Source: a virus | Lineage: Duplodnaviria > Caudoviricetes | Virus record (IMG/VR): IMGVR_UViG_3300022862_000025 | Location: 1-26,256 of that record | Reading direction: 5' to 3' (one strand) | DNA length: 26,256 bases | In this document: positions 1-26,256 of the stretch, one piece after another | Layout: each line of letters starts with the position of its first letter | Numbering within the stretch: the stretch's first letter is position 1 | Made by a program: the position numbers and the translations under genes | Notes under the pieces: generated by a model | The model's input: the letters and a program-made list of their open reading frames with translations, nothing else | What the model was told of the DNA's origin: nothing | The model's database searches: none

Positions 1-738
1 TTCAAGCCCTTCACTTCCATAACAGAACATGCGAGTTACTATTTCATCAATGTTAATATCAACATTATATGATTCTAAATATTTTCCCTTTTTTAACCGC
101 CATCCACGATTTAATCCTATTTTTTCTGGTTTATAAAATGAAACCTTTTGATTTACAGTATCAAAGTTAATAATCGCATTAAATTTTGTAGCTACGTCAA
201 ATAGACATTGTAATACAGTTGAATTATCTGTTTGATATGAACGTTTTAATGCATTTGAATTGTTAACATCAAAATCTACATCAATATAATCAATTCCCCA
301 ATCTGTCTCCTTTAAGAAATCAAATACAAGTTGACTTAATGTATATGATGTAGCTTCATATAATTTAATTAATTTGTTATTTAAAAGATAGCCAAAACTT
401 AACAAATTGTAGGAAATAACTTCTTCACTACTTGACATAGATTTATTTTGACTCATAACAACAAAATATTCAGTTGTATCTTTAAATTGGAATTCAACTA
501 AATAAAATAACTTTATTTCAGAGATGAGTGGATTTTTAATTAACTCATGATTTCTATCTACATAAGCAGGGGTAGTAAAAGAAAGTTCATTTATTGCTCC
601 TAACTTCGCATTCATCTTTAAATTATAAATGTCTTTCAATTTTCTAATCCGACTTTTATCAGGCTTGCATAAGTATATGTTTGGTGTGATTTCTTTTTGA
701 GATAATATATCGTCAATGTACAATGATAAAATATTCAT
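1..738 (-). CDS. Phage tail protein (YomG-like, Tal/tail endopeptidase-type), 3' end outside the window
   Basis: Absent from the ORF track, probably because it has no stop in the window. ATG at 738 follows an AGGAGG RBS. Both ends translate in one frame: MNILSLYIDD...IYLCKPDK...LGAINELSF at the start and DEIVTRMFCYGSEGLE at base 1. It directly follows the distal tail gene. Confidence 0.8.
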   Translation of the reverse strand, partial: MNILSLYIDDILSQKEITPNIYLCKPDKSRIRKLKDIYNLKMNAKLGAINELSFTTPAYVDRNHELIKNPLISEIKLFYLVEFQFKDTTEYFVVMSQNKSMSSSEEVISYNLLSFGYLLNNKLIKLYEATSYTLSQLVFDFLKETDWGIDYIDVDFDVNNSNALKRSYQTDNSTVLQCLFDVATKFNAIINFDTVNQKVSFYKPEKIGLNRGWRLKKGKYLESYNVDINIDEIVTRMFCYGSEGLE

Positions 739-754
739 CTATTTCCTCCTTTCA

Positions 755-1540
755 TTAGTAGTATATTGGTCTATCTTCATTTAAATATTTATACTCAAGA
801 TAAAATTCACAATCAAAATCACCTGTAAAAGTAAATGTTGAAGAAGAATTCCTATCAAAATCTAACCAAATATCATTGTGATTATTATGCAAATATCTAT
901 TAAGTGATTTTTGAAAACCACTTATAATTTCTTCGTTTTCACAATTAACCAAAATAACTTCTTTGTCATATAACCCTGTCAATTTGAATTCTTGCTTATT
1001 TTCTTCATTCTTTATTGAAATATCACCATCGCCAATTTTTGTGATTTTTAATTGTGGACGAATAGTTGCATCACCTTCATTGTAAAAATACGGTTCTGCT
1101 TTTCCTCGCACAGATACATAATGCGGTATGAGAGGGGAGTAGCTATATGGTGAATCACATCGAACATTTAAAGTTACGTGTCCATCTTGACATCCGTTAT
1201 GTATAAGCTCACTGTTACCTTCAATGATTGCATAAAATACTCGATCTAAGTTTGATTCAAAAATTAGAGGCTTATAGTAATCAGTGAACAACCACCTAGA
1301 TATGGCTCTCAAATTGTTTCTATCTTTCCAATCTTTAATGAAAAAAGACAAAGAAAAAGAGAGTGGATTATTTTCCACTCCCATGAAGTACGGTCTATCT
1401 TTTCCATTTATCTTATTTTCTCTAATTGAACGGTTTGGTAGGAAGGTTTCTTTGTATAATCCACCTCCGTCATTAATCATTACAACGCCCATATCTTCAC
1501 TAGACTCACCGTTGTATGTGAAGTTGAGAGATTGATACAT
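755..1540 (-). CDS. Distal tail protein (Dit, YomH-like)
   Basis: 261 aa immediately after the tape measure, with a TAATG stop/start overlap at 1540 and an AGGAGGT RBS. Siphophage Dit-like motifs FTYNGESSEDMGV, RCDSPYSYS and NEGDATIRP. Confidence 0.85.
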   Translation of the reverse strand: MYQSLNFTYNGESSEDMGVVMINDGGGLYKETFLPNRSIRENKINGKDRPYFMGVENNPLSFSLSFFIKDWKDRNNLRAISRWLFTDYYKPLIFESNLDRVFYAIIEGNSELIHNGCQDGHVTLNVRCDSPYSYSPLIPHYVSVRGKAEPYFYNEGDATIRPQLKITKIGDGDISIKNEENKQEFKLTGLYDKEVILVNCENEEIISGFQKSLNRYLHNNHNDIWLDFDRNSSSTFTFTGDFDCEFYLEYKYLNEDRPIYY

Positions 1541-4500
1541 TAAAACTTACCTCCTTTTTTCGTTTTTACATTATTTATAAATGATGTAGCAAATGTCTCA
1601 GCTTGATCTTTGGTAGCTTCGATAACATCACCAAATTGAATTTGATATGTGTCACCACTTTGTTGCAAGTTGGATAGGGTAGGCTGAGGAGTGAATTTAG
1701 CTAACATAGGTTTTAAACTACTCATAACTCTATCTATAACATTGATTGAGTTAAAGAATCCTTGGGTATCTACTTTATTTAGCATGATTTCATTAGGATG
1801 AGCTATAATAGCTTTACCACCTTTACCATCGATACCATTACCTGACCAATTCATGAACCCTCCAGTATCTAATGATGCAACAAATCTCAAGAAGTCTTTT
1901 TGCATTTTAGAATCTGGAATAATATTAACTTGACTTTGCATAAAGTTCTTCATTTGTCCTTTTTGATTGCCGTCCATTAGACCAACCATAGACATAAATG
2001 AAGCATCAGATGCTAAAGTAGAACCTGATGCACGACCCTGTTGAGCCATAGTATCTGCTGTAGATTTAAGTTGTTTACGCATATTTGCATCTTTAGTTTG
2101 ACCTAACATGCTTTCATTGATGTGTTTAGCCATAAGGACTTGCATTGTTCCATAAGTCAATGGATTGGTTAGTCCATGTTTATTGCTAGACTCAATTGAC
2201 CCATAATCCGAACTATTATTAGCAAAATCTCTAATGAAATCAGAATAGTTTCCACCTTCAACTCCAGAGTTTTGTTTGAAGTATTGTTTTAAAGATTCTA
2301 ATTCAGCAGGTGTTAAACCACTGATAGCACTATCAAAGCTAACATTTTTATCAATAGTGCCACCATTTTGTCTTCCAGATTTACCGATTTGGCTACCTGT
2401 ACTATGAGCTTTATTCTTGGCGTCACCAGTAAGATGTCTTGTGACATTATCTGTTAAGAATTTGCCTAGCAGTATTTGCATGTCACCTTCATTAAGATTT
2501 CCTTTAGATACTCCACCTTGACCCATTTTACTTTCATCAAAGAAGCTTCCCGGATCAAAATTGTCACCAACTTGAGCCATAGTAGAAGCAACTTGATTAA
2601 ATTCATGAACCATATTTATAGCTTCTTGTAAATGGTCTATAACATTTTGTCTAATGGTCATACCAACAGCTTGCATAGTACCATCCATAGTATCAGCTAA
2701 ATCAGGCATAGTTAATTTCATTCGTTCAATGTGGTCTTGAAATTCAGCTACTACTTTATCAAGATGTCCATTCATAATGTCTTCTCTGATTCTTGCGAAC
2801 TCTCGCTCATCATTCATTAAGTCATTATAATGTTTCTCCCAATATTGTTTCTCTCTATCGATACGATTCATTACTTCTTCGTATTGCTTATCTTCTAACT
2901 CAATCTTGCCATTCATTTCTTCTTCTTTAGATTCAAGCATATCGCTTAAACCTTGTTTTTGTAATTCAATATCACGATCATGACGTTTTTCAGCAATATC
3001 TTTGTCAATTTGGTCAAGTTGTTCTTGTAGCTTTTTACGTTTAGATTTAGCCTCATTGGAATTATCTAATGATAGGAGGTCAAATTCTGACTGCAATTTA
3101 TTACGTTCTTTCTCCATATCATCAATTTCCATATTGTAGTCACGGTCAGCTTCTTGACGGTCAATTAAACGTAATTTTTCTTCAACATTTTTACGGAATA
3201 ATTCCATTTCATCTTCAAGTTGTTTCTTACGTTTCTCATGAGCTTCTGTCTCTTTTTTAGACATTTCCTCAATTGACTTCATATGCTCATCACGAAGTTC
3301 TTGATAATATTCTTTTAAAGCAGAAATAAATTTATCAGCAATCTCATTAAGATTACTTTTCTTGCCTTCTTCAAGTTGTTTCTGATAATCTTTGAGTCCT
3401 TTTTGGGCATTGAGATAGGCAAGATGTTCTTCACGTAACATTTTCTCTACATCTTTTCGACGTTCAAGAGAGATATCATACTGTTTCAGCTCATTTGCTA
3501 ATGCATCACGAGTTTCTAGATGTTGTTTAGCAAGTTGTTCTTGATATTTAATTAGATTTTGAGTTTGTTTAATGTATTCTCCAGTACCTTGTTCAAACAT
3601 ATCTCTAATTGCTGTAGCACGATTCATTTCAAATTGAATTTCTTCTAATTTGGCATCAGAGTTAGTTTTGATAGTCATGAGAATCTCAAAGTCTTTTTCT
3701 TGGATATCAAGTTGAAGTTGTTTAATTTCTAATCGAAGATCTCTAGCTCTAGCTGTAGCATTTTCTAATGATTCACCACTAAGTTTCCCACTGTAGATTA
3801 AATTCTCAAGATAAGTTAATTCTTGACGATTTAGATTCTGAGAATCCTTTCTCATCTTATTCATTTTTTCTAATGATTGAAGGTATCTTAATGAATTAGA
3901 ATCCAATTCCTGAAGTTTTAATGCTTCATAATCTAAAGCTTTGCTGCTAAGAGCTTGTAATTCACTGTATTTATTGATTAATTGATCAACAGTTTTAACA
4001 TATGATTCTAGAATTTTATTCTGAATTTCTAGCTTAGAAGAATCTATTTCATGGTTAACTTTAGCTAATTCATTTATTTTTTGATTTAATTCATCAATAG
4101 TTTTATCTGTTAACTTACCATTTTTAATAGTATCTTCTAAGAATTTAATTTCAGCATTATTTTCTGTTTGTTTAGCGGTAAGAGCTTTAGTTTGTGCTTC
4201 AAGTTCTTTTCGATATTCCTCAGATGTATCGCTTAATCTACTTAATCGTACTTCTGAGTTTTCTAAAGTTTTATCATAGTTACTCTTACGATTTTCATAT
4301 CCTGCTAAATTAGCATCAATTAATTGACGTTTTAAGTCTTCGATATTGTTTTGTTGATTTAAAATTTCTTTATTTAAACCGTTCAAATCAGACATAGCTT
4401 GATCAATAGCTTGTTGAGAAGTATCAATACCTACTCCAGCGCCGCCATTAGTACCTTTGTATTTATTGTAGTATTGGTCTGCCGCAGATGCTCGTTTCTT

Positions 4501-7500
4501 ATTACCTGAACCACCTGAACGTTCGAAATTCTTCTCAAACTCTGTTGCATGTTGTGAAGCTGTAAGATTAGTCTTTTTTAATCCTTCTAGACTTTTCTTT
4601 TCTTTTCCTTGCATTTCTTTCCAAGCGTAGTCTAATTGTACTTCTAAGTCAGTCCATGATTTACCTACTGATTTAGCATAATCTTGTAGTCCAGTTTTAC
4701 GTCCACCTAACCATTGGAAAATACCGCTAGCACCACTTGACTTATTAACTGCTTTAGAATTAAAGTTTGATTCTTGCTTAATATTGCCCATTAATCCAGC
4801 TACGGCTTCATCACTTAAACCTTTATTCTTAAAGTAATTCCATACTACTGTTTCAGGAGTACTAGACACCGTAGTAGCATTAGATTTAGTGGAAGTTGTC
4901 GCTGTCTTATTACCACTTCTAATAGCATTGACAGTATCTAATGAGCTAACTACTTTGCCATCTGCGGTATTTTGTTCATAGTGTAAATGAGGACCCGTTG
5001 ATTTACCAGTATTACCTGATTTACCGACTTGTTGACCTGCTTCAACTTGATCTCCAACTTTTACAAGGGTATCATCTAAGTGAGCTAGGATATGCTTCAT
5101 ACCTTGATCATCTTGAACAACCACCATGTTACCGTATGACCAGTGCATTGCTTTACCATTTTTATCAGAAGTAGCTGCGCCAGATTTTATAACTTTACCA
5201 CTTACTGGAGAGTCTACACGAGAACCAGTCTTCATAGCAATATCAGTACCACGATGATTATCTGCACGTTCGCCAGGTCTAGAAGTTATCTTACCATCAT
5301 AACCATGAATCTTACCGCCTGAACCACTATTAACATTAACGTTTCCAGTTTGTTGAATTTTACCAGACTTAATTTGTTGGTCAATAGACTTAGACTGGTC
5401 TTTCATTATCTGAAGCTTTTGTTGCTCTAATGCTAATTCTTTCTCTAATGATTTGCGATAATCTTTAGAATGCTCAGATTTAGTAGCCTGAATAGCGTTT
5501 TGTTCTTCAATAGCAAGAGTAACTTCTTCTATCTTCTTTTTATACTTATCAGTAAGATAGATAGATTGTTCTGTTTCTTTGTTGTTTTCTTTCTTAGACT
5601 TGGTATTATCTTGAGTAGCTTTGCTATTTTTACCCGTTTTAGAAGATGAATCTTCTATTGCTGCTGAGAAGCTTTCAATCTTACCAATATTAGTATTCAA
5701 ACTACTACTAAGAGTATCTAATTCTGCTTTTGATGCTGCAAGATTACTCTGCATTGCTTTTTGTTGAGCAGCTAGTCCCATTTGTGCAACATCACCAGCA
5801 AGACCTGTCAATGGTAGGGAACTTATTACTGTAGCACTAGCTAATGCCAATTGGTTTGCTCTGACATACTTACTTAGCATATCGATTTCTACTTTTAGAT
5901 TTTGGATACGAGCTTTAGCTCCACTAGCAGATGCTAAAGTAGCTTGTTGTTCAGCATTTAATTTACCATCACGAGCAAGTTTGTAAGCATTTAATAGCAC
6001 TTCATTTGCATGATTTTCAGCTTCAATAGCCTTACGTTTTTCATCTGATAGAACAATAGCTTTTCCATCTTTATCTAGCAGGTCAGGGTAGACGCTAGAC
6101 ATTTCTTGCATTGTTGCTACACGTTGATCTAGAATATTTTTAATATCTTGTTCTTTAGATGTTAAATTTTCTTTAGTGTAAATATCTTGTAATTGTTGTT
6201 CAGTGTATCCTGCTAATTGATAGGAGAGTATATCGTATTTAAGAATAAGGTCGTTTAGCGAGTCAATACCTGCTTGAGATACTCCTGCCATTTGTTCGGC
6301 GGCATCTTTATAGTCTTTCATTTTAGATGCTAATTCTGAAACTGAATCAGAAGCTCCATCTGCACCGTCAGCAAACGACTCTAGAGAGTCACTTTCTTGC
6401 AATACAACTCCATTACCACCTTTTACAGTGTTCAAGAAGTTTTTATAGTTAGTGTCAAACTTATTTACTTCAGAATCAGCTACATTGTATTTAGATGCTA
6501 ACTCATTGATACCTTTTGCTGATTTATTAAATAGTTCTGCATCATCAGTATTTACTGCTTTTTGCATATCCGACATAAGCTTGCCTAATTCTGTTGAGAA
6601 TGATTTTAATTGAGCTTCATCTAAATTAGAGAAATCTAAATCATAAAGGAAAGTAGAAATAGCATTAGTTACACCTGAATCAATTTTAATGTTAGAGAAT
6701 GCATTTGATATTTCTAGAACGTTACCAACTATTTCTTGAGTAGATGCAGACATTTGCATTTCTAGCATTTGAACGTCTGTTTGCATCTTAGTTATAAGCT
6801 TAGTCTTACTTTCTACATCATATAAAGGACTTCCACTATCTCTTTCTTTTTCTAATTGAGCAATGGCATCTTTCTTTGAATCTATTTTACCTTGAGTTTT
6901 CTCGTTACTTTTTATATTTTCTTTAAATACGTCTTCAGCGTTTGCTTTTGTTTCTTCTTTTTTAAGTCTAATTAATTCTTCAGTAGCTGCAATTTCCTTT
7001 TCAATAGCAGCACTACTTTTAATATGAGCTTGACCTGTAGAATCAATATGAGATACTAGGGCAGGGAATAGGAATGCTAAGTCTTCTTGAACTTTTAGGT
7101 ATTCCTTTTCTTTATCGGCACTCCAATCTCCACTATTTTTAGCATCAGAAAGTGAGTTATACTTTGCAATTAATTCATCAACTCTGTCTTTATTGTCTGT
7201 CAATGCAGATGTATTCTTATTAGCAACTTCCTCATACTTTTCTTGTTGCTGAATGTTTTCTGACATGATGCCAGTTAATTTCTCAATTGCGAAACCTAAT
7301 CCGACAAATATTAAGCCTACGCCCGTACTTGCAAGAACGCTCTTGAAGGTTACTCCTAATGCTGCAACAGATGCTCTAAGACTAGTTATTCCAACAGTTA
7401 AACTTCGTGTAGCTACAGTAGTACTAATTGCACTTCCTACGGCAGTACCCATTCCAATAGTTAAACTTCTGAATCCTGAGTTGAGCAAGAATACAGCAGT

Positions 7501-7998
7501 ATAAGCTGCTCCGAATAGGGGAGGGAGTAATCCTATTGTTGATACTACACTATTACCACCGTCAGCCATTCCTTCTAATGCTTTAGTAACGACAACGATT
7601 CCATCATATAAAATAGTATCTCCTACTGTTTTGCTGAAGCTAGTCCATGCTGTATCTAGTCGGTTAATCCGTCCTTCAAGGGATTCGTTATATCGCTCCT
7701 GTTCTTTCATTGCTGATCCTTGAGAATTTAATGCACTTTCATTCGCACTGATGGACATAGTGTAATTATTCATGAGCGCTGCAAGTCTATTCTGTTGATA
7801 TGTCCCAGCTACATTAATGAGTACTGACTGTTGGGCTTCTGAATTCAGGGTTCCCCATTTTTTACCTAAATCATCAATAATATCTCCAACTTCACGCATA
7901 TTACCAGATGAATCTTTAATGGATACTCCTACTCCGGCCAATGCTTCTTCCGCTTTTGGTAGGGTAGCTATACGACTAAAAATTGTTTTTAAACTGTT
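1540..7998 (-). CDS. Tail tape measure protein, exon 2 (YomI/CwlP-like, with M23 peptidase and phage-tail-lysozyme domains)
   Basis: Starts NSLKTIFSRI directly after the intron terminal G at 7999. Contains hydrophobic helices, long coiled coil, M23 motifs HRGTD and HLHYE (~4960-5310) and a lysozyme-like segment GLMGNIKQES..GIFQWLGGR..FERS (~4460-4850). Spliced product is 369+2152 = 2521 aa. Confidence 0.9.
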   Translation of the reverse strand, partial: NSLKTIFSRIATLPKAEEALAGVGVSIKDSSGNMREVGDIIDDLGKKWGTLNSEAQQSVLINVAGTYQQNRLAALMNNYTMSISANESALNSQGSAMKEQERYNESLEGRINRLDTAWTSFSKTVGDTILYDGIVVVTKALEGMADGGNSVVSTIGLLPPLFGAAYTAVFLLNSGFRSLTIGMGTAVGSAISTTVATRSLTVGITSLRASVAALGVTFKSVLASTGVGLIFVGLGFAIEKLTGIMSENIQQQEKYEEVANKNTSALTDNKDRVDELIAKYNSLSDAKNSGDWSADKEKEYLKVQEDLAFLFPALVSHIDSTGQAHIKSSAAIEKEIAATEELIRLKKEETKANAEDVFKENIKSNEKTQGKIDSKKDAIAQLEKERDSGSPLYDVESKTKLITKMQTDVQMLEMQMSASTQEIVGNVLEISNAFSNIKIDSGVTNAISTFLYDLDFSNLDEAQLKSFSTELGKLMSDMQKAVNTDDAELFNKSAKGINELASKYNVADSEVNKFDTNYKNFLNTVKGGNGVVLQESDSLESFADGADGASDSVSELASKMKDYKDAAEQMAGVSQAGIDSLNDLILKYDILSYQLAGYTEQQLQDIYTKENLTSKEQDIKNILDQRVATMQEMSSVYPDLLDKDGKAIVLSDEKRKAIEAENHANEVLLNAYKLARDGKLNAEQQATLASASGAKARIQNLKVEIDMLSKYVRANQLALASATVISSLPLTGLAGDVAQMGLAAQQKAMQSNLAASKAELDTLSSSLNTNIGKIESFSAAIEDSSSKTGKNSKATQDNTKSKKENNKETEQSIYLTDKYKKKIEEVTLAIEEQNAIQATKSEHSKDYRKSLEKELALEQQKLQIMKDQSKSIDQQIKSGKIQQTGNVNVNSGSGGKIHGYDGKITSRPGERADNHRGTDIAMKTGSRVDSPVSGKVIKSGAATSDKNGKAMHWSYGNMVVVQDDQGMKHILAHLDDTLVKVGDQVEAGQQVGKSGNTGKSTGPHLHYEQNTADGKVVSSLDTVNAIRSGNKTATTSTKSNATTVSSTPETVVWNYFKNKGLSDEAVAGLMGNIKQESNFNSKAVNKSSGASGIFQWLGGRKTGLQDYAKSVGKSWTDLEVQLDYAWKEMQGKEKKSLEGLKKTNLTASQHATEFEKNFERSGGSGNKKRASAADQYYNKYKGTNGGAGVGIDTSQQAIDQAMSDLNGLNKEILNQQNNIEDLKRQLIDANLAGYENRKSNYDKTLENSEVRLSRLSDTSEEYRKELEAQTKALTAKQTENNAEIKFLEDTIKNGKLTDKTIDELNQKINELAKVNHEIDSSKLEIQNKILESYVKTVDQLINKYSELQALSSKALDYEALKLQELDSNSLRYLQSLEKMNKMRKDSQNLNRQELTYLENLIYSGKLSGESLENATARARDLRLEIKQLQLDIQEKDFEILMTIKTNSDAKLEEIQFEMNRATAIRDMFEQGTGEYIKQTQNLIKYQEQLAKQHLETRDALANELKQYDISLERRKDVEKMLREEHLAYLNAQKGLKDYQKQLEEGKKSNLNEIADKFISALKEYYQELRDEHMKSIEEMSKKETEAHEKRKKQLEDEMELFRKNVEEKLRLIDRQEADRDYNMEIDDMEKERNKLQSEFDLLSLDNSNEAKSKRKKLQEQLDQIDKDIAEKRHDRDIELQKQGLSDMLESKEEEMNGKIELEDKQYEEVMNRIDREKQYWEKHYNDLMNDEREFARIREDIMNGHLDKVVAEFQDHIERMKLTMPDLADTMDGTMQAVGMTIRQNVIDHLQEAINMVHEFNQVASTMAQVGDNFDPGSFFDESKMGQGGVSKGNLNEGDMQILLGKFLTDNVTRHLTGDAKNKAHSTGSQIGKSGRQNGGTIDKNVSFDSAISGLTPAELESLKQYFKQNSGVEGGNYSDFIRDFANNSSDYGSIESSNKHGLTNPLTYGTMQVLMAKHINESMLGQTKDANMRKQLKSTADTMAQQGRASGSTLASDASFMSMVGLMDGNQKGQMKNFMQSQVNIIPDSKMQKDFLRFVASLDTGGFMNWSGNGIDGKGGKAIIAHPNEIMLNKVDTQGFFNSINVIDRVMSSLKPMLAKFTPQPTLSNLQQSGDTYQIQFGDVIEATKDQAETFATSFINNVKTKKGGKF

Positions 7999-8180
7999 CA
8001 CTCTGTTACTTTCATCCAACAATTAAGGATTACTGACTAATCTAATTTAGATTAGCGGAAAAGGTACTTCTTTAAAGTGTCTTTACACTTGACCTTCTCT
8101 CTATACCTTTACACATACGTATAGATCAGACTGTATCATTAACTCATAATCCACCTTTAATCACATTCCACTGTTTAATA
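7999..8180 (-). ncRNA. Group I intron 3' core (3' strands of P8 and P7, P9 domain, omega-G)
   Basis: P8 3' strand AUUAUGAGUUA (8140-8150). S-like element UGAUACAGUC containing P7 CAGUC (8129-8133). P9 hairpins UCUAUAC/GUAUAGA, AAGUGU-AAAG-ACACUU and CUAAUCUA/UAGAUUAG. Terminal G at 7999. Confidence 0.88.
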
Positions 8181-8190
8181 AGGTGAAGTA

Positions 8191-8220
8191 ATAAAAAAGA
8201 GTAGGGAATTAATCCTACTC
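8191..8220 (-). terminator. Intrinsic terminator after the homing endonuclease gene, inside the intron
   Basis: GAGTAGG-ATTAATTC-CCTACTC followed by TTTTTTAT. The stem overlaps the TGA stop. Confidence 0.75.
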
Positions 8221-9682
8221 ATGATAATTTGCCGTATTTTTGTTCATATTCTTCAAGATACATCCAGTAATATCCTTTAAGTATACTCTCATTACCTTCG
8301 CATCTATCCTTAATGTATCTACCTGTTCCTCTATTATTGTAAACTTCTATCCCAGCTTTACTCATAGAATGGTATACCCTTATAAAACAATAACTTTCGT
8401 CCATTTGTACTATCGATTTAGACTTTTTATTATTTATCGCAACTCTCTCATTCATTGAATCTTTATTATATGAGCATAGTTTCAAACGTTGTCCGATTTT
8501 CAAATACTTAGTTATAGTAGCAGTACTTAATTTAAACATGTTTGATAATTCCGCATTGCCAAAAGTAGGGTTTTCATCAAAAGCTTTACAGACAAAAATA
8601 ATCATTGACGATAATGACTTTTTCTCTATTTCTTTCCAATCAACATTACATAACTTCAACTTTTCTAACAATCCCAATTCTCTTATTCTATTTGATAAAA
8701 CATCTATATTTCTATCTGAAACTTCTATGTTATAATAATGTTCAATTCCATTTTCTCTAGCTAGTTGTTCTTTTAATCTGTCGTTCTCTTGTTCTTCGTC
8801 TAAGGTTCTGTGGCTTAATGTCTCAAAAGTCCTTTTGTAATGTTGCTCTCCGTTAATTTCTATAATTGTTGATATTTCATCTAATATAAAATCATAACGT
8901 CTTCCTTGAGAATAATTGGTTGTTGAGTCATATTTAAAATTCACACCATTATCAGATAAAAGATTAAGCATTACTTTTTCACCAAAACTAATCCCATCAT
9001 TGCATATAGGGCAACATAAACCTTGTCTTACCACCGTTACCAATTGCTTATTTATACGATTTCCACATCCACATACGAATTCTAATTTCTGCTTTGATCC
9101 ATGAGAATATATATCTGCATCAGACTTATTTAAAAGAATATCTTTTATACGTGGGTGAGTAAATCCTACATTATTATACCCTACTAATACTCTTCTATTA
9201 CTACAATATGGACATCCATTGCCATTTTTCCTATCACCAACCATTGCATCATAATAATGTCCTTTGTCACATACCCACCAAAATTTTTGTTTTTCACTAG
9301 AAGGAGTGACATCATAAGGAGTTAAATGACCATTCAATGTAGGATGCCATTCCTTTATTAATTGTGGGTACAGTATTCCTAGATTGTAATGTTCTGATGC
9401 TACTTTTCCTATACACACCTTGCAACCATGACCATTTACTTTATTTTTAATAAATTGTGGTACAATGTTTCCGCATTCCATACATTTGAAGAACACTTTC
9501 TTACCACTTCCATAACTTACTTTATATATATCATCATTAACATTCTGAGTAAAATCCCAAACTTCCCATAAATCTGGGCGGTGTTTCAACATAGCGTTGT
9601 CTTTCAACTTATCCACCATGCTCCAATCTAATTCTTTGCCAGTTTGAAAATTTATGTATTTATTCTCTTTAGCTTCACACAT
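8219..9682 (-). CDS. Intron-encoded putative homing endonuclease (zinc-ribbon repeats, Vsr-like/EDxHD-type nuclease, NUMOD1-like C-terminus)
   Basis: 487 aa with an AGGAGGT RBS. Three zinc-ribbon-like repeats (e.g. EWHPTLNG.LTP.DV...WWVCDKGH...GCPYC). Nuclease motifs SFGEK, YDF, EINGEQH and NDRLK. C-terminal IVQMD...YHSMSKAG...KGYYWMY resembles NUMOD1. Confidence 0.8.
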   Translation of the reverse strand: MCEAKENKYINFQTGKELDWSMVDKLKDNAMLKHRPDLWEVWDFTQNVNDDIYKVSYGSGKKVFFKCMECGNIVPQFIKNKVNGHGCKVCIGKVASEHYNLGILYPQLIKEWHPTLNGHLTPYDVTPSSEKQKFWWVCDKGHYYDAMVGDRKNGNGCPYCSNRRVLVGYNNVGFTHPRIKDILLNKSDADIYSHGSKQKLEFVCGCGNRINKQLVTVVRQGLCCPICNDGISFGEKVMLNLLSDNGVNFKYDSTTNYSQGRRYDFILDEISTIIEINGEQHYKRTFETLSHRTLDEEQENDRLKEQLARENGIEHYYNIEVSDRNIDVLSNRIRELGLLEKLKLCNVDWKEIEKKSLSSMIIFVCKAFDENPTFGNAELSNMFKLSTATITKYLKIGQRLKLCSYNKDSMNERVAINNKKSKSIVQMDESYCFIRVYHSMSKAGIEVYNNRGTGRYIKDRCEGNESILKGYYWMYLEEYEQKYGKLS

Positions 9683-9686
9683 TATT

Positions 9687-9794
9687 AATTACCTCCTACA
9701 GTAATTTCATATTTCCTAAATATAATTAAATAGGGAAGTAAAGTTAGGATGCTTTACTTGTCAATAAGGTTTGCAATTCCTTGTCTATCCCTAT
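9687..9794 (-). promoter_or_regulatory. Structured 5' leader of the endonuclease mRNA
   Basis: Closing stem AUAGGGA/UCCCUAU encloses hairpins AAGG-AAUUGCAAA-CCUU and AAGUAAAG-CAUCCUAA-CUUUACUU. A further hairpin AAUUAC/GUAAUU surrounds the SD. Confidence 0.55.
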
Positions 9795-9800
9795 ATTTAA

Positions 9801-9829
9801 ATATTACCATATTAATAATCTTATTACAA
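9801..9829 (-). promoter_or_regulatory. SigA-type promoter for the endonuclease gene
   Basis: TTGTAA, 17 nt spacer, TAATAT with a TGn extended -10, just upstream of a structured leader. Confidence 0.6.
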
Positions 9830-9859
9830 CTTAATATTATTTATTTTATGTATTTATTA

Positions 9860-10020
9860 TATTAAATAGTGGAATGTGATTAATTTAAATTATGAGTTAC
9901 ACCTTGTCAGTCGTTCGAGCGTTTCTTTGATTGACGCTTCGGTGATCGTCCACTTACGTGGATTTCCCCCGATATTCGGTGTTCAATATAATGTCGCCAT
10001 TATAAGGGGCTATTATGTTA
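9860..10020 (-). ncRNA. Group I intron 5' catalytic core (P1-P6, 5' strands of P7 and P8)
   Basis: P2 UAUAAUG-GCGA-CAUUAUA (9987-10004). P3 ACACC/GGUGU. P5 UCCAC-GUAA-GUGGA. P6 GCGU..ACGC. P7 5' strand GACUG (9908-9912). P8 5' strand UAACUCAUAAU (9889-9899). Confidence 0.88.
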
Positions 10021-11127
10021 ACCTACAACGTTTCCTGATTCACGAGTTGCTGCACCTATAGCAGTAGTGTAACCAACAAGTTCTTCCATACTTACGCCAT
10101 ACGCCTTGGCGGACTGTGCCGCACGACCCATCGATAATGCTAGGTCTTTAGTAGTGATTGAAAAGTTGTTGTCTACCTCATTTAAAGCATCTGCAATTCT
10201 AATTGAATCTTCCGCAGCAACGTTGAATGCCAATTGCCCAGCGACCAAAGTATCTACAGACTCTTTAGCGTTTAAATCTGATATATTAGTAAACATTTGT
10301 GCAGTGTTAGTTAAATCTAATGAGTCAGAAGCATTATATCCCATACGAGCAAACTCATTCAGTATTTCAAGATATTCAGTAGTGACGCCTGATAATTCTC
10401 GCACATTTACTAAAGACTTTTCTATCATCTCATTGAACTGGTACTCAGGAGCATTCATGACTCTGGCTAAACCTATGAGAGCGCTGTCTAATTCGATTGT
10501 ACGCTCAGTCATATCTTGAATACCACGAATAGGGGCATAAAATGCTGTAGATGCTAACATCCAGATTGGAAATTTTGTAAAAGCAGTAGAGAAGGCGTTG
10601 CCTAATTCGTTAGTTGACTTGGATGCATCCCTAGCATCAATATTAAGTCGTTTAATACTTTCACGTAATGCATTAATTTCTCTTTGATTTTGCTTCAAAG
10701 ATGCAGGATTCATTACTTGAATATTCTTCAACTTATCAATTTCTGATTTTAATTCAGCAACTTTAGACTTATCCATTGCTCTAGGTAACATTTTTTCTAT
10801 ACGATACAATTCAGTACTTAATTTACCTAGTGAAGCAACTTGTTTATCGTACATATCAGTGACTTTAGATGTTTCACTAGATGCTGATTTATTACTTCCA
10901 GTGCTTGAAAGTTGATTCTTTAGCTTGGACACTTGCTTCTGTAATTCTTCAATATCCTTACTTGATGCTTTTAATCCACTAGAGTCTATCCCTACTGAAA
11001 TTAATAATGGATTTTTATCATAATACTTTTTCAACGCTTGTACGTATTGATCAATATTTTGTTGTGACCTACCTCTATTGACATCTAAACTCATTAAGAG
11101 TTCAATAGGGTTACTTGTCATAGACAT
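10021..11127 (-). CDS. Tail tape measure protein, exon 1 (N-terminal coiled coil and start of the TP901-type TMP domain)
   Basis: AAGGAGG RBS. TMP motifs EFARMGY, IADALNEVDNNF and ELVGYTTAIGAATRESGNVVG. The TAA at 10018-10020 is the first three bases of the intron. Confidence 0.9.
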
Positions 11128-11160
11128 TTATTATTCCTCCTTATTATATTTTTAGGGTAA

Positions 11161-11187
11161 ATAAAAAACACCATAAGAAGATGGTGT
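11161..11187 (-). terminator. Intrinsic terminator directly upstream of the tape measure gene
   Basis: ACACCAT-CTTCTT-ATGGTGT followed by TTTTTAT. Confidence 0.75.
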
Positions 11188-11208
11188 GAAAATGATTAAA
11201 CTATGTAT

Positions 11209-11733
11209 TTAATTTAATTTATTCAACACTTTTTCTTTTAATGCTTTGGTCTGCACTTGTGACTCAATAGTTTGTTTATGTAAATCTAATTCTTTCTTGT
11301 ATAGCATTGCTAATTCTTTCGTTTTCTTAAGTTGGTTAAATACTTTTTCTACTTCCTCAAGTGAAAATAAATCTTCAAGGAAAAACTCAAAGTGCCCGTT
11401 ATCATAGAGTTCATACATATAGTCAATATTGTTTTCGATTGACAATTTAGATAAAGTGTCAAATAGGGAAGTAAAGTATTTGATAATTAAATAACCAGTA
11501 TACTGGTCAACATGAGCATCATTTGTTAAGTATTCCATTTTATTATCTTTACAATATTGAATAGTTTCAATCAATTCCACAACTAATTTATCTTTTTTAA
11601 TTTGACTAAATTTAGGGAAGTAGGTGATACTGTGACCTTTTTCTTCGTTGAAGTGATAAACCTCTTCTCTATTAACATTTTCTGCTCGTTGCGTAAAGAA
11701 TGATGGGTCAACCGTGTTAATTTTATTAGACAT
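11209..11733 (-). CDS. Hypothetical phage protein (positional candidate for a tail assembly chaperone)
   Basis: 174 aa with an AAGGAGA RBS. No motif recognised; lies just before the tape measure gene. Confidence 0.6.
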   Translation of the reverse strand: MSNKINTVDPSFFTQRAENVNREEVYHFNEEKGHSITYFPKFSQIKKDKLVVELIETIQYCKDNKMEYLTNDAHVDQYTGYLIIKYFTSLFDTLSKLSIENNIDYMYELYDNGHFEFFLEDLFSLEEVEKVFNQLKKTKELAMLYKKELDLHKQTIESQVQTKALKEKVLNKLN

Positions 11734-11768
11734 ATTAAAATCTCCTTTTATGTATTTATTTAATTAAA

Positions 11769-11799
11769 ATAAAAAAGTCTAAGTATATAACTTAGACTT
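11769..11799 (-). terminator. Intrinsic terminator after the lipoprotein gene
   Basis: AAGTCTAAGT-TATAT-ACTTAGACTT followed by TTTTAT. Confidence 0.75.
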
Positions 11800-11814
11800 A
11801 ATTGTATTCTATAC

Positions 11815-12342
11815 CTATTTTATTAATTCGTATCTTCTCACCACTGCCATATTGCCTTGACCTTGTATATAGCCTTTTTTAGGTATGAACGCTGCTAGTC
11901 TCATATTAACATTCGTAGTTAATAATGATTTGTACATACTATCAAATGACTCTCTATGGAAATACAAATACCATGAATCAGAATATCCTCTATCAAGAGG
12001 AGTTAATTGTACACAAAAATAAGATTTTTCATTAGTATAGCCATAATTATAATAATCACATAATTCAGCAGTTCCACTTAAGAAGAAATCCGTGTTTAAA
12101 TTATTTACTAAATCATACTGAACTTCTTTTCCTGTTAAACTAAGATTGTATTTTTCCATAAACTTTTCATCTTCGCTTAATTCTGGTTCGACTGGTTCAA
12201 CATATTCAGTAGCAGTTTGCTTCAATGGATCTAATTCTTCTTGATCATTACTAGCAGTTACCTTTTCATCACTTTCTTTTCCACATGCAGACAATAGGAA
12301 AGCAAAACAAAATAATACAATCCACAATCTGTTAAATTTCAT
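11815..12342 (-). CDS. Lipoprotein of unknown function (moron)
   Basis: Signal peptide MKFNRLWIVLFCFAFLLSAC with lipobox LSAC, then an acidic linker. AAGGAGG RBS and own terminator. Confidence 0.8.
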   Translation of the reverse strand: MKFNRLWIVLFCFAFLLSACGKESDEKVTASNDQEELDPLKQTATEYVEPVEPELSEDEKFMEKYNLSLTGKEVQYDLVNNLNTDFFLSGTAELCDYYNYGYTNEKSYFCVQLTPLDRGYSDSWYLYFHRESFDSMYKSLLTTNVNMRLAAFIPKKGYIQGQGNMAVVRRYELIK

Positions 12343-12418
12343 AATTAAACCTCCTTAAATACAAAAATATGTAATCTAAGGATAGCATAATTATGAAATT
12401 TATGATATATCTAACGTT

Positions 12419-12631
12419 TTACTCATTTTTAAAGTCAATAAGCTGTGCAATGTCATCTATTTCTAATACTTCCGCAATTCTAGCCAAGTGTACTCTGTTC
12501 ATTGCTGTTTTATTATTAGTACTGATTTCACTTATAGTAGCTCTTCTTATGCCTGTCATTTCTGATAATTGTTCCTGTGTTAAATTTTTATCCTTTAGAA
12601 TTTCTTTAAGTTTAACCTCTATAGACTTCAT
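12419..12631 (-). CDS. XRE/Cro-like HTH transcriptional regulator
   Basis: LKEILKDKNLTQEQLSEMTGIRRATISEI is a helix-turn-helix. The ATG at 12631 (MKSIEV) has a GGAG/GGTG SD upstream and is preferred over 12652. Confidence 0.85.
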   Translation of the reverse strand: MKSIEVKLKEILKDKNLTQEQLSEMTGIRRATISEISTNNKTAMNRVHLARIAEVLEIDDIAQLIDFKNE

Positions 12632-12681
12632 AGAACACCATTCTCCATTCATGTTTCATTTATTATATTATATCGTTTTTC

Positions 12682-12764
12682 CGTAAAAACGTACAGAAAA
12701 ATGTTGACACTAATTTTCATTACATGCTACATTGTTAATGTACTAAAATACGTACAAACGTACA
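12682..12764. promoter_or_regulatory. Candidate operator pair CGTA(A/C)AAACGTACA (12682-12695 and 12751-12764)
   Basis: 13/14-identical direct repeat flanking the promoter in the divergent region between the HTH and orphan genes. Confidence 0.5.
12704..12733 (+). promoter_or_regulatory. SigA-type promoter for the 12803 gene
   Basis: TTGACA (12704-12709), 18 nt spacer, TACATT (12728-12733) with a TGn extension. Confidence 0.65.
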
Positions 12765-12802
12765 AAATGAATAAATTACACAAAAGAAGAGGAGAATGAA
12801 AA

Positions 12803-13243
12803 ATGAACACATTAATCGTATCAATCAAACTTATCGCAAAAGGTAATATTCCATCACAAGTTGAGCTAATGGGTAAGCCAATCTATGAGAATGGTAAAAT
12901 TAAAACGTTTGAAGTAATTTACCAAGAATACAATTATGATGAAGATAACTGTCTAGATTTCAGCATCGAAAACTTTAACATGTCAGCAAATTGCATCCAA
13001 GAATCTACATACAAATTCACCAATTATTTCACCTTCAACGTAATAAAGGAGGGGATAGCTGAATTTGATTTATGCGTATTAGTTGAAAATGTGCATGACG
13101 ATTTAATCAATGACATCGATAATTTATTTACTCCTGATAATATTACAATTCCAAACTTCACATTCAAGGATGATTGCTATTTCTTTGAATTGGACATACA
13201 AGTTGTTGAAATAGTTAAAGCTGAAGTAATTGATATTTATTAA
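12803..13243 (+). CDS. Acidic hypothetical protein
   Basis: 146 aa with a GAGGAG RBS, own promoter and terminator. The only credible plus-strand gene in the window. Confidence 0.75.
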   Translation: MNTLIVSIKLIAKGNIPSQVELMGKPIYENGKIKTFEVIYQEYNYDEDNCLDFSIENFNMSANCIQESTYKFTNYFTFNVIKEGIAEFDLCVLVENVHDDLINDIDNLFTPDNITIPNFTFKDDCYFFELDIQVVEIVKAEVIDIY

Positions 13244-13254
13244 TTTTAATAGGG

Positions 13255-13287
13255 AAGGTGAGAGTTGATTTTCTCACCTTTTTGTTT
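13255..13287 (+). terminator. Intrinsic terminator after the 12803 gene
   Basis: AAGGTGAGAG-TTGATT-TTCTCACCTT followed by TTTGTTT. Confidence 0.8.
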
Positions 13288-13318
13288 ATGTATTTAGTTT
13301 GCTAATTATGTGTAAGTA

Positions 13319-14107
13319 TTATGCTATTTCTTTTTGTTCGTCTTGTTCAATCATCGGAAGTACATCATTTTGCTTTAGGATATCATATAAAAATAGTCTT
13401 CATTTTTGTGTCCATTTAGTACTAATTCTTGTTTTATCTTCATCATATGTATAAGTTTCGGTTTTAGTATATCCTTTATCATGATACTTAGAATATAAGA
13501 ACCATACTTTACCTTGCTTATACTGAATACCTAGACCATGTAACAGTTGATTAAATTTATTAGCACTCATACCATAGTCTTTAGAAATCTCGGTAACTGT
13601 CATAGCAGAAGGTGACTTCAGTACAACATCATAATAAGATACTTTAGGTTTCATTTCACCAATTTGTTGTTTAAAAGTACTGTTTTGAAGTTGTAATTGT
13701 TGCTTCTCACGCTGTTCCTCAATCCACTTCTCAGCACGTTGAATAGGATCATCAATCATATATGAAGCTATTTGAACTTGAGATTTCAATGCATTCTCCA
13801 TCTCTTCAAACCTTGTAACATATGTAGCAGTAAACAAAATTCCTTTTTCGCCAGTCATCTTATTAGCAACCATGTCACATCCTTTGCGAGTGAGAAGGAA
13901 GCAAGGCATTTCTTTGTTTTGGCTATTATAATACTTATGTTGAATGAAGAAATTAGCACTCCCGAAATCTTGGGAGTCCAAAACACCAGAGTATCTTTTG
14001 ATATCAGCAAGTAGATGGTCGTGTCGCTTATTAACCATTTCTGCCACATCTCTACTATCTGTTACTAACTGTCCTTCATGATTAATTACTTGTAATTCCT
14101 TTACCAT
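13319..14107 (-). pseudogene. Rha-family/ANT (KilA-C) phage antirepressor with a premature TGA at 13400-13402
   Basis: N-terminal Rha domain DSRDVAEMVNKRH..LTRKGCDMVANKMTGEKG..YVTRFEEME. C-terminal ANT domain MKPKVSYYD..WTQK*RLFLYDILK continues in frame to TAA at 13319. The truncated ORF is 13400-14107. Confidence 0.75.
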
Positions 14108-14177
14108 TAAATCTCTCCTTCATATTATGTATTTTATTAATTAGTAGATGTGTTACATAAATCTTATCTACAATTAA

Positions 14178-14206
14178 ATAATAACAGGAGAGTGAAAATA
14201 ATTCAA
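14178..14206 (-). promoter_or_regulatory. SigA-type promoter for the antirepressor gene
   Basis: TTGAAT, 17 nt spacer, TATTAT with a TGn extended -10. Confidence 0.65.
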
Positions 14207-14298
14207 GAGTAAATTATGTATTTTGTTAAATAAAATTCTGATATCATATAAATAACTCAAGTAAACCCCTAAAAAGAGTAGGGGAGTAGTTCAGTTAT

Positions 14299-15327
14299 TT
14301 ATGTATTTGCTTCTTCTAATTTCTTTTTAGCTTTCTCTTCTTTTAACTTAGCGATCTTTTTACGAACATCAGCTTTAGATGCTGGCTTAATATATGATTG
14401 TCGAGTGGTCTCTACAGATTTATGATTACCCATTTCGGCTGCTAAAGCCAAGTCTCCAGTTGTTTCATAAATTTGATTCAGTGCAGTTTTACGAATGCTA
14501 TGCGAACGAAAGTCATCGATTCCAATAATTTCACCAAAACGTTTAATTCTCCATTGAATAGTCTCTTTAACCATTTGTCGATATTCACCATTATGTTTAG
14601 TTATAAATAATGCATCTACTTCAGAGTTATCCATTTCCTTACGCATCTCTAACCATTCTTCAATCAAAGACTTAGTATCTTCTTCGAATATTACTTCAAC
14701 TTTATATCCACGCTTTTCACGAATATCTTCAAATAACATTCCTTCTAAATCTAAAGATGATAAAGTTAACTTTGAAATAGCTCCGACACGATTGCAAGAT
14801 TGAATCATGATGTTCCAAATCAATCTATCTTGAATGTCATATTTTTTATCTTCAATTAAACCTTGTGAAATTTTATCAATTTCTTCTTGTGCTAAGTAAT
14901 GAGAAGTGATAATACTTTCCTCATTTGCACCTTTCATTCGTTCTAACTTGTTAGCAAAGGGATGCTTATCGATAAATTGCCTTTTCTCAGACCAATTGTA
15001 GAAGCTGGAAATAACAGAAAGCTTAGTATTGATTACTTTTTTATTATTACCTAGAGTTTCTTGGCAGAAACTAATGAATCCTTCCATAATATCTACAGCA
15101 TCATCTAAAAAGTCTTCATCGTACAGACTGATGTTATCACATTCTTCCATAAGGTAAACTAAAAACTGATTAAAATAGTTTTGATATACTTTATAAGTTG
15201 TATCTTTAACATCTCTGTTTTTCTGAATATTGCTCTTTAAATATTTTTCATACTGCTTAAAATTATCAGGATTCACTTTTCCTAATTTGTCTTTGGTGAA
15301 ATACCTAATTTTTGTGATCTTACTCAA
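14299..15327 (-). CDS. Tyrosine recombinase (YomM-like)
   Basis: 342 aa, TTG start with an AAGGAGA RBS. SAM-like N-domain. Catalytic set R (CNRVGA), K (EKRG), HxxR (HSIR), H (GNHK) and Y (RQSY). Position matches SPbeta yomM as recalled. Confidence 0.9.
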   Translation of the reverse strand: MSKITKIRYFTKDKLGKVNPDNFKQYEKYLKSNIQKNRDVKDTTYKVYQNYFNQFLVYLMEECDNISLYDEDFLDDAVDIMEGFISFCQETLGNNKKVINTKLSVISSFYNWSEKRQFIDKHPFANKLERMKGANEESIITSHYLAQEEIDKISQGLIEDKKYDIQDRLIWNIMIQSCNRVGAISKLTLSSLDLEGMLFEDIREKRGYKVEVIFEEDTKSLIEEWLEMRKEMDNSEVDALFITKHNGEYRQMVKETIQWRIKRFGEIIGIDDFRSHSIRKTALNQIYETTGDLALAAEMGNHKSVETTRQSYIKPASKADVRKKIAKLKEEKAKKKLEEANT

Positions 15328-15371
15328 TTTAACATTCTCCTTTCAAAAGAATGAAATAAAAAGACTTGAAG

Positions 15372-15878
15372 CTAACGAACTTCAAATCCAAGTTTCTTGT
15401 ATGCGTTCTTTATAGCTTCAATTAAATATGTAGGATTAGCTTCAATTCGTCTAATTGTTTCTTGTACAAATGGTCTAGCTTCATTCCACTTACCTTGCCT
15501 ATACCAATTATCACCATTAAAATCTCCATCATTGATTACATCAGTGATAAATTGTCCATTTAGACTATCAATAGGTTGTTCATAAATAGGAGTGTAGTGA
15601 GTTTGACCTTTTGTTAAATTTTCAAATAGAATTCTCACTGTACCGTTTTTAACTTCAACTTTAGTGATTTTCATATTACGAACATCTGACAAACCGCCAT
15701 CATTCCGTCTACGTTTATATTCAACTGGTATGTATTTTCCATAAACTACATCATAAACTGATTGTGACATTGTTTTAGCTAATACTGATTCAATCCTCTT
15801 ATCACTAAATACCTGTTTAGCATTACGTTCTAAATAGCGTTGTATCTGATTTAAGTCTTTAAATTGTATTTTAGACAT
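15372..15878 (-). CDS. Hypothetical virion morphogenesis protein (possibly HK97 gp10-like)
   Basis: Motifs VYGKYIPVEYKRR..GGL and ARPF near the C-terminus. Start at 15878 (MSKIQ) preferred because of the upstream GGAG. Confidence 0.55.
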   Translation of the reverse strand: MSKIQFKDLNQIQRYLERNAKQVFSDKRIESVLAKTMSQSVYDVVYGKYIPVEYKRRRNDGGLSDVRNMKITKVEVKNGTVRILFENLTKGQTHYTPIYEQPIDSLNGQFITDVINDGDFNGDNWYRQGKWNEARPFVQETIRRIEANPTYLIEAIKNAYKKLGFEVR

Positions 15879-15894
15879 AATAATCTCCATTGAT

Positions 15895-15927
15895 AATAAA
15901 AAGAGAGTAGGGGAGTTAACCCTACTC
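15895..15927 (-). terminator. Intrinsic terminator after the tail tube gene
   Basis: GAGTAGGG-TTAACTC-CCCTACTC followed by TCTTTTTATT. Confidence 0.75.
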
Positions 15928-15947
15928 GTTATTATGTATTTATTTAA

Positions 15948-16919
15948 TTAAGCTACTACAACTTCAATAACATCAGTGTAAGTACCGTCAGATACTTTAA
16001 CATTTGTTTCACCTACAGCTACAGCAGTAATCTCTCCGTTAACAAAAGTAGCAATTGCTGCATCATCAGTGTCAAAAGTAAGCGTTGTATTGTCCATTAA
16101 AACATTACTATAACCACCGCCACGAATACCATAAGTGATAACCTTTTGTTTTTCACCAACTGCTAACGTAGCTTCAGAAACATCAGTTGCTAACATTGAC
16201 ACCTTGATACTTGTGCCATTTACAGGTAACCATTTGATATAAGCATAATTATCATCATTGTCAACTAAAGTCTTACCATTTAATGTGAATTGAGATACAC
16301 CATCATGAGTAAGATTAAGTGATAATGCGCCATCAAGTTTATAACGAGGAGCTTCAATTTGTTGTTCATATGCTTTGTCACCATCAGAATTGAAGATATC
16401 TGAAGTCAATACTAATTTATATGATTTAGGGAAATCGTTAGCCGAGATTGTTAATTCGTCAACTTGAGCACTATATTGATATGCTACCTTTAATTCCTTA
16501 TTAGCATATGCAATATCTGTAATGTCTTTACCTGTTGGAGCTTTTGTAACATGATTAGCTGCTAATTCAACATAAACATTACCAATTGGTGTTTGAGAAA
16601 GTGATCCTTTGCCAGATGCATCAAACTTAACTTTTTCTTCTGTGAAATATGAGCTCATTTTATTTTTAATTTCTGAACCAGTTTGTAATGCTAAATATAC
16701 AGGGGAAAAATCAGCGGCTTCAATTTGGAAAGTTAAAACTTTTTGGTAGTTGTATACGAACTGAAGTTTAGAACCTCGTCCTGCAAATAGTTCATTTTCT
16801 TGCATAGTTTGTTCCATAGTAGAACTTAAAAGTGCAGTACCTTTAACAACTAATGTATCATTAGATGTGTCAATTAATAAGGCGTCTGCTACTGATACTG
16901 CAAACAATTTTTCTGTCAT
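15948..16919 (-). CDS. Major tail (tube) protein with a C-terminal Ig-like (Big_2) domain
   Basis: 323 aa, beta-rich. C-terminus TLAVGEK..DDAAIATFVNGEITAVAVGETNVKVS is Big_2-like. Followed by a terminator. Confidence 0.75.
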   Translation of the reverse strand: MTEKLFAVSVADALLIDTSNDTLVVKGTALLSSTMEQTMQENELFAGRGSKLQFVYNYQKVLTFQIEAADFSPVYLALQTGSEIKNKMSSYFTEEKVKFDASGKGSLSQTPIGNVYVELAANHVTKAPTGKDITDIAYANKELKVAYQYSAQVDELTISANDFPKSYKLVLTSDIFNSDGDKAYEQQIEAPRYKLDGALSLNLTHDGVSQFTLNGKTLVDNDDNYAYIKWLPVNGTSIKVSMLATDVSEATLAVGEKQKVITYGIRGGGYSNVLMDNTTLTFDTDDAAIATFVNGEITAVAVGETNVKVSDGTYTDVIEVVVA

Positions 16920-16953
16920 TATAAAATAACCTCTTTCTTAATTATGTATTTTT

Positions 16954-17712
16954 TTATTTATTTACTAAACCATTCTTTTTACTGATTTGATCTAGTTGTT
17001 CCTTAGTTAATACTAAATCATCATCAGATGACTTATCTTTAATATGATCCAACCAGTGAGGGATAGTTGTCCCTTCTTTAAATGAAACCATACCGCTGTA
17101 TTGTGCGTTCTGTAATATATCAGCGGACTTAATTAAATCAATTCTTTCAATCTCTTTTCTGAATTGATATATTGTTAAATTTCTTATTTCATCATAAGAT
17201 AGTTTTTGAACACATCTATAAGCAAAAATTTGCTGTTCTAAATCTGCCATACGTCCATTTTTTTTCGATAGGTGTACCTTAGCATCTGCTTTTGCTTTAT
17301 CAAAATCACTACCTAATGAATCGTCTTTAGTTTCTATTAAATTTTGAATACCTATAATCTCACGAAACTTATCAAAATCTCGTTCATGTATTGAATATTT
17401 ATCATCTATAGAAATAACAATTTTATTCTTTTCATCTAAGTAGAATCCAATGTCATTTCCTCTTGTTACTAACTCAATCAGCTTGATTAATTTATCAAGT
17501 AAATGTTCTGCCTCTGGATTTCGACTTACTGCAATTAGAAATGATAAATATGACATCTTAATAATTGCAGGATCACTCATAGAATTCTTTGGTATTATTA
17601 AGCAATTTGACGCTTCGTAAAAATCAATCATGTTCTCTACTTTTACAGGGTATATTGGTGTGTTTTTTATGTATTTAGGATTTCCCCATACGTTATCAAA
17701 ATCAATCTTCAT
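16954..17712 (-). CDS. Phage protein (YomV-like, possible tail assembly chaperone)
   Basis: 252 aa. Motif LSYDEIRNLTIYQF and C-terminal PHWL; assigned by synteny. Confidence 0.55.
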   Translation of the reverse strand: MKIDFDNVWGNPKYIKNTPIYPVKVENMIDFYEASNCLIIPKNSMSDPAIIKMSYLSFLIAVSRNPEAEHLLDKLIKLIELVTRGNDIGFYLDEKNKIVISIDDKYSIHERDFDKFREIIGIQNLIETKDDSLGSDFDKAKADAKVHLSKKNGRMADLEQQIFAYRCVQKLSYDEIRNLTIYQFRKEIERIDLIKSADILQNAQYSGMVSFKEGTTIPHWLDHIKDKSSDDDLVLTKEQLDQISKKNGLVNK

Positions 17713-18254
17713 TTATGTACTCTCTTAGGTGATTCTTGGAGTGAGGTAGCAGTATAAGCCATTTTGTAACCTATAAAACCTTTAGGAGTATTAGCAATGG
17801 GGGAACCAAATGCTAAAATAAAATCACCAACATCTGTGATAGGATTGAGAAGTAATAATTCATTTAATCTATCGCAAATCCAAGTCATACGAAAATCTAC
17901 TATATCAATATCCACATGTACATATACATCAAAATTGTAAACTTGGTCAGATGCATATGGATTATCCTGTAATCTTCCTGCAAATTTATTTTGACTTGTT
18001 TGAGGCTTACGAGTTCCTGTATAAAAACAAATACGAGACATCTTAGAGTCCAAAACTAAATCATAAGTTTTATCTGATGGAAGTAGTATTTTTGAAATAA
18101 TTGTATACTTATCATCTCTACTCAATATATCTTTCTTTGATTTATCTAAAGGGTTATCTAATGCGTTCTTAGGAACATAATGAAGAAGTCTTAGTAATTC
18201 TTCATCTTTAGATAATTCAATGTATATCTTTTCTAACGACTCTTTTAACTTCAT
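17709..18254 (-). CDS. Head-tail or tail-completion protein (YomW-like)
   Basis: 181 aa, ATGA overlap with the upstream gene. Lies between the head-closure and tail genes. Confidence 0.55.
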   Translation of the reverse strand: MKLKESLEKIYIELSKDEELLRLLHYVPKNALDNPLDKSKKDILSRDDKYTIISKILLPSDKTYDLVLDSKMSRICFYTGTRKPQTSQNKFAGRLQDNPYASDQVYNFDVYVHVDIDIVDFRMTWICDRLNELLLLNPITDVGDFILAFGSPIANTPKGFIGYKMAYTATSLQESPKRVHK

Positions 18255-18931
18255 CCATTATCCTCCTCACCAGAATTACTTCTACCTTCGCGTTCACCTG
18301 TAATACGTAGAATACCCACTTTATTAATTGAAGATGATGGGTCAATACGAATAATACGATAAGTTTCATTGTATAAATTAAATTGTTCGTTTAATTCAAT
18401 TGAAGGGGCTTCAGTGTAAGGGATAGTTATCATTACTTGGTTTGCTAATAAGTTTACAGGTTCGTTGGTATCTGCAATAGCAGTAGAAGCGTCATTCATT
18501 TTTACTACACAAGGTACTTGAATTATTTCTCCAGGAATAATGTCGTAAACAGGTCTTCCTAAATTATCTATACCTACTTGAACCTTTTTATCCTCTAATT
18601 TAACAGGAAATGATGCACTACATAAACGTACTTCTGCTTTTCTATAAATCCTATTGTCTTCTGATTTAGTTACAATTAACCAATACTCACTATCGTATTC
18701 AATCAAGTTTCCTCGTTCAATATCAACTATGTGACCAATTATTTTCATACCTTCACCATCAGCATCCCATTTTTGATTCATGAGAACTTTAGCTAGTTTG
18801 TCATAATTAATTTTTACATCATAAGATGAATATCCATTTAATGAACGATTCAACAAGAATAATGAGTCGTGTTCAATTTTTTTAGTCACATCAATTCTGT
18901 GATAATTACTAAAGTCTTTCAACTTCATCAC
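18251..18931 (-). CDS. Head-tail joining protein (YomX-like)
   Basis: 226 aa. Beta-barrel motifs RGNLIEYDSEYWLIV and FNLYNETYRIIRID; assigned by synteny. Confidence 0.55.
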   Translation of the reverse strand: MMKLKDFSNYHRIDVTKKIEHDSLFLLNRSLNGYSSYDVKINYDKLAKVLMNQKWDADGEGMKIIGHIVDIERGNLIEYDSEYWLIVTKSEDNRIYRKAEVRLCSASFPVKLEDKKVQVGIDNLGRPVYDIIPGEIIQVPCVVKMNDASTAIADTNEPVNLLANQVMITIPYTEAPSIELNEQFNLYNETYRIIRIDPSSSINKVGILRITGEREGRSNSGEEDNG

Positions 18932-19166
18932 CTACAATCACTAATTGATAAGGCAATCTACCAAGACTTCCACTTACATCAAGAATATTATTCTTAATTT
19001 CTAGTAATTCATCGTTAGTTTCTAATGATTCTCCTACATACTTTTCAATTAAATGTAAAGTAGCATTATTTTTACGTTTAAGAAACCTCATATACATTTG
19101 GATAGGTTCTAATCCATCAATAAAGAAATCATTATCTATGTCAACTTTTATGTTTTTATGAATCAT
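18909..19166 (-). CDS. Small hypothetical phage protein (YomY-like)
   Basis: 85 aa, GGAGG RBS, ATGA overlap with the upstream gene. Confidence 0.6.
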   Translation of the reverse strand: MIHKNIKVDIDNDFFIDGLEPIQMYMRFLKRKNNATLHLIEKYVGESLETNDELLEIKNNILDVSGSLGRLPYQLVIVGDEVERL

Positions 19167-19564
19167 AAAAAGTCCTCCATAGCATTTAAAATAATTTCAT
19201 CTATTAAATCTTCTTGTTCCTTAACAGACTTATTGAGAGAATCTAATTGTGTTTTAAAATTTCTAACTCCTACATCAGCAGAAAATGGGTTGTATAATTT
19301 TTCATAAAATACTCTTGAGTTTATTAACTGAATCAACTTTATATAAGCTGATAGTAGAATCAAATGATCTTCACCTGATAATCCTTCTACAGTCTCAGAT
19401 GCATTATTACAAACAGCAGTAGTACGAAGTCTGTTATTAACTCTAATAACTGCATTTTGTATTACAGATGGTATTTGATCTGGATGAGGTAAGTCTACAT
19501 CTTCTACCATGTAATTCTCTAAAAAACTAGTCCATATACAATCGTAAGTAAGCAAATTTAACAC
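19163..19564 (-). CDS. Putative head-tail adaptor (YomZ-like)
   Basis: 133 aa helical protein two genes downstream of the capsid gene. Exact start uncertain. Confidence 0.55.
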   Translation of the reverse strand: MLNLLTYDCIWTSFLENYMVEDVDLPHPDQIPSVIQNAVIRVNNRLRTTAVCNNASETVEGLSGEDHLILLSAYIKLIQLINSRVFYEKLYNPFSADVGVRNFKTQLDSLNKSVKEQEDLIDEIILNAMEDFL

Positions 19565-20032
19565 CTACTTTTCTTCATCTAATTCATTTTTGTACCATTG
19601 TTCAATCCATGAAGTTTTAGCACCTGATAATTCATCTTTAATATCTTCAGCTACACCTTTGATAAAACTTTTCTCAGATTTAACTGTAACTTTATTAAGT
19701 GTTGACTTCATTTTATTAATATTTCCAGAAAGAATTGCTACGATTTCATCATGACTATGAGAGTTATCTAAAACTTCTTGTACATCTAGAATCTCATCCA
19801 TTACAGCTTCTTTATTCGGTTGTTCATCAGCAATAACTAATTCACCATTACGAATACAGTTACCACTCATATTCAACTCATCAAATACTTCACGAGGAAC
19901 TGCTTGTACATGAGGCTTACGACCTTCTATAAATCCATTCCATTTATAAGGAATATTCTTGATACCATTCTTATAATTAACATAGTAATCAGCAGGGCGT
20001 TTACGCACTAAATAAATTTTTTCGTTTTCCAT
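19565..20032 (-). CDS. Hypothetical phage protein (YonA-like)
   Basis: Start at 20032 (MENEK) with a GAGG RBS. The track start at 20086 would run through the capsid terminator. Confidence 0.65.
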   Translation of the reverse strand: MENEKIYLVRKRPADYYVNYKNGIKNIPYKWNGFIEGRKPHVQAVPREVFDELNMSGNCIRNGELVIADEQPNKEAVMDEILDVQEVLDNSHSHDEIVAILSGNINKMKSTLNKVTVKSEKSFIKGVAEDIKDELSGAKTSWIEQWYKNELDEEK

Positions 20033-20056
20033 TACATCTTCCTCTTTTCCAAATAT

Positions 20057-20084
20057 AATAAAAGAGGAGATATTAAATCTCCTC
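20057..20084 (-). terminator. Intrinsic terminator after the major capsid gene
   Basis: GAGGAGAT-TTAAT-ATCTCCTC followed by TTTTATT. Confidence 0.75.
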
Positions 20085-20100
20085 ATATGTATTTATTTTA

Positions 20101-21123
20101 TTAAAGTGTGACAGCATCATCCTTAACAAATCCTACTGCTTCACCTAAAATGAAATCAACAGCTAAATCGACTTTGATATCCATCTCTACACGCATTAAG
20201 TTCTTATTGAACTCAGAGTATTGACGTGCTCCACCAAATTCAACAAGTTTAAGAGGTTTGTAACCTACTCCACTAGAGAACATGTAACCTTCGTTAACAG
20301 GTAATTGAGTACGTTCATTAGCTGAACCAATAGAGTTGATAATCCAAGGATTAACAAGGTTCACAGCAGTAGTACGAGCAATTTTAGTAACAGCCATGCT
20401 TTCCATTAACTCTTGTTTGTACTCATTAACTAGTAATGGAGCATATGTAGCACTTTCCGGTAATTGTAAAGCGAAGTGATCAATAAGAGAAGTATCACCA
20501 ACGAATACAGCTTTACCACCAAGACGAGCAAAACGAGAAGCGAATTTAACATATTGATCGATAGTTAGGTTATTACCAGTTAATTGGTTGGTAGTAGGAA
20601 TACGAGAATCAGCTACAGCAGCTTGGAATAGCTTAGTGATTAATTCAAATTTTAAAGCTACAATAGCATCTGCTGATTTATTAACTAAGTTGTTGAATGC
20701 TTCTATATCTCCACGACCTAATGCATCCATTTCATAATAAATACCTGTAGAGTATTCTTTAGGAACTAAAGTACGTTGAGCATTTGAAGCAACACGTACA
20801 TGTTCTACTGACGCACCATTAGCAGACCATACAAACTTAGCATTGAATTCTTGTGGAATGTCATATAAGAAAGCATTACCACGCTCGGTACGTTCTTGAC
20901 TAGCTAGGATTTCAAGTAATTCATAAGATTTACGTTGAGCGATAATTTCTGCTTCCTTAATTACTACGTTGTTGAATTGTTGCAATTCATGTTGAGAAGG
21001 AATAGTTCCTTGTCCAAAAGTCTCATTCATATAAGCTTTAAATTTAACGTCATCTGAAGCCTCTGTTTTGTTGTTTAGAATACGGTTAAATAAACCTGAT
21101 AATTTTTCAGTATCGATTGCCAT
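20101..21123 (-). CDS. Major capsid protein (YonB-like)
   Basis: 340 aa, follows the scaffold and decoration genes and is followed by a terminator. Size and position match the SPbeta capsid gene as recalled. Confidence 0.75.
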   Translation of the reverse strand: MAIDTEKLSGLFNRILNNKTEASDDVKFKAYMNETFGQGTIPSQHELQQFNNVVIKEAEIIAQRKSYELLEILASQERTERGNAFLYDIPQEFNAKFVWSANGASVEHVRVASNAQRTLVPKEYSTGIYYEMDALGRGDIEAFNNLVNKSADAIVALKFELITKLFQAAVADSRIPTTNQLTGNNLTIDQYVKFASRFARLGGKAVFVGDTSLIDHFALQLPESATYAPLLVNEYKQELMESMAVTKIARTTAVNLVNPWIINSIGSANERTQLPVNEGYMFSSGVGYKPLKLVEFGGARQYSEFNKNLMRVEMDIKVDLAVDFILGEAVGFVKDDAVTL

Positions 21124-21801
21124 AAATAAATTTCCTCTTTTCTAATTGTTTTTATGTATTTGTTTAATTAAACACCTTTTATTACTACTAAACGAATAGT
21201 TGGTTGTCCTAATGTGTAAGTAGCGTCAAGCTCTGTACGACGAACTTCGAAGAATACAGGGTGAGTAGTTGCAGTAGCAGCAGGATCTACTACAAATTTC
21301 TTTTTAGTAGCATCGTAAAATGCTTTGTCCCCAACTTTAATTTCAGTACCTGCAGTAATGTGTTCATAAGCTGAAACGTCAAATAATAAGCCATTAGTTA
21401 AGTAAACTACACGTTGTTTTTCTCCTGCGCCATTATAAAATTGAGCGATGTCATCTTGAGGTAGATATGTACGTTCTACACCTGCTGTTAAGAAGATGTG
21501 ATTAGCATCAGTTTCATCTGCAAATGCTTTAACTTGCAATTCGTTAGCTCCACCAATATTTACTGATTTACCACCAACTGTTACAGTAACGTCATTAGCA
21601 GATAGCTTACCTTGCACTAAATGGAAGTTGTCAATGTCCTCAGTGAAGAATGCGCCATTTGCATAATCTTGAATATATTGTTGTGCAGATACTAAGTTAC
21701 CAACTGAACGTACATCTAATTTTGATAAAGTATTAAAAGCTTTAGTTGCCATAAATAAATTTCCTCTTTTCTAATTGTTTTTATGTATTTGTTTAATTAA
21801 A
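21117..21801. repeat. Perfect 56-bp direct repeat (21117-21172 and 21746-21801)
   Basis: ttgccataaataaatttcctcttttctaattgtttttatgtatttgtttaattaaa occurs twice. Each copy spans a stop codon, leader, RBS and ATGGCAA. Confidence 0.95.
21168..21752 (-). CDS. Capsid decoration/cement protein (YonC-like)
   Basis: 194 aa beta-rich protein between the scaffold and capsid genes. Shares its leader with the capsid gene. Confidence 0.6.
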   Translation of the reverse strand: MATKAFNTLSKLDVRSVGNLVSAQQYIQDYANGAFFTEDIDNFHLVQGKLSANDVTVTVGGKSVNIGGANELQVKAFADETDANHIFLTAGVERTYLPQDDIAQFYNGAGEKQRVVYLTNGLLFDVSAYEHITAGTEIKVGDKAFYDATKKKFVVDPAATATTHPVFFEVRRTELDATYTLGQPTIRLVVIKGV

Positions 21802-23176
21802 TTCTCATGTCACTTAATGGATCATCTAGATCTGGACTTAATTTCTCACGTTTAGGAGATGCTAATCCTGCTAACTTGCTAGATACAGTATTGACTTGAG
21901 ATTTTACTTCTTGCTTAGTATTGAATTGTTCAAGAATCATTTCATTCAGTGCTAATTTAGCATCAACACCTTCTTCACTGTCTAAAATAGACGTTGCTAT
22001 TAGAGATTGGACTTCTTCTGATTCAAAGTCTTTAGAGTTGAATACTTTAGAATACTTAGTCTTAGCTTCATCTAATTTAGCCTCCAATTGAGCATTAAGC
22101 ATCTGTTCTTGGATAGGCTTCAATACGTCTAGTTCAGAGTTTAATTGTGTGATAGTATCAGTAGCAGATTCTAACTTAACCACTAAGTCTGATTTTGTAT
22201 TTGTTAACTCTTCAATTTTAGAATTAAGTTGCGTCACTTGTTCTTGTAGCTCGTTAGTGACAGTTACCCATTCACGTTTTTCATTTACTTCTTGTTTGGA
22301 TTCTAAATTTACAGTTACTACATCATTTTCAACTACATAGTCAAAACGATAATGATTCCATGCTTTTTCTTCTTCAATTTCAATAATTGTATGAGTTTCA
22401 AATACTTCAACTACCCAACACCAATCATCTTCCTTTAGTGATACATTCACTTGTTCACGAATTTGACCACGAATATCATCATGTGATAATTCATTTAATT
22501 GAGTTTTTGCTTTTCCTGTCAATGAATTGACCTCCTTATTTTGATTTATTGCTTGTGCTACTAAACGATTAAATTCTTGTAAGTTATTCAAAGACAACAT
22601 TGTAGCTGATTCATATGCTGGGATAATTTTTTCACCTAATATACAATGACCTTCAAAGTAGATAGGGGAAAGGTGGTGTTCTACACCATCAATGAAAGCA
22701 TGATTGCTATATAAATACTCGCATGACATAGGTAAACTGTTACCGTCATTGAATAGCTTAATTAATAATTCAATAGCTTCTTCATACCTAGAACGCCATA
22801 ATACCGCATCTGCTACAAAAACTTCTCTATCTTCACCATCAATTTCTACAGTTTTCATATAACCTTCAGATGTAAAAGAACCAATTGCAATAGTATCTCT
22901 ATTTACAAACTGTTTGCCATTTTTATCTTCATCTAAAAACTCTTCATGTGTACCAAAATCTTCTTTATCAGAAAGATATTTAGTTACAATTGGCATTCCT
23001 AGAATAGATTCTTTAGCTTCTAATAGTACATCTTCAGTTACTTTTACATTATTTAATGATTTAGTAGTGTCCATAATAATAAAAGAGGCATGAGTTTTAG
23101 TTGGATCATTTAAATCATGCTTCGCTTCATTTAATATTAATTCGAATTGTTGTTTTTTAGTTTCTCTATTTTTCAA
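21797..23176 (-). CDS. Prohead protease/scaffold (YonD-like)
   Basis: TTG start with an AGGAGGTG RBS. N-domain motifs FGTHE and PMSCEY suggest His/Ser protease residues. Acidic coiled-coil C-terminal half. Confidence 0.75.
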   Translation of the reverse strand: MKNRETKKQQFELILNEAKHDLNDPTKTHASFIIMDTTKSLNNVKVTEDVLLEAKESILGMPIVTKYLSDKEDFGTHEEFLDEDKNGKQFVNRDTIAIGSFTSEGYMKTVEIDGEDREVFVADAVLWRSRYEEAIELLIKLFNDGNSLPMSCEYLYSNHAFIDGVEHHLSPIYFEGHCILGEKIIPAYESATMLSLNNLQEFNRLVAQAINQNKEVNSLTGKAKTQLNELSHDDIRGQIREQVNVSLKEDDWCWVVEVFETHTIIEIEEEKAWNHYRFDYVVENDVVTVNLESKQEVNEKREWVTVTNELQEQVTQLNSKIEELTNTKSDLVVKLESATDTITQLNSELDVLKPIQEQMLNAQLEAKLDEAKTKYSKVFNSKDFESEEVQSLIATSILDSEEGVDAKLALNEMILEQFNTKQEVKSQVNTVSSKLAGLASPKREKLSPDLDDPLSDMRI

Positions 23177-23212
23177 TATTTCACCTCCTTTTAAAGGGGA
23201 TAAATTGAATTA

Positions 23213-24730
23213 CTAATTGTCAGATTCTCTAGAGCGTACAGTATTTTCATTAGTTACTTCTGAATCAGATACTGGAGGTCTACCATTGTTTATGATATCG
23301 CTAGAATTAGCTGTGAAAGAGGTAGCGTAAGGTACTATAATACTTTGCAACTTTAACTGTTCAGTTTCGTACAATGTTTCTGCTAGATACTCATCAAAAT
23401 TGAATCCTAATTCCTCTATGTAATGTCTAATAGACCAACCTTTATCAGTCATTCCTTTTAACGCTGTAACTTTTTCAGCCTTAGTTAAAGGTACTTCTTT
23501 CTCGTAAACCATACAGAAATTATCTATTTGTGTATTTGGTAACATTAAATTAAACATTTTAGAGTATACTTCATCTTCTACATCCTCTAGCATTACAGCT
23601 ATCCGTTTATAGAATATTTCTAAGTTTAATTTCGCAATAGCATAGTTAGTACCTTCACCGTTAGTCATAGCTCCACTAATACCGTATGATGCTTTGATAT
23701 CAGAGTTTACGGTTTGGAATTTGTCTCCACCTAAGCCGTCAACATCAACCTTTTCAAAATCAATTTTTGCATACTCTGGTATAGTTACAACTGATACTCC
23801 ACCCATTTGCTTTTGTTCTAATGCGGATTTAACACCTAGATGAATCTTTTTCTTTACTGCACTAGGCAACACAGCATTGGCGTATTTCTCAAAGTTTTTC
23901 TCAGAACCAACAGTTAATACAGCTACAGCATTAATGATTTTATTTGCTAATGATTGTTCTAAGTCTTTCAACTTTTTTTTATGCATTACATCAAATAAAC
24001 CAGTAGTTCCCCAAGAAGTACCTTGTGCTTGATTACGTTTCAATTTACCAGTACCTAAACAAAAAGTTCGTTCATATGGGAGAGTGTAGTATTGCTTATT
24101 CACCATATCTTCCATATACTCATCATATTTTTTGCGAATATTTAATACACTTAACATATCAAAATACAATTCTCGTTGTTCTGGTATCATAGTGTTAAAC
24201 CATGACAAATCTAATACACAAGTCCATTCACCAAAATAATTACGCCCTATAGGGAATGCGAATTGCGTATTATCAAATACAAAAGGGAAGGGGGAGGATA
24301 CTTGACCTAACCATAAACCAACTACATTACCTGATGACGCATTTTGTTTAATCAAATCACGTGTTAATCGTCTATGTTTGATTTTCTTCAAATGTTTATT
24401 TAATTTCTTAACTTGTGCACCAGTACTATTGTTATGTTTCAATACTTCAATTCTATAATTCATAGAAGGTAATACTTCAACCATTTCGAACAATTGATGT
24501 ACATCAGCATTAGATATGTAGAAATACTGCACTAAATCTTCAATTTCCTTTTGATAGAAGTCTGGATTAGAAAACATTTTATGTAATTTTTCTACATTTA
24601 TAGAATCGATAATGCCATGCTTAAACATACCTGATATAAATCCAGTTGAGTATTCCAACATGTAATCTACATAGGAATTAGCCTGTGATTCAAATTCATC
24701 CAAGTTTGATTTTTTATTTTCTGTTGTCAT
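23213..24730 (-). CDS. Portal protein (YonE-like)
   Basis: 505 aa immediately after the terminase, GGAGGTG RBS. C-terminal GRP motif; portal-like size. Confidence 0.75.
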   Translation of the reverse strand: MTTENKKSNLDEFESQANSYVDYMLEYSTGFISGMFKHGIIDSINVEKLHKMFSNPDFYQKEIEDLVQYFYISNADVHQLFEMVEVLPSMNYRIEVLKHNNSTGAQVKKLNKHLKKIKHRRLTRDLIKQNASSGNVVGLWLGQVSSPFPFVFDNTQFAFPIGRNYFGEWTCVLDLSWFNTMIPEQRELYFDMLSVLNIRKKYDEYMEDMVNKQYYTLPYERTFCLGTGKLKRNQAQGTSWGTTGLFDVMHKKKLKDLEQSLANKIINAVAVLTVGSEKNFEKYANAVLPSAVKKKIHLGVKSALEQKQMGGVSVVTIPEYAKIDFEKVDVDGLGGDKFQTVNSDIKASYGISGAMTNGEGTNYAIAKLNLEIFYKRIAVMLEDVEDEVYSKMFNLMLPNTQIDNFCMVYEKEVPLTKAEKVTALKGMTDKGWSIRHYIEELGFNFDEYLAETLYETEQLKLQSIIVPYATSFTANSSDIINNGRPPVSDSEVTNENTVRSRESDN

Positions 24731-24777
24731 TTTTCACCTCCTGTGTACGAAATAAAGCATGAGAGTATTTAGTGATT

Positions 24778-26256
24778 TTAGAAGTATACTAACGCATCAT
24801 CGTCATCATCAAATGTATTATCCTCAATCTCTTTCTCTAAAAATAAAAAGATATAATAAAGTCCATATACCAATGCAGAATATTTATCCTTATCTATCTT
24901 TTTTAGAGTTTGCTCAACAGTAATAGATTTACTTGTAGTTTTTAACTTTAAGTTGGAGATCTCATCTATTAAATGTTGAGTATGTAATCTAGCTCTTTCT
25001 TCATCTATTAGGTTATCGTCACCATAAACAGAGCTTTTCTTAATATTATCGTTAACTTTTAATAATTTAAGACGTTCAGTTTCTACATAGTCAATGAAAA
25101 CACGGATAATGTCTCCGTTTATTCCAGAAGATATTAAGTCGTACACGATTTCTATTGCATTCTCTACATCTGGTTTTTGATCAGTATTAATAGTGTTAAA
25201 GCATCCAAGTTCATTATTTGTTTCGGGATCAGTTACATCTTCTAATAGTCTATCAATAAGTCCCTTACCTAATCCATTACCATCTACAACTACTGCTTTC
25301 ACTCTAGACTTACTTAAATCTTGATTTCCACCATATTTATAGAACAGTTTTTTGATAACTATACTTTGTTCCTTAAATGTTAATCCATTTGGAGGTTCTA
25401 TAATATTTACTAATTGAATTTGACGAATTAACCCTTTTGGATTTCTAATTATCTTTAATACTACAATTGCTGTTTTATTATTACTTTGAGCAGAAGAACG
25501 AGCTACATCGACACCTATTACATACTCATTTAATAAGAAGTTCCCTCGACTATCTTTAGGACATTCTAATTCCACTTTAGTAAGTGTACGCAAACTTAAC
25601 AATTTACTTATATTAACCAAGGCTCCGTCAGTAGTTCCGACCCAACGGCTTTCATAGTTCATTGCAAAAGCCGTTGCAGAAGTGGTAGGGTCATTCTTCT
25701 TAGCTAATAATTGATTTCTAGTTTCTCCACGTCCGTAATGACAAGGTAATTCCCAACTTGCTCCCAATACAATTTTACCTTTTAGTTCAGCCATTTCTTT
25801 AATCATATTTAATATACGATTAAACTCATCAGAGCCACGATAACCGGACGTTGTTACGTAATTGATCATTCCATTCAATTCATATGGACTAACTACAGCC
25901 TGTTCTCCTATTGTTCTTCTTGGTACATTTACTACAGGCTCTAAGACATCTTTAAACAATTCGTTATTTAGTAGCGCTGATTCTTCGCAATTCAATCTGT
26001 GTCTACGCTGACCCTTTGTACTTTGTGCATTAGCAAGTATTGAGTAGGTTCCTCCAGACTTGAACATAACCTCTACGCTATCTTTAGAAAAACTCGCTTT
26101 AGTTATTTCATTCAGTAACAAAGGGAATTTTCTAATCAATTCTCGATGTTTATCTTCGCTTATAGACGCAGCATTTTCTTTGGTTTGTGCTGACATTGAC
26201 AGATTTATATCAGCAAAGAAGCAAGCAGTATGATAAATAGACATTAACTCGATCAT
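24778..26256 (-). CDS. terL: Terminase large subunit (YonF-like), 5' end outside the window
   Basis: Walker-B region KGQRRHRLNCEES, motif III TTSG, nuclease motifs IGVDVAR, VVVDGNGLG and KDKYSAL. Walker A is absent, so the ATG at the window edge is internal. Confidence 0.88.
   Translation of the reverse strand: MIELMSIYHTACFFADINLSMSAQTKENAASISEDKHRELIRKFPLLLNEITKASFSKDSVEVMFKSGGTYSILANAQSTKGQRRHRLNCEESALLNNELFKDVLEPVVNVPRRTIGEQAVVSPYELNGMINYVTTSGYRGSDEFNRILNMIKEMAELKGKIVLGASWELPCHYGRGETRNQLLAKKNDPTTSATAFAMNYESRWVGTTDGALVNISKLLSLRTLTKVELECPKDSRGNFLLNEYVIGVDVARSSAQSNNKTAIVVLKIIRNPKGLIRQIQLVNIIEPPNGLTFKEQSIVIKKLFYKYGGNQDLSKSRVKAVVVDGNGLGKGLIDRLLEDVTDPETNNELGCFNTINTDQKPDVENAIEIVYDLISSGINGDIIRVFIDYVETERLKLLKVNDNIKKSSVYGDDNLIDEERARLHTQHLIDEISNLKLKTTSKSITVEQTLKKIDKDKYSALVYGLYYIFLFLEKEIEDNTFDDDDDALVYF

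Follow-up and report, generated by a model that had tools for sequence, protein, structure and literature searches.

A terminator hairpin within a group I-type intron of an SPbeta-like phage tape measure gene: the probable end of an endonuclease cassette

A hairpin and an adjoining U tract close an endonuclease gene that lies inside the group I-type intron of a tape measure protein (TMP) gene, and they are a real feature of this DNA, not a product of chance. The gene belongs to an SPbeta-like phage and was analysed in a 26,256-nucleotide stretch of viral DNA, referred to here as the window. The reading that we favour, and hold with reasonable though limited confidence, is that the hairpin ends a self-contained cassette in loop L8 of the intron and that the late TMP RNA is probably made by a YonO-type polymerase, which would read through it.

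The tape measure gene and its intron

The genes of the window lie mostly on the minus strand, in the order terminase, portal, capsid and tail genes, TMP and distal tail, and the 26-kb virus record stops at the terminase gene. The phage was recognised as SPbeta-like because the N-terminus of its TMP matched SPbeta yomI and relatives in a homologous, syntenic late module; the portal and capsid proteins were 51% and 43% identical, respectively, to those of SPbeta. Two metagenome contigs (L058, 139 kb, and L059, 109 kb) encoded identical proteins, with 100% identity over the region.

TMP exon 1 (10021..11127, minus strand) was delimited by frame, domain and homology analysis, and exon 2 (1540..7998, minus strand) encodes M23 peptidase and tail lysozyme domains. 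Removal of the intron (10020-7999) gave an open TMP frame of 2522 aa and rejoined positions 5-134 of Pfam PF10145 with positions 136-201. Alleles without an intron (e.g. L004 and L017-L019) read straight across the insertion site, and the TMP homologues were either intron-less or had introns at this site and nearby.

The intron itself is 2022 nt long (7999..10020, minus strand) and was assigned to the group I type on the basis of its core elements and of the frame restored by excision. The group I features found, all on the minus strand, were P1, including the U.G pair of the 5' splice site, P3 (9982-9978/9903-9899), P7 (9912-9908/8133-8129), P8 and a terminal G. P8 has 10 bp and is prolonged by an extension, P8a, made up of a perfect 16-bp helix and a further imperfect stretch. 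The 5' arms (9861..9898, minus strand) comprise P8 at 9898-9889 and P8a at 9883-9861; the 3' arms (8141..8179, minus strand), which were kept in the introns of proviruses G001 and G002, comprise P8a at 8179-8157 and P8 at 8150-8141. The whole duplex of 5' and 3' arms has an energy of -40.4 kcal/mol. The endonuclease gene sits in the loop L8, which is about 1.7 kb long. Rfam gave no match at the gathering score and two matches at chance E-values, the core being split by the 1.7 kb. The two halves of the intron are contiguous and on the same strand, not separately encoded as the halves of trans-spliced introns are.

In the same sample, a sibling intron with no ORF was seen in another TMP-like gene (run X2, records 4 and 6; window 9913-10014 and 7979-7999). 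Its 5' core appears to be the one seen in the window, whereas P8 is short and the 3' end is not the same.

The terminator and the endonuclease cassette

The hairpin (8199..8220) lies on the minus strand, which is the sense strand, and consists of a 7-bp stem with four G-C pairs and an 8-nt loop; read from 8220 to 8199 on that strand, its sequence is GAGTAGG-ATTAATTC-CCTACTC. It overlaps the TGA stop codon of the endonuclease gene (8221-8219). The stem is followed directly by the U tract UUUUUUAUU (TTTTTTATT; 8190..8198, minus strand), in which eight of the first nine bases are U. The folding energy was -9.4 kcal/mol at 37 C with z = -2.87, and 3 of 200 shuffles folded equally well. The score for B. 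subtilis-type terminators, for which only the coefficient lambda (0.144) was taken from PMC1187862, was d = 3.69. No shuffled sequence reached this value, neither among 1000 dinucleotide shuffles made from the local 101 nt nor among 200 made from the whole intron.

The 3' arm of the P8 extension, which belongs to the 3' half of the core, begins 11 nt past the U tract, and the hairpin is upstream of the 3' arms of P8a, P8 and P7 and of exon 2 (from 7998). Coordinates and shuffles thus agree with the original prediction that a hairpin and U tract end the endonuclease gene before P8', P7' and exon 2. The further claim, that a full-length TMP pre-mRNA needs read-through, is supported as well.

The hairpin pattern had no match in 401 genomes of the class. 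A generic GAGTAGG hairpin gave 125 matches in viral contigs, with a group I 3' core downstream only in the G001 copy, and the exact hairpin was found in only two independent introns.

The gene that precedes the hairpin encodes a predicted homing endonuclease of 487 aa (8219..9682, minus strand) with two DUF4379 zinc fingers and a nuclease motif that we take to be Vsr/EDxHD-like. It matched phrog_559 (E 4e-31) and phrog_9084 (E 1e-17), placing a nuclease-family sequence in the intron loop. Protein searches returned mostly long zinc-finger repeat proteins without genomic context, none of five stretches from a direct scan of viral contigs was confirmed as a relative, and a search of solved structures gave no useful endonuclease match (C-terminal part only).

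Upstream of the gene, a sigma-A-type promoter (9801..9829, minus strand) was predicted from TTGTAA, a 17-nt spacer and the extended -10 element TG-G-TAATAT. It scored 8/12 plus the TG, which is under the threshold of the promoter scan. TGnTAATAT was retained in three of four related cassettes, and the -35 box was not retained in a free-standing copy. The promoter is followed by a conserved leader with the ribosome-binding site TAGGAGG at 9698-9692 (9690..9800, minus strand), which among the loci examined was present in four cassettes only. A search for the leader across 401 genomes from the order to which G004 belongs gave 12 weak, AT-rich matches, none of which was recovered by the leader profile. 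The leader was also considered as a possible YonO promoter, but within the stretches examined neither yonO nor the start of the operon had a copy of it nearby. Its folding support was weak (z -1.9), with no Rfam match. A possible pairing of GG(A/G)AGT with ACTTCC and an anti-Shine-Dalgarno-like stretch were also seen in the leader (9800-9690).

As judged from sequence, the predicted promoter, the leader, the gene and the terminator would together make up a portable cassette. The conserved promoter-like site inside the intron would allow host RNA polymerase to make an endonuclease-only mRNA, as had been proposed.

Related introns and their cargo

The TMP gene of provirus G001 carries another group I core, at a site 12 nt further upstream, and the intron of G001 and that of the window have the P8 arms, the leader and the ribosome-binding site in common. 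The endonuclease of the G001 intron is 30% identical to that of the window; the same stem lies over its stop codon and is followed by seven U (d = 5.55). Between the two hairpins, the stem and U tract are kept and the loop varies. In provirus G002, the second core, that of G001, occurs with the same arms and a different cargo, a 140-aa PBECR3-fold ORF followed by another terminator-like hairpin (d ~2.5), which lies 279 nt before the 3' arm and was missed by the consensus scan. G002 also has an endonuclease with the same leader that is free-standing, outside introns (L057).

An automated survey of 40 sequences gave 28 TMP insertions, 22 of them non-duplicate; the introns of G001 and G002, whose TMPs have diverged, were missed by the survey and were scored by hand. 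No terminator was scored in 20 of the 21 other non-duplicate insertions, and the match in the remaining one (L025) was inside the ORF, which indicates that the hairpin goes with the cargo and not with the ribozyme core.

Several further observations were made on these loci. Behind the PBECR3-fold ORF at L045:2440-3700 in G002 come about 470 non-coding nt, which hold G+C-rich stems and another promoter-like site; this cargo is possibly a nuclease and RNA module in an intron, and a second group I-like intron lies about 200 nt downstream. At L057:1500-3140 in the same provirus, the free-standing cassette is followed by half a hairpin (CCCCTACTC) and another terminator-like stem, and the start of the next gene looks PemK/MazF-like by eye. 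In two introns at the TMP site of the window (L005:6540-7905 and L025:6585-7706), a Vsr-like ORF with a zinc finger lies upstream of P7 instead of in L8, and it is not followed by a terminator. A 659-nt insertion in a TMP homologue (L011:6440-7100) has no ORF, and its 3' end, examined by eye, is presumably like a group II-type domain V. The TMP of Geobacillus virus E3, annotated as two genes (L001:8544-8829), is probably a single gene that is interrupted by a group I intron about 300 nt long.

Terminators of the late operon

The intron hairpin is one of eight sense terminators scored in the window, six of which are upstream of the intron; the same scoring gave 11 in the SPbeta yonK-yomA stretch, where the SPbeta record (NC_001884) has seven annotated minus-strand stem-loops, one of them directly before yomI. 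In the window, a terminator was predicted just before the TMP start (11161..11187, minus strand, d = 2.74), at the same position as the stem-loop annotated before yomI. This second terminator had been anticipated, together with the lack of a convincing promoter between it and the TMP start. The latter judgement also stands, because the only promoter-like feature between the terminator and the ATG is a lone -10-like TATAAT at 11148 that lacks both a -35 box and a TG, and a transcript start from it would fall in the ribosome-binding site.

A near-twin of the intron terminator was found after the predicted major tail gene (15895..15927, minus strand). The stem of the intron hairpin is the same as that of this terminator (15927-15905), with two matches in the window and none in 100 shuffles. 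The twin is also present in G001, G002 and G004, and the G001 intron copy of the hairpin differs from the window's major-tail-gene hairpin at 1 of 23 bases. The retention of the twin in four genomes, where no host promoter is evident, points to a late polymerase that may respond to hairpins of this type.

Strong terminator-like hairpins were also seen within or at the start of late genes, at window 1382-1350 in the distal tail gene, with a counterpart in G001, and at 20084-20055 in the gene after the capsid gene. Near-identical intergenic stretches of about 50 nt precede consecutive head genes (window 21805-21745 and 21175-21115).

The late polymerase

According to the accessible part of PMC5467207, the late genes of SPbeta form one operon that is made by YonO and is silent without yonO, and YonO apparently lacks the regulatory domains of multi-subunit polymerases, including the hairpin-sensing ones. 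Little pausing of YonO is described in the parts available of that paper and of PMC8270828. YonO-like proteins were found in all seven relatives checked (G001-G005, G406 and G407), and this result, with the SPbeta-like nature of the phage, lends weight to a phage polymerase as in the original suggestion, in which such an enzyme would resist terminators. Genome searches gave a weak match or none for the G002 protein, which was recovered by tblastn as a frame of 915 aa whose identity to the G001 protein is 33%. In G003, the closest relative, the terminase and an integrase-like protein are 84% and 96% identical, respectively, to those of the window. Its YonO-like protein is 56% identical to SPbeta YonO and is encoded about 4 kb upstream of the terminase gene; the matching position would lie beyond the end of the window.

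The proposal that the intron terminator ties splicing to the late programme found no support in the form in which it was put. Six predicted sense terminators already precede exon 1, and the SPbeta late cluster is one YonO transcript across such hairpins (PMC5467207, accessible part), so the intron terminator adds no new timing gate. With gating already in place upstream in the operon, its effect on gene timing would be small.

In the favoured reading, host polymerase would start near 9795 and stop near 8192, yielding an endonuclease mRNA of about 1.6 kb, and, except in the late phase, the stop at the hairpin would silence the 3' core, exon 2 with its cell-wall hydrolase domains and the tail genes. 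The intron terminator and those upstream would be passed by the late polymerase, the long P8 helix would close the 1.7-kb loop and the intron would splice in cis. The terminator would then insulate exon 2 from cassette transcripts, with late timing set by the operon promoter.

Contigs from RNA-labelled runs

The stretch was present in 24 soil runs, 18 of which were labelled RNA. Contigs, not reads, were examined for seven of these 18 and for one probable DNA run; contigs cannot show RNA ends or strand and drop rare forms, and run X1 may itself be the source of the window sequence. A contig bridged the hairpin in all seven RNA-labelled runs and none ended there, with DNA possibly present. The bridging contigs count neither for nor against termination as such; at face value, and with the same proviso as to DNA, they speak against tight termination of all transcripts. 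No exon-exon joint was found in the contigs of these seven runs, rare forms being dropped from contigs. In five of the seven, the endonuclease-gene contig began at 9570-9763, near the predicted start and at differing places. These starts, which have AT-rich DNA and a branch carrying a related leader next to them, were given no weight, nor was the bin depth, which did not follow G+C in three runs.

UACAUA sites and a repeated motif

A UACAUA site is present in loop L8 (9847..9852, minus strand) and a second one in the endonuclease gene (9658-9653, minus strand). This sequence is given as the target of B. subtilis MazF in the accessible part of bioRxiv 10.64898/2026.08.06.743204, and the target as enriched in SPbeta-like transcripts in that of bioRxiv 10.1101/2023.04.27.537455. 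TACATA occurred 28 times in sense and 15 times in antisense orientation (shuffle mean 14.3, maximum 25), with none in the 7566 nt of the TMP exons and two in the intron.

The motif AAATACATA, which contains UACAUA, had 15 sense copies and no antisense copy (window 21790-9661, minus strand). It is mostly intergenic, frequently placed directly ahead of a ribosome-binding site or in the interval from a stop codon to the terminator behind it, and is absent from the TMP exons and present twice in the intron. A role as late promoter or antitermination site was rejected as its main reading, because among the copies listed for G001 and G003 the motif follows coding strands genome-wide, and because it includes the MazF target.

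Alternative explanations

The alternative that survives best, although we consider it unlikely, is a leaky attenuator at which part of the late transcripts stop too, raising endonuclease over TMP mRNA, with a low-copy TMP that tolerates the loss. A step-down of transcripts from high-copy to low-copy genes after the major tail gene is established phage logic and makes sense of a hairpin placed there, and the stem of the intron hairpin matches that one, which the window has in common with G001, G002 and G004. A partial stop also has a precedent in the internal terminator of T4 mobE, at which about 30% of transcripts end (PMC2988022, accessible part). However, losses at a leaky intron hairpin would multiply over the six further terminators upstream, and SPbeta makes one late operon across similar hairpins with a polymerase that apparently has no hairpin-sensing domains (PMC5467207, accessible part).

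It is improbable that the hairpin has little effect on polymerases, as a 3'-protective or processing stem or a left-over that arrived with the endonuclease gene. The retention of the stem and U tract while the loop varies and the protein falls to 30% identity argues against this, as does a score within the range of the other terminators of the operon. What can be said for it is that the loop has 8 nt and the energy is modest, that the hairpin is bridged by contigs in all seven RNA-labelled runs (DNA possibly present), that a stem with T6 is common among viral contigs (~250 stretches, an estimate) and that terminator-like stems without termination exist (PMC1187862).

The intron could also be imagined to splice in trans. 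A conditional form of this idea, in which the terminator and the MazF site split the pre-mRNA in L8 and the P8 clamp of about 35 bp re-joins a terminated late transcript with one that was read through from the internal promoter, the DNA being unsplit, is very doubtful. We give hardly any credence to the form in which late RNA stopped at the hairpin (exon 1 and 5' core) pairs through P8 with read-through RNA from the internal promoter (3' core and exon 2). Because the promoter follows the 5' arm and the terminator precedes the 3' arm, each RNA would have one free arm, and the duplex would contribute its -40.4 kcal/mol. In nature, L8 is also the usual place of the split in group I introns that splice in trans (PMC3873408, accessible part), and the UACAUA in L8 could split the RNA too. 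Nevertheless, an undivided gene can be spliced in cis, a single terminator would have to halt one RNA and be passed by the other, a 1.7-kb loop needs a long helix in cis as well, and no spliced joint was found in the contigs of the seven RNA-labelled runs.

Host polymerase with a phage processive antiterminator (Q/LoaP-like) would suit the many sense terminators within one operon, but it is a most improbable source of the late RNA in view of the YonO-like genes in all seven relatives, the silence of the SPbeta late genes without yonO (PMC5467207, accessible part) and the genome-wide placement on coding strands of the candidate site, AAATACATA, with its MazF target.

Comparison with known systems

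The td, nrdB and nrdD (sunY) introns of T4, with I-TevI/II/III, each carry an endonuclease gene that, inside its group I intron, has an internal promoter of its own (PMC2988022, accessible part). An intron endonuclease expressed apart from its host gene is common to these introns and the window, where the promoter is predicted. In T4, the internal promoter is middle or late and the host gene early or middle, the ORF's 3' end runs into the core, and no terminator behind the ORF is described in the accessible part of the same paper. The window would reverse this logic, with a late host gene, a predicted host-type internal promoter and a terminator that ends the ORF before the 3' core.

T4 mobE and segF are cases of an intrinsic terminator tied to a homing endonuclease gene mid-way in a needed transcript; these genes are free-standing, the terminator is near the 5' end and an own promoter rescues the downstream gene (PMC2988022, accessible part). 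In contrast, no rescue promoter in the window can supply RNA that is spliceable in cis. Prophages of the Bacillus cereus group have group I introns at several sites of the TMP gene (TMP-IVS1/2/3), for which the accessible part of PMC2504315 describes no internal terminator, whereas the intron of the window has a 1.7-kb L8 cassette. The SPbeta late operon and the window have in common the gene order and several predicted terminators that are crossed, one of them directly before the TMP gene; SPbeta differs in that yomI has no intron at this site. In trans-spliced organellar introns, L8 is the usual breakpoint, and any break made by the terminator of the window would fall in L8, but those introns are split in the DNA and the intron of the window is contiguous (PMC3873408, accessible part). 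A literature search in which few subscription papers were covered, and which included the accessible part of PMC10914365, found neither a description of a terminator within a group I intron of a phage nor work on termination by YonO.

Significance

If the favoured reading is correct, a phage that has its own, terminator-insensitive late polymerase can park whole host-transcribed units, along with their terminators, in the intron of an essential gene at no cost. This would explain the swapping of cargo in these L8 loops and would reverse the T4 scheme of endonuclease timing. The locus would also be a natural template for the question of whether YonO obeys intrinsic terminators, since one hairpin would be read by two polymerases, with splicing as the read-out.

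Follow-up and report, generated by a model that had tools for sequence, protein, structure and literature searches.

A transcription-oriented box at gene boundaries of SPbeta-like phages as a candidate MazF cut site and repressor-binding site

In a 26,256-nt stretch of viral DNA (the window) and in related phage genomes, we found a box of about 20 nt (TTAAWTAAWW-AAATACATAA, with AAATACATAA in its middle and the invariant core TACATA, or UACAUA in RNA) placed at gene boundaries and oriented with transcription. The core is the sequence cut by MazF, and therefore the box likely marks lytic messages for destruction by this RNase. In the clade rich in the motif, it is probably also a DNA site bound by a phage repressor. 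Together, these two roles would make the box a dual-coded silencing tag, a reading that we hold at roughly even odds (about 0.5) on sequence evidence. The copies in the window and the intron that contains two of them are as follows.

21781..21800, minus strand: leader box (TTAATTAAAC + AAATACATAA) of a yonC-like virion gene, within the 5' UTR and directly ahead of the RBS
21152..21171, minus strand: box in the leader (5' UTR) of the major capsid gene, which duplicates the 21781 leader
20085..20104, minus strand: box with T as last base, overlapping the capsid stop codon and abutting the terminator hairpin 20084-20064
17667..17676, minus strand: short form in the first codons of a yomV-like gene
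16942..16951, minus strand: copy ahead of the RBS of a yomU-like virion structural (probable tail tube) gene
15932..15951, minus strand: box over the yomU-like stop codon, followed by the terminator hairpin 15927-15905
15729..15737, minus strand: intragenic 9-base copy, overlooked in the preliminary description
14299..14308, minus strand: copy supplying the TAA stop of a tyrosine recombinase gene, followed by the hairpin 14284-14266
14214..14233, minus strand: promoter-class box ahead of the antirepressor gene, outside that transcript
14125..14134, minus strand: copy in the leader (5' UTR) of the antirepressor gene (Rha-N/KilAC)
13286..13305, minus strand: box downstream of the antirepressor coding sequence, in the 3' UTR of that unit and ahead of the hairpin 13283-13252
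11748..11767, minus strand: box between the terminator of the HTH-lipoprotein unit (11799-11775) and the RBS of a 174-aa gene
11201..11210, minus strand: copy with G as last base at the stop of the 174-aa gene, followed by the hairpin 11187-11168
9846..9865, minus strand: intronic box (tape-measure gene), with a weak promoter-like site for the endonuclease gene downstream of it
9652..9661, minus strand: short form within the opening codons of the homing-endonuclease-like gene that the intron encodes
7999..10020, minus strand: intron, probably of group I, that interrupts the tape-measure gene and contains two copies

The 12 exact copies of AAATACATAA reported in the preliminary description were all recovered where it had placed them, on the minus (coding) strand, with none on the plus strand. 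Its rough estimate of well under one copy per strand by chance agrees with dinucleotide shuffles (n=100; mean 0.41, maximum 2), and the intergenic-matched background that it had proposed also revealed enrichment: 9 exact copies, and 0 antisense, in 2,489 bp of intergenic DNA (74% AT), against a mean of 0.05 and a maximum of 2 in 5,000 per-segment shuffles. Both of its nine-base matches are real, but the count of two was incomplete, the intragenic copy at 15729-15737 being the third. As a 9-mer, the motif occurs 15 times on the coding strand and 0 times on the other, and all 15 carry an exact UACAUA in the transcript sense; one-mismatch copies of AAATACATAA number 10 on the minus and 4 on the plus strand. 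The copies at 21152 and 21781 are not independent, because they share an identical 56-nt 5' region. A control with the reversed pattern was disregarded because that pattern overlaps the motif itself.

The placement of copies beside RBSs, hairpins and the recombinase stop holds, as does that upstream of the sigma-A-like promoter at 14206-14178 (the box begins 17 nt upstream of its -35), whereas the promoter proposed downstream of the 9846 copy is a weak match judged by eye. Genes were called by a simple ORF script, and class counts therefore carry some error. The antirepressor unit has four sense TACATA in total, and the HTH-lipoprotein unit has one site, at 12368. The reported lack of copies in the tape-measure coding sequence is true but uninformative, since only 0.7 TACATA are expected in the 7,566 bp of exons, where 0 were found (P(0)=0.45). 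An Rfam search of the window and the intron returned no match.

Conservation in related phages, one of the points on which the preliminary description had staked its proposal, was found: complete relatives carry 54-71 copies each, on both genome arms and oriented with transcription, and a Lysinibacillus prophage is among the motif-rich complete genomes. AAATACATA occurs in 41-58 intergenic regions per rich genome, while SPbeta has four intergenic 9-mers. The genomes are mutually related (SroF 91-94% alike within pairs), so pooled counts overstate independence; the counts for the Lysinibacillus record G008 include flanking host DNA, and for phage LC76P1 the motif was checked in bases 85,001-135,000. 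As to whether orientation follows transcription, 215 intergenic copies in four genomes agree with the flanking genes and 9 run against them. Start codons lie 24-34 nt downstream of the start of 112 of 339 intergenic copies. The element had been framed as late-gene control, but in three near-complete relatives the 9-mer is sparser in the late arms (3.8-4.7 per 10 kb) than elsewhere (6.4-7.2 per 10 kb), with the arm limits set by us for this comparison. Since both arms carry copies and early regions are the denser, the box is not a late-gene signal.

Evidence for the RNA role comes from the core itself. Two accounts give U^ACAUA as the strict hexamer of MazF/EndoA, describing it as conserved across Bacillota and as functional when placed in the 5' UTR of a reporter (PMC11780869; bioRxiv 2026.08.06.743204). 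Among single-mismatch variants in four genomes, A-to-T changes in the flank occur at 9-15 times the shuffled level, and changes at core positions T4, A5, A7 and A9 at 0-0.9 times that level. Sense TACATA is enriched between genes (361 vs 66 in shuffles), also where the AAA flank is lacking (158 vs 62). In coding DNA, TACATA exceeds synonymous shuffles in nine of nine phage sets (z 4.6-11; 17 vs 7.3 in the window), whereas TACAT followed by T, G or C is unenriched in the same sets (|z| ≤2.4), so the pattern follows the sixth-base A specificity of the MazF site, with UACAUA raised and UACAU-U/G/C not. Host DNA has 58 TACATA vs 73.7 in synonymous shuffles. Even in SPbeta coding DNA, AAA-TACATA is enriched (11 vs 2.1). 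Against the strand specificity, antisense TATGTA is also raised in the coding DNA of G009 (z 4.2). Predicted accessibility is equal at boxed and coding sites (0.62 vs 0.60). The Lysinibacillus host of G008 encodes alr-mazE-mazF-rsb, and its MazF closely resembles EndoA (E 4e-58); for the window, the host is inferred from a single named prophage. A phage-encoded MazF was considered as the cutter and set aside: none was found in G001, G006 or G009, an EndoA-like gene is present in G004 and in phage Perkons (moderate motif density), and G002 has an unrelated PemK. The window also occurs as assembled contigs in 24 soil RNA runs, but the four examined have flat, DNA-like depth, with no joints or end pile-ups, and for that reason these contigs are uninformative on cleavage or splicing.

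The repressor genes of the relatives are spared. Across nine genomes, sroDEF contains two sense TACATA, where genome density predicts 33.3, yet 45 TACAT pentamers and 22 antisense sites do occur; in 28 genes, two sites compare with 9.9 under codon shuffling. Six integrases have 0 TACATA vs 2.8 expected. Counter-oriented, presumed lysogenic genes (n=19) show no depletion (6 vs 5.4; antisense hexamer 3 vs 4.4), and the site at 12368 in the window's HTH-lipoprotein unit likewise runs against a general sparing of lysogen-expressed genes. The sro, MazE-mimic and sigma genes were seen in relatives, the sequence of the window's own phage having been read without its early region.

The gene for the 62-aa phage MazE mimic stands on the other side of this division: in six of six records from relatives, its 5' UTR carries the box with its TACATA core. 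The predicted complex of the mimic with host MazF scored 0.86 vs 0.00 for the best control (contact agreement of 90% or more, partner pLDDT of 80 or higher) and passed a mark that 51 of 78 solved pairs and 2 of 108 mismatched pairs reach, though this pass may reflect the model's memory of the solved MazE-MazF complex. AimR was not found in four of four rich records.

A probable DNA-binding layer is suggested by fixed spacing to the -35, by tolerance of a presumably uncleavable variant and by the fact that no other operator is left. Boxes are present at early and repressor-operon sigma-A promoters; 15 of 44 promoters have an upstream core, in 13 of the 15 at 12-15 nt before the -35, and sroD is preceded by a box at 75-85 nt in 6/6 rich genomes and 0/3 others. 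TACACA variants, with flank and position kept, occur at 11 times expectation (7 vs 0.6) and adjoin site-free genes in 4/4 cases, as cleavable boxes do in 33/49. Inverted second copies sit in promoter spacers, at two promoter types only. After masking, no other operator motif was found in G002, G006 or G008; SPbeta, Perkons and G004 each have one of their own, and that of Perkons is oriented, in 37 intergenic regions vs 1 reversed. A TTA at -10 is present in 39-67% of rich-clade sites, compared with 0/37, 1/34, 4/18 and 1/10 elsewhere. SroF homologues are found in five rich records and MrpR domains in G001; no sroF is visible in the window. SroD/E/F of the rich genomes form one clade; their SroF proteins are 45-53% alike between subgroups, with putative DNA-reading helices that differ by eye, and 21-24% identical to SPbeta SroF.

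The preliminary description offered an RNA-processing signal and a protein-binding site as alternatives, and both fit the evidence. Either could also stand alone. If the core were selected purely as an RNA cut site, the flank would be A/T-rich context, arising through duplication or as an UP element, and no protein would be dedicated to it. All of the MazF evidence applies to this account, as do the one duplicated leader in the window, the flanked hexamer in SPbeta coding DNA and the A-rich TACATA in the UTRs of G009 (37 sites), Perkons (34) and G004 (18), where SroF is unrelated and the phage has its own operators. However, it does not explain the constant spacing to the -35 at unrelated promoters, copies outside those transcripts, the inverted spacer copy, the frequency of TACACA or the lack of another operator candidate, and we consider it unlikely. 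Somewhat less probable again is an asymmetric operator or stoperator at which a monomeric SroF-type repressor blocks initiation and elongation, the hexamer match being incidental. Monomeric SroF recognizes a long, asymmetric box, and the SroF/MrpR operators SPBRE and Phi3TRE resemble the clade's box in being asymmetric and AT-rich, in lying at early sigma-A promoters (including repressor-operon and yonP-type ones), in sharing ATACATA and in the presence of a SroF homologue. At ten of ten published peak promoters of SPbeta, the SPBRE boxes contain template-strand ATACATA, although the search pattern required those letters. SPBRE has approximately ten sites, in the -35/-10 spacer with the core on the template strand, whereas the clade's box has 55-75 intergenic copies per complete genome and lies mostly upstream of the -35 or between genes with its core on the sense strand; the overlap with the spacer expected of an SPBRE was found only as the inverted copies at two promoter types. 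Placement and orientation match those of the mycobacteriophage L5 (cluster A) stoperators, as described in PMC9283540, which are likewise many, asymmetric, oriented with transcription and situated in short intergenic gaps on both arms; here too there are more than 20 such intergenic sites. L5 differs in host phylum and repressor fold, and in the clade the core is a known RNase site; a stoperator role of the box is putative. The oriented motif of Perkons and the shared SroD/E/F clade also favor an operator, but such a site alone leaves unexplained the exact boundaries of the MazF core and its sixth-base specificity, flankless sense enrichment, avoidance in sroDEF and the occurrence of the short form where a clade uses different operators.

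The remaining proposals fare worse. That the box is a promoter for the clade's sigma factor or its YonO-like polymerase is improbable. A 206-208 aa SigF/G/K-like sigma is limited to six rich records (absent from G009, G004, Perkons, SPbeta and LC76P1), and the spacing of a third of the copies to start codons would suit a promoter, but of 55 long boxes near an RBS, 21 have a Shine-Dalgarno sequence starting no more than 6 nt from the core, too near were the core a -10 element; neither the copies directly ahead of terminators nor those 5' of sigma-A promoters fit, and nothing is conserved beyond -12, though a register with its start site inside the box is conceivable. The window has the gene order of SPbeta, with a YonO-like enzyme encoded upstream of its terminase, yet SPbeta late genes use one start site without such a motif. 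The YonO idea of the preliminary description fails: SPbeta has YonO and no enrichment, including in the stretch between its P-yonO primers; YonO type does not track the motif, and the enzymes of motif-rich genomes are only 22-25% alike. Its boxA/nut-like antitermination reading is very improbable: five copies in the window, and 13 of the 282 contexts left after deduplication, do lie 10-20 nt ahead of a terminator, but most copies have none behind them, no conserved boxB-like hairpin was found, copies are denser away from the late arm, and the core is avoided in the repressor genes. Hardly credible is a dif-like recombination arm or a replication-oriented signal such as KOPS or Chi. The reverse complement of the motif presumably resembles the XerD arm of dif, and in G001, as roughly in G002, the orientation flips where the GC skew does. 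The dif reading fails because there is no conserved second arm, the logo being flat where it is due; a site of this kind would not be expected to keep such strong spacing to start codons and -35 elements, the counter-oriented genes lack the arm-oriented form, and SPbeta and Perkons have a recombinase at the same place without the array. The yomM-type recombinase was rejected as a reader, being 59-68% alike across motif-poor and several motif-rich genomes, and the window's copy is of another type.

The closest known counterpart of the dual-coded tag is the MazF (EndoA) system of SPbeta and phi3T with its sensitized transcripts and AimX/YosL mimics, which shares the hexamer, its enrichment on the sense strand of lytic genes, the sparing of the sro operon and a MazE mimic encoded by the phage. 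In the part of that account available, site counts cover ORFs only, whereas here stereotyped boxes stand at gene boundaries; the rich clade, unlike SPbeta and phi3T, tags the mimic's own leader and lacks a detectable AimR. MazF promotion of lysogeny in the SPbeta family has been called uncharacterized, possibly working through preferential cutting of lytic transcripts (PMC10769878). Under dual coding, MazF set free in stationary phase, stress or lysogeny would cut polycistronic lytic RNA beside ribosome-binding sites and strip its protective 3' hairpins, and sroDEF and integrase mRNA would survive. During lysis the mimic would block MazF, and because the mimic's own mRNA is a MazF target, the pair would form a two-state switch. 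Less firmly, a protein specific to the clade, with SroF or SroE the likeliest, might recognize the TTA-extended form on DNA, acting at promoters and possibly as stoperator-like roadblocks. Host stress could thereby keep the phage dormant. As a tentative scenario that we would not quite back at even odds, an arbitrium-less SPbeta-like clade may have fused repressor operator and MazF site into one genome-wide box, silencing every lytic unit on both DNA and RNA, and would choose between lysis and lysogeny through a bistable switch of MazF and MazE mimic that senses the growth state of the host in place of a peptide signal.

The result is a map of putative MazF targets, with one stereotyped site at each gene boundary; the repressor genes lack it, and the antitoxin mimic's own leader carries it. 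If dual coding is true, a single element would be read by both a phage repressor and a host RNase, which is unusual, and the phage would volunteer its RNA to a host toxin as a sensor of state. One T-to-C change separates the proposed RNA role from the DNA role, and therefore the question is directly testable. A 138,851-bp metagenome contig, read within 10 kb of its capsid gene, encodes a capsid protein identical to that of the window.

The element is real and genome-wide, and it is not a late-gene system. In the window, the one-strand 10-mer AAATACATAA, the middle of a box of about 20 nt, occurs 12 times on the minus strand and 0 times on the plus strand (shuffles give 0.41), and its nine-base form 15 times against 0. 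The preliminary description had placed it at gene boundaries, and an intergenic background bears this out: the 2,489 bp of intergenic DNA hold 9 exact copies, where 0.05 are expected. It had also drawn attention to the tape-measure coding sequence, which indeed holds no copies, but this absence is at chance level and is not informative. At least five exact coding-strand copies are found in 5 of 75 capsid-anchored loci, including the window's own phage, four in one locus, and 0–2 in the remainder. Whole records of three motif-rich, SPbeta-like relatives carry 54 (G001), 71 (G002), and 56 (G006) copies, spread over both arms, and the motif strand flips there together with gene direction and GC skew. 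In four large genomes, 215 copies agree with their flanking genes and 9 oppose them, and in nine motif-rich sets 339 of the 429 9-mers lie between genes or at a stop codon. SPbeta has 16 9-mers, 11 of them inside genes. Control of late genes, as had been proposed, does not fit, as motif density is lower in late arms than elsewhere. The 20-nt form is present in 9 of 301 host-family genomes, with multiple copies in two; one contig (G227:C107) has six exact boxes, with a strand flip between 38.6 and 76.8 kb, and is probably another prophage of the motif-rich clade. A 56-nt leader is identical at window positions 21746–21801 (yonC-like gene) and 21117–21172 (capsid gene).

The window covers the head-tail gene cluster of an SPbeta-like phage, with terminase, portal, capsid (43% identical to SPbeta YonB), tail, and tyrosine recombinase genes, an insertion made up of antirepressor, HTH, and lipoprotein genes, and a tape-measure gene interrupted by an intron. 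Two of its features are as follows.

7999–10020, minus strand: intron, probably of group I, that splits the tape-measure gene; last base T in the upstream exon and G in the intron
13321–14107, minus strand: antirepressor ORF, whose stop at 13400 falls within KilAC (domain match over 96 of 108 model positions)

Group I splice rules served as general background. Removal of the intron gives a 2,521-aa frame whose junction matches the intronless proteins of SPbeta and a Lysinibacillus prophage (G008); the intron encodes a 487-aa endonuclease-like ORF, and Rfam returned no match to it. The antirepressor appears frameshifted, with similar-looking sequence continuing in another frame, and the same is seen in two metagenome contigs. 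Over 11,073 bp the window is identical to a viral contig that extends it by 15 kb and adds 13 copies, a YonO-like polymerase in two parts, and genes 62–96% identical to those of motif-rich relatives. Since these include a Lysinibacillus sp. BPa_S21 prophage, the host genus is likely Lysinibacillus. A divergent YonO-like RNA polymerase is split into 927-aa and 271-aa genes (G311:14533–18131, locus L199; G002:58068–61645), the large part being about 25% identical to canonical YonO. Hairpins with GAGTAG/CTACTC arms (window 8199–8220, 14266–14293, and 15905–15927, and in relatives) form a recurring terminator of the clade.

We give a probability of roughly 0.7 to a role of the element in cleavage by MazF. 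The core TACATA is nearly fixed, while a flanking A may change to T, and B. subtilis EndoA/MazF cuts strictly at U^ACAUA (accessible part of PMC11780869). According to the available portion of bioRxiv 2026.08.06.743204, the site is conserved across other Bacillota, acts when placed in a 5' UTR, and reduces the levels of its co-cistronic neighbours. Intergenic sense TACATA numbers 361 against 66 in shuffles (158 against 62 without the AAA flank), and all 9 phage coding sets contain more TACATA than their synonymous shuffles; TACAT followed by T, G, or C is not enriched, and TACATA is slightly depleted in 232 kb of host coding DNA. Partial text of two preprints reports enrichment of the pentamer in SPbeta and phi3T ORFs (bioRxiv 2023.04.27.537455) and degradation of most phage mRNA by MazF, the sro operon excepted (bioRxiv 2025.11.27.690993). 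The repressor operon sroDEF holds 2 TACATA against 33.3 or 9.9 expected under two nulls, with the pentamer and the antisense form still present. However, several observations count against the MazF reading: TACATA is not depleted in counter-oriented genes, the window's HTH-lipoprotein unit holds one site, predicted accessibility at boxed sites is not above that of coding sites, and the genomes in the pooled counts are related. Earlier work already covers the connection of MazF to SPbeta-family phages, as well as SroF operators and stoperators; a literature search with most subscription papers beyond reach gave no description of AAATACATAA, of boundary-placed MazF boxes, or of a fused operator/cut site. 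Further sources, each available in part, were PMC5467207 with its supplement, PMC10516654, PMC9283540, PMC12361552, and PMC11323111.

In all 6 records, the box stands ahead of the RBS of a MazE-like ORF of 61–63 aa. The predicted docking of its product on host MazF scores 0.86 (best control 0.00) and passes a threshold that 51 of 78 solved pairs and 2 of 108 mismatched ones also pass; the model may owe this pass to having learned the MazE–MazF complex. Two phage-encoded mimics, YosL and AimX, are known to bind MazF and inhibit it (PMC10769878, as far as accessible). The mimic lies in a module conserved in G001:32135–33307 (L123) and five relatives, together with a gene of ~85 aa and one for a sigma factor of sporulation type. 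In G002, a PemK-like gene preceded by a small partner (31338–32932, L181) lies within the late region and is unrelated to host MazF by BLAST. Psychrobacillus phage Perkons and G004 encode EndoA-like MazF (59% and 65% to the host type).

The longer box suggests a DNA site as well, a role nearly as probable as cleavage; that both hold together is an even bet. TTA lies ten bases upstream at 44–76% of intergenic and 6% of coding sites, and is restricted to the motif-rich clade (39–67% against 0/37, 1/34, 4/18, and 1/10 elsewhere). Across four motif-rich genomes, 44 sigma-A promoters were predicted; the core stands upstream of 15, in 13 cases 12–15 nt from the -35. All 6 motif-rich genomes compared have the box ahead of the sroD promoter, and none of the 3 other genomes does. 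Variants with TACACA, expected to resist cutting by MazF, retain flank and position, and promoter spacers hold inverted copies. UP-element geometry and the dif-arm sequence served as general background. The main alternative is a clade-specific sporulation-type sigma factor reading the box, and both the spacing to the SD and the terminator-class and promoter-class copies speak against it. For DNA binding, we infer that the reader would most likely be SroF or SroE. SroF acts as a monomer on long asymmetric boxes, and its SPbeta operator, SPBRE, shares ATACATA with the box. An operator motif search after masking gave Perkons and G004 motifs of their own, SPBRE in unmasked SPbeta, and weak five-site motifs in G009 and G001; nothing was left in G002, G006, and G008.

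The window's capsid, yomU-like, and antirepressor genes have the box at both ends, ahead of the RBS and of the terminator hairpin. When free, MazF would cleave these boxes, opening leaders to 5' trimming and removing the 3' hairpin; trimming is reported to reach further if A follows the cut site (PMC11780869, in part). Repressor and integrase mRNAs would be spared, favouring lysogeny, and lysis would need a build-up of the MazE mimic, whose own tagged leader could make the switch self-reinforcing. AimR was not found in 4 of 4 motif-rich records (two at least 90% complete; SPbeta as positive control), so the input may be the host's own MazF state.

Perkons (L178, L179, L004) carries a different oriented motif, TATAATTAAG(G/T)TG, which occupies promoter spacers and about 35 intergenic regions and is in places fused to TACATA; it is a probable stoperator-like SroF operator. 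In phage LC76P1 (L005), TATACTAT occurs 12 times on the coding strand against 0 on the other, and CCTACTATTA 5 against 0, possibly another clade-specific oriented motif.
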